Source: Arenimonas sp. (lineage in GTDB: Bacteria; Pseudomonadota; Gammaproteobacteria; Xanthomonadales; Xanthomonadaceae). From it: DNA of 64,000 nucleotides. The stretch covers positions 41,668 through 105,667 of the forward strand of contig NZ_JASGHN010000001.1 of the NCBI RefSeq assembly GCF_047602345.1, in the 5' to 3' direction. This document shows, piece after piece, positions 1 through 64,000 of the stretch. The notes below the pieces were generated by a model. It was not told where the DNA came from and ran no database searches. It saw only the letters and a program-made list of their open reading frames with translations. The first letter of the stretch is position 1, and each line of letters begins with the position of its first letter. The translations under genes were made by a program, and so were the position numbers.

Positions 1-355
1 GTACGGGCTCGATGCTGGCTGCCAGTTCGTAGGACAGGAACAGGGCCCAGCCGCCGCGGAATGGCAATCCTTGCCGCACCTCTTCGACGGAACCGGACTC
101 GCGCTGCCAATCATGGTCGAGTGCGACGAGGAAATCTTCGGCCTCGACCGCCTCACCGCTCAGGCGGCGGACGATGCCGTCGCGCTCCAGGCAGAGGCCG
201 TCGCCGTCGGCGATCAGCAACAGGTCCCAGCGCGATAGCGAACTATCGGCGCGTCCCGTTCCAGCGACGCTCTCGAGCAACAAGGGATAGCGCGCTGCAT
301 CCAGGCGATGCAGGGACAGCAGGTCGATGCCGGTCGGCAGAACGCGTTCGATCAT
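1..355 (-). CDS. Aminodeoxychorismate/anthranilate synthase component I-like protein, N-terminal part (runs off the window start)
   Basis: Manual translation from ATG at 355: MIERVLPTGIDLLSLHRLDAARYPLLLESVAG...RWDLLLIADG...LPFRGGWALFLSYELAASIEP. LLES and PFRGGW..SYEL are PabB/TrpE N-terminal motifs. Lies directly after fabF. Not in the supplied ORF track. Confidence 0.8.
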   Translation of the reverse strand, partial: MIERVLPTGIDLLSLHRLDAARYPLLLESVAGTGRADSSLSRWDLLLIADGDGLCLERDGIVRRLSGEAVEAEDFLVALDHDWQRESGSVEEVRQGLPFRGGWALFLSYELAASIEPV

Positions 356-374
356 GCGCCTGCCCGTTCCCTCG

Positions 375-1613
375 TCAGATGCGCTTGAATACCAGCGTGC
401 CGTTGGTGCCGCCGAAACCGAACCCGTTCGATACGGCAACGTCGATCTTCTTCTCGCGTGCGACGTTCGGCACGTAGTCGAGGTCGCAGCCTTCGCCGGG
501 ATTGTCGAGGTTGATCGTCGGCGGAATCACGCCGGTGTGCAGGGCCAGCACGCTGAACACCGCCTCGACGCCACCGGCGGCGCCGAGCAAGTGGCCGGTC
601 ATGGACTTGGTCGAGCTGACCATGGTCTTGTAGGCGTGGTCGCCGAGCGCGCGCTTGACCGCCAGCGTTTCGGCCAGGTCGCCCAGTGGCGTGGACGTGC
701 CATGCGCGTTGAGGTAGCCGACCTGGTCGGCATTGATGCCGGCGTCGCGGAAGGCCATCGTCATGCAGCGCGCGGGGCCGTCGCCGTTCTCGCTCGGCGC
801 CGTCATGTGGTACGCATCGGAACTGGCGCCGAAACCGGCGAGCTCGCAGTAGATGCGCGCGCCGCGCGCCTTCGCGTGTTCGTATTCCTCGAGGATCAGC
901 ACGCCGGCGCCGTCGCCGAGCACGAACCCGTCGCGGTCCTGGTCCCAGGGACGCGAGGCGCGGGTCGGATCGTCGTTGCGCGTGGACATGGCCTTCATCG
1001 AGCAGAAGCCGCCGACCGACGTCGGCGTCGCGCCGTGTTCGGCGCCGCCGGCGACCATCACATCGGCGTCGCCGTACTGGATCATGCGCATCGCCATGCC
1101 GATCGAGTGGTTCGAGGTCGCGCAGGCCGATACGGCGGAAAAGTTCGGGCCCTTGAGGCCTTTCTGGATCGTCAGCTGGCCAGGCAGCATGTTGATGATG
1201 GTGCTGGGCACATAGAACGGCGAGACCTTGCGCGGACCGCCCTCGTGCAGGTCGATCGCCGTCTCTTCGATGCCGCGCACGCCACCGATGCCGGAGCCGA
1301 CGATCACGCCGATGCGTTCGGCATTGCCCTCGTCGACCTGCAGGCCGGAGTCGTCCAGCGCCTGGTAGCAGGCGCCCAGGCCGTAGTGGATGAAGGTATC
1401 CATCTTCTTGGCGTCTTTCGGCGGCAGGAAGGATTTCGGATCGAAATCCCGAACCTCGCCGGCAATGCGCGTGGCGTAGGCGGTCGCATCGAAATGGGTG
1501 ATCTGGCCGATGCCGGAGCGTCCGTTACGGATGCTGTCCCAGGCGCTGTCCAAGGTGTTGCCGATGGGCGAGACGATGCCCATGCCGGTGACGACGACGC
1601 GACGCTTGCTCAT
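375..1613 (-). CDS. fabF: 3-oxoacyl-ACP synthase II
   Basis: [12 protein letters not shown] start (ATG 1613, trimmed from the track ORF); SACATSNH catalytic Cys, [28 protein letters not shown]. Confidence 0.97.
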
Positions 1614-1766
1614 GTTCTGCTCCGCTCTGCCGAGGGCGCGACCGTTCGCGCTCGTTGCGAAAAGGGAAGGAGCGCGCCTTCCGCCTTCCGGCCCCGTACG
1701 CTTCGCTGCGAAGCGCACGGAGTCTGCACAGGTTGTCGGCTTGTCGCCGGATGCCGCAAATACACA

Positions 1767-1786
1767 GGGCCGCGCATGCGCGGCCC
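1767..1786 (-). terminator. Perfect 20-bp palindrome GGGCCGCGCATGCGCGGCCC downstream of acpP, probable terminator or stabilising hairpin
   Basis: Self-complementary sequence 22 nt after the acpP stop, followed by TGTGTATTTG on the minus strand. Confidence 0.5.
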
Positions 1787-1808
1787 CGGTACCGAACCCG
1801 CCAGGCGA

Positions 1809-2048
1809 TCAGGCCTTGACGTGGGCCTTGATGTAGTCGATCGCCTGCTGGATCGAGGTGATCTTCTCGGCCTCTTCGTCCGGGATTTCGCACTCGAACT
1901 CTTCCTCGAGAGCCATCACCAGCTCGACGGTATCGAGCGAGTCGGCGCCCAGGTCGTCCACGAAGGAAGCGTTGTTGGTGGCTTCTTCTTCCTTGACGCC
2001 CAGTTGTTCGACGACGATCTTCTTGACGCGTTCTTCGATGCTGCTCAT
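1809..2048 (-). CDS. acpP: Acyl carrier protein
   Basis: [20 protein letters not shown] phosphopantetheine motif. Confidence 0.99.
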
Positions 2049-2194
2049 GGAACTGTCTCCTCCCGGAGGAATGCAAGCGGACGCATTGTAGGCAAATGCC
2101 GGCCCCGACGGGCGCCCGACGCGCCGTGGCCTCGATAAAGTGGGTCTAGTCTAGCCTAATTCCCCGGCCGGCAAAGTGACGGCCCGTGCCCGGC

Positions 2195-2938
2195 TCAGGC
2201 CATGTACATGCCGCCGTTGACGTGCAGGGTCTCGCCCGTGATGTAGGCGCCCGCCGGCCCGGCGAGGAAGGCCACGGCCTCGGCGATGTCCTGCGGCTGG
2301 CCCAGGCGGCCCAATGCGATCTGGCCCTGCATCGCCGCCTTGGCGTCCTCGGGCAGGTCGCGCGTCATGTCGGTCTCGATGAAGCCCGGCGCGACGACAT
2401 TCACGGTCACGCCACGGCTGCCTATCTCCTTCGCCAACGACTTGCTGAAAGCGATGATGCCGGCCTTGGCCGCCGCGTAGTTCGCCTGGCCGGCATTGCC
2501 GGTGACGCCGATGACCGAGGCGATATTGACGATGCGGCCCTTGCGCGCCTTCATCATGCCGCGCATCACGGCCTTCGACGTGCGATAGACCGAGCTGAGA
2601 TTGGTATCGAGGATGGCGTTCCAATCCTCGTCCTTCATGCGCATCAGCAGGTTGTCGCGGGTGATGCCGGCGTTGTTCACCAGCACCGAGATCGGGCCGA
2701 ATTCCTTCGCGATGCCATCCACCAGCGCGTCGATCGCGCCGGCGTCGGTGACGTTGAGCATACGGCCGACGCCACCCCAGGCGGCCATGCGATCGGTGAT
2801 CGCCTGCGCACCGCTTTCGCTGGTCGCCGTGCCGATGACTTTCGCGCCGCGCGCGGCCAGCGTGTCGGCGATCGCCGCGCCGATGCCGCGGCTGGCGCCG
2901 GTGACCAGGACGATTTCGCCGTTGAATTCGCTGCTCAT
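2195..2938 (-). CDS. fabG: 3-oxoacyl-ACP reductase
   Basis: TGASRGIG, NNAGITRDNL and YAAAKAG SDR motifs; fab cluster context. Confidence 0.97.
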   Translation of the reverse strand: MSSEFNGEIVLVTGASRGIGAAIADTLAARGAKVIGTATSESGAQAITDRMAAWGGVGRMLNVTDAGAIDALVDGIAKEFGPISVLVNNAGITRDNLLMRMKDEDWNAILDTNLSSVYRTSKAVMRGMMKARKGRIVNIASVIGVTGNAGQANYAAAKAGIIAFSKSLAKEIGSRGVTVNVVAPGFIETDMTRDLPEDAKAAMQGQIALGRLGQPQDIAEAVAFLAGPAGAYITGETLHVNGGMYMA

Positions 2939-2995
2939 GCTTGCGTTCCTCTCGTAACCGTGGCGCGGCGTCAGCCGCGATTGTTCCGCTCGTGC

Positions 2996-3934
2996 TCAGC
3001 GCAGCTCGGCCAAAGCCGTTTCGAAATCGGCGGGAGCGCCAATGGCACGCCCGTCGAGCGATTTGTCGATACGCTTGACCAGTCCCGCCAAAACCTTGCC
3101 CGGGCCGCATTCGGCGAAACGCGTCGCACCGGCGCCGGCCAACGCCTGCACGCACTCGGTCCAACGCACCGGCAGATACAGTTGGCGCACGAGTGCATCG
3201 CGGATCGCTTCGACCGACGCCTGCACGCCGGCATCGGCGTTCTGCACCACCGGACGATCCGGCATGCGCCAGGACAGAGCGGCCATTACTTCACCGAGTT
3301 GCGTCGCGGCATTCCGCATCAGCGGCGTGTGCGAGGGCACGCTGACCGCGAGCTTGACCGCCTTGCGCACGCCGCGCGCGCCCAGTTCGGCCAAGGCGCG
3401 ATCGACGGCGGCGGCGTGGCCGCCGATGACGATCTGGCCCGGCGAGTTGTAATTGGCCGGCACCACGACTTCGTCGCCGGAAACCTGCGCGCAGACCTCG
3501 GCCACCATCGCGTCTTCCGCGCCGAGCACGGCGGCCATCGCGCCGGTACCGGCCGGCACGGCCGCCTGCATCAGGCGACCGCGCTCGCGAACCAAGCGCG
3601 CGCCGTCGCCCAGCGAAAGCGCACCTGCCGCGACCAGCGCGCTGTACTCGCCCAGGCTGTGTCCCGCGAAACGGGCCGGCTGCGAACCACCGGCTGCGAG
3701 CCAGGCGCGCCAAGCGCCTACGCCCGCCGCCAGCAGCGCAGGCTGGGTGAATTCGGTCTGGTTGAGTTGTTCTTCCGGCCCCTGCTGCGAAATCGTCCAC
3801 AGGTCGGCATCGCAACCCGTCGACGCTTCATCGAAGGCCGCACGGATTTCCGGGCGCGTTGCGGCGAGATCGCCGAGCATGCCGAGCGACTGCGATCCCT
3901 GGCCGGGAAAAACGAAGGCGAGATTGTCGAGCAC
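2996..3934 (-). CDS. fabD: Malonyl-CoA:ACP transacylase
   Basis: FVFPGQGSQ, TQPALL, GHSLGEYSAL; probable GTG start at 3934. Confidence 0.96.
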   Translation of the reverse strand: MLDNLAFVFPGQGSQSLGMLGDLAATRPEIRAAFDEASTGCDADLWTISQQGPEEQLNQTEFTQPALLAAGVGAWRAWLAAGGSQPARFAGHSLGEYSALVAAGALSLGDGARLVRERGRLMQAAVPAGTGAMAAVLGAEDAMVAEVCAQVSGDEVVVPANYNSPGQIVIGGHAAAVDRALAELGARGVRKAVKLAVSVPSHTPLMRNAATQLGEVMAALSWRMPDRPVVQNADAGVQASVEAIRDALVRQLYLPVRWTECVQALAGAGATRFAECGPGKVLAGLVKRIDKSLDGRAIGAPADFETALAELR

Positions 3935-4035
3935 CGGCAGCCCCCTGCTTGTGGACCGCGAATGATAAGGCTGCTGGCCGCCGAACGTCTGTACCGGGGC
4001 GTAGGGTCCAGGCCCCTGCTGCGTCGCTGCGGCTT

Positions 4036-4836
4036 CTAGCGAAACAGGGCCAGCCCGAGCCAGGTCGCGATGGCCGCGAAGGCGACGACCGCCAGGCCGC
4101 CGATCAGATTCCAGCGTCGGGCCGACGCCGGCTCCCGCAAGGCGATCAGTTTCGCCAACGCGCGCAGGTCGCGGCCACAGATGGGGGCCAGCGGACAAAG
4201 CCAGGAAAGGCGGCGCAGCGCATCTTCGAATTGCTGTCGCGCTATCTGCGGCTCGCGCGCCAGCGGTTGCGACACCAGCACGGAATAAGCGCGCAAGTCC
4301 GATTCGAAAAACCGGGCGGTGGAATACGCGTAGAGCAGCAGATCGCGCGCCTGCGCGGCCTCCAGGCTCATCACGGTGGTCGGATCCTGGTCGAGATCGA
4401 TGAAACCGATGCGGCCGTCGGACACCGTCAGATTGCGCGCGAACGCCTGGTTCAACCAGCCGCCCTGCGCGTGCAGGTCGGCCAGCGCGTCGAAGCCCGA
4501 GGCCACGAGATTCGCGCGCGCCTGCGCATCGGATTCGCGCTTGCAGGCGCTCGCCAGCGTCGCGCCGAGGTCGCTGATGACGATGGCTTCTTCGTCTTCC
4601 GCGAGTATCTGCGGCACGAGACAGCCCAGACCCTGCAGACGCTGGATCATCGCCTTCTCCGTCGCCCGTGCTTGCGCGGGCGGAAGCATCGCCGGAGGGC
4701 GCAGGGATTCGATGCCGAGCAGGTCGACGAAGCGGCGCAGCAGCGCCAGGCGCCAGCGCCTGGGCTCGTATTCGTAGCGTTTTCGCCAGGCGCGGACGCC
4801 GGCGGTGTCGATGCGTTTTACCCGCTCCGCATCCAT
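4036..4836 (-). CDS. Protein-kinase-like fold protein (Kdo/WaaP/InaA-like) with atypical catalytic loop and C-terminal hydrophobic helix
   Basis: EKAMIQRLQGLGCLVPQILA, ISDLG, LHAQGGWLNQAFARNL, IGFIDLD; C-terminal LIGGLAVVAFAAIATWLGLALF. Confidence 0.55.
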   Translation of the reverse strand: MDAERVKRIDTAGVRAWRKRYEYEPRRWRLALLRRFVDLLGIESLRPPAMLPPAQARATEKAMIQRLQGLGCLVPQILAEDEEAIVISDLGATLASACKRESDAQARANLVASGFDALADLHAQGGWLNQAFARNLTVSDGRIGFIDLDQDPTTVMSLEAAQARDLLLYAYSTARFFESDLRAYSVLVSQPLAREPQIARQQFEDALRRLSWLCPLAPICGRDLRALAKLIALREPASARRWNLIGGLAVVAFAAIATWLGLALFR

Positions 4837-4843
4837 GCCGCGA

Positions 4844-5818
4844 TCAGTAGCGCAGCAGCGCCGAGCCCCAGGTGAAACCGCCGCCGAAGGCTTCGAGCAA
4901 CAGGAGCTGGCCGCGCTGCACCTTGCCCGAGCGCACCGCCTCGTCCAGCGCCAGCGGCACCGAACCGGCCGAGGTATTGCCGTGCTTGTGTACGGTGACG
5001 ATCACGCGTTCCATCGGCATGTCCAGGCGCTTGGCCGTGGCTTCGATGATGCGCAGGTTGGCCTGGTGCGGAATCAGCCAGTCGATATCGTGGCGATCGA
5101 GATTGTTCGCTTCCAGCGTTTCCTCGACGACTGCGTCGAGCGCCTTGACCGCGTACTTGAACACTTCGCTGCCGGCCATCAGCACGCGCACGCCGGCGTT
5201 CTTCTCTTCCGGCTTGAAACCGGCGGAGACGCCGACGGGGTTGTACAGCAGTTCCTTCTTGCCGCCATCGGCATGCAAGTGCGTGGACAGGATGCCGGTT
5301 TCGCTGTCGGCCTTCAGCACGACGGCGCCGGCACCATCGCCGAACAGCACGCAGGTATTGCGATCGGACCAGTCCAGCATGCGGGTCAGCGTTTCCGCGC
5401 CGACGACGAGGGCCGTTTTCACCGCGCCGGAGCGGATGAACTTGTCGGCGACGGTCAATGCGTAGACGAAACCCGAGCAGGCGGCATTGACGTCGAACGC
5501 GGCGCAACCGTTCGCGCCGAGACGATGCTGCAGCAGGCAGGCGGTGGACGGGAAGATGATGTCGGGCGTGGTCGTGCCGACGACGATCAGTTCGATCTCG
5601 GCGGCATCGACGCCCGCCGCTTCCATCGCGCGTTTCGCGGCTTCGAAGGCGAGGTCGCCGGTGGTCTGGCCCTCGGCGGCGACGCGGCGTTCGCGAATAC
5701 CCGTGCGTGCGGCGATCCACTCGTCGCTGGTGTCGACCATCTTTTCGAGGTCGGCATTGGTCAGCACTTTCTCCGGCAGGTAACTGCCGGTGCCGGCGAT
5801 CCGCGAATAAACGCCCAT
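4844..5818 (-). CDS. fabH: 3-oxoacyl-ACP synthase III
   Basis: [23 protein letters not shown] triad motifs. Confidence 0.98.
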
Positions 5819-5856
5819 AACCGCTCCGAAGGTCCGCTTCCGCTTTCGCGGATCAG

Positions 5857-5889
5857 AAAAAGCACGCGGCGGGACGAAGCCCGCCGCGT
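5857..5889 (-). terminator. Rho-independent terminator after rpmF
   Basis: ACGCGGCGGG/CCCGCCGCGT 10-bp stem with a T-tract on the minus strand. Confidence 0.7.
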
Positions 5890-5926
5890 TCAGGATAGCG
5901 CCGGTCCGCCTCGGCGGACCATGGCA

Positions 5927-6121
5927 TCACTCTTCGACTTCAACCGCGGACTTCACGTCGACGACCTTGCGGCCGCGATAGAAGCCGTCCTTGGTCACGT
6001 GGTGACGCAGGTGCGTCTCGCCCGTGGTGGCGTCGGTCGCCAGCTGCTTGGCCGTCAGGGCATCGTGCGAACGGCGCATGCCGCGGGTGGACGGGGTCTT
6101 GCGGGATTTCTGCACAGCCAT
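5927..6121 (-). CDS. rpmF: 50S ribosomal protein L32 (Cys-less form)
   Basis: [22 protein letters not shown]...[14 protein letters not shown]. Confidence 0.97.
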
Positions 6122-6134
6122 TGGTGTTCTCCAG

Positions 6135-6647
6135 CTACTTCAGTTTTTCTTTCAGCGCCGACAGGGCGGCGAAAGGATTCGGTTTGTCTTCGTCTTCGTT
6201 CTCGTCCGCCCACGAGGCTTCGGGCAGACGCGCTTCCGGGTCTATCGGCACCACCGGCAGGGCCAGGATCAGCTCGTCTTCGATCAGCGCCACCGGATCG
6301 ATGTCGGCATCCCCGCTCAGCAGCAGCGGCTCCATGTCCTCCGGCAACGCGCTTTCCTGCGCTTCCTGGGTGATCAGGCCCAGGCGCTGGCGGATCTCCA
6401 CCGGCTGCAGGTAGCGTTCCAACGAACGCTGGCACAGCAGCGGCAGTCGGGCGTCCGCGCGGATCTCGACGAAAGGCAGATCCAGCGAATCGCGCCCGAA
6501 TTCCAGCGAGAACCGGCACTCCCCGTCGGTATCCGTCAGGCTGCTGCGTAGCCGGTGGAAACCGGACAGCGGCAGCGAACCTTCGAAACAACGCCGGGCC
6601 GCCACCATGCGCCATGCATCGACCACGGTGGGCAGGGAAGCGGACAT
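6135..6647 (-). CDS. yceD: YceD/DUF177 23S rRNA accumulation protein
   Basis: [38 protein letters not shown]; upstream of rpmF. Confidence 0.9.
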
Positions 6648-6808
6648 AAGAGCGAAATTGTAGGCTGCGTCCCCCACCCTGTCAAACCCGAAATCCTTCT
6701 GGCGACGAGGGTTTAGGGCCACGGCGAGCGGCCGACACCCCGCCCCTGTGGATTGCCGCTGCTCGGCAGGCTGGTGCAGACTGGCCCGCATATCCTCGGA
6801 AACCTCGG

Positions 6809-7297
6809 ATGACCCCTTCCCTGTTGCTCGGCCTGCTGGTTCTGGCGGCGCTCTCGGCCTATCTGCTCTGGCGGGGCCGCCAGCTGCGACGCCAGCGCAT
6901 GCTTGCCCGCCTGCTGGACCTGGCCGACGCGGTGGAGCGCCTGCTGGACCGTAGCCAGGAACGCATGCAGTCCCTGCAACCGGTGGTGGGCCGGGTGCCG
7001 GCCGATATCGGCGCCGTCGCCCAGGCCTCGCTCGAGCATGCCCTGCCCATTCGCGAGGCCAAGCGCGACGTGCTGCAGCACCGCCTCTGGATCCAGCAGA
7101 ACAGCGCAACGGCTGGCCTGACCGAACTCGACGCCGCCTGCGCCGCGCTCACCCGGGCGCGCGAAAAGCTCGAGCAACAGCTGGCGAACCTCGATTCAGC
7201 CGGCGCGGCCCTGGCCAGGGCCACCCGCGCGGCGGACGAAGCCGCGCGCCGCGAACCCGCGACCCTGCGGCGCCCTCCCTCCAACGGAACCTCCTGA
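6809..7297 (+). CDS. Hypothetical membrane-anchored helical protein
   Basis: N-terminal hydrophobic anchor followed by an amphipathic helical body; stop overlaps the maf start. Confidence 0.65.
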   Translation: MTPSLLLGLLVLAALSAYLLWRGRQLRRQRMLARLLDLADAVERLLDRSQERMQSLQPVVGRVPADIGAVAQASLEHALPIREAKRDVLQHRLWIQQNSATAGLTELDAACAALTRAREKLEQQLANLDSAGAALARATRAADEAARREPATLRRPPSNGTS

Positions 7298-7869
7298 TGC
7301 TCGTTCTCGCCTCCACTTCGCCGTACCGACGCGACCTGTTGAAGCGGCTCGGCATCGCCTTCGAAACGGCGCGCCCCGACGTGGACGAGATCCCGCTGAG
7401 CGGCGAAAGTCCGATGGCGCGCGCTCAGCGTTTGGCTGAAGCGAAGGCGCGTGCGGTCGCCGAGCGCCACCGCGACGCCTGGGTGATCGGCTCCGATCAG
7501 GTCGCCGAGCTCAACGGGCAGGCCCTGGGCAAACCGGGAAGTTTCGAGCGTGCCGCCGACCAGCTCGCCGCAGCCGCCGGCCACCGCGTGCATTTCCATA
7601 CCGCCGTCACCGTGTTCCGCCATAGCGACAAGCGCACGATGCGTTTTTGCGACCTGACCGTCGTGCAGTTCCGCGCGTTGTCGAACGCCGAGATCGAACG
7701 TTACCTGCATGCCGAACAGCCCTACGACTGCGCCGGCAGCTTCAAGGCCGAAGGCCTCGGCATCGCCCTGTTCGAGAGCATCGAATCGCGCGACCCGAGC
7801 GCATTGATCGGCCTGCCGCTGATCTCGCTGTCCAAGGCCTTGCGCCAGGCCGGCTTCAGCCTGCCCTGA
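7297..7869 (+). CDS. maf: Maf family nucleotide pyrophosphatase (YceF type)
   Basis: LVLASTSPYRR, VIGSDQV, LGKPG, CAGSFKAEGLGI, LIGLPL. Confidence 0.93.
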   Translation: MLVLASTSPYRRDLLKRLGIAFETARPDVDEIPLSGESPMARAQRLAEAKARAVAERHRDAWVIGSDQVAELNGQALGKPGSFERAADQLAAAAGHRVHFHTAVTVFRHSDKRTMRFCDLTVVQFRALSNAEIERYLHAEQPYDCAGSFKAEGLGIALFESIESRDPSALIGLPLISLSKALRQAGFSLP

Positions 7870-7884
7870 AGCACTTCGCCGGCG

Positions 7885-9729
7885 TCAACGCGGCGCTGCG
7901 ATCGTGATGCGTTGTTCGGGCCAGTCTTCGACGCTGCCGTCGCGTCCGTGCAACCGTAGCCCGAGCCGATGCCGACCAGGCGGCAAGTCCGAAGCGTCGA
8001 CGCGTGCGCGGAATCCGACCTTCGGTTGCGCGGTATCGCTGGAAATGCGCCAGTACTCGGCCACATGCGGCATGGCGATGCCGTATTGCACCGACCCGAT
8101 CGGTTTGCCGTCGAGCAATACGTCAACGCCGCGCAAGCCGGCACCATCCTTGAAAGCCCAGCCATGGATTTCGAATGCGGCCTGCACCTGCGCGCCGTGC
8201 GCCGGTGCGTCTATCCAGGCCAGGGCCGGCATCGCGCAAGAACCCGTTCGGTTCGCGGCATCGAACCGGTAGAACAGGAAACGCTTGCGGCCGTGCTCGA
8301 TGTTCAATGCGCGCACCATCGGCATGGCGCCGAATAGCGCGCAACGCGCGTGATAGATCGCGAGACGCTGCTTCAGCGGCACGGCGCTGTCTTCCACGAC
8401 GAGCAGCATATCGCCGGAAGATCGATCGCGCGGATCGAACAACGCATTCCAGGAATGCAACTGCTCGGCGCGGCCGTGCTTGCGGTTGCGCGCGTGGTCG
8501 AGGACCTGGATGTCGTCGCGGTCGAGCGCGAACACCAGCTGTGCCGCCAAGGCGAAATTGTCCGCGACGATGCGCGTTTCCGACGACGGCGATTCGCGGC
8601 GCACCGCATCGGCGACTTCGCGCCAGCCGGCAAAGCCATCTGGATAGGCCTTGGCCGTCAACCACTCGCTGCGAAGCGCGGCACTGCCGCCGAACGACAA
8701 CCAGGCGAGCGCCAACGCCAGCCCCGTCGCCGCGCCTGCATACACCGAAGCCCGCGCCCAACGTTTCCATTCGACCAGAACGGGCGGCGCGACGACGAGC
8801 AGCGCCAACCAGCCCGCCAAGGGCCAGTGAAAACTCACGCGTTCGCGATCGGCGAAGAATCCGAGCAGGAAATAACCGGCAACGGATACGCAGGCGACGC
8901 CATGCACCAACCGTCCCGGCGCGGAACCGTCCGCCTTCGGGCGGTGCGCACGCCGCCATGCCGCCAGCAGCAGCACGAACAGCGGCGGCGTCAGCAAGAT
9001 CGCCTGGATCGGCAACCACTGCCAGCTGTCGGCGTGGAAGCTCCAGGGGTTACGCTCGATCAACTGGAAGCGCAGGCCTGCGCCGCCATGCTGCAGGTTC
9101 CAGGTCAGCAATGGCAGCCACGCACAAGCGCCGAGCAGGGCGACGCCCCACAGGCGCGATTCGCGCAACAACTGCCGCCCGCGCAGATCGCAGAGCAGTC
9201 CAGCCAGACCGGCCATCACGACGAGGGCGAAGCGATAGTGCGAAAGCGCGCCCAGTACGAGGCCGCCGAGAAGGACAAGGCAACTCGACCAGGAAACGCG
9301 TTCGCGGCAGCGCGCAATGCCTTCCAGGCTCAGGAGTGCGGCGAATGTCATCGGCACATCGGGCAACGCCAGAAGACCGAGCAGGCCCGACAGCGGCATC
9401 AGCAGGGCGAGCAAGCCGGCGCGCCAGCCCTGTTCCTCGCCGAACCAGCGCGCCGCCTGCCGCACCACCAGCCATGGCAACGCGGCGCCCATGATCAGGA
9501 AAGGCAAGCGCACCGCAAGTTCGGTCTGGCCGCCCAGCGTGGTGCCGATACGGATCAGCCAGGCCGTCATTCCGGGCAAGTCGGAATACGCCCAGGCCGG
9601 ATGCCGGCTTTCCCAGGCATAAAAAGCTTCGTCGACGAACAAAGGCAGGCGCCAGGCCAGCACGAGCTTGAGGATCGACAACGACGCCCACAGGACGAGG
9701 AAATTCACGCGCAGATAATCGCGTTTCAT
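7885..9729 (-). CDS. GT-C fold glycosyltransferase (GT39/ArnT/PMT-like) with C-terminal Ig-like domain
   Basis: LFVDEAFY...AWAYSDLPGMTAWLIR first-loop motif, many TM helices, C-terminal WIDAP..GAQV...IHGWAFKDG beta-rich domain. Confidence 0.8.
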   Translation of the reverse strand: MKRDYLRVNFLVLWASLSILKLVLAWRLPLFVDEAFYAWESRHPAWAYSDLPGMTAWLIRIGTTLGGQTELAVRLPFLIMGAALPWLVVRQAARWFGEEQGWRAGLLALLMPLSGLLGLLALPDVPMTFAALLSLEGIARCRERVSWSSCLVLLGGLVLGALSHYRFALVVMAGLAGLLCDLRGRQLLRESRLWGVALLGACAWLPLLTWNLQHGGAGLRFQLIERNPWSFHADSWQWLPIQAILLTPPLFVLLLAAWRRAHRPKADGSAPGRLVHGVACVSVAGYFLLGFFADRERVSFHWPLAGWLALLVVAPPVLVEWKRWARASVYAGAATGLALALAWLSFGGSAALRSEWLTAKAYPDGFAGWREVADAVRRESPSSETRIVADNFALAAQLVFALDRDDIQVLDHARNRKHGRAEQLHSWNALFDPRDRSSGDMLLVVEDSAVPLKQRLAIYHARCALFGAMPMVRALNIEHGRKRFLFYRFDAANRTGSCAMPALAWIDAPAHGAQVQAAFEIHGWAFKDGAGLRGVDVLLDGKPIGSVQYGIAMPHVAEYWRISSDTAQPKVGFRARVDASDLPPGRHRLGLRLHGRDGSVEDWPEQRITIAAPR

Positions 9730-9777
9730 GCCAGCATGCTTTCCAATCCCCCCGAATCGCTCCCGACGGTACCGCCC

Positions 9778-10731
9778 ATGCCCGTGCAGGTCTTACACGC
9801 CGCCATCCTACCCGACCCCCTGCGCGCGGCTCTCGGGGCCGCAGTGGACCAGATCAACGCGCTGGTCCTCGGGAAGTCGCGCGAGGTCCGCCTGGCCTTC
9901 GCGACCCTGCTGGCCGGCGGACACCTGCTGGTCGAAGACTTGCCAGGCCTGGGCAAGACCACGCTGGCCCGCGCGCTGGCCGCGACGCTGGGTCTGGATT
10001 TCCAGCGCATGCAGTTCACTTCCGATCTGCTGCCCTCGGACATCCTCGGCGTGTCGATCTTCGATCCGAATGCGCGCGAATTCCGCTTCCATGCCGGCCC
10101 GGTGTTCACGCAGTTGTTGCTGGCCGACGAGATCAATCGTGCGCCGCCACGCACGCAGAGCGCCCTGCTCGAAGCGATGGCCGAACACCAGGTCACCGTC
10201 GATGGCGTCGGCCATGGCCTGCCGCAACCTTTCTTCGTGATCGCCACGCAGAATCCGGTCGATCTCGCTGGTACCTTTCCCTTGCCCGATTCGCAACTCG
10301 ACCGCTTCCTCCTGCGCGTGCGGCTCGGCTACCCCGATGCGGCTTCGGAACGGGAGATGCTGTCGGGCAGCGACCGTCGCGAGATGATCGCGCAGGCGAT
10401 GCCCAAGCTTTCCACCGAAGACGTGCTGGCGCTGCGCGCCGCCGTCGCCCGCGTGCACGCCAGCGAGGCGCTGATCGCTTATGTGCAGGGCCTGCTCGGC
10501 GAGAGCCGCCGCCACCGCGGCGTCCGCGTCGGTCTGTCGCCACGCGCCGGCCTGGCTCTGCTGCAGGGCGCCCGCGCCCTCGCGCTGATCGATGGGCGTA
10601 CGCATGCGCTACCGGAGGACGTACAGGCTCTGTTCGTCGAAGTGGCGGCGCATCGGCTCGTGCCGGAGGCCGAGGCCGACTCGCGCGACGCGCTGGCGGC
10701 TTCGATCCTGAAATCGGTTGCCGTGGACTGA
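9778..10731 (+). CDS. MoxR family AAA+ ATPase
   Basis: HLLVEDLPGLGKTTLA, QFTSDLLPSD, LLADEINRAPPRTQSALLEAM, ATQNP, QLDRF; start trimmed to ATG 9778. Confidence 0.93.
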   Translation: MPVQVLHAAILPDPLRAALGAAVDQINALVLGKSREVRLAFATLLAGGHLLVEDLPGLGKTTLARALAATLGLDFQRMQFTSDLLPSDILGVSIFDPNAREFRFHAGPVFTQLLLADEINRAPPRTQSALLEAMAEHQVTVDGVGHGLPQPFFVIATQNPVDLAGTFPLPDSQLDRFLLRVRLGYPDAASEREMLSGSDRREMIAQAMPKLSTEDVLALRAAVARVHASEALIAYVQGLLGESRRHRGVRVGLSPRAGLALLQGARALALIDGRTHALPEDVQALFVEVAAHRLVPEAEADSRDALAASILKSVAVD

Positions 10732-11722
10732 GCGGGTGACCGCCCCGGCGCGCGATGCCGTCGAGCGTTTCGGCGATCAGCTCGCGAAGATCGCCCTGGT
10801 CCGGCCTCGCCATCCCGAAGCGTTGCCTATCCGGATCAATCGCAAACGCATCTTCATCCTGCCGACGGGCTTCGGGCTGTTCCTCGGCGTAGTGATCATC
10901 GCCATGCTGGTCGGCGGCCTGAACTACAACAACAACCCGGCCCTGTTGCTGGTGTTCTTGATCTTCGCGCTGGCGCACAACAGCTTCGTGCACGCGCACC
11001 TGATCCTGTCCGGCGTCCGCCTGAAGGCCCTGCATGCCGATGCCGTGCATGCCGGTCAGGCGATGCGACTGAAATTCCGCTTCGATGCCGAAGGCGCGCG
11101 CGACCGGCCCGGGCTGGAACTGCTCTGCGGCGACGTGCAAGGCTTGTTCTCCTTGCCGGCCGGCGGCGAAACGGAACTGGCGCTCGAAGTTCCCGTTTCG
11201 AAACGCGGCTGGTTCAGCGCCGGACGATTGCGCCTGAGCACGCAACGGCCGCTCGGCTTCGCACGCGCCTGGTCGTGGCTGCTGCCCGACACGCGACTGT
11301 TGGTCTACCCGCGACTCGATCCGGATGCGCCGCCCTTGCCCGAATCGCTGGGCGATGGCGACTCGCCGCGCACTCGCGCGCATGGCGAACAACCGCACCA
11401 CCTGCGCGACTATCGCACCGGCGACATGCCGCGGCAGATCGCCTGGAAAGCCTCGGCGCGCGCCGACAAACTGCTCGTGCGCGAATACGAATCGGCCGTG
11501 GCGCGCGACATCACGCTGGACTGGAACCAACTCGCAGGCCAGGACCATGAGGGCAGGATCAGTCGACTGGCGCGCTGGGTCGTGGAAGCCGAGCGCAGTG
11601 GCAGCCGTTACAGCCTGCGGCTGCCGATGCAGTTCCTGCCACCCGGCCGCGGCCCCGAACATCGCCATGCCTGTCTCCGCGCGCTGGCGCTGATGCCGGA
11701 AGCGGACGCGCGTCATGACTGA
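10718..11722 (+). CDS. DUF58 domain protein (MoxR partner)
   Basis: HLRDYRTGDMPRQIAWKASAR..LLVREYE; N-terminal TM pair with LNYNNN. Confidence 0.88.
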   Translation: MPWTERVTAPARDAVERFGDQLAKIALVRPRHPEALPIRINRKRIFILPTGFGLFLGVVIIAMLVGGLNYNNNPALLLVFLIFALAHNSFVHAHLILSGVRLKALHADAVHAGQAMRLKFRFDAEGARDRPGLELLCGDVQGLFSLPAGGETELALEVPVSKRGWFSAGRLRLSTQRPLGFARAWSWLLPDTRLLVYPRLDPDAPPLPESLGDGDSPRTRAHGEQPHHLRDYRTGDMPRQIAWKASARADKLLVREYESAVARDITLDWNQLAGQDHEGRISRLARWVVEAERSGSRYSLRLPMQFLPPGRGPEHRHACLRALALMPEADARHD

Positions 11723-13643
11723 AGCCCTGCCGACGGCACTCCGGCGTTTCGCCCTGCTGGCCGCCACCGCCTGCGCCCTGCCCTTGCTGATCCTGCAACC
11801 GGTTTGGCTGGCGCTGGTACTGCTCGCGACTTCCGCACTGTCGCTGTGGGGCGAAAAGGCATGGCCCGGCTGGCTGCGCATGCTGCTGGTGCTGACCATC
11901 GGCGGCCTGGTGATGGCGGCTTACGGCTTCCGTGTCGGGCGAGACACCGCCAGCGCCGGATTGCTGGCGATGTTGATGCTCAAGTCTTACGAAACCTACA
12001 GCGTGCGCGACGCGCGCAGCCTGCTGGGCTTCTCGCTGTTCGCGCCCTTCGCCGCTTTCCTGCAGGACCAAGGACCGATCACGCTGGGTCTGGCCCTGCC
12101 GGCGCTGTTGCTCTCGACGATGGCCTGGGCGGCCCTGCTGCAGGGTTCGGCGTCGCACTCCTGGAGCATGGTCTGGCGCGCCGCGCGTGCGCTGGCGATG
12201 GCCCTGCCGCTCGCTCTGGCCGGATTCTGGCTCTTCCCGCGCCTGGCCGCGCCGATGTGGGGCTTGCCGGACAACGCAATCGCACAGATGGGGCTGGGCG
12301 ATCGCATGACGCCTTTCGACTGGCAGGACGTGCTGGTCGACGATAGCGCGGCGATGCGCGTGCGCTTCTTCGGCGCCACGCCCGGTCGCGAGCAGATGTA
12401 CTGGCGCGGTCCGGTGCTGACGCGTTTCGACGGCGAGGCATGGGAACGCGACGATAGCGCGGCGCTCAAACCCGCGCCGCACGTGCAGGCGCGCGGTCAA
12501 ACGATCTCCTACGAGGTGATGCTGGAACCGACCAGCCGACGGGACTTGCCGGTGCTGGAACTTCCGCTGGATGCGCCGGCCGAATCGCGCATCAACAGCG
12601 AATTGACCGCGATCCATTCCGCGCCGGTCGAGAACCTGATCCGTTACGAAGGCCATTCGGCGCCGAACTCGGTGATCGTCGCGGAACTCGCCGATGGCGA
12701 GAAGCGGGCACTGTTGTCCCTGCCGCCCAATCGCGATCCGCGGGTGCGCGCGCTGGCCCGGCAATGGGTGGCCGAAACGCCGGACCCCGAACGATTGACG
12801 AATCGGTTCCTCGACTGGATGCGGCGCGATTTCAAGTACACGCTGGCGGCGCCGCCCCTCGGTTACAACGCCACCGACGAGTTCCTGTTCAGCACCCGGC
12901 TGGGCTTCTGTCAGCATTTCAGTTCCGCCTATGTCGTGTTCATGCGCGCCGCCGGCGTCCCGGCGCGTATCGTCACCGGTTACGTCGGTGGGCGTTACAA
13001 CAACATCGGCGACTATTGGCGCATCAATCGCAAGGACGCGCACGCCTGGGCCGAAGTGTGGATCGAGGGGCATGGCTGGAAACGCGTCGACCCAACCGCC
13101 GCCATCGCGCCGGAAAACATCCTCGACACGGTGGACGACCTGCAGGCGCAGCAGGAGCAGGGCGGCATCGCGGGATTAGCCGGCAGCATGCTCGAACCGA
13201 TGTTCGATAGCGGCGACTTCCTGCGCCGGCAATGGAACGAGCTCGTGCTCGGCTTCGATTCGGCACGCCAGAAGGGATTGCTGAAACCTTTCGGCATCGA
13301 AGAAGCCGACAACTGGCAACTGGTGCTGGCGTTCGCCATTGGCGCGGTGATCGCGCTGGCGATTACCCTGCTCCTGCTGCTGCGCCAGCATCGCGACCGC
13401 AGCGACCCGTTGGTGCGGGCCTGGCGCAAGCTCGTGCGTCGCCTGGCGCGCACCGGCCTGCGCAAGCACGAGTCCGAACCGCCGCTGACCTTCGTCGAAC
13501 GCGCCGGCAGGGAACGACCCGCACTGGCCGATCGCCTGCTTGCGCTGGGTCGTCGCTACAGCGACTGGCGCTATGCCGGCCATCGCCTCGAAGCCGCCGA
13601 GAAAACGCAGCTGATCAGGGATCTGCGCGATTTCCGCGCCTGA
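11715..13643 (+). CDS. Membrane transglutaminase-like protein (DUF3488/TgpA family)
   Basis: N-terminal TM bundle; MYWRGPVL; GFCQHF, AHAWAEVW and VDPT Cys-His-Asp triad. Confidence 0.88.
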   Translation: MTEALPTALRRFALLAATACALPLLILQPVWLALVLLATSALSLWGEKAWPGWLRMLLVLTIGGLVMAAYGFRVGRDTASAGLLAMLMLKSYETYSVRDARSLLGFSLFAPFAAFLQDQGPITLGLALPALLLSTMAWAALLQGSASHSWSMVWRAARALAMALPLALAGFWLFPRLAAPMWGLPDNAIAQMGLGDRMTPFDWQDVLVDDSAAMRVRFFGATPGREQMYWRGPVLTRFDGEAWERDDSAALKPAPHVQARGQTISYEVMLEPTSRRDLPVLELPLDAPAESRINSELTAIHSAPVENLIRYEGHSAPNSVIVAELADGEKRALLSLPPNRDPRVRALARQWVAETPDPERLTNRFLDWMRRDFKYTLAAPPLGYNATDEFLFSTRLGFCQHFSSAYVVFMRAAGVPARIVTGYVGGRYNNIGDYWRINRKDAHAWAEVWIEGHGWKRVDPTAAIAPENILDTVDDLQAQQEQGGIAGLAGSMLEPMFDSGDFLRRQWNELVLGFDSARQKGLLKPFGIEEADNWQLVLAFAIGAVIALAITLLLLLRQHRDRSDPLVRAWRKLVRRLARTGLRKHESEPPLTFVERAGRERPALADRLLALGRRYSDWRYAGHRLEAAEKTQLIRDLRDFRA

Positions 13644-13676
13644 ACGGCTCCGGCCGCGAAGAACTGCCGTGCGCGA

Positions 13677-14069
13677 CTACAACGCGCGATAGAACTGCAG
13701 GCTGTTGCCGGCGGGATCGCGCAGATGGAACTCACGCGTTCCCCATGGCGTGTCGGCCGGCAGGGCCCAGGGACTGCCATCGGCGCTTTCCGCCGTCGCT
13801 GCGCCGCTGGCGGCGAACTCTTCGTACATGGCCTCGACGTCGTGCACGTAGAAACGGCAGGCGGCGCGATCGGTCGGATACGCCCATTGCTGTGGATCCG
13901 CCCATTGCAGGTGCAGTTCCAGCCCGTCGCGCCGAACCACGGCGTAGCGCGGAGACGACGCCGAATCGGCGAATATCTCTTCGAAACCGAGCAGCGCATA
14001 GAAGCGCAACGACTGCCGTACGTCCCTGGCCGCCAGTACCGGATGAATTGCCAACAGCCTCGCGCCCAT
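13677..14069 (-). CDS. VOC/glyoxalase/bleomycin-resistance family protein
   Basis: SLRFYALLGF, GLELHL, DTPWGTREFHLRDPAGNSLQF. Confidence 0.85.
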   Translation of the reverse strand: MGARLLAIHPVLAARDVRQSLRFYALLGFEEIFADSASSPRYAVVRRDGLELHLQWADPQQWAYPTDRAACRFYVHDVEAMYEEFAASGAATAESADGSPWALPADTPWGTREFHLRDPAGNSLQFYRAL

Positions 14070-14090
14070 GAGCGCCTCCGCTCGCCTGCG

Positions 14091-14435
14091 TCAGCCGAAA
14101 CCGCCATCCATCGTCCGACCCGCCAGCAGATGCAGGTGGATATGGAACACCGTTTGCCCGCCCTCGCGATTGCAGTTCATCACCAGGCGATAGCCGCGAT
14201 CGGCGAAGCCCTGCGTCTTGGCGTAGTCCGCCGCGGCCAGCATCATGCGGCCGAGCAGCTCCGCCTCGCTCGCGGGTACGTCGTTGAGGGTCGAATAGTG
14301 CTGCTTCGGCACGAACAGGACATGCACCGGCGCCTGCGGCGAAATGTCCTTGAAGGCGATCAGCCTTTCGTCCTCGTAAACGATGTCGGCGGGAATCTCG
14401 CGACGGATGATGCGGGAGAAGATGCTGTCGCTCAT
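14091..14435 (-). CDS. hinT: Histidine triad nucleotide-binding protein
   Basis: IFSRII, DISPQAPVHVLFVPK, GQTVFHIHLHLL HIT motif. Confidence 0.93.
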   Translation of the reverse strand: MSDSIFSRIIRREIPADIVYEDERLIAFKDISPQAPVHVLFVPKQHYSTLNDVPASEAELLGRMMLAAADYAKTQGFADRGYRLVMNCNREGGQTVFHIHLHLLAGRTMDGGFG

Positions 14436-14461
14436 GCGGATTCCTCCATTGCCAGTCGCGA

Positions 14462-15184
14462 TTATTCGGCCTTGTCCGGTTTCGCGCCAGCCTCCGCCGG
14501 CGGAATCTTCGAACAGTCGCCGCCCAGCCTTTGGGCGAAACCTTCGGTGCGGTAGCCGAGTTCGCGCGGATCGTCGCGCGCGATCAGGTATTCGACCCGG
14601 CGCAGCTCGTCCGTCCCGGCATCGAGCACCCAGGCATCGACGGGACCATCCGGCGTCGACACCGACTCGCTACCCTTCACCCGCACGCGGAACTCACCGA
14701 GGCCCTTGTCGTACTGGTAGAACGGCACGCGATACTCGCCCTTCGGTTCCAGCGGCAGCGCGGCGAACATGACACCGAACAGATTGCCTTCCCATACCGG
14801 CTGCGGCAGCGGCACATGGACCACAGTCGTGCGTCCGTCCTTTTCGACGCGGCGACCGGCCACGACGCCGTCGGAATAGTCGAGCACGACATGCGTCTCG
14901 CCCCGGCGCCGATTCTCGAAATGGATCGGCCGCAGCGTCTTGCCGTCGAGCACGAAGCTGTCGCGCATGTCGAAACCGCCGGGCGCCTGCTGGTGGATAA
15001 GCACATGCAGTTCGTCCTTGCCGTCCGTGCGCACGCGTCGCACGGTCTGCCTGACCTGCCCGACATCGGTGCTCTTGCCGTCGCGGATCGTGCTGATGGT
15101 GAAGCAGGCGTCCTGCTCGGCGATCCGACCGCCTTCGGGCAGCGCGGACGGGGCGGCCAGGGCCAGCAACAGGATCGGACTCAT
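14462..15184 (-). CDS. Secreted beta-rich hypothetical protein (DUF3108-like)
   Basis: Short signal-like N-terminus; alternating beta-strand pattern; ESVSTPDGPVDAWVL motif resembles DUF3108-type proteins. Confidence 0.55.
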   Translation of the reverse strand: MSPILLLALAAPSALPEGGRIAEQDACFTISTIRDGKSTDVGQVRQTVRRVRTDGKDELHVLIHQQAPGGFDMRDSFVLDGKTLRPIHFENRRRGETHVVLDYSDGVVAGRRVEKDGRTTVVHVPLPQPVWEGNLFGVMFAALPLEPKGEYRVPFYQYDKGLGEFRVRVKGSESVSTPDGPVDAWVLDAGTDELRRVEYLIARDDPRELGYRTEGFAQRLGGDCSKIPPAEAGAKPDKAE

Positions 15185-15215
15185 CGCAGACTCCCTTCAA
15201 ACAAAACGCGGCATC

Positions 15216-15812
15216 TCAGGACTCGACTTCCAGGCGCGAACCGAAGGCATGCGCCAAGGTCCCGCGATCGACGTATTCCAGCTCGCCACCGAGGGGCACG
15301 CCATGCGCCAGCCGGCTCGGCCGTACACCGGCCTGACGCGCCAATTGCGCGAGGTAGTGCGCTGTCGCCTCGCCCTCGACGGTCGGATTGGTGGCGATGA
15401 TCAGTTCCTTCGCTTCGCCTTCGGCCAGTCGCGCAGCAAGCTGGTCCAGGCCGAGTTCGCGCGGACCGATGCCATCGAGCGGCGACAGGCGCCCCTGCAG
15501 GACGAAATACAGGCCGCGATAGCCGGTGGCCTGTTCGATGACGAGACGGTCGGCCGGGCTCTCGACCGCGCACAGCAGGCTGCGTTCGCGCGATGCGCTG
15601 GCGCAGGTCGGGCACAGAGGTGTTTCGCTGAAGTCGCGGCACTGGCCGCAATGACCGATGCGCTCGATCGCTTCTTTCAGCGCATCGGAAAGACGTTGCC
15701 CGCCCTCGCGATTGCGTTCGAGCAGGTGGTAGGCCATGCGCTGCGCGGACTTCTGCCCCACGCCTGGTAGGCAGCGCAGCGCATCGATCAGCTGTTCCAA
15801 AAGGGATGACAT
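15216..15812 (-). CDS. recR: Recombination mediator RecR
   Basis: [29 protein letters not shown] zinc finger, Toprim [11 protein letters not shown]. Confidence 0.97.
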
Positions 15813-15898
15813 TACGCATGCCCCGCGCAATGGCAGAGGTCGGCCGAAGATCGGGCGCACACGGATGCGCGCCCGGCGTGCGCCTCAGGCGCGCGCCG

Positions 15899-15932
15899 GC
15901 GTCGGGAGAAAACCACGCTTTTCTCCCGACGC
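15899..15932. terminator. 14-bp hairpin between ybaB and recR
   Basis: GCGTCGGGAGAAAA-CCACGC-TTTTCTCCCGACGC perfect inverted repeat. Confidence 0.55.
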
Positions 15933-15966
15933 ACGAATGTGGCGGCAGGACGCCACATCATCCGTC

Positions 15967-16293
15967 TTAAAAAAGCCCCGGCAGCTTCATTCCCGGCGGC
16001 AAGGGCATGCCTGCGGTGGCGGCCGACATGCGCCTGGCGCTTTCGGCATTCGCCTTGCCGACGGCATCGTTGAATGCGGCCGCCATCAGATCCTCGAGCA
16101 TCTCGGCGTCGGCCAGCACCGAAGGGTCGATGTGCACGCGGCGCGTCTCCATCTTGCCGGTCATCGTGACGCTCACCATGCCGCCACCGGACTGACCGGT
16201 GACTTCGAGTTGGGCCAGTTCCAGTTCGGCGCGCTTGAGGTTCTCCTGCATGCGCTGCGCCTGCTGCATCATCTGCGCGATATTGCCTTTCAT
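15967..16293 (-). CDS. ybaB: YbaB/EbfC nucleoid-associated protein
   Basis: [38 protein letters not shown]; dnaX-ybaB-recR synteny. Confidence 0.95.
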
Positions 16294-17981
16294 CTTTCGC
16301 TCGCTTGGTCCAGGGGTTTGATCGAATCGGGCACGACCTTGCCGCCCTGCCCGATGAGTTGCGCCACGATCGGATCGGCCATGAAGGAGCTCTCGGCGCC
16401 GCTCTGGCGTTCGCTGCGCTGGCGCTGGTTGCGGTCGTGCAAGGTCTCGCCGTTGGCCGCGATCTTTTCGAAACGGATTTTCGGCGCGGCGCCGAGCGCC
16501 GACGCCAGATCCTGCGAAAGGCGCTTCAGCAGGTTGTCGGAGCGCAGGTGCTCGAAGGCGTCGGGCAAGCTCAGGCTGAGGACGCCATCGGCGTAGGCGC
16601 AAAAGCCACTATGCGAAGCGAGTTCACGCACCGGTCCTTTCAGTCCGGCATTGCCGATCAGAACGAGCCAGTCCTCCGCGTTGCGCAAGGGCATGCGCGC
16701 GATCGCATCCTCCGCCGGTGTCGCCGCGGCCGTAACGGCCTCGCGCACCGGCTCTGCGGCGCGGGCGATCGACGGCGCCACGGGCGAGGGCGATGCGGTA
16801 GGCGCCGCAAGCGGCATCGCCGACGGCGCGACGGTGGATCGCGGCGCGCCGATCGCAGCTTGCGAAGATCGCGGCGACGACGCTGTCTCGCCCGTGCCCG
16901 AACCGCTGGGCCTGAACGCAAGCATGCGCAGCAGGGCCATCTCGAATCCTGCACGCGGACTCGGCGCGAAACCGATATCGCGGCGCCCGCCAACCGCCAT
17001 CTGGTACCAGAGCTGCACCAATTCCGGCGCGAGACGGGAGGCAAGACCTGCTGCATCCACGCGCGAACCTTCGCTCTCGAAACCGGGCACCAGCTGATGC
17101 AACTGGATGCGATGCAGTTCGCTGGCCAGGTCTTCCAGCACCTGGGCGAAATCGGGCGAAAACTGCGCCATCGCTTCCACTTCGGCGATCAATCGCGCGC
17201 CATCGCCTTCGGCCAGGGCTTCGATCAAAGCGCCGACCTGTGCGCGCTCGACGGTGCCGAGCATGGCGTTGACGGCGGACTCGTCGAGCTTTCCGCCCGT
17301 ATAGGCGATAGCCTGGTCGAGCAGGGACAAGCCGTCACGTAGGCTGCCATCGGCCGCGCGCGCCAGCAAGCCGATCGCACCCGGCTCGGAAGCGATGCCT
17401 TCGGCTTCGAGGATGCGCTGCATCTGTCCGGCGATCTGACCCTGTTCGAGCCGACGCAGGTTGAACTGCAGGCAACGCGACAGGACGGTGACCGGAAGCT
17501 TCTGCGGGTCGGTGGTGGCGAGCAGGAACTTGACGTGACCGGGCGGCTCTTCCAGCGTCTTGAGCAACGCGTTGAACGCACTCTTCGACAGCATGTGCAC
17601 TTCGTCGATGAGGTAGACCTTGGTGCGCCCGCGTGCCGGCATGTACTGCGCGTTCTCGATCAGCGCGCGGACGTCGTCCACGCCGGTGTTGCTGGCGGCG
17701 TCGATCTCGAGCAGATCGACGAAGCGCCCGGCGTCGATATCCAGGCAGGCGGCGCACTCACCGCAGGGCTCGGCCGATGTACCGCGATCGCAGTTCAGGC
17801 TCTTGGCGAAGATGCGGGCGATCGTGGTCTTGCCGACGCCGCGCGTACCGGTGAACAGGAAGGCATGGTGGACGCGGCCCGTGTCGAGGGCATTGGTCAG
17901 CGCACGCACCACGTGTTCCTGCCCCACCAGTTCGGCAAAGCGCCGGGGGCGCCATTTACGGGCAAGGACCAGATAGGACAT
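16290..17981 (-). CDS. dnaX: DNA polymerase III subunit gamma/tau
   Basis: [32 protein letters not shown] motif. Confidence 0.98.
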
Positions 17982-18053
17982 GGGGGTGCTCAGACGGAAC
18001 CCGGTCATTGTGCCTACCGCCCCGCCCCCGGCCAAGCGCCAGGAAGGTTCAGG

Positions 18054-18082
18054 TTGTCCGCCCCCGGCCGCTCAGGTAGAAT
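18054..18082 (+). promoter_or_regulatory. Sigma70 promoter for tRNA-Ser(GGA)/ffs
   Basis: TTGTCC-17 nt-TAGAAT. Confidence 0.7.
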
Positions 18083-18137
18083 TTCGCGTTCGATTCAGGC
18101 GGTTATGCCGCTTGATTCGAGATCGTGCGACAGGCGC

Positions 18138-18230
18138 GGAGAGGTGTCCGAGTGGTTGAAGGAGCACGCCTGGAAAGTGTGTAAGCGTCTAAACCGCGCT
18201 TCGGGGGTTCGAATCCCCCTCTCTCCGCCA
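18138..18230 (+). tRNA. tRNA-Ser(GGA)
   Basis: Cloverleaf with long variable arm, anticodon loop CT-GGA-AA, GGTTCGAATCC, encoded CCA. Confidence 0.97.
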
Positions 18231-18280
18231 GTTTTGAGTTGTCGAAGACTTTCCGCTCGCGATAGCTTTCGCCTGCAAGT

Positions 18281-18401
18281 GGAAAGAGGGGGTGAGAACC
18301 CCCGAGGGTTCGACGGATCGGCAAGATTGCCGATCCGGACGGCGAAGCCGCCCGCAGGGCGAGGCACAGGATGTGCCGAGTCAATCTCCCTCTCTCCGCC
18401 A
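18281..18401 (+). repeat. tRNA-Ser-linked structured element (copy 1), ending in a duplicate of the tRNA 3' end
   Basis: Ends in CCCTCTCTCCGCCA (14 nt identical to the tRNA 3' end, offset 171); homologous to the reverse complement of 51950-52069 and 52109-52228. Confidence 0.85.
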
Positions 18402-18419
18402 AATCGCCAGTTCGTACGT

Positions 18420-18446
18420 AGCGCGGCCACGCCGCGCTTTCGTTTC
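18420..18446 (+). terminator. Terminator-like hairpin between the tRNA-Ser element and ffs
   Basis: AGCGCGGC-CAC-GCCGCGCT followed by TTCGTTTC. Confidence 0.45.
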
Positions 18447-18449
18447 TAT

Positions 18450-18560
18450 GGTGGCCCCGTCGGCCCCTCGCGACGATAGGTCGAAAACCCCGCCAGGGCC
18501 GGAAGGCAGCAACGGTATTGACCGATTCGGGTGCCGAGACCAGCCGGCGGGGCTGCCACC
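18450..18560 (+). ncRNA. ffs: Signal recognition particle 4.5S RNA
   Basis: Domain IV core CAGGGCCGGAAGGCAGCA with GGAA tetraloop; GGTGGC...GCCACC terminal stem; dnaX-adjacent position. Confidence 0.92.
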
Positions 18561-18638
18561 CTCTTCGAATTCCTTTCGCGATCGTTGGCGAAACTTCGCC
18601 GGCTCCTGTCGCCCTGTCCGGCCTTCATCGCAGGCAGC

Positions 18639-18692
18639 CAGCAACGGTCGACCGATTCGGGAGCCGAGACCCGCCGGCGGGGCTGCCACCCT
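18639..18692 (+). repeat. Degenerate direct repeat of the SRP RNA 3' half
   Basis: CAGCAACGGT-C-GACCGATTCGGG-A-GCCGAGACC-C-GCCGGCGGGGCTGCCACCCT versus 18507-18562. Confidence 0.9.
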
Positions 18693-18693
18693 T

Positions 18694-19179
18694 TCAGATA
18701 TCGCCGACGTCGCGCTTGCCGCCGCGCTTGCCCAGCAACTTGGCCGGCCCGACCACGATGGCATGCGACAGCGCCTTGCACATGTCGTACACGGTCAGCG
18801 CGGCGATGCTCGCGCCAGTCATCGCTTCCATCTCCACCCCAGTGCGATGTGCGGTCTTCACCGTGCATTCGATGCGCAGCGTGTTGCCGCCGGCCCAAGC
18901 CACGTCGAAACGGCAACCATCTATCGGCAGCGGATGACAGAACGGGATCAGCTCATGCGTGCGCTTGACCGCCATCGTGCCGGCGATGATCGCGGTATCG
19001 ATCACCGCGCCCTTGGCGGTTTTCAGCTCGGATTCGCGCAGCACCGCAGCGACTTTCGCCGGGAACCTGACGCGACATTCCGCCCTCGCCTCGCGCACGG
19101 TGACCGGTTTCGATGAAACGTCGACCATCGCCGGACGTCCGGCCTTATCCACGTGGGTAAGTCGCGATTTCCCTTTCAT
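18694..19179 (-). CDS. moaC: Cyclic pyranopterin monophosphate synthase MoaC
   Basis: [46 protein letters not shown]. Confidence 0.96.
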
Positions 19180-19212
19180 GCCGCTCTCCTGCCTTACGTC
19201 CGCCGGCGCAGT

Positions 19213-20241
19213 TCAGCCGCCGATGAAGAACATTTCGATGCGCTTGCGCTCGCTCGCCAGCCCGGCGCGTTCCTCGCTGTAACGGTCGGCGCGCCGCGCC
19301 CAGATCGATGCGATGCGGTCCGACAACGCCGCCTCGCCCTGTGCGATGCCCTCGCTCAAATCATGTCCGCGCGCCGCGAACAGGCAGGTGAACAGCTGCC
19401 CGTCCGCCGATAGCCGCGCGCGATGGCAATCGCCGCAAAAAGGCGCGCTGACGGAACTGACGAAACCGATCTCGCCCTGCCCGTCGACGAATCGGTAGCG
19501 CGATGCGACTTCGCCGCGATAGGACGGCGCCACCGGCGACAAGGGCCAGCGCATTGCGATCCGGTCGCGCAGTTCCGCCGATGGGACCACCTGGTCGCGG
19601 CGCCAGCCGTTGCAGGTACCCACGTCCATGTATTCGATGAAGCGCAGCGTATGCGGCGTGCCGCGGAAACGTTCGACAAGCGCCAGCGCCTGGTCTTCGT
19701 TCACGCCGCGCTGCACGACCGTGTTGAGCTTGATCCGGCCGAAACCGGCGGACTCCGCCGCCGCCAGGCCGTCCAGCACCTGGCGAACATCGCCGCGACC
19801 GCCCGACATGGCGCGAAACACATCGGCATCGAGCGCATCCAAGCTCACCGTCAGGCGGTGCAGGCCTGCCGCGCGCAAGGCAGCCGCCTGCGTCGCCAGC
19901 AGGGAACCATTCGTGGTCAATGCCAGGTCTTCGATACCGGGAACGCGCGCCAAGCGCCGCACCAGTTCCGGAAGGTCCTTCCGCAGCAAGGGTTCGCCGC
20001 CGGTCAAGCGGATCTTGCGCACGCCGAGCCGGGCGAAAGCGCGCACGGCCGTTTCGATCTGCTGGAAATCCAGTCGACGCGCGCGATCGAGCGTGGCATC
20101 GTCCGGCGTCAGTCCTTCCGGCATGCAGTAAGGGCAACGATAATTGCAGGTCTCGATGACGGAAACGCGCAGGTCGCGCAACGGCCGCGACAGCGCGTCC
20201 AGCGGCGAGTGCGTTTCGCGAACCGGCATCGCGGCATTCAT
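19213..20241 (-). CDS. moaA: GTP 3',8-cyclase MoaA
   Basis: LRVSVIETCNYRCPYC radical-SAM motif, LTGGEPLLR, FIEYMDVG, FCGDCHRARLSADG. Confidence 0.96.
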   Translation of the reverse strand: MNAAMPVRETHSPLDALSRPLRDLRVSVIETCNYRCPYCMPEGLTPDDATLDRARRLDFQQIETAVRAFARLGVRKIRLTGGEPLLRKDLPELVRRLARVPGIEDLALTTNGSLLATQAAALRAAGLHRLTVSLDALDADVFRAMSGGRGDVRQVLDGLAAAESAGFGRIKLNTVVQRGVNEDQALALVERFRGTPHTLRFIEYMDVGTCNGWRRDQVVPSAELRDRIAMRWPLSPVAPSYRGEVASRYRFVDGQGEIGFVSSVSAPFCGDCHRARLSADGQLFTCLFAARGHDLSEGIAQGEAALSDRIASIWARRADRYSEERAGLASERKRIEMFFIGG

Positions 20242-20999
20242 TGTCCGGCCACCTGCGGGCCAGTCGGATCGGCCAGCGCGATCGCATCGCCGGCTTCCGC
20301 GACGCGGTGTCCGCGCGTGCGCAGCGCTTCTCGCGCCGCCAGCGATTCGTAGTGGTAGAGCAGGCAGCGGCCGAGCAATTCCGGTGGGTACTCGCGCTCG
20401 AGATCGTCGATGCCGCTGTGCGAAGGATTGCCGTGCAGGGCGCAGTCGTGCGCCACCAGTTCGCCGTCGCCGGCGTACTTGGCAAGCATTTCGGGTATCG
20501 GGCGCGTATCGCCGGTCCAGACGAAACTACCCTGAAGGCGCAGGCCGAAGGCGGTATCGGGCAAATGATGCCGCACCGGGAAAACATCGAACCAGCGGCC
20601 GCGATGCCAGAATCCGCGCGTCACCGGCACGAGTTGGAACGCATCCCACCAGTTGGCGCCGTCTTCGGCCACGACGCCCGGGTACTCGGCCAGGCGTTGC
20701 TGCAAGTAGGGAACGATGTTCGCAGGTACATACAGGCGCACGCGACCGCGCCGCGACGGGTCGAAATAGCTGGCGAAGAACAATCGCTCCAGTCCTGCCA
20801 CATGGTCCATGTGCACATGGGTGATGAACAGCGCATCGGGGTGTGCGCCGTAACGCGAAAGGTAATGCGTCAGCGCCTCGACCCCGCAATCGACCATCAG
20901 GAAGGGGGCGCCGTCCCGTTCGAGCACGCAGGAGGCCGAACCGAGGAGCGGCGCCGCCTGCGCATTACCCACGCCGAGGAATCGCAGCGACCAGCTCAT
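20238..20999 (-). CDS. Metallo-beta-lactamase fold hydrolase (RNase Z / cNMP phosphodiesterase-like)
   Basis: FLGVGNA, MVDCG, THVHMDH (HxHxDH), WTGDT, LYHY. Confidence 0.88.
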   Translation of the reverse strand: MSWSLRFLGVGNAQAAPLLGSASCVLERDGAPFLMVDCGVEALTHYLSRYGAHPDALFITHVHMDHVAGLERLFFASYFDPSRRGRVRLYVPANIVPYLQQRLAEYPGVVAEDGANWWDAFQLVPVTRGFWHRGRWFDVFPVRHHLPDTAFGLRLQGSFVWTGDTRPIPEMLAKYAGDGELVAHDCALHGNPSHSGIDDLEREYPPELLGRCLLYHYESLAAREALRTRGHRVAEAGDAIALADPTGPQVAGQ

Positions 21000-21745
21000 G
21001 CTCCCAGCTCCAATGCATGCGCCTTGCGCAGGGTCTGCATGCCCTGTTCGATCGCGCCTTCGCGCAACCCGGCGACGCGCTTGCGCAGCGAGCGCTCGAG
21101 TCGGTTCAGTACGTCGATGCACCAATCGCCCGGGGCGCTTTCCATGGTTCCCTTGTCCCAATCGATCAGCCAGGGTTTGCGGGCCTGATCGACCAGCACG
21201 TTGTGCGCATTGAGATCGGCGTGGCGAGCGCCGGCGCGATGGCAATGGCCGATCGCGGCGCCTACCGCACCCCAGGGCGCGGCCGCGGCGTCCGCCTGCA
21301 CGCAGTCGACGAAGGAGCGGACATCGGGAATGCGCTCGACCAGGATCGCGGTCCGGTACAGCGGTCCGCGTCGAAGATACATGGCTGCGATCGGCGCAGG
21401 CACGGGCAGCCCCTTGTCGCGCAAGCGCTGCAACAACGCGAATTCCCGCAGACTGCGCACCTCGGTCTCTCCACGCCACCAATAAGCGTCGTCGCTCACG
21501 TAGGCGGCCCAACCCCCGCGTCGGTATCGACGCAGCACGCCAGCACCGAATACCCCGCGCACGAACCAGGCGGCGCCGCGCCCGCCCTGCCCCTGCACGG
21601 GCTGCGCCTCGGCGGCGTAATGCGCGGGTTCGAAAAGCTCGGGGCTCGCTTGCGACAGCCTGCGCGGGTCGAACACAATCGCCCCGTCTCCGCCTGCATC
21701 GCGGAACGGCTGTCGGCGCTCGCCGGGGGTCGACCTTTCGTCCAT
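20996..21745 (-). CDS. kdkA: 3-deoxy-D-manno-octulosonic acid kinase
   Basis: GQGGRGAAWF, LRRYRRGG, RSLREF, HADLNAHNVL, WLIDWDKG. Confidence 0.92.
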   Translation of the reverse strand: MDERSTPGERRQPFRDAGGDGAIVFDPRRLSQASPELFEPAHYAAEAQPVQGQGGRGAAWFVRGVFGAGVLRRYRRGGWAAYVSDDAYWWRGETEVRSLREFALLQRLRDKGLPVPAPIAAMYLRRGPLYRTAILVERIPDVRSFVDCVQADAAAAPWGAVGAAIGHCHRAGARHADLNAHNVLVDQARKPWLIDWDKGTMESAPGDWCIDVLNRLERSLRKRVAGLREGAIEQGMQTLRKAHALELGA

Positions 21746-21762
21746 CGAGCGAAGTCTAGCAA

Positions 21763-22815
21763 GTGAATCCACCTGCCGCGCCGCGTTCCCTGTGCATCCT
21801 GCGCCTGTCGGCGCTCGGCGACGCCACCCACATGGTGCCGCTGGTGCGCACCTTGCAACGCGCCTGGCCGTCGCTGCCGATCACCTGGATCATCGGCAAG
21901 GGCGAGGCCAAGCTGCTGGAGGGATTGGAAGGCGTCGAATTCATCGTCTTCGACAAGAAGTCCGGCTGGGCCGGCCTGCGCGATCTGCGTCGCCGGCTTG
22001 CCGGTCGGCGCTTCGACGTGCTGCTGCAGATGCAGCTCGCCCTGCGCGCGAACCTGCTGTCGGCACTGATTCCGGCCGAGCGTCGCATCGGCTACGACCG
22101 CGCCCGCAGCAAGGAAGGCCATGGACTGTTCATCAACGAGCGCATCGCGCCGGGTGGCCACCACGTGCTCGATGCCTTCGGCAAGTTCTGCGAACCGCTG
22201 GGCCTGATGCAGGACCGCGTGGAGTGGAACCTGCCGGTGCCTCAGGACGCGCGGACCTGGGCGGACGAACAACTGCCCGGCGAACAACCCACGCTGCTGG
22301 TTTCGCCCTGTTCCAGCCATGCGCTGCGCAACTGGGCGCCCGCGCGCTACGCGGCGGTCGCCGATCACGCGGCTGCGCAGGGCTGGCGCATCGCGCTCTG
22401 CGGCGGACGCAGCCAACTCGAACGCGACACCGGCGACGCGATCCTTGCGGCGACGAAATCGCCCGTCATCGACCTGATCGGGAAGGACACGCTGAAACAG
22501 CTGCTGGCCTTGCTCGAACGCGCGACGTTGGTGCTGTCGCCCGATTCCGGACCCGCCCACATGGCCAACGCGATGGGGACGAAAGTGCTCGGCCTGTTCG
22601 CCTGCACGGATCGCGAACGCTGCGGCCCCTACTCCGACCTGCGCTGGTCGATGAACCACTACGACGAGGCCTCGCGCAAGTTCATGGGCAAGCCCGCCAG
22701 CGAATTGCCCTGGGGCAAGCGGGTCGAGTTCCCGGGCGTGATGGACCTGATCGGCGTCGAAGAGGTGATCGAACGCTTCGATGCGTTCCGCGCGCAGTTG
22801 CCGCCTTCGGACTAG
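21763..22815 (+). CDS. Glycosyltransferase family 9 (LPS heptosyltransferase/OpsX-like)
   Basis: LRLSALGDATH, SPDSGPAHMANA; divergent from kdkA. Confidence 0.88.
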   Translation: MNPPAAPRSLCILRLSALGDATHMVPLVRTLQRAWPSLPITWIIGKGEAKLLEGLEGVEFIVFDKKSGWAGLRDLRRRLAGRRFDVLLQMQLALRANLLSALIPAERRIGYDRARSKEGHGLFINERIAPGGHHVLDAFGKFCEPLGLMQDRVEWNLPVPQDARTWADEQLPGEQPTLLVSPCSSHALRNWAPARYAAVADHAAAQGWRIALCGGRSQLERDTGDAILAATKSPVIDLIGKDTLKQLLALLERATLVLSPDSGPAHMANAMGTKVLGLFACTDRERCGPYSDLRWSMNHYDEASRKFMGKPASELPWGKRVEFPGVMDLIGVEEVIERFDAFRAQLPPSD

Positions 22816-23222
22816 GGCGCCGGCGCGCCGCTGCGGTAGTCCTGATAGGACTTTTCCTCTACGTAGGCCGAGCCCAACGCAAGATTGATGTCCTTCTTGA
22901 TGCGAGCGCGTTCGTCGTTCTCGAAATAGACGGCGCGCGCGAGCCGGATGAATTCCTGGTCGAAGGCCTGTGCCTTCTCCTTGATGCGGATGTCGTCCTC
23001 GATCACCCAGAGTCGTTCGTTGACCGCTTTCAGGGCGGCGCGCAGGTCGCTGATGTCGGTGGCCGAGGCCGCATGCGCCGACCAGGTCGCGCGCAGGGCG
23101 TCGCGTTCCTTGCGCACGTTCTCCAGCTTGACCGGATCGCTCATGCGCTCGGACTTGATGTCGAGGATGGCGATCTTGTCGAGCAGTTCGCCGAAGGAGA
23201 CAGGGACGAGGATTTCGGACAT
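22812..23222 (-). CDS. DUF6165-like small conserved protein
   Basis: ILVPVSFGELLDKIAILDIK...LWVIEDDIR...LARAVYFENDERARIKKDIN...EEKSY. Confidence 0.7.
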   Translation of the reverse strand: MSEILVPVSFGELLDKIAILDIKSERMSDPVKLENVRKERDALRATWSAHAASATDISDLRAALKAVNERLWVIEDDIRIKEKAQAFDQEFIRLARAVYFENDERARIKKDINLALGSAYVEEKSYQDYRSGAPAP

Positions 23223-23248
23223 GGAATGGCCTGCAACTGGGCACCGGA

Positions 23249-24451
23249 TCAGGTGCGCATGGTAGCCCTTCGTGCCCAGCGCTGGGTAGGCCGTTCGATC
23301 ATCCACCAGGATGCGCCGGCGGCCGCTACTGAGAACAGGAGCCCGAGGAACAGGAAAGGAAAGAAATCGGCCTTCACCGCCACGAAACCGCCTTGCGCTT
23401 CGCGCACGGCCAGCAGCACCGGGTAATGCCACAGGTACAGGCTGTAGCTGATCCAGCCGAAGAACTGCATAGGCGCCGAAGCCAATGCCTTTCCGGTCCA
23501 GGTCGCTCCCGCCGTCAAGGCCAGGATCAGCAGCGCGACCAGCAGGCCGGCGAAAAGATGCCAGCACAACAGCAATGGGCTGGCGACCGGCGCGCCGGCG
23601 AAAGCACGACCATCGGCGAAATAGCCCAGGGCGGGGAGCGCGAGGAACAGCAGCATCGACATCGCGGCGAGCGCATCGGCGCGCGCTGCCGACCAACGCG
23701 CGATGATTTCGCGCCGATGCACCAACACATAGGCAGCGAGCATGCCAAGCAGGAACTGGTGCAATCGACCAGGCAGATGCTCGACCCACATCACTTCATG
23801 CTGTCGCGACAATCCCGCATGCATCAGCGCAAAGCGATAGGCGAGGCTGGCCAGCATCAACAAGACGATCCAGCGCAGGCGCCCCGGTCGCAGCAAGGTC
23901 GCGAGCCAGGGCAGCAGCAGATAGAAACCCATCTCGACCGGAAGCGTCCACCAGGGGGAGATATGCGGCGCGACGAACGGCCAGGCATTGAGCCAGAAAA
24001 CAGAATGGGCGAACAGTTCGCCAAGCCCCGGCGACGTCCAGGCGGCTTCGTTGCGTATTCCGAACCAGGCCAGGGCCAGCAGGCAAAACATCTGGAAGTA
24101 ATAGGCGGGCACGATGCGCAGCACCCTGCGCATCGCATAGGAACGCAAGTCTGCCCCCGCAGGCGCGGTCTCGCGACGCGCCTCCAGCAAAGGCACGGTC
24201 AGCAGGAAAGCCGATAGCGTGAAAAACACGTCGACGCCGCTCCAACCCATCCGGGTCACCCAGGCGAATGGCTGCGGCAAGTTCGCAGGCGTGCCGGCAA
24301 GCGTGTAGGCATGGAAGAAAAGCACCGCCAGCGCCGCCAACCCGCGCAAGCCGGTAAGCGCCGGCCAGCGATCCTTCCGCTCCTCAAGCGGCGGCAGCGC
24401 CGCCTCGATCGGGCGAAGGGGCTTGCGCGATGCGTTCTTGCGTCGGGTCAT
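23249..24451 (-). CDS. Acyltransferase family 3 (OafA-like O-acyltransferase)
   Basis: LTGLRGLAALAVLFFH, GVDVFFTLSAFLL, RRVLRIVPAYY, WTLPVEMGFY, GWISYSLYLWH. Confidence 0.9.
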   Translation of the reverse strand: MTRRKNASRKPLRPIEAALPPLEERKDRWPALTGLRGLAALAVLFFHAYTLAGTPANLPQPFAWVTRMGWSGVDVFFTLSAFLLTVPLLEARRETAPAGADLRSYAMRRVLRIVPAYYFQMFCLLALAWFGIRNEAAWTSPGLGELFAHSVFWLNAWPFVAPHISPWWTLPVEMGFYLLLPWLATLLRPGRLRWIVLLMLASLAYRFALMHAGLSRQHEVMWVEHLPGRLHQFLLGMLAAYVLVHRREIIARWSAARADALAAMSMLLFLALPALGYFADGRAFAGAPVASPLLLCWHLFAGLLVALLILALTAGATWTGKALASAPMQFFGWISYSLYLWHYPVLLAVREAQGGFVAVKADFFPFLFLGLLFSVAAAGASWWMIERPTQRWARRATMRT

Positions 24452-24556
24452 GCCGGGAGTATGGCGTCGGACCCCGGGCTTGGCGAGTCCGATGCGATAC
24501 CGGCGAAAGAAGAAGGGCCGCCAATGCGGCCCTTCCTGTCGAAGCGAAACGACGGA

Positions 24557-24724
24557 TTACTCTTCCTCTTCTTCTTCGTCGTCCGCGACCTCCGGTTCCT
24601 GGCGGTCCGGTTTGCGGATCCGATCGTCGGCGTCGCCCGGGTTCGGCTGTGACGGGTTGTAACCCGGATTGCCGGCAGGGCGGATGTCGGCCTTGTCGCC
24701 AGGGTGGTTCGGTTGCGTGCCCAT
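24557..24724 (-). CDS. Small (55 aa) Pro/Asn/Asp-rich protein with poly-Glu tail
   Basis: GAGGAG RBS before ATG 24724; MGTQPNHPGDK...DDEEEEEE; hairpin AAGGGCCGC-CAAT-GCGGCCCTT just downstream. Confidence 0.6.
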   Translation of the reverse strand: MGTQPNHPGDKADIRPAGNPGYNPSQPNPGDADDRIRKPDRQEPEVADDEEEEEE

Positions 24725-24919
24725 TGCGTTCTCCTCGGCTTCGCCGGACGGAATGCCCGGCACCATTGCGACGCAAACCGCGTGCCATGGTCGCCAGTGC
24801 GGCACCGCGCCGCAAACATTGGCTTCGGCGTTCGCCCATCGGGGGCATTGCACGGAAGAATGTTCAGCGACGGGCGGAATGAAGGACAATTCGCCGCATC
24901 GCCAACCGCAGGAAATCCC

Positions 24920-25309
24920 ATGTCGGGCCCCGCACACGCCGGTCTTTTCATCTACGCCAAGGACGTGTTCCGCCTCGCGGACTTCTACGAGACATTGCTG
25001 GGGATGCAACGCCTGCATGTCAGTGCCGAGCTGGTGGTGTTGCAATCGCCGGGAATGCAACTCGTGCTGCACGCGATGCCGCCGCAATACGCATCGAGCG
25101 TGTCGATCTCGTCGCCGCCGCAACGTCGCGAAAACACCGCGCTGAAGTTCTTCTTCACCGTTGCCAGCATCGAAGCCGCGCGGGAAGTGGCCGCGCGCCT
25201 TGGCGGCGAGGTGCTTCCGGAACAATGGCCGGGCCGGGGATTCCGGGCCCGCAACGCGATCGATCCCGAAGGCAACGTCTTTCAGCTGCGCGAACGCGAT
25301 CCCACGTGA
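24920..25309 (+). CDS. VOC/glyoxalase family protein
   Basis: LFIYAKDVFRLADFYETLLG, ALKFFFTV, RNAIDPEGNVFQLRE; AGGA RBS before ATG 24920. Confidence 0.82.
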   Translation: MSGPAHAGLFIYAKDVFRLADFYETLLGMQRLHVSAELVVLQSPGMQLVLHAMPPQYASSVSISSPPQRRENTALKFFFTVASIEAAREVAARLGGEVLPEQWPGRGFRARNAIDPEGNVFQLRERDPT

Positions 25310-25322
25310 GGTTCTTCGGCGG

Positions 25323-25754
25323 TCAACCGGCCAGCGCGAGCTGATCGCAGCGAGAGCCATCGGCCGCCGCGACCGCGGCCGACATCAGGCTGGCATGCTT
25401 GCGGCTGATGCGCGCGTCGCGCACGCCCTTTTCGTTCAGGCAGAAATCCGCCGCCGCGCGCTCGATGTCCCAAAGTTGCGTTTCGACGGCGTTGATGAAA
25501 TCGCATCCGAGCCGGTAGGCCTGGGAATCGTTCAGCGCCGTCCGGCGCCAGTCCTCGAACTCGTCGGCGGCGATGGCGAACACGCTGTCCATCTTGCCCA
25601 GGCACAGGTCCACGATGCGATCGAAGTTGCGCGGGTTGCGCCACGAGGATTCATGGCTTCCCATGTCCGCCGCGAAGGCGACGAGGCGAAGGTCGAAATC
25701 GGCCTTTTCTCCCGCCAACCTGTCGGCGATCGCCTGGTTCAATGCCATCGACAT
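25323..25754 (-). CDS. Hypothetical all-helical protein
   Basis: GAGGA RBS before ATG 25754; plausible helical sequence; no family recognised. Confidence 0.55.
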   Translation of the reverse strand: MSMALNQAIADRLAGEKADFDLRLVAFAADMGSHESSWRNPRNFDRIVDLCLGKMDSVFAIAADEFEDWRRTALNDSQAYRLGCDFINAVETQLWDIERAAADFCLNEKGVRDARISRKHASLMSAAVAAADGSRCDQLALAG

Positions 25755-25840
25755 GGTTTCCTCTGTGCTCCCTTTCCCTTGGCAAGAAAGAACGCGCAAT
25801 GACGCGCGAACAGGACAGCGCAATCGATCCTCGCCGCTGA

Positions 25841-25858
25841 GCATGACCATGGTCATGC
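25841..25858. promoter_or_regulatory. Perfect 18-bp palindrome GCATGACCATGGTCATGC, candidate operator
   Basis: Self-complementary; sits between the divergent starts at 25754 and 25972. Confidence 0.5.
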
Positions 25859-25971
25859 ACGCTCCGACCCCGGCAACGAAAATCGTTCGCGTTGGGGCGC
25901 GATGCGACGATTCTCATGCGCTGAGACGGGCCCACGGCTTGCTGGGCTGCCTTTACCGGAACACCGGCTGC

Positions 25972-28365
25972 ATGAACGCCCTGCCCTCGCTTGCCTCCGA
26001 ACACGAACTTTCCGCCGACAATCCGCTGGTGACGCGGCTCGCGCGAAAGTACGCGGACCGAATCACCGGCCGCATCGACATACCTGCTTGCCCGGCCATT
26101 CACGCGCCGCTGCCAGCGGCAGTGCCGACAGCCTTGGCGATCGCCCTGCGAGAACGCGGGATCCGCAGTCTCTACAGTCACCAGGCGCAAAGTTGGGAAG
26201 CGGCGCAACGGGGCGAACATTTTGTCGTCGTAACGCCAACGGCCTCTGGCAAGACGCTCTGCTACACGCTGCCCGTGGTGACGGCAGCGATGCGCGAACG
26301 CAGCAAGGCGTTGTACCTGTTTCCAACCAAGGCGCTGGCGCAGGATCAGGTCGCCGAGCTGCTCGAGCTGAACAAGGCGGGCGCGCTCGGCCTGCGCGCC
26401 TGCACCTTCGACGGCGATACGCCCGGCGACGCGCGGCAGGCGATCCGCCTGCATGGCGACATCGTCGTCAGCAACCCGGACATGCTGCACCAGGCCATCC
26501 TTCCGCATCACACGAAATGGGCGCAGTTCTTCGAGAATCTGCGCTACATCGTCATCGACGAAGTTCACACCTATCGCGGCGTGTTCGGCTCGCATGTGGC
26601 CAATGTGATTCGCCGGCTCAAGCGCATCTGCGCCTTCTACGGGGTCGCACCGCAGTTCATCCTGTGCTCGGCCACGATCGGCAACCCGAAGGAGCACGCC
26701 GAGGCCCTGATCGGCGCACCGGTCACGGCCATCAGCGAAAACGGCGCTCCGCGCGGAGCGAAAACGGTGCTGCTGTGGAATCCGCCGGTCGTGAATCCGG
26801 ATCTCGGCCTGCGCGCCTCGGCGCGCTCGCAGTCCAACCGCATCGCACGACAGGCGATCAAGTCCGGGCAGAAGACACTGGTCTTCGCGCAGTCGCGAAC
26901 GATGGTGGAGGTCCTGACGAAATACCTGAAGGACGTGTTCGACCACGACCCGCGCAAGCCGGCGCGCATCCGCGCCTACCGCGGCGGCTACCTGCCGAAC
27001 GAACGGCGTGCTGCCGAAAAGGACATGCGGGCCGGAACGATCGATGGCATCGTCAGCACTTCGGCGTTGGAACTCGGCGTGGATATCGGCAGCCTCGATA
27101 TCGTGGTCTGCAACGGCTATCCGGGATCGATCGCCGCCACATGGCAGCGCCTGGGACGCGCCGGTCGACGACAGCAGGCCTCGCTGGGCGTGATGGTGGC
27201 GAGCAGCGACCCACTGGACCAGTACCTCGTACGCAATCCGGAGTTTTTCAGCGGTTCACCGCCGGAACATGCACGCTTGCACGCAGACCAGCCTCTGATC
27301 CTGCTCGACCACATCCGCTGCGCGGCGTTCGAACTGCCGTTCCTGCGTGGAGAGACTTTCGGCCAGGTCGATGCGGCGCCTTACCTCGAACTGCTGGGCG
27401 AGACCGATGTCGTGCACCGCGAGGCGGAGCGTTGGGAATGGATCGCCGACAGCTATCCGGCCAATGCGGTCGGACTGCGCTCGGTGGCCGACGGCAATTT
27501 CCTCGTCGTCGATCGCGGCGAAGGACGCCAGACCATCCTGGCCGAAGTGGACTACAGCGCCGCGGCCCTGACCCTGTACGAGGGGGCGATCCACATGGTG
27601 CAGTCGGTGCCCTACCAGGTCGAAAGGCTCGACTGGGCCGGACGCAAGGCATTCGTCACGCGCACGAATGCGGACTACTACACCGACGCGATCGACTACG
27701 CCAGACTCAAGGTGCTGGCCGAATTCGCAAGCACGCCGGCGAACGAAGGCAGCACGCATCACGGCGAGGTGCACGTGGTCCGGCGCGTATCGGGCTACAA
27801 GAAGATCCGCTACTACACGCACGAGAACATCGGCTACGGACCGGTGAACCTGCCTGACCAGGAACTGCATACGACCGCGGTGTGGTGGCAACTTCCGCAG
27901 GCCGCGCTGGAGGCGCGATTCGCCTCGCGCCAGGACGCGCTGCACGGATTCCTCGGAGCAGGTCATGCCCTGCACCTGGTCGCCACGCTGACCGTCATGG
28001 CGGAATCGCGCGATCTGCAGAAGGCCGTCGGCAGCGGCGATGGCGCCTGGTTCGTGTCGTCCGATGCGTCCGGCCGCGCGCAATTGCGACGCGCCGAAGG
28101 CGGCGGCATGGAACCCCGTGAGACGGATCGCTTCGTCCCCACGATCTATCTCTACGATGCTTATCCGGGCGGTATCGGATTATCCGAGCCGCTGTTCGAA
28201 CGCCGCGCCGAACTCGCGATCAAAGCGCTGGACCTGGTGGCTGGATGCGACTGCCGTGTCGGCTGTCCCGCCTGCGTCGGCCCGGTATTGTCCTCGGATG
28301 AAAGCGCGACGCGTTCGCCGCGCCAACTGGCGCTGGAAGTTCTGCGCATGCTGGCCGACGCATGA
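25972..28365 (+). CDS. mrfA: SF2 DEAD/DEAH-box helicase with C-terminal DUF1998 zinc domain (MrfA/YprA/Hrq1 family)
   Basis: TPTASGKT, IDEVHTYRGVFGSH, SAT, TSALELGVDIG, QRLGRAGR, C-terminal CDCRVGCPAC. The start is uncertain; an in-frame ATG also exists at 25843. Confidence 0.85.
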   Translation: MNALPSLASEHELSADNPLVTRLARKYADRITGRIDIPACPAIHAPLPAAVPTALAIALRERGIRSLYSHQAQSWEAAQRGEHFVVVTPTASGKTLCYTLPVVTAAMRERSKALYLFPTKALAQDQVAELLELNKAGALGLRACTFDGDTPGDARQAIRLHGDIVVSNPDMLHQAILPHHTKWAQFFENLRYIVIDEVHTYRGVFGSHVANVIRRLKRICAFYGVAPQFILCSATIGNPKEHAEALIGAPVTAISENGAPRGAKTVLLWNPPVVNPDLGLRASARSQSNRIARQAIKSGQKTLVFAQSRTMVEVLTKYLKDVFDHDPRKPARIRAYRGGYLPNERRAAEKDMRAGTIDGIVSTSALELGVDIGSLDIVVCNGYPGSIAATWQRLGRAGRRQQASLGVMVASSDPLDQYLVRNPEFFSGSPPEHARLHADQPLILLDHIRCAAFELPFLRGETFGQVDAAPYLELLGETDVVHREAERWEWIADSYPANAVGLRSVADGNFLVVDRGEGRQTILAEVDYSAAALTLYEGAIHMVQSVPYQVERLDWAGRKAFVTRTNADYYTDAIDYARLKVLAEFASTPANEGSTHHGEVHVVRRVSGYKKIRYYTHENIGYGPVNLPDQELHTTAVWWQLPQAALEARFASRQDALHGFLGAGHALHLVATLTVMAESRDLQKAVGSGDGAWFVSSDASGRAQLRRAEGGGMEPRETDRFVPTIYLYDAYPGGIGLSEPLFERRAELAIKALDLVAGCDCRVGCPACVGPVLSSDESATRSPRQLALEVLRMLADA

Positions 28366-29165
28366 GCGCCGCGATCGATCGGCTCAGGCTTCTCAGGCAG
28401 GACGCGGGAAGCGCAACGCCAGTGATGGCGCCCAGCCCTGTTCCGGATGAGCTGCGCCGGCTGCTGGGCATCCGTGCACGAGCCAAGGCACCCGCTCGAG
28501 TCGCGCCCGATCGTTGGCTGACAGGCGATCAGATCTCGCCTGGCCTGCGTTTCCTGGAACAGTTCCATGAAGCGCCCGAACTCCCCGACGAGATCGACGC
28601 CGATTTCGCCCGAATGGGTCGATTCCGGACCAGCGACCTGCTGTTCTTCGATACAGAAACCACCGGCCTGGCCGGCGGCACGGGGACGCGTGCGTTCATG
28701 ATCGGTGCGCTGGACGTACAGGACGACCGGCTGAGGTTGCGGCAACTGTTGACCACGACCATGGCCGCCGAAACATCGATGCTGCAGACATTCGCCGACT
28801 GGATCGGCCCGCAGACTGCGCTCGTCAGCTACAACGGCAAGAGCTACGACAGACCGTTGCTGTCGACGCGCTATCGCCTCGCGCGGCTTCCCGATCCGCT
28901 ACGCGATCGCGCCCATATCGACCTGTTGCATCCGGTGCGCCGTCGCTGGCGCGGGGCCTGGGAGAACTGCCGTCTCGGCACGGTCGAGCGGCAACTGCTC
29001 GGCGTATTGCGCGAGGACGATCTGCCGGGCTCGGAAGCGCCGCGTGCGTGGACCAGCTATCTGAGAGGCGGTTCGGCCGCGAACCTGCGTCGTGTCGCCA
29101 CGCACAATGCGCAGGACCTCAGGAGTCTTGCCGGTATCTGCTTCGCCCTGGATCGGATGCGGTGA
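28362..29165 (+). CDS. mrfB: DEDDh / RNase H-like 3'-5' exonuclease (MrfB/YprB family)
   Basis: FFDTETTGLAGGTG, SYNGKSYD, HIDLLH, HNAQD; ATGA overlap with the helicase stop. Confidence 0.82.
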   Translation: MSAAIDRLRLLRQDAGSATPVMAPSPVPDELRRLLGIRARAKAPARVAPDRWLTGDQISPGLRFLEQFHEAPELPDEIDADFARMGRFRTSDLLFFDTETTGLAGGTGTRAFMIGALDVQDDRLRLRQLLTTTMAAETSMLQTFADWIGPQTALVSYNGKSYDRPLLSTRYRLARLPDPLRDRAHIDLLHPVRRRWRGAWENCRLGTVERQLLGVLREDDLPGSEAPRAWTSYLRGGSAANLRRVATHNAQDLRSLAGICFALDRMR

Positions 29166-29202
29166 AAAAGAAAAACGCCCCCGAGGGGCGTTTTCTTTTT
29201 TC
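29165..29202. terminator. Bidirectional terminator shared by mrfB and tRNA-Ser(CGA)
   Basis: AAAAAGAAAAACGCCC-CCGA-GGGGCGTTTTCTTTTTTC. Confidence 0.85.
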
Positions 29203-29293
<91 letters not shown>

Positions 29294-29374
29294 GGAAGCG
29301 TGGTGCGGTCGGGACCGCACGGCTGAGCCGCGCATTATACGCGGCCCCAGCCGTCCGGGACCAGCCCTGTCTCC

Positions 29375-31360
29375 TCAGCCCTTGGCGGGCTGGAAGAAGA
29401 AGCCGCCGCTCTCGTGGCCGGCGAAGCGGATCGGGGCGTACTGCGGCACCTGGGCCAGGGGCGAGTTGGTCGCGTTCAGGGCGACCGAGGTGGACACCTC
29501 GCGGAACACGCGCTGCGCTTCGACCAGCTTGTTGTTGTCCTGCAGGACGTTCAGGAAGGCCTTGGCGAAGAAGCTGTGGTTGCCGGCGCCGGCGTCCGGG
29601 ACCGGCATCACGCCGCCCGAAGTCATCGCCAGGCGCGAGCGACCGTTGTTCATGGCCTTCACCCACGGCGTCCACTTGTCGGCCGGCATCGAATTGGCGT
29701 CGAAGCTCGGCGCCGAAGCGCGGGTCATCGTGCCGGAGTAGCAGGAGTCGGCGACGACGAGGACATGCTTGGCCTGGGCGGCATTGAGGATGTCGCTGAC
29801 GGCCGAGTTCGAGATCCAGCTCTTGCTGTTTCCCGGCGCGCCGTCGCTCGGCACCCAGTAGCCCTGCTTGCCGGCGGCGTCGATTTCGCCATGACCCGCG
29901 TAATAGATCAGCAGATTGTCCTGCGGACCGACCTTCTCGCGCATTTCGTTGAGCGCGGTCAGGATTTCCAGCTTCGACGCATTCAACAGCAAAGTGGTCT
30001 GGAAACCATAGCGCGAGCGCAGGACATTGGACACGGCCGTCGCGTCGGTGGCGGCGGTCTTCAGCCCCTCGTATCCGGCGTTGCGGTAGGTGTTGTTGCC
30101 GATCACCACCGCGTAATAACGGCCAAGCTTCACGTCACCCGGCAGCGTACCGCTGGGCGTGGCCGCCGTCGTCGACGTCGTGGCGCCGCCGGCCTGCGGG
30201 ATCACGCTGAAATCGAGCTGCGCGCTGGCGCCGCGGTTGTCCACCGCGACGACCTTGACCGGCGAACCCGCGGCTGCGACGTCGATGTCCGCATTGAAGC
30301 TGCCGTTCGCGGCGATGTCGACCGGCTTGCCGTTGACGGTGACCTGCTTGATCGCCTTCGGCTGGCTGACGCGACCGACGAGGCGGTGCTTGCCGGAACC
30401 GCGCACGACGGCGGTGTTGCGGCCGCGCACGGCGACGAAGGTCGGGCTGAGGATGTCGAGCTTGACCGGTGCGCTGGCCATCAACGCGCCGCTGCTGCTG
30501 CCCGTGCGCTGTTCGAGCGCGACGATCTGGTCGCGCTGGCCGGTGATCTGCTGTTGCTGCGCCAACACCTGGTTCTCGAGCAGGCGCACGAGTTCGCGAT
30601 CCTGGCCCTGCTTGGCCTGGGCGAGCTTGCCTTCGGTTTCCTGCAACTGGCGTTGCGAAGCCTGCAAAGCGCTGCGCTTCTCGGCGAGCTGCTGCTGCAA
30701 CTGCTTCACCTGCTGCTGCAGTTCCTGCGAACGCTCGCGCTCGTCCTGCACCTGGCCCTGCAGCGTGCCGATCGTGTCGTCCTTGGCCTTGAGCTGGATC
30801 TCGACTTCGGACGCGTACAGCAATTCGTCCTGGATGCCGGAACCCTCGCGGTACAGGTTCAAGGCCATGGCCTGGTCCTGTTGCACGCCCAGGCCTTCCT
30901 CGTACAGGAAGCCGAGATTGATCTTGGCGCGGTTGTAGCCCTGGTCGGCGGCTTTCTTGAACCACTGGAAAGCCATGCCGTAATCCGGCGCCGTGCCGAG
31001 ACCTTTCGAATAGATCTCGCCCACGTTGTTCTGCGCTTCGGCGCTACCGGCCATCGCCTGGTCCATCCAGACCTTCAACGCGGTCTGGTAATTCGCACGA
31101 TCCTCGGAGACGTATTCGCCACCGCGGATCTGGCAATCGGCCTGGGTCGTGCGAATCGGACGCCGTGCGGTGAGGTACGTCGCCTGGCGGCCGAGCGAAC
31201 GGACCTGTCCGGGCAACAGGCAGTCGACGATGAGCAGGTCCTCGGCGTTCTTCACGGCGGCGCGTGGCGCCTCTGCCGGGATACCGGCAAGCACCACCAC
31301 GAGAGCGGAGGCTAGAACGCTGAATCGGGACGTTACAGGACAGCGGTTGGACGATGACAT
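29375..31360 (-). CDS. Secreted caspase-family (peptidase C14) protein with Sel1 repeats, coiled coil and Ig-like domain
   Basis: Signal-like N-terminus; Sel1 AQNNVGEIYSKGLG / AKINLGFLYEEGLG; Q/E-rich coil; YYAVVIGNNTY, IYYAGHG, VADSCYSG dyad; GGAG RBS before ATG 31360. Confidence 0.85.
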   Translation of the reverse strand: MSSSNRCPVTSRFSVLASALVVVLAGIPAEAPRAAVKNAEDLLIVDCLLPGQVRSLGRQATYLTARRPIRTTQADCQIRGGEYVSEDRANYQTALKVWMDQAMAGSAEAQNNVGEIYSKGLGTAPDYGMAFQWFKKAADQGYNRAKINLGFLYEEGLGVQQDQAMALNLYREGSGIQDELLYASEVEIQLKAKDDTIGTLQGQVQDERERSQELQQQVKQLQQQLAEKRSALQASQRQLQETEGKLAQAKQGQDRELVRLLENQVLAQQQQITGQRDQIVALEQRTGSSSGALMASAPVKLDILSPTFVAVRGRNTAVVRGSGKHRLVGRVSQPKAIKQVTVNGKPVDIAANGSFNADIDVAAAGSPVKVVAVDNRGASAQLDFSVIPQAGGATTSTTAATPSGTLPGDVKLGRYYAVVIGNNTYRNAGYEGLKTAATDATAVSNVLRSRYGFQTTLLLNASKLEILTALNEMREKVGPQDNLLIYYAGHGEIDAAGKQGYWVPSDGAPGNSKSWISNSAVSDILNAAQAKHVLVVADSCYSGTMTRASAPSFDANSMPADKWTPWVKAMNNGRSRLAMTSGGVMPVPDAGAGNHSFFAKAFLNVLQDNNKLVEAQRVFREVSTSVALNATNSPLAQVPQYAPIRFAGHESGGFFFQPAKG

Positions 31361-31385
31361 TGGGCGCAGCTCCAAGGGAGTGTCA

Positions 31386-31430
31386 CGGCATGCGCTGAAC
31401 CGTTTGCAGCGGCGCGCATGCCGCTATACT
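31386..31430. promoter_or_regulatory. 10-bp inverted repeat overlapping a putative promoter in the caspase/autotransporter divergent gap
   Basis: CGGCATGCGC (31386-95) / GCGCATGCCG (31414-23), followed by TATACT at 31425-30. Confidence 0.45.
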
Positions 31431-31468
31431 CGGTGAGGAATATATAACCGGAATCCAGGGGAAAAGCG

Positions 31469-34400
31469 ATGAGCTTCCAGTCCGCCGTCATAACGAAGGC
31501 CGCAGCGATTTTCGGCCACGGGCGTTCCCTGGCCGCACGGGCGTCCGCCCTGTGCGTCCTGCTCCTGCTCGGCGCATGGTCCGGCAGTGCTCAGGCATCC
31601 TTCGGTTGCTACCTGCAGCACACCAGCACCCAGTTCCAGCAGGGGGCGCCGGGCGCCACCTACAATCACAGCTTCACCATCGTCGACGATAGCGGTACCA
31701 GTTGCGCCGGTACGATCTCGGGCACGGTCAGCATCACCGGCGACACGACGGGCGGCGGCACGCTGAACAACGGCGGCGGCCCCGTGACCACCTTCAACTG
31801 GTCAGGACCCGGCGGTTCCAGCTTCAGCTTCACGTCGACGACGGGCACCTTGCCGGGCGGCGATCTGGCCATTCAGGCCGACTGCCTGGTTGGCTGCTTC
31901 GGCGGCTCGACCTTCCTGACCTATTTCGACGAAAGCAGCGATCTCTACGATTTCCATGCCACGACGCCGACGACCGTCGTCACGACCGACCTGCAGCAGG
32001 TCACGATCGGAGCGAAGTCGCTTTACAACAACAACCCCGCGACCGAGACGGTGAGCTTCTACAACGTTACCGGCACGCCGATCCTGCTCGCCACCGATAC
32101 GCCGGACGTCAACGGCGAGGTCAGCTACAACTTCTTCAGCAGCACGCCGGGTACCTATGCGCTGCGCGCGGAAGTGAACTGCATCATCATCACCGCGACG
32201 TCGACGACCTGTCCGCCGCCGGACATCGATTATTCGGTGACGGTCGAAGCGACCAGCCTGAGCGCGAACGACCTGTCGCTCGAAACGTTGCCGTCGACGC
32301 CGCTGCCCTTGAGCGTGACCTATCGCAGTCCCAGCCTGCTGGCGCCCGACGGCAGCTACGTGTTCTGGAACATCAGCAGCAGCCCGCCGGGCGGCGACGG
32401 CAGCATCGACAACAGTTCGCAGACCAGCGGCGGCATCGCCACGGCCGATTTCAGCGCCAGCGTGCCTGGCGAATATCAGGTACAGGCCAGCACGAACTGC
32501 TTCAGCTGCTTCGCTCCGTCGATGGTCACCTTCACTGTCACCGTGATCAACCGCACGATCGTCATCGTCAGCGGCGACGGACAGACCGGTGCGACCAACC
32601 AACCGCTGGACGATCCGCTCGTCGCGCAGGCCCAGAACAACGGCATTCCGACGCCGGGCGTCGGCATCACCTGGGCCATCATGTCCGGCTCGGCCAGCCT
32701 CTCGCCGACCGGCGCAGTCACCGATGGCGCCGGCAACGCGACCGTCGCCGTCACCATGGGCGCCACGCCGGGCCCGGTGGTGGTGCGTGCGACGCGCAAC
32801 GACGACACGAGCAAGTTCGTCGAGTTCAACCTGAACTCCACGCTGACGCGCGACCTGGTCATCGTCTCCGGCAACAATCAGAGCGCTCCGACCGGCCAGA
32901 ACCTGCCGCAGCCCTTGTTCGTGCGTGCCATCGACAACGCGACCGGCGCCTCGGGCGTTCAGATCGACTGGAGCGTGGTGTCCGGCTCGGCGTCCTTCCC
33001 GGCGCCCAGCACCACGACGAACGCGGCTGGCCTGAGCAATACGCAGGTGACGCTGGGCGCGACCGCCGGTCCGATCGTCGTGCGCGCCACCCGCGCCGAC
33101 GACACCGGCCAATACGTCGACTTCAACCTGACCGCCACGCTGACCCGACAGCTCGTCATCGTCAGCGGCAACGGCCAGGAAGGCTCGCCGAACGCGACGC
33201 TGGCCAGCCCCTTCGTGGTCGAGGCGCGCAACAACAACGTGGCTGCGCCGGGAACCGGCGTGACCTGGTCCATCGTCACCGGTGGCGGCAGCCTGTCCGA
33301 CACCTCCACCACCACGGACGGAAGCGGCCACGCGGACAGCACCTTGACGCTAGGCTCGTCCGGTTCCGTGACGGTGAAAGCGGCGCGCAGCGACGATTCG
33401 TCGGTGTACGTGCTGTTCAACGCCAGCACGCTGAAACTGGCGGACCTGCCCGGCATGTCGCCGACCCAGCGCGCCATCGCCGAAGCCATCGACAGCTTCT
33501 GTCCCGAACTCGGCGCCGAGTACGGCGGCGGTGGTGGCGGTGGCGGCTCGGGTGGACCGCCCTCGACCGACGGTTTCGCCGCAGCGACGGCGACCGTCGA
33601 TCCCAGCGATGGCCAGTACGACCTGTGGCAGCAATGCCAGGAACTGATCACCGCCTCCGGCAGCGATCCGCAGGGCGTGCTCGACGCACTGAACGAGCTG
33701 TATGCCGATATCGCCCTGGTGCAATCGGAAGCCGGTCTGATCGCGGCGCGCGCGCAGTTCGACAACATCAAGGTGCGTATCGCTGCCCTGCGTAGCGGTA
33801 CGCAGCGCACGAGCTTCGGCGGCCTGGCGTTCACCAACACCAGCGGCAGCCTGCCGATCGGTTCACTCCTGCAAGGGCTGGCTGAGGGCGACAACCCGGA
33901 TTCGGCGTCCGCCGCCGGGTTCACGCGTTGGGGCTTCTTCGCGGCCGGCTCCATCGGCCGCGTCGACACCAAGCCGGGCGACGTGACGCCGGGTTACGAC
34001 TCCGACATCACCGGCCTGACGATCGGCTTCGACTACCGCAAGTCCGACAGCATCATCTTCGGCGGCACGATCGGCTACACGAAGCAGACCGACGACCTGC
34101 TCGGCCGCGAGGGCGAGCTGGATACGCACGGCTACAGCGTGTCGTTGTTCGGCACCTGGTACAAGGCCGACAGCTGGTACACCGATGCCGTGTTGAGCTG
34201 GGGCCGCAATACCTACGAGGCCGAACGCTGGATCAACTACACCCTGACCGGGCCGGGCGGCACGATCACGGTCATCGACCAGCACGCGCGCAGCGAATCC
34301 GATGGCGACAGCTTGACCTTCGCCGCCACCGTCGGCCGCGACTTCAACAAGAACGGCTGGGGCTTCGGTCCTTACCTGCGCCTGCTCTATACCCGCCTCG

Positions 34401-34801
34401 AGTTCGACGAAATGGTCGAGGAAACCGATGCGGGCCCGGGCAGCGGACTGGCGCTGGTGGTGGATGCGCGCGAACTCACTTCCTTCAGCGGCGTGCTCGG
34501 CGGCAAGCTGACCTATGCGCACAGCACCAGTTGGGGCGTGATGATCCCGCACGTGCAACTGGAATGGCAGCACGAGTTCAAGGACGACCCGTCGCAGGTC
34601 ACGGCGCACTTCCTGTTCGACCCGAGCGAAACGCCCTTCACGGTCACCGGCGATAGCCTGGATACGGACTATCTGCGCCTCGGCTTCGGCATGTCCTTCG
34701 TGCTGACCAAGGGCCGCTCGGGCTTCTTCATGTTCGAGCGTTCGTTCCAGGACCGGATCACGCAGAACCGACTGGCGCTCGGCCTGCGCCTCGAGTTCTG
34801 A
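31469..34801 (+). CDS. Autotransporter (type Va) adhesin with Ig-like (Big-1/invasin-like) passenger repeats
   Basis: Signal peptide ending SAQA; T/S/G-rich beta passenger; C-terminal barrel from WGFFAAGSIG to LGLRLEF with terminal Phe. Confidence 0.88.
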   Translation: MSFQSAVITKAAAIFGHGRSLAARASALCVLLLLGAWSGSAQASFGCYLQHTSTQFQQGAPGATYNHSFTIVDDSGTSCAGTISGTVSITGDTTGGGTLNNGGGPVTTFNWSGPGGSSFSFTSTTGTLPGGDLAIQADCLVGCFGGSTFLTYFDESSDLYDFHATTPTTVVTTDLQQVTIGAKSLYNNNPATETVSFYNVTGTPILLATDTPDVNGEVSYNFFSSTPGTYALRAEVNCIIITATSTTCPPPDIDYSVTVEATSLSANDLSLETLPSTPLPLSVTYRSPSLLAPDGSYVFWNISSSPPGGDGSIDNSSQTSGGIATADFSASVPGEYQVQASTNCFSCFAPSMVTFTVTVINRTIVIVSGDGQTGATNQPLDDPLVAQAQNNGIPTPGVGITWAIMSGSASLSPTGAVTDGAGNATVAVTMGATPGPVVVRATRNDDTSKFVEFNLNSTLTRDLVIVSGNNQSAPTGQNLPQPLFVRAIDNATGASGVQIDWSVVSGSASFPAPSTTTNAAGLSNTQVTLGATAGPIVVRATRADDTGQYVDFNLTATLTRQLVIVSGNGQEGSPNATLASPFVVEARNNNVAAPGTGVTWSIVTGGGSLSDTSTTTDGSGHADSTLTLGSSGSVTVKAARSDDSSVYVLFNASTLKLADLPGMSPTQRAIAEAIDSFCPELGAEYGGGGGGGGSGGPPSTDGFAAATATVDPSDGQYDLWQQCQELITASGSDPQGVLDALNELYADIALVQSEAGLIAARAQFDNIKVRIAALRSGTQRTSFGGLAFTNTSGSLPIGSLLQGLAEGDNPDSASAAGFTRWGFFAAGSIGRVDTKPGDVTPGYDSDITGLTIGFDYRKSDSIIFGGTIGYTKQTDDLLGREGELDTHGYSVSLFGTWYKADSWYTDAVLSWGRNTYEAERWINYTLTGPGGTITVIDQHARSESDGDSLTFAATVGRDFNKNGWGFGPYLRLLYTRLEFDEMVEETDAGPGSGLALVVDARELTSFSGVLGGKLTYAHSTSWGVMIPHVQLEWQHEFKDDPSQVTAHFLFDPSETPFTVTGDSLDTDYLRLGFGMSFVLTKGRSGFFMFERSFQDRITQNRLALGLRLEF
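32552..33442 (+). repeat. Three 297-bp (99 aa) intragenic Ig-domain repeats
   Basis: RTIVIVSGDGQ (32552), RDLVIVSGNNQ (32849), RQLVIVSGNGQ (33146): exact 297-nt period. Confidence 0.9.
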
Positions 34802-34928
34802 TGGCGACCAGCCCGGAAACGGACCATCGACGCGCCGCCCGGCCACCCTTGCGGGGAGCCGGGCGGCGGTTAATGATGCGAACAAGTCGCGGGGGCCTCC
34901 CCCTGCCAGGGCGAGACAGGTTCCATCC

Positions 34929-35630
34929 ATGATCGAATTCGGCCACCTCAGCCATGTCGGCCTGCGCCGCGAGCTGAACGAGGACACCTACTACGGCGAC
35001 ACCGAGCTGGGTCTGTGGCTCGTTGCCGACGGCATGGGCGGCCATGAGTTCGGTGAGGTGGCCAGCGCCTTGGCGCGCGACACGGTCGTGCGCGAGGTGA
35101 AATCCGGACGCACGCTGGTCGATTCCATCCGCAGCGCGGACGAAGAGATCATCCGGCAATCGCGCCGACGTGCCGAAGGCCTGCCGATGGGCACGACGAT
35201 GGTCGCGCTGCGCACCAACGACAACCGCTTCGAACTGGCCTGGGTCGGCGACAGCCGCGCCTACCTGTGGAACGGCCAGCTGCGCCAACTCTCCTCCGAC
35301 CACAGCTATGTGCAGGAGCTGATCGATCAAGGCGCGATCACGCCGGAACAGGCGCGCACGCATCCGCACCGCAATGTCGTCACGCAGGCGCTGGGCGTCA
35401 CCGATCCGGAATCACTGAAGGTGGAAACCATTTCGGGCGAACTGCGTCCGGGCTTCCAGATCTTGCTGTGCAGCGACGGTCTGACCGAAGAAGTGGACGA
35501 TGCGACGATCGGCTCGCTGCTTTCGCAACCGGAACTGTCGGCGCAGGAATGCGTGGACCATCTCGTCTCGGCCGCGCTCGACGGCGGCGGTTCCGACAAC
35601 GTCACCGTGGTGCTGTTGCGCCGCGTCTGA
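34929..35630 (+). CDS. PP2C/PPM family Ser/Thr phosphatase
   Basis: VGLRRELNED, VADGMGGH, GTT, WVGDSRAY, HPHRNVVTQALG, LCSDGL, GGSDNVT. Confidence 0.93.
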   Translation: MIEFGHLSHVGLRRELNEDTYYGDTELGLWLVADGMGGHEFGEVASALARDTVVREVKSGRTLVDSIRSADEEIIRQSRRRAEGLPMGTTMVALRTNDNRFELAWVGDSRAYLWNGQLRQLSSDHSYVQELIDQGAITPEQARTHPHRNVVTQALGVTDPESLKVETISGELRPGFQILLCSDGLTEEVDDATIGSLLSQPELSAQECVDHLVSAALDGGGSDNVTVVLLRRV

Positions 35631-35669
35631 TCGCGCTTCGCCGATGCGGCGAAGCGGAACCTCGCGAAT

Positions 35670-37211
35670 TCAGTCCTTGGGCAGCGCCGGAATGCCCGGC
35701 GTCTCGCCGCGTTGACCCGCCTCGGCCGCGGCATGCAGTCGGATCAGGGTTTCATCGGCGGGATCGACGTCCAGTCCGCTCTGCGCCGCGATTTGGCATT
35801 GCGTCCACAACTGCGCACTGCAGGCGCGATGGCTCATCTTGCGGAAGAACGAAACGATCGCGCCAACGCCCGCCTTCGCGCGCGCGTTGTCCGGCTGCGC
35901 GGCGAGCACCTTGCGATACAGGCCGAGTGCGCTGTCGTCCTCGGGGAAGGTCAACTGCCGGCCCGGATCCTTGTTCGTGCCGTAATCGAGGTAGTTGTCA
36001 GCCTGGGTCAAGGCGGTCTCGATGTCCTCCGACGACATGGCCGCCGCCGCGTCCGTCACCGGCAACGTCGTCGACAGGATGCTGCCCTGGTCGTCGCCGC
36101 CGGCCGGCGTCAGCGTCACGGTAGGCTGCGTGCCGTTGGTGCCGTTGGCGTTCGTCGCATTCGTGTCGACATCGGCCGCAGGCCAGAACTTCCAGGCAGC
36201 TACCGCCAGCAACGCGACGGCGGCCAGCGAGGCGACGGCATAGAGGCCCTTGCGCGAAGGCGCTTCCTGCCCTTTGCTCACATTGATGCGCGTGCGCTGC
36301 TGCGTGGCGCCGGCACCGCCGGCGATGCGTTGGGCGCTGCCCGCCTTGCGCGCGCTCGACTGATGCAGCTTCGCCGTCTCCGGCGCCTCGGCCACGAGCT
36401 TGTGGATGGCCTCGACCAAGGCCGCGCCGGTGTTGTAACGCTCGGCCGGCTGCTTGGCCATCATGCCGTTCAACAGCGGCTGCAGGATGGAGTACTCCTC
36501 CGGCAGCGTCGGGACAGGATGCGTCACGTGCATCAAGGCCACAGTGAACGGATCGCTGGCCTGGTACGGCGGATTCCCCACGAGCAGTTCGTAGAGCACG
36601 GTGCCGAGGCTGTACAGATCGGAGCGGCCATCCACGGACTCGCCGCGCGCCTGCTCCGGGCTCATGTAATCGGGCGTGCCAATCGACGCGCCGGCGACGG
36701 TCGAGCTGTTGCTTCCGTCCATGGCCTTGGCGATGCCGAAGTCGGCCAGCACCACGCGGCCGTCGTTGCGGAACAGCACGTTGCCCGGCTTGACGTCGCG
36801 ATGCACGAAGCCCTTCTGGTGGGCGAAATCGAGGCCGAGCGCGATGTCGGCGATGATGTCGAGCACTTCCGCCAGGCTCAGGCCGCCCTCGTCGACGCGA
36901 TCCTTTAGCGTGCCGCCGGGAATGAATTCCGCGGCGAGGTAATACACGCCGGCGTGCGCGCCGATGTCGTACACCGTCACCAGGTTCGGATGCTGCAGCT
37001 TGGCGGTGATCTTGCCTTCGGTCAGGAACCGGCTGGCGAACTCGCTGTTGGCGGCCAACGCCGGCGACATCACCTTCAGCGCGACTTCGCGATCGAGCGA
37101 TTCCTGCACGGCGAGGAACACCGATGCCATGCCGCCTTCACCGATCGGACGCAGGATGCGGTATCCGGGGATATTGATGTCGACGGCGGTGAGGAGGACG
37201 GTCGCGTTCAC
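35670..37211 (-). CDS. Membrane-anchored Hanks-type Ser/Thr kinase with periplasmic TPR-like C-terminal domain
   Basis: IGEGGMASV, ALK, HRDVKPGN, DFG, GTPDYMSPE; TM helix; LTFPEDDSALGLYRKVLAAQPDNARAKAG. Confidence 0.92.
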   Translation of the reverse strand: MNATVLLTAVDINIPGYRILRPIGEGGMASVFLAVQESLDREVALKVMSPALAANSEFASRFLTEGKITAKLQHPNLVTVYDIGAHAGVYYLAAEFIPGGTLKDRVDEGGLSLAEVLDIIADIALGLDFAHQKGFVHRDVKPGNVLFRNDGRVVLADFGIAKAMDGSNSSTVAGASIGTPDYMSPEQARGESVDGRSDLYSLGTVLYELLVGNPPYQASDPFTVALMHVTHPVPTLPEEYSILQPLLNGMMAKQPAERYNTGAALVEAIHKLVAEAPETAKLHQSSARKAGSAQRIAGGAGATQQRTRINVSKGQEAPSRKGLYAVASLAAVALLAVAAWKFWPAADVDTNATNANGTNGTQPTVTLTPAGGDDQGSILSTTLPVTDAAAAMSSEDIETALTQADNYLDYGTNKDPGRQLTFPEDDSALGLYRKVLAAQPDNARAKAGVGAIVSFFRKMSHRACSAQLWTQCQIAAQSGLDVDPADETLIRLHAAAEAGQRGETPGIPALPKD

Positions 37212-37267
37212 GCAAGTCTCGCAGCCAAGGCGCAGGTCCGATTATCCACAATGCGGCCCAGGGCTGC

Positions 37268-38002
37268 TCATCCGCCGGGCGCGATGTCTTCCGTCGGCCA
37301 CAACAGGCGGCCGCCGGCCTTCTTGCGGATCTGCTCGAGCCTGGCCGCATGCGCCGCCAGCTCGCCGGCATCGGCTCGGAGTACGCGTCGGCTGGCCGGC
37401 GTGCCGGACTGCAGCGCGATGGTGGGCGTCGCTTCGCGCTGCGCTTTCGCCTGCGCCGCCGCCATGCTCAGACCCAGGTCGCCCTGCCCGGCCGTCATGG
37501 ACAGATAGACCTCGGCCAGCAGCTCGGCGTCGAGCAGGGCGCCGTGCAGCTTGCGATGCGCGTTGTCCACGCCCAGTCGCTTGCACAGCGCATCGAGGGA
37601 GTTGCGCTGCCCCGGATAACGCTCGCGCGCCAGGGGCAAGGTATCGAGCACGCCCGAATGCTCGCGGATGCGCCCGTAGTGCGGGCCGGCCAGGGACAGT
37701 TCGTTGTCGAGGAAGCCGACGTCGAACTCGGCGTTGTGGATGATCAACTCGGCCCCGCGGATGAATTCGAGGAATTCGTCGACCACTTGCGGGAAACGAG
37801 GCTTGTCCGACAGGAATTCGCGCGTCAGGCCGGTCACTTCCTGGGCGCCCGCCTCCATCTCGCGGTCAGGGTTGAGGTAACGATGGAAATGCCGACCGGT
37901 CGGCCGACGCTCCAGCAGTTCGATGCAACCGATCTCGACGACGCGATTGCCGCGTTCCCATGAAAGTCCGGTCGTTTCCGTGTCGAGAACCACCTGCCGC
38001 AT
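37268..38002 (-). CDS. dnaQ: DNA polymerase III epsilon subunit
   Basis: VLDTETTG, HNAEFDVGFL, HGALLDAELL. Confidence 0.97.
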   Translation of the reverse strand: MRQVVLDTETTGLSWERGNRVVEIGCIELLERRPTGRHFHRYLNPDREMEAGAQEVTGLTREFLSDKPRFPQVVDEFLEFIRGAELIIHNAEFDVGFLDNELSLAGPHYGRIREHSGVLDTLPLARERYPGQRNSLDALCKRLGVDNAHRKLHGALLDAELLAEVYLSMTAGQGDLGLSMAAAQAKAQREATPTIALQSGTPASRRVLRADAGELAAHAARLEQIRKKAGGRLLWPTEDIAPGG

Positions 38003-38451
38003 CAGCCCATCTCCTTTTCGCGCATCGCCTCGGCCGCCTGTCGCGCCAATGCATCCACGCGCTCGTTGTCGGCATGACCGGCATGGCCTTTGACCCAACG
38101 CCAATCCACCTGATGGCGCGCTGCCGCCGCGTGCAGGCGCATCCACAGGTCCTGGTTCTTCACCGGATCGCCTCCCGATGTTTTCCAGTTCCGTCGCAAC
38201 CAGTTCGGCAGCCATTCGCCGATGCCCTGCTGGACGTATTTCGAATCGGTATGCAGCACCACTCGGCAGGCACTCTTCAACGCTTCCAGCGCCATGATCG
38301 CCGCCATCAGTTCCATGCGGTTGTTCGTCGTATGTGCTTCGCCGCCGGAGATCTCCCGTTCCGTCTTGCCATAACGCAACAGCGCGCCCCAGCCGCCGGG
38401 GCCAGGGTTGCCGAGGCAGGCGCCGTCGGTGTGGATCTCCACCTGCTTCAA
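38002..38451 (-). CDS. rnhA: Ribonuclease HI
   Basis: [43 protein letters not shown]. Confidence 0.98.
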
Positions 38452-39152
38452 GAGCGCAGGGCTCCCGTCGTTACGCCGGGGCGCAGGCTGACGACCGACG
38501 CGGGTTTGCGCAGCGGCGTCAGTGGGCTTTCTCGCCGTCGCCAGACGCTGAGACGAGCCGAACGCAATCCGCCGAACCAGCCGCCATCGCGCGCATCGTT
38601 GTCGCTCGCTCCGTCGCCGCCGAGCCAGATCGGGCCGACCGGCTTGCGACGCACCACGTCCAGCCCGGCCTCATGGGCCAGGCGATCGAGGCGGGCGCCG
38701 CCGAAATGCCGCACGTCTCGGCCCAGCCAACGCCATCGACTCAGGGACCAGGGATTCAGGCTCAGGACCAGGGCCATGCCCTCGGGCTTGAGACAACGGG
38801 CGATTTCCTCGACCAGGGCCGTCGGCTGCGGGGATGTCTCCAGCACGAACAACGCATACACCAGGGACACGCTATGGCTGGCGATGGGCAGCTCGGCGTC
38901 ATCGCAGCGCAATTGACCGGCGAAGCCATCCTCGTTCCGGTACAGGCTGACGACGCGGGCCAGCATATTGCCCGACAGCTCCACCGCCACCTCGGGAATC
39001 GGGCGCAAGTACAGGCCGGTACTTCCGAATACTCGCGTCAGTTCGGGCACGCTCTCGCGCTGTGCCCGGGCCAGCAGGCCGCGCCCGACACGATTCCTGA
39101 ACCATTCGCAGAGGCGATGCTCGGGTTGACGGGGGGCAGGAACGGCGGGCAT
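38448..39152 (-). CDS. Class I SAM methyltransferase-like protein (YafS-like)
   Basis: [28 protein letters not shown]; conserved position between rnhA and gloB. Confidence 0.75.
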
Positions 39153-39196
39153 GGTCGCGATTCTGCGGCAAACCGCCAGACAGGTCACCTGCTCAG

Positions 39197-39967
39197 ATGC
39201 TTTCCCTGCGCCCGCTGCCGGCGTTCGAAGACAACTACATCTGGACCCTGGCCACCGGCGACGGGCGGGCCGTCGTGGTCGACCCCGGCGATGCCGAGGT
39301 GGTCCTGCGCGAGATGCAGGCCGGGCTGCGGCCGGTCGCCATCCTCGTGACGCACCACCATCCGGACCATATCGGCGGCCTGGAACGACTGATGGCGACG
39401 GGCGACCTGCCCTGCTACGCGCCGGACGACGCCCGCATCCCGATCGCAACGCGTCGCGTCGGCGCGGGCGATACCGTGGTGGTGGAGGCATTGGATCTGA
39501 GTTTCGACGTCTTCGACGTTCCCGGCCATACCCGCAGCCACATCGCCTTCCGAGCCGACGAGTGGCTGTTCTGCGGCGACACGCTGTTCAGCCTGGGCTG
39601 CGGTCGACTGTTCGAAGGCACGCCGGCGCAGATGCTCGGCTCGCTGGACCGCCTGAGCGCATTGCCCGACGACACCCTCGTCTGCTGCACGCACGAATAC
39701 ACCGAGGCCAACGGCCGATTCGCGCGAGCCGCCGAACCGGACAATCCGGCACGCGATCGCTATCTGGAACACGTGGGCGGGCTGCGTGCCGCCGCGCGGC
39801 CTTCGTTACCGAGCACGGTCGGGATCGAACGCGCCTGCAATCCCTTCCTGCGCACCGACGAGCCCGGGCTCCGCGCCAGCATCGAGCGGCATTGCGGCAG
39901 GAAGCTGGATTCGCGGCTTGAAGCGTTTGCCGAACTGCGCGCCTGGAAGGACGGATTCCGCGCATGA
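39197..39967 (+). CDS. gloB: Hydroxyacylglutathione hydrolase (glyoxalase II)
   Basis: AFEDNYIW, THHHPDHIGG, PGHT, FCGDTLF, CTHEYT. Confidence 0.96.
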   Translation: MLSLRPLPAFEDNYIWTLATGDGRAVVVDPGDAEVVLREMQAGLRPVAILVTHHHPDHIGGLERLMATGDLPCYAPDDARIPIATRRVGAGDTVVVEALDLSFDVFDVPGHTRSHIAFRADEWLFCGDTLFSLGCGRLFEGTPAQMLGSLDRLSALPDDTLVCCTHEYTEANGRFARAAEPDNPARDRYLEHVGGLRAAARPSLPSTVGIERACNPFLRTDEPGLRASIERHCGRKLDSRLEAFAELRAWKDGFRA

Positions 39968-41199
39968 TCCGACTACGTCCGCTCACACTTTCGCTCGGCC
40001 TGTTGCTGTCAGGGGCGGCGCTCGCCCAGGATCCGGCGCTTACCTCCAGCGAACCAGCGACTGCGCCGGAAACGCCGGTCGCCACCGATGCGCCGCCGAT
40101 GGCCACTCCGAAGACGGACGCGGCCGCGCAACCAGCGCCGGTCGAGCTTGCGCAGGCGCTGGTGCCGGACGATTTGCGCGTCGGCGCCGTGCTCGCCCGA
40201 CTCTCCGCGCGTCTGGATCCTTCCGATTGCGATGCCGGTCCCGACGCATTGGCCTGGCAGAAGAAGTACGCGCACAACCCGCGCGCGTTCGCCGACCACG
40301 TCACCCAGATCATGCCGCTGCTCGAGTTCGTGCTTTCGGAAATCGAGCGCCAGGATCTGCCCGGCGAATTCGCCCTGATTCCGATCATAGAAAGCTGGTA
40401 CCAACCCAACGCGATCGGCATCGGCGGTCCGGCCGGGATGTGGCAGATGATCGCGAGCACTGCGCGCAACCACGGGGTAACGATCCGCAACGGTTACGAC
40501 GGGCGCCTGTCGCCAGTGGAATCCACCCGCGCCGCGCTCTCCTATCTCGAAACCCTGCACGGCATGTTCGGCGAGTGGCAGGCCACCGTGATGGCTTACA
40601 ACGCCGGCGAATACCGCCTGATCAATTCGTTCCGCCGCGACGGCAACCGCGAAGTGTCCGCCGCCAAACGACTGCCGCGCGGCCTGTCGCCGATCACCTA
40701 CAACTATGTGCACAAGCTGCAGGCCCTCTCCTGCCTGCTGGGTGGCCGCGGCCGCGAAACGGTGCCGTTCCCCGTGCATTCGCAGATCGATCGCCTTGCC
40801 CCCATCCTGGTCGGCGAAGACATCGACTCGATGAAACGGCTCGCGACAGGGAGCGGCCTCGACGACGACCGCTTGCGTCGCCTCAACCCCGGCCACAAGC
40901 ACGGCCGCTTCGTGGCTGGCGCACCCCGCCTGATCCTGATGCCGGCAAGCATGCAGGCCGCCATTCTTCCCATGCCGCAGGGTTCGGACATGGCGCAGCT
41001 GGCGGCTGACGCTGCGCCCTCGGACCCCACGCCGGAACCTGCCGTCGACGAGCGACGTATGCACCGAGTCGGATCGGGAGAGACGCTATGGTCCATCGCC
41101 AAACGCTATGGCCTGAGCATCGACGTCCTGCGCCAGATCAATCGGCTCGGTCGCCGGTCGGTCCTGCGTCCCGGCCAGCAACTGTTCGTTTCGCCCTGA
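39964..41199 (+). CDS. mltD: Membrane-bound lytic murein transglycosylase D (SLT + LysM)
   Basis: [21 protein letters not shown]-terminal Lys[18 protein letters not shown]. Confidence 0.85.
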
Positions 41200-41302
41200 G
41201 CCATGCTTGGCGGTACGGACGGGCAGCAGGCAAACTAGCCGTCCTGCGGCGGATGCCGTAGTACTCGCATTGGCAACAGGGCGCTGGCCCGAAGGAGAAG
41301 AC

Positions 41303-42094
41303 ATGGGATTCCTGAGCGGCAAGCGCGCCCTGATCACCGGCATCGCCAGCCAGCGTTCGATCGCCAACGGCATCGCCGAAGCGATGCGTCGCGAAGGCGC
41401 CGAACTGGCGTTCACCTATCAGAACGAAAAACTCAAGTCGCGCGTGCAGGAAGCCGCGGCCGAATACGGCTCGGACATCGTCTTGCCGCTCGACGTCGCC
41501 AACGACGCCGAGATCGACGAATGCTTCGCCGACCTCGGCCGACGCTGGGATGGCTTGGATATCCTCGTGCATTCGATCGGCTTCGCGCCGCGCGAAGCCA
41601 TCGAAGGCGAGTACCTGGCCGGCCTGAACCGGGAGAACTTCCGTATCGCCCACGACATCTCGGCCTACTCGCTTTCCGCCCTGGCGAAAGCCGCGCGCCC
41701 GATGATGCAAGGTCGCAACGGCAGCATCCTGACGCTCAGCTACCTGGGCGCGGAACGCGCGCTGGCCAACTACAACGTGATGGGCGTGGCCAAGGCGGCG
41801 CTCGAGGCCAGCGTGCGCTACTTGGCGCTGAACCTCGGCCCGGAAGGCACGCGCGTCAATGCCATTTCGGCCGGGCCGATCAAGACGCTGGCGGCGGCGG
41901 GCATCTCGAACTTCCGCAAGATGCTGACGCATGTCGAAGAGTACGCGCCGCTGCGCCGCAGCGTGACGATCGAGGACGTCGGCAATGTCGCGGCCTTCCT
42001 CTGCTCGGACCTCGCCGCCGGCGTCACCGGCGAAGTCACCTACGTCGATGCCGGTTACAACGTGCTGGGAATGACGGGCATCGAAGGCGTCTGA
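41303..42094 (+). CDS. fabI: Enoyl-ACP reductase
   Basis: [38 protein letters not shown]. Confidence 0.97.
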
Positions 42095-42117
42095 ACGCCG
42101 CGCTCCAAGCCGCAAAG

Positions 42118-42145
42118 AAAAAGGCCCGGGAAACCGGGCCTTTTT
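42118..42145. terminator. Bidirectional terminator between fabI and ppiD
   Basis: AAAAAGGCCCGG-GAAA-CCGGGCCTTTTT. Confidence 0.9.
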
Positions 42146-42162
42146 CGTCGTCGCGCCAAGAC

Positions 42163-44121
42163 TCAAAGCCTGTCTTCGGCGACCTTGATCGTGTACTGCT
42201 TGCGCAGTGACTTCACGTAAGCGCGCAAGTCGACCAAACCGCGCGCCTGGGCGAACTGTTCCAGCACGCGCGCGCGAGTGGCGGCGTCGAGCTCGCTGAC
42301 GTTGCCATCGGTCACCTTCGTCACCGTGATCAGCGCGTAGCGGTCGGGCGCGTACTTGGCCATTCCCGCATCGAGCTGGTCGCCCTTCGGTGCCGCCACG
42401 CGGAAAACTTCCGCGACCAGGGCCGGCGGCAGTTGCGTTGCGGCAGCCTGCCGCATCAGACCCGGCATTTCGAATACTTTGCCGCCGAGCTCGGCAGCCA
42501 GGGCGTCCATGCTCTCGCCCTTCTTCAAGCGCGCCAACAGCGCCTCGGCATTGGCCTTGGTCGCCTTGGCGATGCGATCGGCATTGACGTCGCCGATCAC
42601 GCGATCGCGAACCTGGGCCAAAGGCGTGGCCGCCGACGGCTTGTGCTCGATCACATGCAACACGACGATGTGGTTCGGCGAAATCTCCACCGGGTCGCTG
42701 ACCTGGCGCTCGTTCTTCTGCTCGTCCGCGAACGCGGCCTTGCGAACCGGTTCGAGCGCGGCAATGCCGTCGCCGCGATTGCTGGTGAACGATCCCGTGC
42801 GCTGCACGCTCAGCCCCACCGACTTGGCCGCCGTCGCCAGCGACTCGGGGTTGGCGTAGACGGCATCGACGAGCTTGCCGCTGATTTCGTTGAAGCGACG
42901 CTCGCGTTCGCCCTCGAGATATTCCGATTCGAGCTGCGCGCGGACTTCGGCGAAACTCTTGCCGGCGCCGGTGCTCTTGAGTTCGCGCAGCTGGATCACG
43001 CTCCAGCCCTCGGGCATGCGCACCGGATCGCTGACCTGCCCTTGCTGCATGCCGAAAACCGCTTTGTCGAAAGCCTGGCCGAAGGTGTCCTTCTGTACCA
43101 GCCCAAGGTCGCCACCACCGTCCTTCGAACCCAGGTCGTCGGAGTACTGGCGCGCCAGCGCGGCGAAATCGGCGCCCGGCAGACGGGCCTTGGATGCGAT
43201 GTCGCGCGCTTTCGCCTGCGCCGCGTCCCAGGCTGAAGCCGGTGCCTTGGGGTCGACCTTGACCAGGATGTGGGCGACATAACGTTCTTCCGATCCGCCG
43301 AATCGCGATTTCTCGCTTTCGTAGCGCGCCAGCAGAGCCTTCTCGTCGGCGACCACGTCGACCGCCACGTTGGCGGCATCCAGCTCCACGTACTCGATGG
43401 CGACGCTTTCCTCGCTGCGGTACTTGGCGGCATGACCGTCGTACCAGGCCTTGATCTCGGCGTCGGTCGGCGGCATCGGCGGAATCGTGGCTACCGGCAC
43501 TTCCAGCGCGCGCGCATCGCGCTTCTGGCCGCTGAGGCGGATGAACTCCGCGAGCTCCTTCTCGCCGGCGACCGCCGACTCGGAAATCTGGCGGGGAAGC
43601 AGTTCCTTCTGCAGGCCTTCGCGCACCTGCTGCTGGAACTGTTGCGGCGTCACCGGCGGCTGCTGCATCTGCAAGGCCAGCTGGTATTGGGTGGCGTCGA
43701 ACTTGCCGTTGGTCTGGAAGGATTCGATGCCCATGATCTCCTTCTGCACCACCGAGTCCGGAACCACGATGCCGTCGCGCTCGGCGACCATCGCCAGCAG
43801 GGCTTCGTCGATCAGCATGTCGAGGATGCGGCGCTTGTTCTCCACCGTCTCGAATTCGGCCGCGTTGAAATTCTCGCCCTGGGACTGGCGCTCGCGCGCA
43901 CGCATCGCGTCGAACCGGGCGCGGAACTCGTTCGTGCCGACGTCCTTGGTCTGCTTGCCGAAGCTGAGGAACTTCGCCGGGCCCTCGATGCGTGCGGCAT
44001 AGTTTTCGACGTCCGGCGTGAGGTAAGTCTCGATGCCGAAAAAGGCCATCGTCAGGATGATCAGCCCGAGGATGATGGTGGCGATCCAGCCTGAGGTTTT
44101 TTCGCGAATGCTCTGCAGCAT
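42163..44121 (-). CDS. ppiD: Periplasmic chaperone / parvulin PPIase PpiD
   Basis: MLQSIREK N-terminal anchor, HILV, FAALARQYSDD.GS...GGDLG; lon-hupB-ppiD synteny. Confidence 0.92.
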   Translation of the reverse strand: MLQSIREKTSGWIATIILGLIILTMAFFGIETYLTPDVENYAARIEGPAKFLSFGKQTKDVGTNEFRARFDAMRARERQSQGENFNAAEFETVENKRRILDMLIDEALLAMVAERDGIVVPDSVVQKEIMGIESFQTNGKFDATQYQLALQMQQPPVTPQQFQQQVREGLQKELLPRQISESAVAGEKELAEFIRLSGQKRDARALEVPVATIPPMPPTDAEIKAWYDGHAAKYRSEESVAIEYVELDAANVAVDVVADEKALLARYESEKSRFGGSEERYVAHILVKVDPKAPASAWDAAQAKARDIASKARLPGADFAALARQYSDDLGSKDGGGDLGLVQKDTFGQAFDKAVFGMQQGQVSDPVRMPEGWSVIQLRELKSTGAGKSFAEVRAQLESEYLEGERERRFNEISGKLVDAVYANPESLATAAKSVGLSVQRTGSFTSNRGDGIAALEPVRKAAFADEQKNERQVSDPVEISPNHIVVLHVIEHKPSAATPLAQVRDRVIGDVNADRIAKATKANAEALLARLKKGESMDALAAELGGKVFEMPGLMRQAAATQLPPALVAEVFRVAAPKGDQLDAGMAKYAPDRYALITVTKVTDGNVSELDAATRARVLEQFAQARGLVDLRAYVKSLRKQYTIKVAEDRL

Positions 44122-44162
44122 AGTTTTTTCGCCAGTGTGATCGGTGCCGACGGACGGGCCGT

Positions 44163-44192
44163 AAAAAACAAGGGCGCCTGCTAGGGCGCCCT
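44163..44192 (-). terminator. Terminator after tRNA-Asp
   Basis: AGGGCGCC/GGCGCCCT stem with a T-tract on the minus strand. Confidence 0.75.
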
Positions 44193-44199
44193 CGGGGTA

Positions 44200-44276
44200 T
44201 GGCGGAGTGGACGGGACTCGAACCCGCGACCTCCGGCGTGACAGGCCAGCATTCTAACCGACTGAACTACCACTCC
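44200..44276 (-). tRNA. tRNA-Asp(GTC)
   Basis: 77-nt cloverleaf, anticodon loop CT-GTC-AC, CCA. Confidence 0.97.
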
Positions 44277-44298
44277 GCGTTTCTTTACCAGGGGTGCT

Positions 44299-44373
44299 TG
44301 GTGGGTGCTGAGGGTTTCGAACCCCCGACCCTCTCCGTGTAAGGGAGACGCTCTACCGCTGAGCTAAGCACCC
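44299..44373 (-). tRNA. tRNA-Val(TAC)
   Basis: 75-nt cloverleaf, anticodon loop CT-TAC-AC, CCA. Confidence 0.97.
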
Positions 44374-44384
44374 CAGGGAGACGA

Positions 44385-44657
44385 CTAGTTTACGGCATCC
44401 TTGAGGGCTTTGCCAGCCTTGAACACGGGGTTCTTGGAGGCCTTGATCTTGATGGTCTCGCCGGTCTGGGGGTTACGACCGTCGCGGGCGGCGCGCTTGC
44501 GAACCGTGAAGGTACCGAAACCCACCAGGGTGACGTCGTCGCCTTTCTTCAAGGACTTCTTGATGACTTCGATCGCCGCATCGATGGCGCGTCCGGCGTC
44601 GGCCTTGGACAGTTCGGCGGCATCGGCGACGGCGCTGACAAGTTCGTTTTTGTTCAT
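44385..44657 (-). CDS. hupB: HU DNA-binding protein
   Basis: [35 protein letters not shown]. Confidence 0.96.
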
Positions 44658-44850
44658 TCGTGACTCCCTGGGCGGATGGGGTATCCGCGGTTCGTGTATT
44701 CGATGCCGCGCTGCGCGCGGATCGCTCCTCCTGTACCTCGGCGCTGCTGCGGGCAGCGCCATCGGTTGAAAACTTTATACCAGCGCGCATATCGGCGCGC
44801 AACCGGAAAGCCGCGCCACCAGCGGCTTTCCGGCGTTTTTCTCGCGTTGT

Positions 44851-47292
<2,442 letters not shown>

Positions 47293-47431
47293 CAGTGCTC
47301 CTGTATCCGGCGTCGTACAACGACATTATCGGGGCACGCCCATCGCGCCGCGACCTGAACCGGCCTTTCCCCGCACATGGGGGCGACGCGACGCGCTTGC
47401 AAGCAAGATACGACGACCGGCGGAAAAACGA

Positions 47432-47455
47432 AACGGGCCGGCAAGCCGGCCCGTT
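47432..47455 (-). terminator. Terminator after clpX
   Basis: AACGGGCCGGC/GCCGGCCCGTT inverted repeat with a T-tract. Confidence 0.75.
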
Positions 47456-47477
47456 CAGGCAATCATCACACCGGCGT

Positions 47478-48761
47478 TCAGTCGCCGGACGCGGCCTTCG
47501 GCGCCGGCGCGTTGCTGTAGATCAGGTAGGGCTCGGTCTGGTGGTTGATCACCGACTCGTCCACCACGACCTTGCTGACGTTCTCCAGCGACGGCAAGTC
47601 GAACATGGTGTCGAGCAACACCGACTCCAGGATCGTGCGCAGGCCGCGCGCGCCGGTCTTGCGCTTCATCGCCTTGCGGGCGACGGCGAGCAAGGCATCC
47701 GGACGGATCTCGAGATCGACGTTCTCCATCTCGAACAGCTTGCGGAACTGCTTGCTGATGGCGTTCTTCGGCTCGGTCAGTATCTTCACCAGGGCCTGTT
47801 CGTCGAGTTCCTCCAGCGTCGCGACCACGGGCAAGCGGCCGACGAACTCGGGGATGAGGCCGAACTTGATCAGGTCCTCGGGCTCGACGTCGAACAACAG
47901 CTTGCTGGTATCAGCCTTGCGTTCGCTGCTCTTGACCTTGGCGCCGAAACCGATGCCGCCGGCTTCGGTGCTGCGCTGCTGGACGATCTTGTCCAGGCCG
48001 GCGAACGCGCCGCCGCAGATGAACAGCATGTTGCGCGTGTCGACCTGCAGGAACTCCTGCTGCGGATGCTTGCGTCCGCCCTGCGGCGGCACCGAGGCGA
48101 CAGTGCCCTCGATGAGCTTGAGCAGCGCCTGCTGCACGCCTTCGCCGGACACGTCGCGGGTGATCGACGGGTTCTCGCTCTTGCGCGAGATCTTGTCGAT
48201 CTCGTCGATGTAGACGATGCCGTTCTGCGCCTTCTCGACGTCGTAATCGCACTTCTGCAACAGCTTCTGGATGATGTTCTCGACGTCCTCGCCGACATAG
48301 CCGGCTTCGGTCAGCGTCGTCGCGTCGGCGATCGTGAACGGCACGTTGAGCAGGCGCGCCAGCGTCTCGGCGAGCAAGGTCTTGCCCGAACCGGTCGGAC
48401 CGATCAGCAGGATGTTGGACTTCGACAGCTCGATGTCGTCGTTCTTCAGACGCGACTCGATGCGCTTGTAATGGTTGTAGACGGCCACGGAGAGCGTTTT
48501 CTTCGCCCGCGGCTGGCCGATGACGTACTGGTCGAGCACGTCGAGGATCTCGCGCGGCTTCGGCAGGTGGCTGCGCGCCGCGTGCGCCTTTTCCTCGAGC
48601 TCCTCGCGGATGATGTCGTTGCACAGCTCGACGCATTCATCGCAGATGAACACGCTGGGGCCGGCGATCAACTTGCGGACTTCGTGCTGGCTCTTGCCGC
48701 AGAAGGAGCAGTACAGGATCTTGCTGCTGTCGCCGGAACGGCTCTGACGGTCGTCAGTCAT
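47478..48761 (-). CDS. clpX: ClpX ATPase
   Basis: CSFCGK zinc finger, [20 protein letters not shown]. Confidence 0.98.
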
Positions 48762-48887
48762 TGCTTGTTTACCCTGCCCTTGGGGCCTGAAACGGGGTCG
48801 AATCGAGGATAGCACAGGCCGCCCGGCGTCCCACCCGACCCCTGGTCAGGGCAGGAACGGCGCCGTGCGGGCCTGCGTACGGTGTGA

Positions 48888-49511
48888 TCAGGCGGCCTGG
48901 ATGCTGTCTTCGGGGCGGCGATCGAGGACCGCGTCGACGACGCCATAGGCCCGGGCTTCTTCGGCGGACATGAAATAGTCGCGCTCGACATCGCGCTCGA
49001 TCTTGTCCAGCGGCTGGCCGGTATTGGCGGCAAGCTCGGCGTTCAGCCTTTCGCGCAGGTACAGGATTTCCTTGGCCTGGATCGCGATATCGGTGGCCTG
49101 GCCCTGCGCGCCGCCGGAAGGCTGGTGGATCATCACGCGCGAGTTCGGGAGGATGTAGCGCTTGCCCTTCGCGCCGGCGGCCAGCAGGAAGGAACCCATG
49201 CTGCAGGCCTGGCCGACGCAGATGGTGCTGACATCGGGCTTGATGAAGCGCAGCGTGTCGTAGATCGCCAGGCCGGCGGTGACGATGCCGCCCGGCGAAT
49301 TGATGTACAGGCTGATGTCCTTCTCGGGGTTGTCCGCTTCGAGGAACAACAGCTGGGCGACCACCACATTGGCCATGTAGTCGTCGATGGGCCCGACGAG
49401 GAAGATGACGCGTTCCTTCAGGAGGCGCGAATAGATATCGAACGCGCGTTCGCCGCGGCTGGTCTGTTCGACCACCATCGGCACCAGATTCAGACCCTTG
49501 GTTTCGTTCAT
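48888..49511 (-). CDS. clpP: ClpP protease
   Basis: [26 protein letters not shown]. Confidence 0.98.
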
Positions 49512-49564
49512 CTCAACTCCTGACGCATGCTGGCCCGGGATGGCCGGGCCTGCGGATTCGCTGA

Positions 49565-50863
49565 TCAGCCGGCCGGACGCATGACCTCGGCGAAGCTGAG
49601 GTTGCGATCGGTGGCGTCGGCGCGCTCGGCGACCCAGTCCATGACCTGCTCTTCCAGCACTCGATTCTGCAGGCCACGCATGAGATTGGGATCGTTCCGG
49701 TAAAGTTCAATGACCTGAGCCGGCTCTTCGTAGGTCGACGCGATCAGGTTCATCGTCTCGCGAACGCGGCCCGTGTCCAGGGCGATGTCGTTCTGGCGGG
49801 CGATCTCGCCGACGAGCAGGCCGGCGGCCACGCGGTTACGCGCCGGAATCAGGAAATTGTCCGGCAACATCTTCACGTCCTGGCCCTGCTGACGCGCCTG
49901 TTCGGCGGCGGCGTTGGCCAGAGCGCGAGCCTCGCCTTCGACCATGCGCGGGGGCAGTTCGACGTGGGCATGCGCCTCGACCAGCTTGGTCGCCACTTCC
50001 ACGCGCAGCCTGTTCATCAAGGTGCCCTTGAGCTCGCGCTCGAGGTTGGAGCGCACTTCCTTGCGGAACTGCTCCGGCTTGCCGCTCTTGACGCCGAAGC
50101 TGCGGATGAAGGCCTCGTCCACTTCCGGAACGACCGGCTCGGAAACCTGCACGACCTTCACGGTGACCTTCGCGGTATGGCCGGCCAGGGCCGGTACGCG
50201 CCAGTCGCCCGGGAAGTTGGTTTCGATCGTCTTCTCGTCGCCGGCGCTCATGCCGACGAGCTGGGTTTCGATTTCCGGGTAGAGAACGTTAGAACCGAGC
50301 ACGGTCGCGCCCTGTTCGACGCCAGCGGCAGGAATGCGCTGGACGGCGGTTTCGGCATGCGTATCGACGCGAACGAAATCGCCGGCCTGGGCGCCGCGGT
50401 CCACCGGATTCCAGGTGCGGCGCTGCTGGCGCAGCGTTTCGATCATGTTGTCGACATCGCTGTCTTCGACCGTAGCATGGGCGCGCTCGAACTTGAGCTT
50501 GCTCACGTCGATGGTGCCGAAGTCGGGAACCACTTCGAAAGTCGCCGTATAGCGGATCTCGCCCTTGGCCTCTTCGGCTTCGCGGCGGATATCGGGATTG
50601 GTGGCCGGCTGCAGGTTTTCCTGGCGCACGGCCTGGTCGAAGGTCTCACGCACGAGTTCGCCGAAAGCCTCGGCGCGAACCTGCGCGCCGAAGCGCTGTT
50701 CGATGACCTTGGCCGGTACCTTGCCGGGACGGAATCCCTTCAGGTTGGCGGTGCGGGCGATTTCGCGCAGGCGATTGTCGACGACGCCGTCGAGGCGTTC
50801 GGCGGGCAGGGACACCGTCATGCGGCGTTCGAGGTTGGCGATGTTTTCGAGCGAAACTTGCAT
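49565..50863 (-). CDS. tig: Trigger factor
   Basis: GFRPGKVP ribosome-binding motif; upstream of clpP. Confidence 0.96.
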
Positions 50864-50949
50864 AACAACTCCTGGGAGCGCGCCGGCCGGGCGCGCAAAA
50901 TAAAAAACCCGCGTAGAGCCGAGTCGTCCCACGCGCCGACGCAAGCGTC

Positions 50950-51034
50950 TGGTGCGAAAGGTGGGACTCGAACCCACACGGGTTTCCCCACTGGAACCTA
51001 AATCCAGGGCGTCTACCAATTCCGCCACTTTCGC
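50950..51034 (-). tRNA. tRNA-Leu(TAG)
   Basis: 85-nt cloverleaf with variable arm, TT-TAG-GT. Confidence 0.97.
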
Positions 51035-51069
51035 TTGGCCGCGCGGGTGTCGATCGGACAGAAAAGAGT

Positions 51070-51145
51070 TGGTGGGCCGTGAAGGATTCGAACCTTCGAC
51101 CTATTGATTAAGAGTCAACTGCTCTACCAACTGAGCTAACGGCCC
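51070..51145 (-). tRNA. tRNA-Lys(CTT)
   Basis: 76 nt, CT-CTT-AA. Confidence 0.97.
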
Positions 51146-51199
51146 AATCTCTTTCCTGCCGTTACGGCAGCGGACGCGGCATTATGCCGCACCGGTAGC

Positions 51200-51276
51200 T
51201 GGGGTGGAAGACGGGACTCGAACCCGCGACCCTCGGAATCACAATCCGATGCTCTAACCGACTGAGCTACATCCAC
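51200..51276 (-). tRNA. tRNA-His(GTG)
   Basis: 77 nt including G-1, TT-GTG-AT. Confidence 0.97.
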
Positions 51277-51330
51277 CACAATTTTGTCGTTCCAGGGCAT
51301 GACCCCGGAACCTGGTCCTGCCGCCGCGTC

Positions 51331-51407
51331 TGGCGCGCCCGACAGGAATCGAACCTGTAACCGCCGGCTTAGAAGGCCGGTGCTCTATCCGGTTGAGCTA
51401 CGGGCGC
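51331..51407 (-). tRNA. tRNA-Arg(TCT)
   Basis: 77 nt, CT-TCT-AA. Confidence 0.97.
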
Positions 51408-51461
51408 TCGGCCGGGATTGTGCACGGAAGCCTCGGGAACCGCGACTGCGCCGGACCGGGA

Positions 51462-51538
51462 TGGTCGGGGTAGAGGGATTCGAACCCCCGACATCCTGCT
51501 CCCAAAGCAGGCGCGCTACCAGACTGCGCTATACCCCG
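51462..51538 (-). tRNA. tRNA-Pro(TGG)
   Basis: 77 nt, TT-TGG-GA. Confidence 0.97.
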
Positions 51539-51670
51539 AAGCTGCCCAGGCTGGCCGGAACCGCCTTGGAGATACTTTAAGGTGCCGAAGCCGACCCCCG
51601 CAAATCCGTCGCTACCGCCGCGAACAAAAAAGGTGCCGAAGCACCTGTCTTGTTTCGCCTGAAGCAAAAG

Positions 51671-51747
51671 TGGCGCGCCCGGAGAGATTCGAACTCCCGA
51701 CCACCAAGTTCGTAGCCTGGTGCTCTATCCAGCTGAGCTACGGGCGC
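51671..51747 (-). tRNA. tRNA-Arg(ACG)
   Basis: 77 nt, CT-ACG-AA. Confidence 0.97.
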
Positions 51748-51759
51748 AGCAGAAGCGGA

Positions 51760-51788
51760 ATTATGAAGGAGCCGGTTTTTCGCGTCAA
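51760..51788 (-). promoter_or_regulatory. Sigma70 promoter for the tRNA-Arg(ACG) cluster
   Basis: TTGACG-17 nt-CATAAT on the minus strand. Confidence 0.8.
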
Positions 51789-51914
51789 CATGGGCAGGCA
51801 TCTCCTGGGCGAAGCATGTGGCCACCGTGGAGTCGCCGCACAGGTGCTGTGCCGGGCATCACACACGCAATCCGGCACGACCTCGAATGCACCGGTTCCA
51901 ATTGCACGACGCGG

Positions 51915-52288
51915 AAAAGAAAAACGCCCACAAGGGGCGTTTTCTTTTCTGGCGGAGTGAGAGGGATTCACTCGGGCCATCCCTGGCCCTCGCCCCTTAG
52001 GGGCGGCTCCGCCGTGCTGATCGGCATTCCTGCCGATCAGTCGAACCTTCGGGTTCTCATCCCCTCTCTGCAGAAAAGAAAAACGCCCACAAGGGGCGTT
52101 TTCTTTTCTGGCGGAGTGAGAGGGATTCACTCGGGCCATCCCTGGCCCTCGCCCCTTAGGGGCGGCTCCGCCGTGCTGATCGGCATTCCTGCCGATCAGT
52201 CGAACCTTCGGGTTCTCATCCCCTCTCTGCAGAAAAAGAAAAACGCCCACAAGGGGCGTTTTCTTTTCTGGCGGAGTGAGAGGGATTC
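51915..52288 (-). repeat. Tandem 159/160-bp repeat: [terminator + structured element + 20-nt tRNA-Ser 3' end] x2, ending in a third terminator
   Basis: TGGCGGAGTGAGAGGGATTC at 51950, 52109 and 52269; the two units are identical except for one A. Confidence 0.95.
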
Positions 52289-52361
52289 GAACCCTCGATA
52301 GAGCTTTTGACCCTATACTCCCTTAGCAGGGGAGCCCCTTCGGCCTCTCGGGCATCACTCC
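52269..52361 (-). tRNA. tRNA-Ser(GCT)
   Basis: 93 nt, long variable arm, CT-GCT-AA; csrA-serV-like synteny. Confidence 0.97.
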
Positions 52362-52427
52362 AGAATCGATCCATCGGTGCTTGCGCCAACGCGCGAAGCC
52401 AACCGGAAGGCGCGCTAGGATACTCGC

Positions 52428-52646
52428 TCAATCCTCTTTCGGCAAAGCGTCGTTGCCTTCGCTCCGCGCGGCCGCACCCGCCTCGTCCTTCTGCAGGCGT
52501 TGGAAAATCTCTTCTCTGTGCACGGCAACGTCTTTCGGCGCCGTGATGCCGATCCGCACCTGATTGCCCTTCACGCCCAACACCGTGACCGTGACGGAGT
52601 CACCGATCATGAGGGTCTCACCCACCCTCCGCGTAAGAATCAGCAT
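52428..52646 (-). CDS. csrA: Carbon storage regulator CsrA/RsmA
   Basis: [16 protein letters not shown]...[18 protein letters not shown]. Confidence 0.98.
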
Positions 52647-52782
52647 GGCCTAACTCCCGATACATCCGTGCACCGGTCCGCGGGCCGAACAGCCGCGGCG
52701 CCTGACCGCGCCCCAGGCGCGGTTCAGCTGATGTTAGAACTCCACCTGCCGGGGCGCAACGAGGCCATCCCCGGCCGCAGGG

Positions 52783-55449
52783 TCATTGCAGGCGCTGGGC
52801 CACCCAGTCGCGCACCCCGTCCAGGGCTGCCAGCAAGGCTGGGCCGTCCTGTCCGCCCCCTTGCGCCATATCCGGCCGACCGCCGCCCTTGCCGCCGATC
52901 TGGTTGGCGACATGCGACAGCAATTCCCCCGCCTTGACCTTGCCCAGGGCCGAACCCTGGACACCGGCAATCAGGGAGGCTTTCCCGCCTTCCGCCGAGG
53001 CAAGCAGGATCACGGCATCGCTCAGCCTGCTTTTCAGCGTATCGACGGCATCGCGCAGCGCCTTGGCGTCCAGGCCCTCAAGCCGGGCAGCGACCAGTTT
53101 CACGCCGCCGAGGTCGATCGCGCCGCCGGCAAGATCGGATGTCGCGCCCGCGGCGGCCTTGGCCTTGAAGGACTCGATCTCGCGCTCGAGCTTCTTCTGG
53201 CGGTCGAGTAGTTGCCGCAATTTCTCGACGACATCGTCGCTGCGCGCGCCGATCAGCTCCGCCGCCTGCTCGAGGCGCCGCTCCTGCTCGTTGAAATAAG
53301 CCAGCGCGCCGGCGCCAGTCGTGGCCTCGATGCGTCGCACGCCCGCCGCGACGCCACCTTCGGACAGGATCTTGAACACGCCGATGTCGCCGGTGTGGTG
53401 CACGTGCGTGCCGCCGCACAGCTCCGTGGAGAATTCGCCCATGCGCAACACGCGCACGCGTTCGCCGTATTTTTCGCCGAACAGCGCCATGGCGCCGAAA
53501 TCGATCGCTTCTTGCATTCCCATGTGATGCACTTCGGCCTCGGCATTGCGGCGGATCTCGTCGTTCACCATCGCCTCGATGCGTGCCAGCTCCGCCGCAC
53601 TGATCGGTTGGAAATGCGAGAAGTCGAAACGCAGACGATCGGGCGCCACCAGCGAACCCTTCTGCGTGACGTGCTCTCCGAGCACGCTGCGCAGCGCCGC
53701 ATGCAGCAAATGGGTGGCCGAATGGTTCAGCACCGTCGCCTGTCGACGCGAGCCGTCCACGCGCGCGGATATCTTGTCGCCGACCTTCAACGCGCCCTGC
53801 GTCAATTTCCCGGCATGGCCGTGGAAGATCGCCGACAGCTTGATCGTATCGGCGACATCGAAATGATCGCTGCCCGGATCGAGCAACACGCCGGTGTCGC
53901 CGACCTGGCCGCCGGACTCGGCATAGAACGGCGTGCGATCGAGCACCACGATGGCTTCATCGCCAGCCGCGATGGACGGCACGGGCTTGCCGTCCCTGAG
54001 CAGGGCGACGATACGGCAACCATCGGCCTCCAATGTCTCGTAGCCCAGGAACTCGGTGGCGTGCAGGGAAGCCACGAGGTCGGCGGGCAAGGCGGTGCCG
54101 CCAGCGAACTTGCTGGCCGCGCGGGCGCGCTCGCGCTGCTGTTCCATCAACGCTTCGTATTGCTTCTCCGCCCCGTCGGCCAGGGAGGTTCCCTTCTCGC
54201 GCAGGATGTCGACGATCAAGTCGGGCGGGCATCCGTAGGTGTCGTGAAGCTGGAAAAGCTGCTCGCCGTCGATCCTGCCGCCACCGGCCGCGAGCGCCGA
54301 CTCCAATCGCATCATGCCGGCGTCGAGGGTAGCGGCGAACGCCGCTTCCTCGGCCTTGAGCGCTTGCTCCACGAGCGCTTGCTTCGCGCGCAATTCGGGG
54401 TAGGCCTCGCCCATCATTTCGACGAGGGGCTGCACCATGCGCCAGAAAAGGCCATCGGTCTTCAGGCTGCCGAGCTTCCAGAAATGGCGTACGGCACGAC
54501 GAATGATCCGGCGCAACACGTAACCGCGCCCTTCGTTCGAGGGCAGTACGCCGTCGACGATCAGAAAGGAACAGGCACGGATGTGGTCGGCGATCACGCG
54601 CAGCGACTTGTTATCCAGGTCCTGCGTTTCCGTGAGCCTCGCGGCGGCCTTGATCAGGTGCTGGAAGAGGTCGATCTCGTAATTGCTGTGCACGTGTTGC
54701 AGCACCGCCGACACGCGCTCCAGCCCCATACCGGTGTCCACGCACGGCGCCGGCAAGGGCAACAGCGTGCCGTCGGGCTGGCGATCGAACTGCATGAACA
54801 CGTTGTTCCATATCTCGATGAAACGGTCGCCGTCTTCATCGGGCGAGCCCGGAGGCCCACCCGGGATGTGCGCGCCGTGGTCGAAGAAGATCTCGGTACA
54901 AGGGCCGCAGGGGCCGGTATCGGCCATCTGCCAGAAATTATCGGACGCGAAGGGTGCGCCCTTGTTGTCGCCGATGCGGATGATGCGGTCCGCCGGCAAA
55001 CCGACCACCTTGTTCCAGATGTCGAAGGCTTCGTCGTCCGTGTGATAGACGGTCACGAGCAGCTTGTCTTTCGGAAGTTGCCAGATGCCGGTCAGCAGCT
55101 CCCAGGCGAAGACGATGGCGTCGTGCTTGAAATAGTCGCCGAAGCTGAAGTTGCCCAGCATCTCGAAAAAGGTGTGATGCCGCGCGGTATAACCCACCTG
55201 GTCGAGGTCGTTGTGCTTGCCGCCAGCGCGTACGCACCGCTGCGAGCTGACCGCACGCTTGTAGCTGCGTTTTTCCGCGCCGAGGAATACGTCCTTGAAC
55301 TGCACCATGCCGGCGTTGGTGAACAGCAGGGTCGGGTCGTTGCCCGGAACGAGCGGGCTGGAGGGCACGATGGTGTGGCCCTTGGAAGCGAAGAAGTCGA
55401 GGAAATCCTTGCGGATCTGCGCACTCGAACGGATGGCGCTGGCAGTCAT
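52783..55449 (-). CDS. alaS: Alanine--tRNA ligase
   Basis: [51 protein letters not shown]. Confidence 0.98.
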
Positions 55450-55598
55450 GGGTAAGAATCTTTGGCCTGAACGAAGCGGACGCCGATTCCAGCCCGGAGC
55501 CCTCCCCCAAACGATGGGGTCGGAGTTGGAGCCATCAATCGAATCCGAAGGCTTCTAGGGTACTAGATTGCCGCCCGCAGGCCCAAGATCGGGCTGGC

Positions 55599-56105
55599 TC
55601 AGTCGTCCGAATCGTCCCCGGCCACTGCCCAGCCGATAGCCGACCTGGCCATACCCTGGTCGAAGCCACGACGCATCAGGAAATCTACCGCCTTGCGCCG
55701 CTGGGCCGGATCGTCGTGACAGGAAGAGAATCGTCGCCGTGCCAGCGCCCGCGCGCTGCCAAGCCAGTCGTGATCGACCGATCCCAGGGCTGTTTCGATA
55801 CTGCCGCGGTCGATGCCGTGGCTGGACAGCTCCGCACGAATCCTAAGAGGACCATAGCCAGCCAGGGCCCGGCTGCGAACCAAAGCCTCGGCGAAACGCT
55901 GGTCGTTCTGGAAATCCTGTTTGGCAAGCACGGACAGGGCGGTTTCGGTCTCCTCCTGACTGATCCCGCGCGCCCCCAGTTTCCGCTTTAGCTCGCGACG
56001 GGAGTGCTCCCGCCGTACCAGCAGCCCGAGGGCTCGCTGGTAGGCGGAAGGTTCGGGACGACGAGGTGCCCGAGACTTGGAGGAACTCCCATCCGATTCG
56101 GACAT
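55599..56105 (-). CDS. recX: Regulatory protein RecX
   Basis: ALGLLVRREHSRREL, QNDQRFAE, GYGPLRI, FLMRRGF; overlaps the recA stop. Confidence 0.92.
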   Translation of the reverse strand: MSESDGSSSKSRAPRRPEPSAYQRALGLLVRREHSRRELKRKLGARGISQEETETALSVLAKQDFQNDQRFAEALVRSRALAGYGPLRIRAELSSHGIDRGSIETALGSVDHDWLGSARALARRRFSSCHDDPAQRRKAVDFLMRRGFDQGMARSAIGWAVAGDDSDD

Positions 56106-57139
56106 CAGGCTTCTGCGGTATCGGCAGCCGCAGCCGGGCGCGACGCGGCCGGCATCAGCTTCTCACGCAGGCGAGATTCGATTTCCGCGGCCACGGACGG
56201 ATTGTCCTTGAGGTATTGGCGGGCGCTTTCCTTGCCCTGCCCGATGCGTTCGCCCAATGCGCTGTACCAGGCGCCGGACTTTTCGACGATCTTGTGGTCC
56301 ACGCCGAGATCGATCAGTTCGCCTTCACGGGAGATGCCTTCGCCATACAGGATCTCGGTGATCACCTGTTTGAAGGGCGGCGCCAGCTTGTTCTTGACGA
56401 CCTTGATCTTGGTCTCGTTGCCGATGATCTCATCGCCCTTCTTCACCGAGCCGATGCGGCGGATATCCAGACGCACCGAAGCATAGAACTTGAGCGCATT
56501 GCCGCCGGTGGTGGTTTCCGGGTTCTGGCCGGGCATCATCATGCCGATCTTCATGCGCAGCTGGTTGATGAAGATGACCATGCAGTTGGAGCGATTGATG
56601 TTGCCGGTGAGCTTGCGCAAAGCCTGGCTCATCAATCGCGCCTGCAGGCCGACCTGCAATTCGCCCATCTCGCCCTCGATTTCGGCTTTCGGGGTCAGCG
56701 CGGCGACGGAGTCGACGACGACCACGTCCACGGCATTCGAACGCACGAGCATGTCGGCGATCTCCAGCGCCTGCTCGCCGGTGTCGGGCTGCGACACCAG
56801 CAGATCGTCGACCTTGACGCCGAGCTTCTGCGCGTAGGTCGGATCGAGCGCATGTTCGGCATCGACGAAAGCGGCCGTGCCGCCGGCCTTCTGGCACTGC
56901 GCGATGACCTGCAGCGTGAGCGTGGTCTTGCCGGAGGATTCCGGACCGTAGATCTCGACCACTCGACCTTTCGGCAACCCGCCGATCCCGAGGGCCATGT
57001 CCAGCATCAGCGAGCCGGTGCCGACGACTTCGGTCGGTTCGGCGACGCGGTCGCCCATGCGCATGACGGCGCCCTTGCCGAACTGCTTCTCGATCTGGCC
57101 CAGGGCTGCGGTAAGAGCGCGCTTCTTGTTGTCGTCCAT
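56105..57139 (-). CDS. recA: Recombinase A
   Basis: [32 protein letters not shown]. Confidence 0.99.
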
Positions 57140-57318
57140 GCGGATGTCCTCGGAGGGTGTTGGAATGGCGGGGAGCTTAGGAGGCCCGGATCGCACCGGT
57201 TGAGACGATGCATTCCAGGTCTTGAATATCTGTCGCGACAAGAACGTTCGGCAGTCGCTGATCGCGCGGATCACGGTCGGAAACTTTCATGCGGGCGGGT
57301 CGGAAATCCACGTATGGT

Positions 57319-57978
57319 TCAACGATTGGGCCGCACGAGGCCGCAATACAGGCCCTCGATGGCGAAGTCCTGGTCGGGACCGACCTCGATCGGGGAATAA
57401 TCGGGATTGCGCGGCAACAGCCGCACCTGCCCTTTGCTGACCTTGAGCAGCTTCACAGTGATCTCGTCGTCGATGCGCGCCACCACGATCTGCCCCGAAT
57501 GCGCATCGGGCGTACGGTGCACGCCGATCAGGTCGCCGTCGAAAATACCGTCGTCGCGCATCGAATCGCCCTTCACCTTCAGCAGGTAATCCGGCGCCGG
57601 CGAGAAAAAGTTTCGATCGAGCAGTACGACCTGGTCGGAACCGATATCGGCGCCGATCGGCAAACCCGCCGCGACGCGACCCAGCACCGGCAGGCGCAGC
57701 GCTTCGTTTTCTATGGAATCGCGACGCGACGGAACGGGAATCTCGACGTCCTCGGCCGACTCGGTTGGCGGCGTACACAGGCGAATGCCCCGCGCCTGCC
57801 CGGGAACGCGCCGGATCAGGCCCGCCTGCTCGAGGATGTCCAGATGGTACTGAGCGGCGCGCACGCCCCGGAAACCCAGGGCATTGGCGATCTCAGTCTG
57901 CGAAGGAGGCACGCCCTCGGCTTCGATACGTGCCGCGATGAAATCCAGGATGGCCTGCTGCGTATCCGAAACCTTCAT
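57319..57978 (-). CDS. lexA: LexA repressor
   Basis: PPSQTEIA, VAAG cleavage site, GDSM, TVK. Confidence 0.96.
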   Translation of the reverse strand: MKVSDTQQAILDFIAARIEAEGVPPSQTEIANALGFRGVRAAQYHLDILEQAGLIRRVPGQARGIRLCTPPTESAEDVEIPVPSRRDSIENEALRLPVLGRVAAGLPIGADIGSDQVVLLDRNFFSPAPDYLLKVKGDSMRDDGIFDGDLIGVHRTPDAHSGQIVVARIDDEITVKLLKVSKGQVRLLPRNPDYSPIEVGPDQDFAIEGLYCGLVRPNR

Positions 57979-57999
57979 GGGGCTGCTCCCGCCGGGTTG

Positions 58000-58018
58000 T
58001 TAGTAGTAATACTACTAA
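58000..58018. promoter_or_regulatory. Xanthomonadales-type LexA box
   Basis: TTAGTAGTAATACTACTAA 22 nt upstream of lexA, matching the Xanthomonas/Xylella TTAG-N6-TACTA operator. Confidence 0.9.
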
Positions 58019-58037
58019 CGATTGGCGATGGCAAGCC

Positions 58038-58556
58038 TCAGGCAAGTTTGAGCAAGCCCAGCAGGGAGGCGGCGACGGTCTGCCGACGAACGGCTTCGCG
58101 ATCGCCGGGGAAATGGAATACCTGGGCCAAGGGGTAACCCCCGCGCCGCTTCCAGGCGATCCAGACCGTGCCGATGGGCTTGTCGGGCATGCCGCCAGAC
58201 GGGCCGGCGATACCGGTCACCGCGACCGCGACACCGGCGCCCGAGGTCACCAGCGCGCCCGAGACCATTTCGAGCACCGTCTCGCGACTGACCGCGCCAT
58301 GCTGCATCAGCGTCTCCGGGCGCACGCCCAGCAGCGCCTGCTTGGCTTCGTAGCTATAGGCCGCCATGCCGCTGTCGAACCAATCGGAGCAGCCCGGGAT
58401 ATCGGTGATCATCTTGGCGATCCAGCCGCCGGTGCAGCTTTCGGCCGTACACAGTGTCTGGCGCTTCAGCCGCAGGGATTCGCCGACTTCTTCCGCCAGC
58501 CGGTGCAGGGTGGTGTCGTCGTGATCGGCGGTCGCCAGCGCGGAGAGTTCGTCCAT
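58038..58556 (-). CDS. pncC: CinA C-terminal domain / NMN deamidase PncC
   Basis: [35 protein letters not shown]. Confidence 0.88.
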
Positions 58557-58594
58557 GCCGGCTAGACTATAGGGCCGCGTCCCAGCCTGTCACG

Positions 58595-61164
<2,570 letters not shown>

Positions 61165-61168
<4 letters not shown>

Positions 61169-61566
61169 AACGCGTCGATGTCGCCCAGGGCCTGGATAAG
61201 CCGGCGTGCGCGCTTGTCGGGCTTGCTCAGCGGCGCGCGGTAACCGGCACGTTCGAGCTTGCGCTGCTCGCGCTCGGCGGCACGGCGCGCGATCGACTCC
61301 TCGCTTTCGCGGTACAACTTCTGCGCCACGCTCGCCGGGCCACGCGTATCGCTCAAGTCGAGCACAAGCACTTCGAAGGTTTCCTCGCCGCGCGCGATGC
61401 GCAGGGTTTCGCCGCCGCGCAGCGAGCGCGAGGGCTTCGCCGGCTGGCCGTCCACCTCGACCTTGCTGCCGGTGATCGCCTGCTTGGCCAGCGAGCGCGT
61501 CTTGTAGAAGCGCGCCGCCCACAGCCAGATGTCGATGCGTACGGTCGCTTGTTCCTCTGCCTGCAT
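61165..61566 (-). CDS. hslR: Ribosome-associated heat shock protein Hsp15
   Basis: [19 protein letters not shown]4 domain, KPDKRARR. Confidence 0.93.
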
Positions 61567-61613
61567 GTGTAGGACGTCTTGCGGTATGTAGCGTTAGGTT
61601 ACGCCCGGAAAGC

Positions 61614-61638
61614 AAAACGGCCGCTTTCGCGGCCGTTT
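61614..61638 (-). terminator. Terminator after rplS
   Basis: AAACGGCCGC-TTTC-GCGGCCGTTT. Confidence 0.8.
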
Positions 61639-61659
61639 CGATGGAATCCTGCGACTCGA

Positions 61660-62022
61660 TCAGTCGGCCGAACGGGCGGACAGGTCTTCCTTGATGCGGG
61701 CCTTCTTGCCTTCCAGGGCGCGCAGGTAATACAGCTTGCCCTGACGCACGTCGCCGCGGCGCTTCACGCTGACGGAATCGATGACGGCGCTGTGGGTCTG
61801 GAAGACGCGCTCGACGCCGACGCCGTGCGAAATCTTGCGCACGGTGAAAGCGGAGTTCAGGCCGGCGTTCTTCTTGGCGATGACCACGCCCTCGTACGCC
61901 TGCACGCGCTCGCGATTGCCTTCCTTGACCTTGACGTTGACGACGACGGTATCGCCCGGGCCGAAATCCGGCAGCTGGCGGGTCATCTGGTCGGCTTCGA
62001 ATTGCTGGAGGAGCTTGTTCAT
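61660..62022 (-). CDS. rplS: 50S ribosomal protein L19
   Basis: [29 protein letters not shown]. Confidence 0.99.
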
Positions 62023-62126
62023 GGTTGCACCGGATCGTTTCGATCTGTAGTTCTTGGGCTGCCGGGCGGCAGTGAGTTGGCGATTATAGCCGGCGGAGTT
62101 CCGGATTGGCTAGGGGTTTCAAGCGT

Positions 62127-62888
62127 TTAGGTCCCCGGGGCAGTCTGCTTGGCCAGCCAGTCGGCCTGGAATTCCGCCAAGAGCTCGGCGTCCCGGCGGT
62201 CCAGTTCCAGTCGGGCCAGCAGATCCGGCCGTCGCAGCCAGGTCCGGCCTAGGCTCTGCTGGCGACGCCAGCGCGCGATCCGGGCGTGGTCTCCGGATAG
62301 CAGCACCGGCGGTACGCCCTCCGTACCCCAGGACTCGGAACGGGTGTAATGGGGGCAGTCGAGCAGACCGTTCTCGAAGCTGTCCTGGGTGGCGGATTCG
62401 GCATCGTTCAGCGCACCGTCCTGGACCCGGCCCACCGCATCGATGACCACGGCCGCGGCCAGTTCGCCGCCGGACAGCACGTAATCGCCCACCGAAATCT
62501 CTTCATCGATCTCACGCTCGATGAAACGCTCGTCCAGCCCTTCGTAACGACCGCAGACGAGGATCAGCCGCGGCAGCGAAGCCAGCTCACGGACCTTCGC
62601 CTGCGTCAGCGCAACGCCCTGTGGACTGAGATAGATCACCCTCGCCGGCGCATCGGTCACAGCGCGCGCCGCCCGGAGGCAGGCACCCAGCGGCTCGGGC
62701 AGCATGACCATGCCGGGCCCGCCGCCGAAGGGACGCTCGTCCACGCGGCGATAATTGTCGGTAGCGTAATCGCGCGGATTCCAGGCCTCCACCTCGATCA
62801 GCCCGCGCTCCTGCGCACGACCGATCACGCCGACCTTCGCGGCCTGGTGGATGAAGTCGGGAAACAGGCTGAGCACGTCGATGCGCAT
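62127..62888 (-). CDS. trmD: tRNA (guanine-N1)-methyltransferase
   Basis: [31 protein letters not shown]. Confidence 0.98.
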
Positions 62889-62892
62889 GCGA

Positions 62893-63402
62893 TCAGAACT
62901 CCGGATCCCAATCGACGGTGATCTTGCCGGCATCGAAATCGACGTCGAGCACGAACTGCTCAGGCACGTACGGGATGAGGCGCTCGCGCTCGCCCTGCAC
63001 CACCAGCACGTCGTTGGCGCCGGTGTCGAACAGATGCGACACCTTGCCGAAAGCAAAGCCCTCGCGATTGACGACGTCGAGGCCTTCGAGATCCACCCAG
63101 TAGTGTTCGCCGGGCTTCGGTGCGGGCAGTCGACTGCGCGGCACCCATAGCTCCGCACCGCGCAATGCTTCGGCAGCATCGCGGTCTTCGACTCCGGGAA
63201 GGAAGGCGATCAGGCCCTTCGGCGTTTCGCGGCCGCTGGCCTGGCCGATTTCGCGCTCGACGCCGCGATGCGACAACACCCATGGCTGATACTTCAGCAG
63301 TGCGCGGGCGGGATCGGTGAAACTGTCGATCTTCACTTCGCCCCGAACGCCAAAAGCGCCGAGGATCCTGCCCAGCAGGATTCGGCGCTCTTGATCGATC
63401 AT
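62893..63402 (-). CDS. rimM: Ribosome maturation factor RimM
   Basis: [23 protein letters not shown]. Confidence 0.97.
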
Positions 63403-63436
63403 GCGCGGTTCCTCGCGACGGGCGCGAGGACGGACG

Positions 63437-63688
63437 TCAGGCCGAAGCCTTCGAGGCTTCCTTGAGCAACGTGCCGACCTTGTCGCTCAGCTGCGCGCCC
63501 TGGGAAACCCAATGCTTCACGCGCTCGACATTCAGTTCGACGCGCTTTTCGTTGCCCTTGGCGACCGGGTTGTAGAAACCGAGGCGCTCAAGCGAACGGC
63601 CATCGCGCTTGTTGCGATGATCGGTGGCGATGATGTGGTAGAAGGGGCGCTTCTTGGCGCCACCACGGGTCAGGCGAATCTTGACCAT
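63437..63688 (-). CDS. rpsP: 30S ribosomal protein S16
   Basis: [28 protein letters not shown]. Confidence 0.99.
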
Positions 63689-63795
63689 TGCTGTTTGCTC
63701 TGTAGTTCTGGGTGAAGTCCGGCGCCTGAGGCACGCGGGGAGCTGGAGAGTATAACTGCTTGGGCGGCCTAAGAAAACCGCCCGGCGGCCCTGAC

Positions 63796-64000
63796 CTAGC
63801 GGCGGAAGCCGCCGCCCGGGGGGAAGCCGCCCCCGCCCATCAGGCCTTTCATACCCCGCATCATGCCCTTCAGGCCGCCCTGGCTGAGCTTGCGCATCAT
63901 GCCTTCCATCTGGTCGTACTGCTTGATCAGCTTGTTGACCTCGGCCGGGGTGGTGCCGGCGCCCTTGGCGATGCGGGCCCGGCGCGAGCCGTTCAGGACC
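63796..64000 (-). CDS. ffh: Signal recognition particle protein Ffh, C-terminal M domain (partial)
   Basis: Manual translation [37 protein letters not shown]...GGGFRR*; upstream of rpsP. Confidence 0.93.

Follow-up and report, generated by a model that had tools for sequence, protein, structure and literature searches.

A hairpin-rich element downstream of tRNA-Ser genes in Arenimonas sp. is, by sequence and structure homology, a divergent member of the RtT/TLR family

The TLR/RtT repeats were described in E. coli in 1978. RtT RNA (RF00391; gene rttR) corresponds to 178-bp repeats at the E. coli tyrT-tyrV locus, and both covariation support and a tandem G.A motif have been reported for it (bioRxiv 10.1101/2020.02.04.933952). 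The TLRs of E. coli comprise 22 copies at ten loci, each with a 3' end identical to that of the upstream stable RNA gene; they have no known function or phenotype, and a 1991 claim that tied rtT to the stringent response was withdrawn (PMC8144298). For the rrn-linked TLRs RrA, RrB and RrF, terminator read-through transcription, cleavage by RNase E and binding to Hfq and CsrA in vitro have been described (PMC8144298).

The DNA analysed here, a 64-kb stretch from Arenimonas sp. (hereafter the window), had been reported in a first-pass annotation to hold an ORF-less multi-hairpin element in three copies. The hairpin-rich 121-base element behind tRNA-Ser(GGA) is confirmed as real. The sequence of all three copies agrees with the description, the folds exceed those of shuffled sequences by far in stability (z −5.3 and −4.5, with 0 of 200 shuffles as good), and neither the GGA nor the GCT units contain an ORF beyond those expected by chance in GC-rich sequence. 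The GGA locus is organized as follows, in window coordinates:

18054–18082, + strand: sigma-70-like promoter match 5' of tRNA-Ser(GGA), a match to the consensus alone
18138–18230, + strand: tRNA-Ser(GGA), host gene of the GGA element copy (ARAGORN; Rfam tRNA model)
18231–18280, + strand: 50-nt spacer between tRNA-Ser(GGA) and the element; spacer and element make up the 171-nt unit that is missing at the empty sites of relatives
18281–18401, + strand: GGA element copy, 121 nt, ending ...CCCUCUCUCCGCCA, as tRNA-Ser(GGA) does
18281–18293, + strand: 5' arm, GGAAAGAGGGGG(U) (MFE fold; cognate-specific arm pairing in homologues)
18294–18313, + strand: GAGAACCCCC-GA-GGGUUCGA, which contains hairpin H1 at 18296–18311 (fold, RtT alignment, covariation)
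18314–18383, + strand: conserved core, 70 nt (covariation; homology to the RtT consensus)
18384–18401, + strand: sense copy of the tRNA-Ser(GGA) 3' end, AUCUCCCUCUCUCCGCCA (sequence comparison)
18420–18446, + strand: intrinsic-terminator-like hairpin (18420–18438) and U-run, closing the unit of tRNA-Ser(GGA) and element before the SRP RNA
18457–18553: SRP RNA, 3' of the GGA unit (Rfam, 62 bits)

The 5' arm of this copy is antisense to the T-stem 3' strand and the acceptor 3' strand of the tRNA and forms the outer helix, P1, with 18384–18397, and the 3' strand of H1 equals the 5' half of the T-arm (GGUUCGA, to A58). The core reads, in order, C, H2 (10 bp, 18314–18337), GA, H3 (CGGC-GAA-GCCG, 18340–18350), H4 (CCC-GCA-GGG, 18351–18359), CGA, H5 (GGCACA-GGA-UGUGCC, 18363–18377) and GAGUCA. 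Further along, the last ~55–60 nt of the SRP RNA recur ~75 nt downstream (about 18600–18692); this displaced 3' end is reminiscent of a TLR or an att scar, yet the repeat is much longer and no RtT-like core was seen by eye.

The other two window copies lie in tandem behind tRNA-Ser(GCT):

52269–52361, − strand: tRNA-Ser(GCT), host gene of the tandem copies (ARAGORN)
52239–52263, − strand: intrinsic terminator in the interval between tRNA-Ser(GCT) and copy a, recurring at 52079–52103 and about 51921–51944
52109–52228, − strand: element copy a, with arm (52228–52218), H1 region (52217–52200), core (52199–52127) and tRNA 3' copy (52126–52109)
51950–52069, − strand: element copy b, 159 nt downstream of copy a and of the same sequence
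29203–29293, − strand: tRNA-Ser(CGA), comparison gene followed by a terminator only, with no element behind it (ARAGORN)

With T for terminator, the order at the GCT locus is tRNA-T-element-T-element-T, with a period of 159 nt. The terminators behind tRNA-Ser(CGA) (29165–29202, − strand) and tRNA-Ser(GCT) (52233–52268, − strand) are nearly identical at loci 23 kb apart, and this type of terminator also belongs to the 159-nt repeat unit. Directly upstream of tRNA-Ser(GCT) and the repeats lies csrA (read from the sequence, about 52400–52600, − strand), with a likely alaS beyond it, and the order csrA-tRNA-Ser(GCT)-element is also found in relatives (loci L009 and L014). Overall, the neighbours of the element in the window are dnaX, moaC and, by sequence reading at 52.4–55.4 kb, csrA and alaS.

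In its own genome, BLAST matched the element only to itself, and detecting the other copies took a profile or a covariance model. The profile built from the three window copies recovers these in the 3.2-Mb genome at E 1e-30 to 4e-37 and adds a fourth, so that one copy lies behind tRNA-Ser(GGA), two in tandem behind tRNA-Ser(GCT) and one, on another contig, behind tRNA-Ser(TGA) (G000:C3:6865-7023, L002:866-1024). Three of the four tRNA-Ser genes of the genome thus carry the element, tRNA-Ser(CGA) being the one without it. The TGA copy is rearranged, with an insertion of ~50 nt (two small hairpins) in the H2 loop and a 5' arm and H1 that cannot be recognized. Upstream of the same tRNA-Ser(TGA), at G000:C3:6646-6733 (L002:647-734), a copy of the first 19 nt of the tRNA is followed by GGGCGAGGCAGGAGCCGAG; this segment looks like a decayed remnant of an anticodon-loop type of the element that is intact in three other genomes (G029, G010 and G021).

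No Rfam family matches the element at curated thresholds. The gathering cut-off of RF00391 is 45 bits, and the window copies were instead reported by E-value: the model aligns to 18272–18401 over positions 1–130 at 38.5 bits (E 2e-6 locally, 8e-6 in the whole genome), and the GCT copies match the whole 130-position model at 25.4 and 24.8 bits, likewise below the cut-off. A tRNA-Ser(GGA)-linked copy of the same subfamily from a relative passes it at 49.3 bits, and the four copies at E. coli K-12 tyrT-tyrV, which are alike in layout, score 133–137 bits. The GGA copy aligns to the RtT consensus at UGAGAAC, GGUUCGAC, GCCCGNAGGGCGAGGC, CGAGUNAAUC and the P1 pairs, and the shared motifs UGAGAAC, GCCCGNAGGGCGAGGC and CGAGU have no tRNA origin. 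Like RtT RNA, to which it is matched over its full length in sequence and structure, the window element lies behind a tRNA on the same strand, has an outer helix made of a 5' arm and a tRNA-derived 3' strand, ends in the NCCA of its cognate tRNA and is tandemly repeated. It also has the split T-loop junction UUCGA|C...GAGU|AAUCC that is common to all four E. coli tyrT copies, which bears out the initial description of a T-loop split by an insert. The differences are that the window element is linked to tRNA-Ser (in relatives also to tRNA-Gln) rather than tRNA-Tyr and scores below the curated cut-off, that E. coli P3 is replaced by H2, a 10-bp stem whose loop is GGAA/AGAU, and that its unit measures 159–171 nt instead of 178 and has no tpr-like ORF.

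Every hallmark of TLRs that could be tested here was found, namely, location in a stable-RNA operon on the same strand, a terminal copy of the upstream tRNA end and tandem arrays. Copies of the element lie about 50 nt downstream of their tRNA genes. The 3' identity, 18–19 bp in E. coli, extends over 19 nt with one mismatch at GGA, counting the A at 18383, and over 20 exact nt at GCT, where the GA of the core end is included; the claim that each copy carries the 3' end of its own neighbouring tRNA, with 14 exact nt at GGA and 20 at GCT, is correct. As in other E. coli TLRs, the 3' end is that of the upstream stable RNA gene, the setting is a tRNA/rRNA operon and there is no known function (PMC8144298). 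Thus, judged by sequence and structure homology, the element is a divergent Ser-linked member of the RtT/TLR family that the Rfam cut-off narrowly misses; the family is already described and this kind of element is not new. The first-pass annotation had cited E. coli tyrT/rtT merely as a precedent for a possibly undescribed family. The relatedness holds, but tyrT/rtT is the family itself, and the full-length match to RF00391 is essentially the match to a described Rfam family that the annotation had named as counting against its proposal.

The element can be divided into five segments. The 5' arm is antisense to the T-stem 3' strand and to part or all of the acceptor 3' strand of the host tRNA. 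It is followed by AU-GAGAACC, a near-antisense of the T-loop and T-stem 5' strand, and then, after a short loop, by GGUUCGA, the sense T-stem 5' strand and T-loop to A58. The 70–73-nt core consists of C, H2, H3, H4, CGA, H5 and GAGUNN, and the last segment, AUCC...NCCA, is a sense copy of tRNA positions 59–76. The resulting layout is a split T-arm, GGUUCGA | ~70-nt core | AUCC...GCCA, closed by the outer helix. Among 57 distinct homologues, 83% of cells form standard pairs and double-sided changes occur at 35 of 38 pairs; the covariation values are matched by 0 of 500 shuffles and by no slid register. The alignment was fitted to four of the hairpins and favours them. Nevertheless, three or four pair types occur per position in H2 and H5, which argues for real covariation there. 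Collectively, comparison of the homologues indicates that the fold is selected and covarying.

The compensatory changes that had been read from the three window copies in GAACCC/GGGTTC, GGATCGGCA/TGCCGATCC and GGCACA/TGTGCC are borne out in these homologues. Of the proposed GGCG/CGCC and CCC/GGG stems, the presence of hairpins stands, whereas the GGCG/CGCC register does not, for it overlaps CCC/GGG; the covarying register consists of two adjacent triloop hairpins, H3 (CGGC-GNA-GCCG) and then H4 (CCC(C)-GNA-(G)GGG). Compensatory variants include CGGC/GCCG, CAGC/GCUG, CGCC/GGCG, CGACC/GGUCG and UGCCC/GGGCA in H3, and CCCC/GGGG, CCGC/GCGG and GUCC/GGAC in H4. Two long-range pairings were considered and rejected. 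The MFE fold of the GCT copy pairs GGCGGAG with 3' CUCCGCC, but the segment belongs to the covarying hairpin H3, and homologues such as L009 cannot form the pairing. The UUCG/CGAA helix of the Rfam consensus is unsupported in the lineage of the host, where the H4 loop varies (GAA, GCA, UAA, GUA) and UUCGAC is constant.

The outer stem between 5' arm and tRNA 3' copy, also predicted at the outset, is good in the GGA copy (12 pairs, of which one is A.C and another G.U). It is weaker, with 7 pairs plus AU, in the GCT copies and missing in the TGA copy. Both arms vary with the host tRNA (Ser isoacceptors and Gln; Tyr in E. coli), and the outer helix prefers its own 3' arm, with a mean of −11.1 kcal/mol for cognate versus −8.4 for non-cognate combinations and −19 to −22 for well-formed copies. 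By contrast with the arms, the T-stem 5' strand beside the core does not consistently track the host tRNA in the homologue loci compared. As for the origin of the 5' arm, either from the tRNA's own 5' strands or as antisense of the 3' strand, the only three informative cases split two to one.

A covariance model, R1, was built from the GCT copy and searched in 61 related genomes. The family is present in 23 of them, covering 15 of the 21 genera of the order but only 8 of the 37 genomes of the same genus, and the matches often form tandem arrays, with one to five copies per site. In the fetched loci, the usual host is tRNA-Ser, with all four isoacceptors represented and the element ~50 nt downstream, and tRNA-Gln(CTG) is the host of three copies. 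In 18 of 23 contexts, the final 12 nt of the cognate tRNA recur without mismatch 143–215 nt downstream, also with Gln-type ends (...CCCCCAGCCA). The covariation and tRNA association that the first-pass annotation had made the touchstone of its proposal are thus both present among homologues. In the class as a whole, RF00391 matches 72 of 400 genomes, the best matches being located behind tRNA-Gln, tRNA-Glu, tRNA-Tyr and tRNA-Ser; 23 of the 72 exceed the cut-off, and most of these matches, being below it, are probably unannotated. A pattern scan of contigs gave, among the matches listed, true enterobacterial and gammaproteobacterial RtT copies mixed with likely chance matches from other phyla.

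Several loci in these genomes depart from the usual arrangement. In G029, two tandem 132-nt units lie directly upstream of an intact tRNA-Ser(TGA) (L065:235-505, G029:C1:2914134-2914404), each consisting of nt 1–36 of this tRNA, the core, nt 37–45 and 13 further nt. Elsewhere in the same genome, five 71-nt cores (…GAGYGA|CUGAUCGG…) occupy one split T-loop frame downstream of tRNA-Ser(GCT) (L064:770-1130, G029:C1:2486970-2487330). A minimal hairpin, AAGAGAAGG-CAGUAAU-CCUUCCCUCUCU, follows two GGA-linked copies in G029 (L036/A6); it contains the two arms and the right junction without H1 and core, and may have arisen by deletion or excision. Two genomes have closely similar cores (L018:1501-1630 and L020:1501-1604) with no tRNA within 1.5 kb, in GC-rich, possibly coding sequence.

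A comparison of filled and empty sites, proposed at the outset, could also be made. In three genomes of the genus (G035, G003 and G002), tRNA-Ser(GGA) is directly followed by AAAUCCAG..., a terminator and the SRP RNA, and these represent empty sites. In the window, the matching downstream sequence (AAAUCGCCAG..., terminator, SRP RNA) comes after the CCA of the element. Because the same sequence follows the tRNA end in one case and the element's CCA in the other, filled and empty sites differ precisely by the 171-nt unit at 18231–18401, which lies between two copies of the tRNA end. The arrays of two to five units in relatives are as expected from recombination or slippage between repeated tRNA ends.

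We consider it probable that the element is an RtT-family TLR, that is, a structured non-coding unit in tRNA-Ser transcription units that is transcribed together with the tRNA, excised by tRNA-processing enzymes, and multiplied or lost by way of the repeated tRNA end. The proposal builds on features established by sequence comparison, namely, RtT homology, a covarying fold, host-matched arms, a unit bounded by the repeated tRNA end, and variation in presence and copy number. At the GGA locus, where the element precedes the terminator and a promoter-like site lies upstream, the unit would be co-transcribed with the tRNA; at the GCT locus, co-transcription would require terminator read-through, as in the rrn TLRs of E. 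coli. With a strong intrinsic terminator before each GCT copy, the element could be poorly expressed at that locus. A stable RNA of ~120 nt may be freed by tRNA-processing enzymes thanks to the tRNA-like end (a 12-bp minihelix plus GCCA, along with the repeated RNase E context), and release could proceed by RNase P or RNase E and 3' trimming, by analogy with the proposal for RrB in E. coli. By the same analogy, we infer transcription, processing and a CCA-ended product at the window loci. Recombination between the repeated tRNA ends, unequal or slipped, would shift the copy number.

Besides the possibly low expression at the GCT locus, three points count against the TLR reading. The window copies score under the Rfam cut-off (38.5 and 25 versus 45 bits). 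The outer helix is predicted to be weak in the GCT copies and lost in the TGA copy. Finally, unequal crossing-over accounts for arrays, but not for the origin of a first copy whose arms fit a new tRNA.

The position of the element between two terminators at the GCT locus resembles that of RrA, RrB and RrF, which lie behind 5S rRNA between T1 and T2; unlike in these TLRs, which bind Hfq and CsrA via GGA motifs, there is no sign of such binding at the window element, the sequence comparison with TLRs covering RtT. Similarly to 3'ETS-leuZ and other sRNAs from tRNA precursors, the window element would be a non-coding RNA freed by processing from a tRNA 3' trailer. However, 3'ETS-leuZ, a sponge that captures sRNAs by base pairing, is short and unstructured and has no tRNA-end copy, clamp or conserved multi-hairpin core.

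One of the other explanations is that the released RNA acts in trans as a tRNA mimic, its outer helix and GCCA imitating an acceptor/T-arm minihelix for the CCA-adding enzyme, an aminoacyl-tRNA synthetase, EF-Tu, RelA or tRNA-modifying enzymes. Indeed, the outer helix of ~12 pairs, followed by discriminator and CCA, is a feature of acceptor/T-arm minihelices and viral tRNA-like structures; the GGA copy has 12 such pairs and then GCCA, arm complementarity is kept for each host tRNA, and GGUUCGA and AAUCC are conserved. Yet the T-loop of the element, unlike that of those structures, is interrupted by a 70-nt core and its bases are predicted to be paired in H1 rather than free, several copies (GCT, TGA) have a short outer helix or none, and the tRNA-linked TLRs of E. 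coli have no known phenotype, the stringent-response claim having been withdrawn (PMC8144298). On balance, a function as a mimic, which the first-pass annotation had offered as one of two options, is plausible in principle but improbable. Two further readings are far less probable. A decayed duplicate of a tRNA-Ser gene would explain why the element covariance model weakly matches tRNA-Ser(GCT) genes and why four hairpins with a closing stem superficially resemble a class II tRNA. However, only the T-loop half and 3' end resemble the tRNA, tetraloops and triloops take the place of D, anticodon and T loops in the hairpins, conservation and covariation of the interior extend across an order, with a match to RtT, and neither ARAGORN nor the Rfam tRNA model makes a call on the element, so that a pseudogene origin is highly implausible. 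T-loops and anticodon loops of tRNA genes are the classical crossover sites of integrases, and the element resembles such att sites in that these two loops are involved and the tRNA end is copied at a displaced position, which would fit attL/attR-type scars left by an integrative element that recombined at the tRNA-Ser T-loop via a tyrosine integrase. Nevertheless, the units of only 159–171 bp carry no cargo, no integrase is found nearby (the neighbours are dnaX, moaC, csrA and alaS), the interior is a conserved covarying structure common to E. coli RtT, and one design stands behind four different tRNA types. Moreover, the core lies inside the would-be crossover region rather than beside it, and tandem units of 130–170 bp are not a feature of tRNA-gene att sites. 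We regard an att origin as hardly credible, and the att-like site with a recombinase, the other option offered by the first-pass annotation, finds no support, as neither an integrase nor a specific transposase was found.

A different form of mobility deserves more weight, though it too is unlikely. The ~70-nt core itself could be the mobile unit, inserting after the fifth base of the 7-nt hairpin loops of tRNA genes (UUCGA|AU, CUUGA|AA), with the arms made from the target and multiplication head to tail, in which case the TLR would be a footprint and not an RNA selected by the host. Consistent with this possibility, the same core occupies the same loop position in two frames, the T-loop behind tRNAs and the anticodon loop of tRNA-Ser(TGA) 5' fragments; the anticodon-loop versions (...CUUGA|core|AAACUGCCG) are tandem and, in four genomes from two families, precede the intact gene, a mirror of the usual arrangement. 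Furthermore, a single T-loop frame in G029 contains five cores head to tail, a few of the cores lack a neighbouring tRNA, and occurrence in the genus is patchy with precise empty sites. The cores also cluster partly by lineage and not by tRNA type, the GCT- and TGA-linked cores of one family being 85% alike and the TGA copy of the Arenimonas sp. genome being nearest to GCT-type cores, and a mobilome study of E. coli found a raised signal of exonuclease-resistant DNA over tyrT-rttR. Against these observations, no recombinase, integrase or HUH transposase lies near any window copy; all eight carrier genomes contain a gene for a Y1 transposase (PF01797), the HUH enzyme to which the presence of IS200/IS605-derived miniature elements (PATE) or REP/RAYT would be tied, but so do 20 of the genus's 33 non-carriers, and the genome with 11 copies of the element has one PF01797 gene. 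There are no terminal inverted repeats and no clear target duplication, slippage can produce arrays, and the strong conservation of single-stranded motifs from E. coli to the lineage of the host fits a selected RNA at least as well. It is because no enzyme, no intermediate and, among the loci examined, no intact tRNA gene with an inserted core was seen that we rate the mobile core as unlikely.

With the element read as an RtT-family TLR, the family extends well beyond enterobacteria, and its hosts include tRNA-Ser and tRNA-Gln besides tRNA-Tyr. The outer arms are re-matched to each host tRNA and the core stays conserved. In annotation practice, most members outside Enterobacterales go undetected at the Rfam cut-off. 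A selected RNA could be tested against a selfish module with the loci compared here, which include filled as well as empty sites within a single genus, arrays made up of cores alone and versions in anticodon loops. If the core did prove to be mobile, this would explain the sense and antisense copies of host tRNA ends in TLRs and would give these unexplained repeats a mechanism.

Follow-up and report, generated by a model that had tools for sequence, protein, structure and literature searches.

The window, a stretch of 64,000 nucleotides from Arenimonas sp., carries in the interval 29375-37211 four genes that code for a caspase-like protease, an autotransporter, a PP2C phosphatase and a receptor-type kinase. 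When the coordinates were re-read and the domains searched with Pfam and NCBIfam, the genes, gaps and flanks agreed with the original prediction, including the limits of the interval at tRNA-Ser(CGA) and dnaQ. The features are as follows.

29203..29293, minus strand: tRNA-Ser(CGA), left boundary
29375..31360, minus strand: predicted exported Sel1 / coiled-coil / Ig / caspase-like (C14) protease (Pfam, NCBIfam, AF2 model, fold matches)
29396..30118, minus strand: caspase (p20-like) domain of the protease, residues 420-660 (Pfam, AF2 model, fold match)
30197..30460, minus strand: Ig-like beta-sandwich of the protease, residues 306-393 (Pfam, AF2 model)
30503..30814, minus strand: antiparallel coiled-coil hairpin of the protease, helices 188-257 and 260-291 (AF2 model)
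30836..31087, minus strand: Sel1 repeats of the protease, residues 97-180 (Pfam, AF2 model)
31088..31246, minus strand: N-terminal beta-rich domain of the protease, about 50 aa, residues 44-96 (no Pfam family)
31361..31468, no strand: divergent intergenic region, with a dyad (31378-31431) and a promoter-like element
31469..34801, plus strand: type Va autotransporter with a variable Ig-like passenger (beta-domain, Big_1)
32522..33517, plus strand: Big_1 Ig-like repeats of the passenger, about residues 352-683 (Pfam)
33461..33802, plus strand: conserved neck, consisting of a helical bundle and then the long helix 747-778 (family alignment, AF2 model)
33803..33928, plus strand: spacer of about 40 aa, from the neck helix to the first strand of the barrel (modelled with low confidence)
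33929..34798, plus strand: 12-strand beta-barrel (PF03797, AF2 model)
34929..35630, plus strand: cytoplasmic PP2C phosphatase, Stp1-like (PP2C_2 and PP2C of Pfam, above thresholds)
35634..35656, no strand: perfect 10-bp hairpin in the gap where the PP2C and kinase genes converge
35670..37211, minus strand: receptor-type Hanks Ser/Thr kinase (Pkinase, PF00069, 165.5 bits)
35673-36179, minus strand: TPR-like ectodomain of the kinase, residues 345-513
36186-36248, minus strand: hydrophobic span of the kinase, about residues 322-342 (hydrophobicity; orthologues have predicted TM segments)
36423-37163, minus strand: catalytic domain of the kinase, residues 17-263 (Pkinase)
37268..38002, minus strand: dnaQ, right boundary, followed by rnhA

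Protease residues are numbered after P0001, which starts at TTG 31375 (ORF 29375-31375, minus strand); the likely start is the ATG at 31360, and with it the head-to-head gap between the protease and autotransporter genes is 108 nt, as predicted. The dyad that had been seen in this gap was also recovered (31378-31395 / 31414-31431, 83% complementarity). Its sequence is conserved only in part in nine other Arenimonas loci; a promoter-like element, TTGCA(G)-N17-TATACT (in the window TTTGCA-16-TATACT at 31403-31430, plus strand), and the leader of the autotransporter gene are conserved in the same nine. The PP2C and kinase genes lie tail to tail with the predicted gap of 39 nt, and the hairpin inside this gap is probably a bidirectional terminator, though it has no T tract. 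The tRNA-Ser(CGA) gene adjoins the protease gene in every Arenimonas locus examined and in G027, while dnaQ (ORF 37268-38215, minus strand, start probably at 38002) and rnhA form a backbone that is kept across the order.

The protease scores 80.2 bits for Peptidase_C14 (PF00656, cut-off 21.4), which is above the curated threshold, and 58.1 bits for Sel1, and a search of the whole genome found no other C14 gene. Its AF2 model (pLDDT 83.7) matches MALT1, GSU0716 and caspases with E values of about 1e-10, which assigns it to the caspase-hemoglobinase fold. Across 47 diverse homologues the catalytic His495 (AGHG) and Cys545 (DSCYSG) are invariant, and so are the cysteines of the N-terminal domain; this domain, with invariant C52, C81 and R84-G85-G86, is the best-conserved part of the protein. 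A tandem copy of it occurs in a small secreted protein (G000:C6:984351-985124). Other families of the order have a coiled-coil hairpin that is longer by about 170 aa. Because there is a signal peptide, a lipobox in some homologues and invariant cysteine pairs, the sequence features point to export of the protease, and its location is apparently periplasmic. Metacaspases cut after Arg or Lys, and since the DSC motif of the protease resembles the metacaspase motif, we presume a basic (Arg/Lys) P1 specificity.

The autotransporter combines a PF03797 beta-domain (176.8 bits), a long helix preceding the barrel in the AF2 model and a legible signal peptide, which makes it a type Va protein, and it carries three Big_1 repeats. 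Among Arenimonas species, identity is about 34-41% in the passenger versus 52-62% in the barrel. The neck contains two family-conserved cysteines, C678 and C723, and its long helix ends in ALRxG, whose Arg is nearly invariant in the subfamily. A spacer of about 35-50 aa is found in most subfamily members; its topology falls in a low-confidence part of the model, and we regard it as a candidate periplasm-exposed segment. The solved structures nearest to the barrel are EstA, AaaA and NalP; the passengers of EstA and AaaA remain attached to their barrels. Minimal autotransporters of about 400 aa, in which the passenger is almost absent, also exist.

The kinase shows the VALK, HRDVKPGN and ADFG motifs in addition to its hydrophobic span and ectodomain, and is thus a receptor Hanks kinase. 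It falls short of the Stk1/PknB PASTA kinase family (NF033483, 305 bits versus a cut-off of 450, with the kinase half only being matched), and Pfam and NCBIfam found no PASTA domain in it. An ectodomain motif, GRLxxPxGSNA with close variants, follows the TM segment in fourteen kinases of protease loci. Of the six Hanks kinases of the genome, that of the window is the only one matched by the ectodomain profile, and within the order all strong ectodomain matches lie in protease-positive genomes, nearly all of them beside the protease-autotransporter pair. One protease-adjacent kinase (L085) has an FGE-sulfatase ectodomain, a domain type found in TagR. The PP2C, one of two such genes in the genome, narrowly misses the Stp1/IreP equivalog (NF033484, 220.8 bits versus a cut-off of 230).

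The linkage of these genes was surveyed in 151 genomes of the order, each at least 90% complete; the counts are raw and taken over related genomes, which are not independent samples. The Sel1-coiled-coil-caspase protease is present in 70 of the 151, and a P0002-like autotransporter C-terminus (E<=1e-15) in 72, among them every one of the 70 protease-positive genomes. The per-family counts of the two proteins are identical in 9 of 11 families, including patchy ones (2/19, 1/7, 5/19, 1/19 and 2/18). The original prediction had named a lack of co-localisation of protease and autotransporter homologues elsewhere as grounds for giving it up; by their coordinates, 67 of the 70 genomes have an autotransporter barrel no more than about 6 kb from the protease, and the two genes are adjacent in many other phyla as well, where the flanks are unrelated and gene order and orientation are permuted. 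Protease and autotransporter are an obligate pair, the core of the module. The culturable species A. terrae, A. fontis and A. caeni are among the Arenimonas that have it.

Clustering of all ORFs up to 10 kb from 80 protease loci (Proteobacteria, Acidobacteriota, Nitrospirota and Methylomirabilota) gave as top neighbours the autotransporter (58 loci), the kinase (45), PP2C (27) and an alpha/beta-hydrolase lipoprotein (19), and in this unbiased clustering no further gene reached 14 of the 80. At the 46 loci outside the order, the autotransporter is found at 32, a receptor Hanks kinase at 24, the lipoprotein hydrolase at 19 and PP2C at 7, the rest being variable. Often only 0-150 nt separate kinase and protease. 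In about half of the distant loci, however, no kinase is found up to 3 kb away, so kinase signalling is perhaps not the core function of the module. The four-gene module as proposed holds for protease, autotransporter and kinase, which recur together, but PP2C is only loosely attached (7 of the 46 distant loci). It is the weakest member and partly a backbone gene, for the order tRNA-Ser-PP2C-dnaQ is retained in two Arenimonas genomes that lack the other three genes, and among relatives lacking these three, PP2C stays next to dnaQ in G010, G019 and G035. Because of this retention and its scarcity near distant proteases, the Arenimonas PP2C may serve all six kinases rather than the module.

In two Acidobacteriota genomes (G188 and G253) the gene order is autotransporter, kinase-TM-caspase fusion and N-domain-Sel1 protein, with overlapping genes. 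In the fusion the caspase domain is attached to the kinase's outer end and retains both His and Cys, and in G188 the caspase domain of the N-domain-Sel1 protein has no Cys. Protease and kinase are also found inside type VI secretion system (T6SS) clusters of Methylococcaceae (L089 and L067, the T6SS genes of the latter being assigned through clustering with L089), Sedimenticola (L082) and Methylomicrobium (L108). The order in L089 is kinase, TssJ, protease, Fha, TssK, TssL, TssM and TagF-PP2C. Among L089, L082 and L108, the three loci covered by the FHA/TagF scan, Fha is present in L089 and L108 and TagF or TagF-PP2C in all three; L108 also has a sheath gene. These kinases stand in PpkA-like positions, the site where the PpkA/PppA pathway is encoded. 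Regarding Arenimonas itself, the predicted absence of T6SS and FHA genes from the window agrees with whole-genome searches, in which TssC was not found in the genome and FHA domains were absent from the window's contig, occurring only on contigs C5 and C6.

Since many unrelated bacteria have the three genes next to one another, protease, autotransporter and kinase most likely form an undescribed trans-envelope signalling system. [quoted passage not shown] The autotransporter would be its surface-exposed outer-membrane element, in which a varying passenger sits on a constant part: the helical neck with its cysteines, the long helix, a spacer of about 40 aa and an EstA-like barrel. The periplasmic protease may dock on this constant part via its N-domain and Sel1 repeats and would link the condition of the outer membrane or cell surface, as the presumed stimulus, to the kinase ectodomain, either by gathering kinases or by cleaving a substrate after Arg/Lys. 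The signal would then pass inwards, with the kinase, the frequent third member, phosphorylating cytoplasmic targets and PP2C, the usual reset enzyme, undoing this phosphorylation. In Arenimonas the module would work without type VI secretion. The contact-sensing relay and the adhesin-directed protease that had been suggested are both supported to the extent that the genes are a linked module, and the sequence accommodates contact or damage sensing as well as adhesin shedding.

Unlikely, although the best of the alternatives, is that the protease serves solely to mature or shed the autotransporters of this subfamily, in an inside-out manner like that of LapG/LapD/LapA. Its cut would fall in the neck or spacer, after the conserved Arg and on the periplasmic side of the barrel, and would thereby mature or release the passenger, with kinase and PP2C setting the timing only. 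The attached passengers of the closest barrels, EstA and AaaA, speak for this, as do the protease-autotransporter link, which is the tightest of all (co-occurrence in 70 of 70 genomes, adjacency in 67), the pair's presence in many loci without a kinase, and the constant neck with its nearly invariant ALRxG Arg and spacer beside a presumably Arg/Lys-directed, metacaspase-like motif. LapG is an earlier example of a cysteine protease in the periplasm that frees a surface adhesin under the control of an inner-membrane receptor (PMC3032545). But the cleavage site is putative, the minimal autotransporters have almost no passenger to release, and shedding leaves unexplained the kinase-caspase fusion with its catalytically dead partner and the placement in the phosphorylation slot of T6SS clusters.

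It is improbable that only protease and autotransporter are linked and that the Arenimonas kinase and PP2C, as unrelated signalling genes, adjoin them through inherited gene order at dnaQ. The tRNA-Ser-PP2C-(kinase)-dnaQ-rnhA backbone is indeed kept across the order, G031 and G033 have the PP2C-kinase pair at dnaQ and the protease-autotransporter pair elsewhere, and the genome has six Hanks kinases and two PP2C genes. However, kinases that carry this ectodomain motif directly adjoin the protease outside the order too, amid unrelated flanks, two Acidobacteriota genomes fuse kinase and caspase, and in G151 the kinase is beside the protease although the autotransporter is located elsewhere. In G010 and G019, moreover, protease, autotransporter and kinase are missing jointly while PP2C is kept, even though the kinase lies across PP2C from the pair. 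Very improbable is a cell-death or anti-phage effector of the NTPase- or EACC1-associated caspase conflict systems with incidental neighbours: bacterial caspase homologues are often discussed under programmed cell death (PMC3501461) and the protease weakly matches the NCBIfam family 'caspase, EACC1-associated type' (NF047832), but its 75.2 bits are far under the cut-off of 140, its signal peptide, the lipobox of some homologues and the invariant cysteine pairs argue for export, and NTPase, EACC1 and phage genes are absent among the conserved neighbours. That the four genes are independent arrivals without a functional link, which had been left as a possibility and has nothing but the mixed gene orientations in its favour, is excluded by co-occurrence, adjacency, fusion and recurrence across phyla.

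Returning to the signalling module, we found no published description of it in the literature. As a possible but more doubtful generalization, exported bacterial caspase homologues could be the periplasmic transducers of an unrecognised class of trans-envelope sensors, in which a type Va autotransporter is the outer-membrane or surface receptor and association or cleavage brought about by the caspase fold activates a Hanks kinase. If so, this class would fire type VI secretion in some bacteria and other responses in others, e.g. Arenimonas, and it would be the bacterial equivalent of caspase/kinase signalling induced by proximity.

Several known systems share parts of this arrangement. NalP is a protease that acts on autotransporters and is itself a surface-exposed subtilisin autotransporter, unlike the module protease, which is a separate, apparently periplasmic clan CD enzyme. 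With its C14 p20-type domain and His-Cys dyad, the latter resembles prokaryotic metacaspases/orthocaspases with Sel1. This architecture was already listed in a 2012 survey, in which about 6% of 671 sequences had Sel1 (PMC3501461), and again in a 2016 metagenome survey (PMC4933709). Neither reports a link to an autotransporter or Hanks kinase or contains the word 'autotransporter', and the N-terminal disulfide domain, coiled-coil hairpin and Ig domain are absent from their descriptions.

LapG is transglutaminase-like and not a clan CD caspase, LapA uses type I secretion, and the signal of that system is c-di-GMP and not Ser/Thr phosphorylation. None of the four proteins matches LapG/LapD/LapA-type families in Pfam or NCBIfam. 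What the module shares with LapG/LapD/LapA of Pseudomonas fluorescens is logic only: there the gene of a cysteine protease of the periplasm goes with a large surface adhesin, and control lies with an inner-membrane receptor that has a periplasmic domain (PMC3032545).

Caspase, autotransporter and Sel1 receive no mention in a 2026 review of T6SS accessory factors. The parts of the module are unrelated to those of TagQRST: the autotransporter replaces the lipoprotein TagQ, the Sel1-caspase protease replaces the FGE-type TagR, the kinase ectodomain is TPR-like, and no TagS/TagT was seen with the module (within the interval 29375-37211 there is no FGE-sulfatase or ABC-like gene). The Arenimonas genome has no T6SS and the window no Fha gene, so the analogy supplies no output for Arenimonas. 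In the TagQRST-PpkA-PppA-Fha1 pathway of threonine phosphorylation, TagQ in the outer membrane and TagR in the periplasm have been proposed to draw the ectodomains of PpkA together, and outer-membrane damage induces formation of the complex (PMC13713981). The module shares its design with the pathway of the H1-T6SS of Pseudomonas aeruginosa: an outer-membrane part, an adaptor in the periplasm, a Hanks kinase that spans the membrane once and has a periplasmic domain, and a PP2C that opposes it (PMC13713981, PMC13584744). Relatives of the module hold the equivalent position in T6SS clusters, next to Fha and TagF-PP2C.

Comparison across genomes showed that a caspase-like protease and one subfamily of autotransporters form the core of a conserved module, with a receptor Hanks kinase as a frequent and specific partner and a PP2C phosphatase as a looser member. 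ORF and domain searches agreed with the original prediction on the identities and layout of the four genes in the interval 29375-37211, and on dnaQ as the flank opposite the tRNA gene:

29203-29293, tRNA-Ser(CGA), flank
29375-31360, minus strand, caspase-like protease (Peptidase_C14, 80.2 bits)
31469-34801, plus strand, autotransporter with three Big_1 Ig repeats and an Autotransporter beta-domain (176.8 bits)
34929-35630, plus strand, PP2C, Stp1-like (220.8 bits against an equivalog cut-off of 230)
35670-37211, minus strand, Hanks kinase (Pkinase, 165.5 bits) with VALK, HRDVKPGN and DFG motifs

The protease ORF reaches a TTG at 31375, and its ATG at 31360 is preceded by GGAG; with this ATG as the start, the divergent gap to the autotransporter gene is 108 nt, as predicted. 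The dyad described in this gap is present, and its role as a conserved operator is unsupported, because its arms diverge in the other species of the genus and because the element kept across nine further Arenimonas loci resembles a promoter (TTGCA(G)-N17-TATACT); the autotransporter leader is conserved there too. The convergent 39-nt gap between PP2C and kinase was also found as described, and it contains a perfect 10-bp hairpin. A second PP2C_2 gene at C6:210818, on another part of the same genome, excludes the window PP2C as the sole phosphatase of its type. The base composition of the interval is unremarkable, and a tRNA-linked island is unsupported, since the genes are 5' of tRNA-Ser, no integrase is present and their order is conserved across families. 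The species-specific insert is on the opposite side of the tRNA gene (25573-29165, 3' of it), where an MrfA-like DEAD-box helicase (DEAD, Helicase_C and MZB zinc domain) and an RNase_H_2-type exonuclease are encoded. Their counterparts are absent from the four other Arenimonas loci compared, and the two genes may represent a small insertion with a repair or defence role. At the other flank (37268-38451), the dnaQ ORF extends 71 codons upstream of its probable true start, Met72 at 38002, and this extension overlaps the end of rnhA; rnhA and dnaQ run in the same direction and abut.

The protease comprises, in order, a signal peptide, a conserved cysteine-pair domain of about 50 aa (N-domain), two Sel1 repeats, a coiled coil, an Ig-like domain and Peptidase_C14. 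In its AF2 model (pLDDT 83.7), residues 44-90 form a small N-domain rich in beta structure, 93-179 the Sel1 helices, 188-291 an antiparallel coiled-coil hairpin, 306-393 an Ig sandwich and 420-660 the caspase domain, for which MALT1, GSU0716 and caspases are the top structural hits. In other families the coiled coil is extended by about 170 aa. H495 and C545 are invariant in 47 diverse homologues, as are C52, C81 and R84-G85-G86 of the N-domain, and some homologues start with a lipobox. Taken together, these sequence and model features point to an exported, envelope-located enzyme. Against solved structures, sequence and fold searches matched just the Sel1 and caspase parts, along with the autotransporter barrel; the N-domain has no Pfam family and gained no assignment from them. 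Elsewhere in the genome carrying the window (G000), the sole occurrence of this domain is in a small secreted protein built of two tandem copies (G000:C6:984351-985124, or 6352-7125 of locus L113); beside its gene, on the other strand, is a large regulator-like gene (1,225-aa ORF). The protease family spans more than 3,500 sequence clusters, annotated merely as 'caspase family protein' or 'hypothetical'.

In the autotransporter family, passenger length varies from near zero (proteins of ~400 aa) up to ~2,000 aa, and the conserved features are two cysteines (C678 and C723), an ALRxG helix end and the barrel. An AF2 model of residues 641-1110 (pLDDT 87.6) places the two cysteines in a helical bundle, followed by a long helix (747-778), a low-confidence spacer of ~40 aa and a 12-strand barrel closest to those of EstA, AaaA and NalP in a structure search. 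A spacer of ~35-50 aa is common to most family members. The window kinase has a hydrophobic span near residues 322-342 and then a 170-aa C-terminal domain, and protease-adjacent kinases mostly have one transmembrane span. Fourteen of the latter share the ectodomain motif GRLxxPxGSNA (and close variants). Of the six Hanks kinases of G000, a profile of this ectodomain matches the window kinase alone (E 4e-8). One protease-adjacent Hanks kinase (L085 12189-14852) has an FGE-sulfatase ectodomain, the domain type of TagR; this domain is often fused to metacaspases (PMC3501461).

The four-gene arrangement is kept in most Arenimonas genomes and in at least two other families of the order Lysobacterales, always between tRNA-Ser(CGA) and dnaQ-rnhA. 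Since conserved order alone could be inherited, the exceptions are the informative cases. Two genomes (G031 and G033) retain PP2C-kinase at dnaQ and carry the protease and autotransporter at another locus, still adjacent; in two more (G032 and G034) the pair lies at another locus and is co-directional, with the autotransporter first; and the kinase adjoining the protease in G028 and G039 is a different one. G010 and G019 have tRNA-Ser-PP2C-dnaQ without the protease, an autotransporter of that type or the orthologous kinase. The kinase and the protease-autotransporter pair flank PP2C on opposite sides, and these exceptions indicate that PP2C behaves partly as a backbone gene. Several other Lysobacterales families have a gene for a multihaem cytochrome-like protein of ~450 aa (Cytochrome_C554/C7) between kinase and dnaQ (L093 2662-4035, and the equivalent slot in L095, L106, L110 and L011-L013); it is absent in Arenimonas.

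Co-occurrence was examined in a sample of 151 genomes of the order with completeness of 90% or more. Seventy have the protease, and 72 have a match at E<=1e-15 to the autotransporter's C-terminal 411 aa (neck and barrel). The 72 include all 70 protease-positive genomes, and the two with the autotransporter only (G104 and G128) are fragmented assemblies. Counts of the two genes are identical in 9 of 11 families (2/19, 1/7, 16/19, 2/2, 2/2, 5/19, 1/19, 14/19 and 2/18), and these two assemblies account for the remaining families, each off by one genome. Even with related genomes counting as non-independent samples, such identical patchy distributions imply repeated joint gain or loss. The barrel gene lies within ~6 kb of the protease in 67 of the 70 genomes, as judged by comparing coordinates by eye rather than by script. 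Co-localisation of the pair extends well beyond the window, and to distant bacteria. By the general PF03797 model, 104 of the 151 genomes contain autotransporters, protease-free families included, so the coupling concerns the P0002-like subfamily (that of the window autotransporter) and a dependence of all autotransporters on the protease is rejected. Strong matches to the kinase ectodomain (E<=1e-8) occur in protease-positive genomes only, nearly all of them adjoining the pair; in G151 the kinase is still beside the protease, and the autotransporter is at another locus. The very tight protease-autotransporter link also fits the main rival explanation, in which the protease is a Lap-like enzyme for shedding or maturation of the autotransporter (precedent in PMC3032545).

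Searching with the protease alignment, one genome per species, yielded more than 592 relatives, and the best 80 loci were examined with 10 kb of flank per side and all ORFs clustered without prior labels. Near the protease, an autotransporter was found at 58 of these 80 loci, a kinase at 45, PP2C at 27, a lipoprotein alpha/beta-hydrolase (~280 aa, GHSGGG motif) at 19, dnaQ at 13 (Lysobacterales only) and any other gene at 12 at most. The 46 loci outside Lysobacterales have permuted gene order and unrelated flanks; they come from Ketobacter, Hahella, Oleiphilus, Alcanivoracaceae, Methylococcaceae, Rhodocyclaceae and Sedimenticola, from alpha- and deltaproteobacterial MAGs, and from Acidobacteriota, Nitrospirota and Methylomirabilota. 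Within 3 kb of the protease, 32 of the 46 have an autotransporter, 24 a kinase and 41 one or the other; the hydrolase is found at 19 and PP2C at 7. Five genomes without an autotransporter at the protease locus have autotransporters elsewhere. The hydrolase (e.g., L041 8990-9805 and L059 11990-12841, plus 17 more loci) shows GHSGGG and LYLGRPCY motifs and has no convincing homologue in G000.

Two further observations tie the caspase domain to the kinase. In Acidobacteriota G188 and G253, the autotransporter gene is followed by two overlapping genes. The first encodes a fusion of Pkinase, a transmembrane segment and Peptidase_C14, with His and Cys intact in the G188 copy; the second encodes an N-domain-Sel1 protein with a caspase-like domain (L117 2735-9353 in G188, where the autotransporter has a Calx-beta passenger; L116 1769-7966 in G253). 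The G188 N-domain-Sel1 protein has the coiled coil and keeps the catalytic His, with Ala at the Cys position. In this architecture the caspase domain stands where the TPR-like ectodomain of the kinase would be. No such fusion was seen among the nine other protease-locus kinases with domains scanned; the fusions were met in Acidobacteriota only. Secondly, protease and kinase lie inside type VI secretion (T6SS) clusters in Methylococcaceae (L089 and L067), Sedimenticola (L082, whose kinase has the shared ectodomain motif) and Methylomicrobium (L108). The order at L089 (7595-21905) is kinase, TssJ, protease, Fha, TssK, TssL, TssM and TagF-PP2C; Pfam identifies TagF in L082; L108 has, likewise by Pfam, TagF-PP2C, an FHA-domain protein and a sheath gene. 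The T6SS genes of L067 were assigned by clustering with those of L089. Here the protease and kinase occupy the slot of the PpkA/PppA/Fha1 pathway. Shedding or maturation leaves both the fusion and the T6SS placement unexplained, and it is compatible with an envelope relay, the two readings not being mutually exclusive.

To our knowledge, bacterial caspase homologues, which are numerous, have almost no assigned function beyond cyanobacterial cell-death studies; a tight genomic association with receptor kinases and a single autotransporter subfamily offers them a concrete, testable envelope role. Type V secretion proteins are commonly regarded as stand-alone adhesins, and their linkage to Ser/Thr phospho-signalling would, if true, be a new autotransporter role. 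In some bacteria it would also provide a second kind of sensor for the pathway firing type VI secretion, for which the sole well-studied sensor we know of is TagQRST of Pseudomonas aeruginosa. The Sel1-metacaspase architecture already appears in domain surveys (PMC3501461, PMC4933709), neither of which mentions autotransporters. Caspase, autotransporter and Sel1 go unmentioned in a 2026 review of T6SS accessory factors, and our literature search on caspases or metacaspases combined with autotransporter, Sel1 or Hanks found nothing relevant.

In the envelope relay that we infer, the autotransporter would be the outer-membrane and surface element, and the protease would be periplasmic and would dock on the constant part of the autotransporter (neck, spacer or barrel). 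From there it would control the kinase ectodomain through association or cleavage, with PP2C resetting the signal. The nearest working analogue of such a relay is TagQ/TagR-PpkA-PppA. Unlike the TagQRST-PpkA pathway, the Arenimonas module would act without a T6SS as output: the original prediction had seen no T6SS or FHA gene in the window, and the lack of a T6SS holds for the whole genome, which does encode three FHA proteins elsewhere. In the Pseudomonas pathway, outer-membrane and periplasmic proteins (TagQ/TagR) are proposed to draw PpkA ectodomains together, with complex formation induced by outer-membrane damage (PMC13713981).

Follow-up and report, generated by a model that had tools for sequence, protein, structure and literature searches.

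What is the repeated sequence that separates tRNA-Ser(GCT) from tRNA-Arg(ACG) in this Arenimonas genome, how did it come to stand in tandem, and what might its RNA do directly downstream of csrA? The locus lies in the window, by which we mean the whole stretch of 64,000 nucleotides that was analyzed. We conclude, with a probability of about 80%, that the array consists of two tandem copies of the tRNA-linked repeat (TLR; Rfam RtT) behind tRNA-Ser(GCT). The class is already known, and the array is a new member of it, ordinary as a structure, rather than an unrecognised miniature mobile element; the initial annotation had inferred a miniature element with no coding capacity.

On the minus strand, the locus reads csrA, tRNA-Ser(GCT), terminator, element, terminator, element, terminator, and then the promoter of tRNA-Arg(ACG) (Table 1). 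The alternation of tRNA-CCA, terminator, and element was present as the initial annotation had described it (sequence, ARAGORN, terminator scan), and a comparison of the units bore out the periods of 160 and 159 bp with units one A apart: the sole difference is one T in the U-tract of the terminator (T5 versus T4), corresponding to a single A on the plus strand. Tandem Repeats Finder reported a single array at 51914-52288 with a period of 159, 2.4 copies, 99% matches, and a score of 741. The T-loop-to-CCA segment that each unit had been said to regenerate is the 20-mer GAATCCCTCTCACTCCGCCA, which we found exactly three times (52288-52269, 52128-52109, and 51969-51950; chance expectation 0.01), the first copy being the last 20 nt of tRNA-Ser(GCT). 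Joined to the terminator, it makes up a 55-nt block (family D1) whose three copies are 100% identical. The expansion was rightly called recent, and the array was also rightly called not CRISPR-like. A terminator-like hairpin was also called on the other strand at 51921-51943.

Downstream, the locus is bounded by the promoter of tRNA-Arg(ACG), TTGACG-17-CATAAT. As had been claimed, the array sits between tRNA-Ser and a tRNA-Arg(ACG) gene with this promoter of its own; in the consensus scan it was the only sigma-70-like site called in the region, and it is conserved in relatives. Beyond tRNA-Arg(ACG) lie tRNA genes for Pro, Arg, His, Lys, and Leu (minus-strand order, 51500-52800). Upstream, csrA (PF02599 match at G000:C1:94158-94313, 88 bits) directly precedes tRNA-Ser(GCT) on the same strand, across a 66-nt spacer in which consensus scans called no terminator and no promoter.

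Table 1. Features of the tRNA-Ser(GCT) locus and of related loci (positions are those of the window)
Feature	Position	Strand	Basis
csrA, 72 aa	52428..52646	-	ORF list
tRNA-Ser(GCT)	52269..52361	-	ARAGORN; Rfam tRNA 53 bits
Unit 1, 160 nt	52268-52109	-	sequence
Unit 2, 159 nt	52108-51950	-	sequence
Repeat block copy 1: tRNA 3' end (20 nt) + terminator T1 (stem-loop 52263-52239)	52234..52288	-	D1 identity; terminator scan
Repeat block copy 2: TLR tail + terminator T2 (stem-loop 52103-52079)	52074..52128	-	D1 identity; terminator scan
Repeat block copy 3: TLR tail + terminator T3; repeat end ~51914	51915..51969	-	Tandem Repeats Finder; D1 identity
TLR unit 1 RNA body	52109..52227	-	R1, RF00391, fold
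Unit 1 P1 5' strand GAGAGGG	52227-52221	-	
Unit 1 P2 GAACC/GGTTC	52215-52202	-	
Unit 1 P3 hairpin, GGA loop	52199-52176	-	
Unit 1 P4	52164-52150	-	
Unit 1 P5 hairpin, GGA loop	52148-52133	-	
Unit 1 tRNA-like tail GAATCCCTCTCACTCCGCCA	52128-52109	-	
TLR unit 2 RNA body	51950..52068	-	R1, RF00391
Unit 2 P1 5' strand	52068-52062	-	
Unit 2 P3	52040-52017	-	
Unit 2 P5	51989-51974	-	
Unit 2 tail	51969-51950	-	
tRNA-Arg(ACG) promoter TTGACG-17-CATAAT	51760..51788	-	consensus scan
tRNA-Arg(ACG) gene	51747-51671	-	
Single paralogous TLR behind tRNA-Ser(GGA) (gene 18138-18230)	18272..18402 (approximate)	+	RF00391, R1, sequence
tRNA-Ser(CGA) 3' end + terminator, no TLR	29160..29222	-	sequence comparison

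TLRs were first described in E. coli in 1978, their function being given as unknown (PMC8144298). [quoted passage not shown] The units described here start 0 and 160 nt past the CCA of tRNA-Ser(GCT) on the same strand, with elements placed likewise at the other two loci of this genome; their tails match the 3' end of the upstream RNA at 20/20 positions in both units, and the two copies are accompanied by three terminators. When aligned with the Rfam model RF00391, they gave full-length alignments of 25.4 bits (unit 1) and 24.8 bits (unit 2), and the paralogue behind tRNA-Ser(GGA) scored 38.5 bits with a genome-wide E of 8e-6, all three falling short of the gathering threshold of 45 bits. Despite these sub-threshold scores, homology is supported by the full length of the alignments, by the E of 8e-6, and by reciprocal matches in E. 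coli of a covariance model, R1, that we built from 11 aligned copies (alignments A1 and A2) taken only from this genome and other families of the order. The units and RF00391 have in common the motifs GGGGAUGAGAACC..GGUUCGA..GGCGAGG..CGAGUNAAUCC, followed by the tRNA tail.

R1 recognised exactly four copies in this genome, each of them downstream of a tRNA-Ser gene, with scores of 104 bits for each of the two units and 105.5 bits for the tRNA-Ser(GGA) paralogue; the fourth copy follows tRNA-Ser(TGA) on another contig. The tRNA-Ser(GGA) paralogue has no terminator between tRNA and TLR, and its tail CAATCTCCCTCTCTCCGCCA is two positions off the 3' end of that tRNA. Copies at the three loci are ~70-83% alike, whereas those within the array are identical. 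In E. coli K-12, R1 recovered all four RtT copies of the tyrT-tyrV locus (22-30 bits), at precisely the positions to which RF00391 gives 133-137 bits, as well as three tandem copies after serX (27-34 bits). These tyrT-tyrV repeats, the 178-bp RtT/rttR units, were reportedly the subject of work by Egan and Landy in 1978 and by Bosl and Kersten in 1991 and 1994. The serX array, which we take to be part of Rudd's set of 22 TLRs, spans 3.4 x 181 bp at 99% identity (Tandem Repeats Finder) and consists of tRNA-Ser(GGA) followed by units of terminator, element, and tRNA tail. Closer to the present genome, an RtT RNA is listed for Xanthomonas campestris pv. vesicatoria, where it was expressed in dRNA-seq (PMC3300014).

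Other readings of the same stretch were rejected. Open reading frames of 170 and 193 aa cross the array on both strands, but they overlap the tRNAs and start inside a terminator; moreover, the indels among homologues are not multiples of three and the stems covary, and the view of the element as non-coding and tRNA-linked was upheld. A hammerhead-like reading of GAUGAG...CGAC lacks the essential C3, U4, and A14, and there was no Rfam ribozyme match. Weak Rfam matches to sX4, asX2, CrfA, and ctRNA proved to be matches to the terminator or the tRNA.

The RNA folds with a z score of -4.8, and both the P3 and the P5 hairpin are part of its minimum-energy fold. Across 71 distinct copies (alignment A3), 94.7% of the cells in the four helices pair, compared with 77.5% in column shuffles and 30-50% with slid partners, and 20/22 pairs show double changes on both sides; because A3 was fitted to the model, these figures lean towards the structure, but an independent MAFFT alignment likewise reveals the P3 and P5 double changes. 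The outer helix, in which the 5' strand pairs with the tRNA-derived tail, changes with the type of tRNA: it has 17 bp behind tRNA-Ser(CGA) in genome G034 and reads GGGAGGGG/CCCTCTCC behind tRNA-Gln. A cloverleaf-like fold with GGCGGAG/CUCCGCC in the minimum-energy structure of the present copy was set aside, its pairing not being conserved in other copies.

We found the ~40 nt before GGTTCGAC to be an antisense copy of the last 33 nt of the upstream tRNA. Local alignment scores averaged 12.5 in the antisense orientation, whereas the sense and shuffled controls averaged 6.8 and 6.3, and 48/84 copies reached a score of at least 12 versus 1-2/84 in the controls. Read from these alignments, the element is composed of an antisense copy of the acceptor 3' strand and T-arm (the 3' third of the tRNA), then a sense T-stem with the first half of the T-loop (GGTTCGA), and finally the P3-P4-P5 module, behind which the second half of the T-loop and the rest of the tRNA sequence up to CCA complete the element. 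Sequence and covariation show that the two tRNA-derived parts pair with each other (P1 and P2) and that the module occupies the position of the T-loop. Each unit is read as a structured RNA gene of about 120 nt with a terminator of its own behind it. The tail is identical to the local tRNA at 17/17 positions in 25/59 copies and tracks lineage-specific substitutions of that tRNA, which argues for concerted evolution of tRNA and repeat.

The family is widespread. R1 was positive in 16/60 other species of the genus, in 90/150 complete genomes of the order (50/61 genera), and in 65/149 complete genomes of the class, sampled as one per family. A strict core pattern matched more than 120 contigs of named organisms, among them Lysobacter, Pseudoxanthomonas, Luteimonas, Thermomonas, Dokdonella, and Dyella, and also Aeromonas, Rheinheimera, Erwinia, Brenneria, Klebsiella, and relatives of Idiomarina. 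The upstream gene was tRNA-Ser in 50/60 resolved cases; the others were tRNA-Arg, Gln, Lys, and Glu, with Tyr in the class sample. Tandem arrays with periods of 160-185 were frequent: the one behind tRNA-Ser(TGA) in G025 has at least five units, and those of G034, G091, and G204 have three or four.

At the csrA-tRNA-Ser(GCT)-tRNA-Arg(ACG) locus itself, most congeners have no element but a gap of 91-141 nt, sometimes with remnants, and a single element is found in a metagenome relative with similar T1 and T2 as well as in G061, G071, G034, and G030. Two further congeners are rearranged at the csrA-adjacent tRNA-Ser(GCT) gene. In the complete genome of G045, one element holds an internal 70-nt P3-P4-P5 module repeated 5.0 times with no internal terminators, and G070 has at least two modules of 74 nt in an array within which the contig breaks. 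Expansions at this locus in the genus hence comprise the doubled unit described here, the fivefold module of G045, and the at least twofold module of G070. An order-wide search for internal-module arrays returned mostly unrelated coding repeats; only those of G263 and G149 were TLR-like, indicating that this form of array is rare.

The P3 and P5 loops point to a candidate partner for the RNA. They read CAGGAAUG and CAGGGAUG in the present copy, and their consensus is C-AGGA-(N)NG for P3 and CA(N)GGAUG for P5. GGA was present in the P3 loop of 59/71 and the P5 loop of 64/71 copies from the order and genus, and in 40/42 copies for either loop in the class sample (one per family), these being counts over copies that were gathered and aligned with a model itself containing GGA. 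The repeat of CsrB is CAGGA(U/A/C)G, and the SELEX/hcnA consensus is (A/U)CANGGANG(U/A), presented as a hexaloop; the P3 and P5 loops match these CsrA/RsmA binding motifs. As the P3 and P5 stems covary while the loops stay nearly invariant, selection appears to act on the loop sequence itself. Each unit carries two GGAs 48 nt apart, and so has the multiple GGAs in loops by which CsrB/RsmZ-type sRNAs are recognized; a spacing of 48 nt is within the bridging reach of one CsrA dimer. We therefore predict that each unit would probably bind one CsrA dimer. We consider it an even call that the array may act as a weak CsrA decoy whose level would follow transcription of the tRNA operon, and it is doubtful that such a decoy would be physiologically meaningful.

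Two genome-level observations also count in favour of a link with CsrA. In this 99.7% complete genome, CsrB, RsmZ, and RsmY gave no match above the Rfam cut-off: RF00018 had no matches at all, and RF00166 and RF00195 had sub-threshold matches elsewhere in the genome and none at the array. The sub-threshold RsmZ/RsmY matches were terminators and the 3' end of tmRNA, and other GGA-rich windows all lay under long ORFs and were uninformative. Within the class sample, TLRs occurred in 63/130 CsrA-positive versus 3/20 CsrA-negative genomes (Fisher p = 0.007, not corrected for phylogeny), and all three CsrA-negative genomes with TLRs are fragmented bins.

Previous work on E. coli gives this prediction both support and a check. 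CsrA is recovered in pull-downs with RrA, RrB, and RrF, which bind it at ~100 nM through a GGA-dependent interaction (PMC8144298). No CsrA binding was predicted for the 19 tRNA-linked TLRs of E. coli, and CsrA phenotypes shift only modestly when rrA/B/F are deleted or overexpressed (PMC8144298). The predicted non-binding of the tRNA-linked copies can be traced to the loss of both GGA loops in the tyrT and serX copies, and by comparison of the loops across the class E. coli looks like an exception in this respect. Several observations speak against a role in CsrA regulation. TLRs follow many tRNAs that are not near csrA, and the adjacency seen here is part of a conserved, ancient csrA-serV-argV synteny and may therefore mean nothing. 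Furthermore, T1 looks like a strong terminator, so that read-through may be low, and a consensus scan of the region found no promoter belonging to the element.

As a tentative proposal that goes beyond this locus, TLRs could represent an ancestral CsrA-binding module across Gammaproteobacteria, with two GGA hairpins carried in a sense/antisense tRNA scaffold. They would be made by read-through, coupling CsrA availability to tRNA and rRNA transcription; the tRNA-linked copies of E. coli would be degenerate, and in this genus, where CsrB and RsmY/Z are not recognisable, the csrA-adjacent locus would be evolving into a CsrA sponge that might be autoregulatory. Possible to about the same limited extent is that the TLR RNA is real but acts in cis, in 3' processing or termination of the tRNA operon, or that it is a near-neutral by-product of recombination, its GGAs being unrelated to CsrA. 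The repeated tail has been proposed to serve in RNase E recognition (PMC8144298), and the 5' strand has two alternative partners: the tail of the upstream tRNA, with which it would lengthen the T1 hairpin, and the tail of the element itself. The persistence of tRNA-linked E. coli TLRs as arrays without GGA loops and the weakness of the known CsrA phenotypes of rrA/B/F also fit a role of this kind. Against a reading in which the GGAs have nothing to do with CsrA stand the P3 and P5 stems that covary around almost invariant GGA loops across the class, the match of these loops to both the CsrB repeat and the SELEX/hcnA motif CANGGANG, and the amplification of the two-hairpin module alone in two congeners.

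The 55-nt direct repeats of tRNA 3' end and terminator bracket every unit, and unequal crossover or slippage between such blocks would add or delete exactly one body plus one block. By exchange between blocks, a single copy most likely became two here quite recently, and we regard growth of the array by unequal recombination as likely. Of the two mechanisms that the initial annotation had offered, this is the better supported; the other, iterative site-specific insertion, has no support, since the recombinase for which a search had been suggested is absent from the ORF list at the locus and the copies at the three loci are only ~70-83% alike. Identity within the locus combined with such divergence across loci indicates local duplication and not recent transposition. 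A block at tRNA-Ser(CGA) that lacks a TLR agrees with block 1 in ~55 identical columns of 60, with one 2-nt gap, and the identity stops exactly where the element would begin; it looks like the solo product of a deletion by unequal crossover or of ectopic conversion. A tree of the 100-nt cores, which are too short for firm conclusions, mixes copies of different tRNA-Ser loci within lineages, suggesting some slower exchange between loci beyond unequal crossover alone, probably aided by the near identity of the serine isoacceptors at their 3' ends.

Alternatively, a mobile miniature element could have targeted the 20-nt tRNA 3' end in repeated rounds of site-specific insertion, perhaps in the form of a 160-bp circle served by a recombinase encoded elsewhere; it would find its target recreated by the 20-nt segment that every unit regenerates. 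The presence of the family behind many different tRNAs with a tail matching each, and the mixing of tRNA-Ser loci in the tree, which suggests movement or conversion, would also fit. We nevertheless consider this improbable. The element is non-coding and no recombinase lies at the locus, the three loci differ while copies within the locus are identical, and the repeated unit includes the terminator, the perfect 55-nt flanking repeats being sufficient for homologous unequal exchange. Finally, G045 and G070 amplify in another register, 70-74 nt without the tRNA tail, which is impossible for att-type insertion.

Slightly more improbable still is that the two-unit array is an assembly artefact and that the genome really carries one unit or some other number. 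Tandem repeats longer than the k-mer of the assembler are often given a wrong copy number, and a search for the strain-level variation in copy number that had been suggested as a check was unsuccessful. An exact 46-mer of the unit had no match in metagenome contigs and so offered nothing to compare; a looser 33-mer found three related metagenome contigs with a single copy in each, and relatives carry no, one, or rearranged copies. However, the three block copies have three distinct exits (CTTTTTCTGCAG, CTTTTCTGCAG, and CTTTTCCGCG), which would require at least two bodies. These distinct junctions, together with the one-base difference between the units, could not be produced by a collapsed single copy; they argue against a collapsed or inflated assembly, and arrays of this type are also present in relatives whose genomes are single contigs, as well as in E. 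coli K-12. The notion that the repeated tRNA 3' ends are attL/attR scars of successive islands or prophages, drawing on the standing of tRNA-Ser genes as classic integration sites where integration duplicates the T-loop-to-CCA segment, is effectively refuted by a 100-nt body whose RNA is conserved and covaries throughout the class, downstream of many tRNAs, by the antisense tRNA copy within it, which att sites lack, and by the absence of any integrase or island remnant from the ORF list.

Unequal recombination within a known repeat family is thus our preferred account of the array, and its interest lies in what the family may do. Since the description of TLRs in 1978, the sole experimental lead to their function has been CsrA binding by three rRNA-linked E. 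coli copies, a lead that was thought inapplicable to tRNA-linked TLRs. Outside E. coli, tRNA-linked TLRs retain both covarying hairpins, whose GGA loops hardly vary, and the two-hairpin module has multiplied independently beside csrA. GGA conservation and amplification at the side of csrA make the 45-year-old question of TLR function directly testable and suggest that TLRs may supply the CsrA antagonist that is missing from many Lysobacterales-type bacteria. To previous knowledge our analysis adds the antisense-tRNA 5' part, the GGA-loop hairpins matching CsrA motifs, and the amplification of the module near csrA.

Among known systems, the E. coli serX TLRs have the same layout of tRNA-Ser, terminator, element, and terminator, and their elements likewise end with the last 19-20 nt of the tRNA; they differ in having lost GGA from both loops (the P3 loop is GCGACAGC and P5 is degenerate), in following a different isoacceptor, and in not lying beside csrA. 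The tyrT-tyrV RtT copies similarly form tandem arrays and have the common motifs followed by a tRNA tail, but they are linked to tRNA-Tyr rather than tRNA-Ser, lack GGA loops, and overlap the small ORF tpr, which has no counterpart here. RrA, RrB, and RrF, which sit between T1 and T2 of E. coli rrnA, rrnB, and rrnD (PMC8144298), resemble the present units in their dual terminators, in their GGA hairpin loops, and in repeating the upstream stable RNA at their 3' ends. CsrA binding by RrB was observed by pull-down and gel shift with a KD of about 100 nM and depended on GGA (PMC8144298). Expression of these RNAs occurs by read-through, and by analogy with RrB the present array may be expressed in the same way. 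Unlike the units here, they follow 5S rRNA as single copies, and their likeness to P3 and P5 is one of description.

CsrB/CsrC, RsmX/Y/Z, and the Xanthomonas RsmU (PMC7694677) likewise present several GGA loops, with which they titrate CsrA/RsmA. They differ from the units here in that CsrB/CsrC and RsmX/Y/Z have no sequence homology to them (RF00018, RF00166, and RF00195 below cut-off), in that each unit has only two predicted sites, and in that the present element lacks a promoter belonging to it and is not known to be controlled by GacA/UvrY. The P3 loop nevertheless resembles the repeat of CsrB, and the fivefold module of G045 resembles the modular build of these sponges.

We found that tRNA-Ser(CGA) and tRNA-Ser(GCT), which lie 23 kb apart, have near-identical 3' ends and terminators: about 55 of the 60 columns in their alignment are identical. 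No tRNA-linked repeat (TLR) lies behind this tRNA-Ser(CGA) block in the window, and the block looks like a solo remnant of an unequal crossover or of ectopic conversion. A further serine tRNA gene piece was seen at tRNA-Ser(TGA), where a second copy of the first ~20 nt of the gene (GGAGAGATGGCCGAGTGGT) precedes the gene proper by ~65 nt.

Rearranged TLR loci were observed in relatives. On five loci from named MAG contigs (L113, L124, L153, L158 and L159), the tRNA-Ser body passes directly into GGTTCGAC and the P3-P5 module; these tRNA/TLR fusions look like deletions that joined the T-loop of the tRNA to the T-loop-like GGTTCGA of the repeat. On two metagenome contigs from relatives (L247 and L249), the segment comprising tRNA-Ser(GCT) and the TLR is inverted with respect to the tRNA-Arg cluster, so that csrA is convergent on the TLR from the opposite side. 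At the Ser(GCT) locus of the congener G045, an insertion of ~190 nt splits the first TLR and carries a long inverted repeat at its bounds (GTAGGAGCGATGGCAATCGCGAC...), and it is probably a MITE-like element.

A dispersed mini-repeat of ~50 nt consists of two hairpins and has the sequence (C)AGG|CCGGAAACCGCTCCTGCGTTTCCGGCAyTyyCGCCATCCATGGCGGTC. All 4 copies in the source genome (G000) lie immediately 3' of AGG or CGG, and one of them is held in the P3 GGA loop of the tRNA-Ser(TGA) TLR, while in the congener G010 a homologous copy resides within the P5 GGA loop of the TLR at the Ser(GCT) locus. Downstream of another TLR, that of tRNA-Ser(GGA), comes the gene for the SRP (4.5S) RNA, the 3' part of which recurs ~130 nt further on as a 43-nt copy with 95% identity (repeat family D15).

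Coordinates of features at or related to TLR loci (L-numbers, extracted loci with their own coordinates; C-numbers, contigs of G000)
Feature	Position	Context
SRP RNA gene and second copy of its 3' part	window 18460-18700 (+)	after tRNA-Ser(GGA) TLR
tRNA-Ser(CGA) 3' end and terminator	window 29160-29222 (-)	
Extra tRNA-Ser(TGA) 5' copy	L003 1203-1225 (G000 C3)	upstream of tRNA-Ser(TGA)
Mini-repeat copy	G000 C3:6895-6945 (L003 about 1452-1502)	
Further mini-repeat positions	C4:90094; C6:18148; C10:349839	
Mini-repeat, also listed	L082	
~190-nt insertion	L093 880-1070	G045, Ser(GCT) locus
argV-argY and argZ-argQ spacers, 198-nt	L251, E. coli K-12 2818135-2818473	downstream of csrA-serV

Finally, the covariance model R1, built from TLRs of the host's order, weakly matched the argV-argY and argZ-argQ spacers of E. 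coli K-12 (11 bits, E about 0.05), and these spacers may represent decayed TLRs at the counterpart of the tRNA-Ser(GCT) locus.
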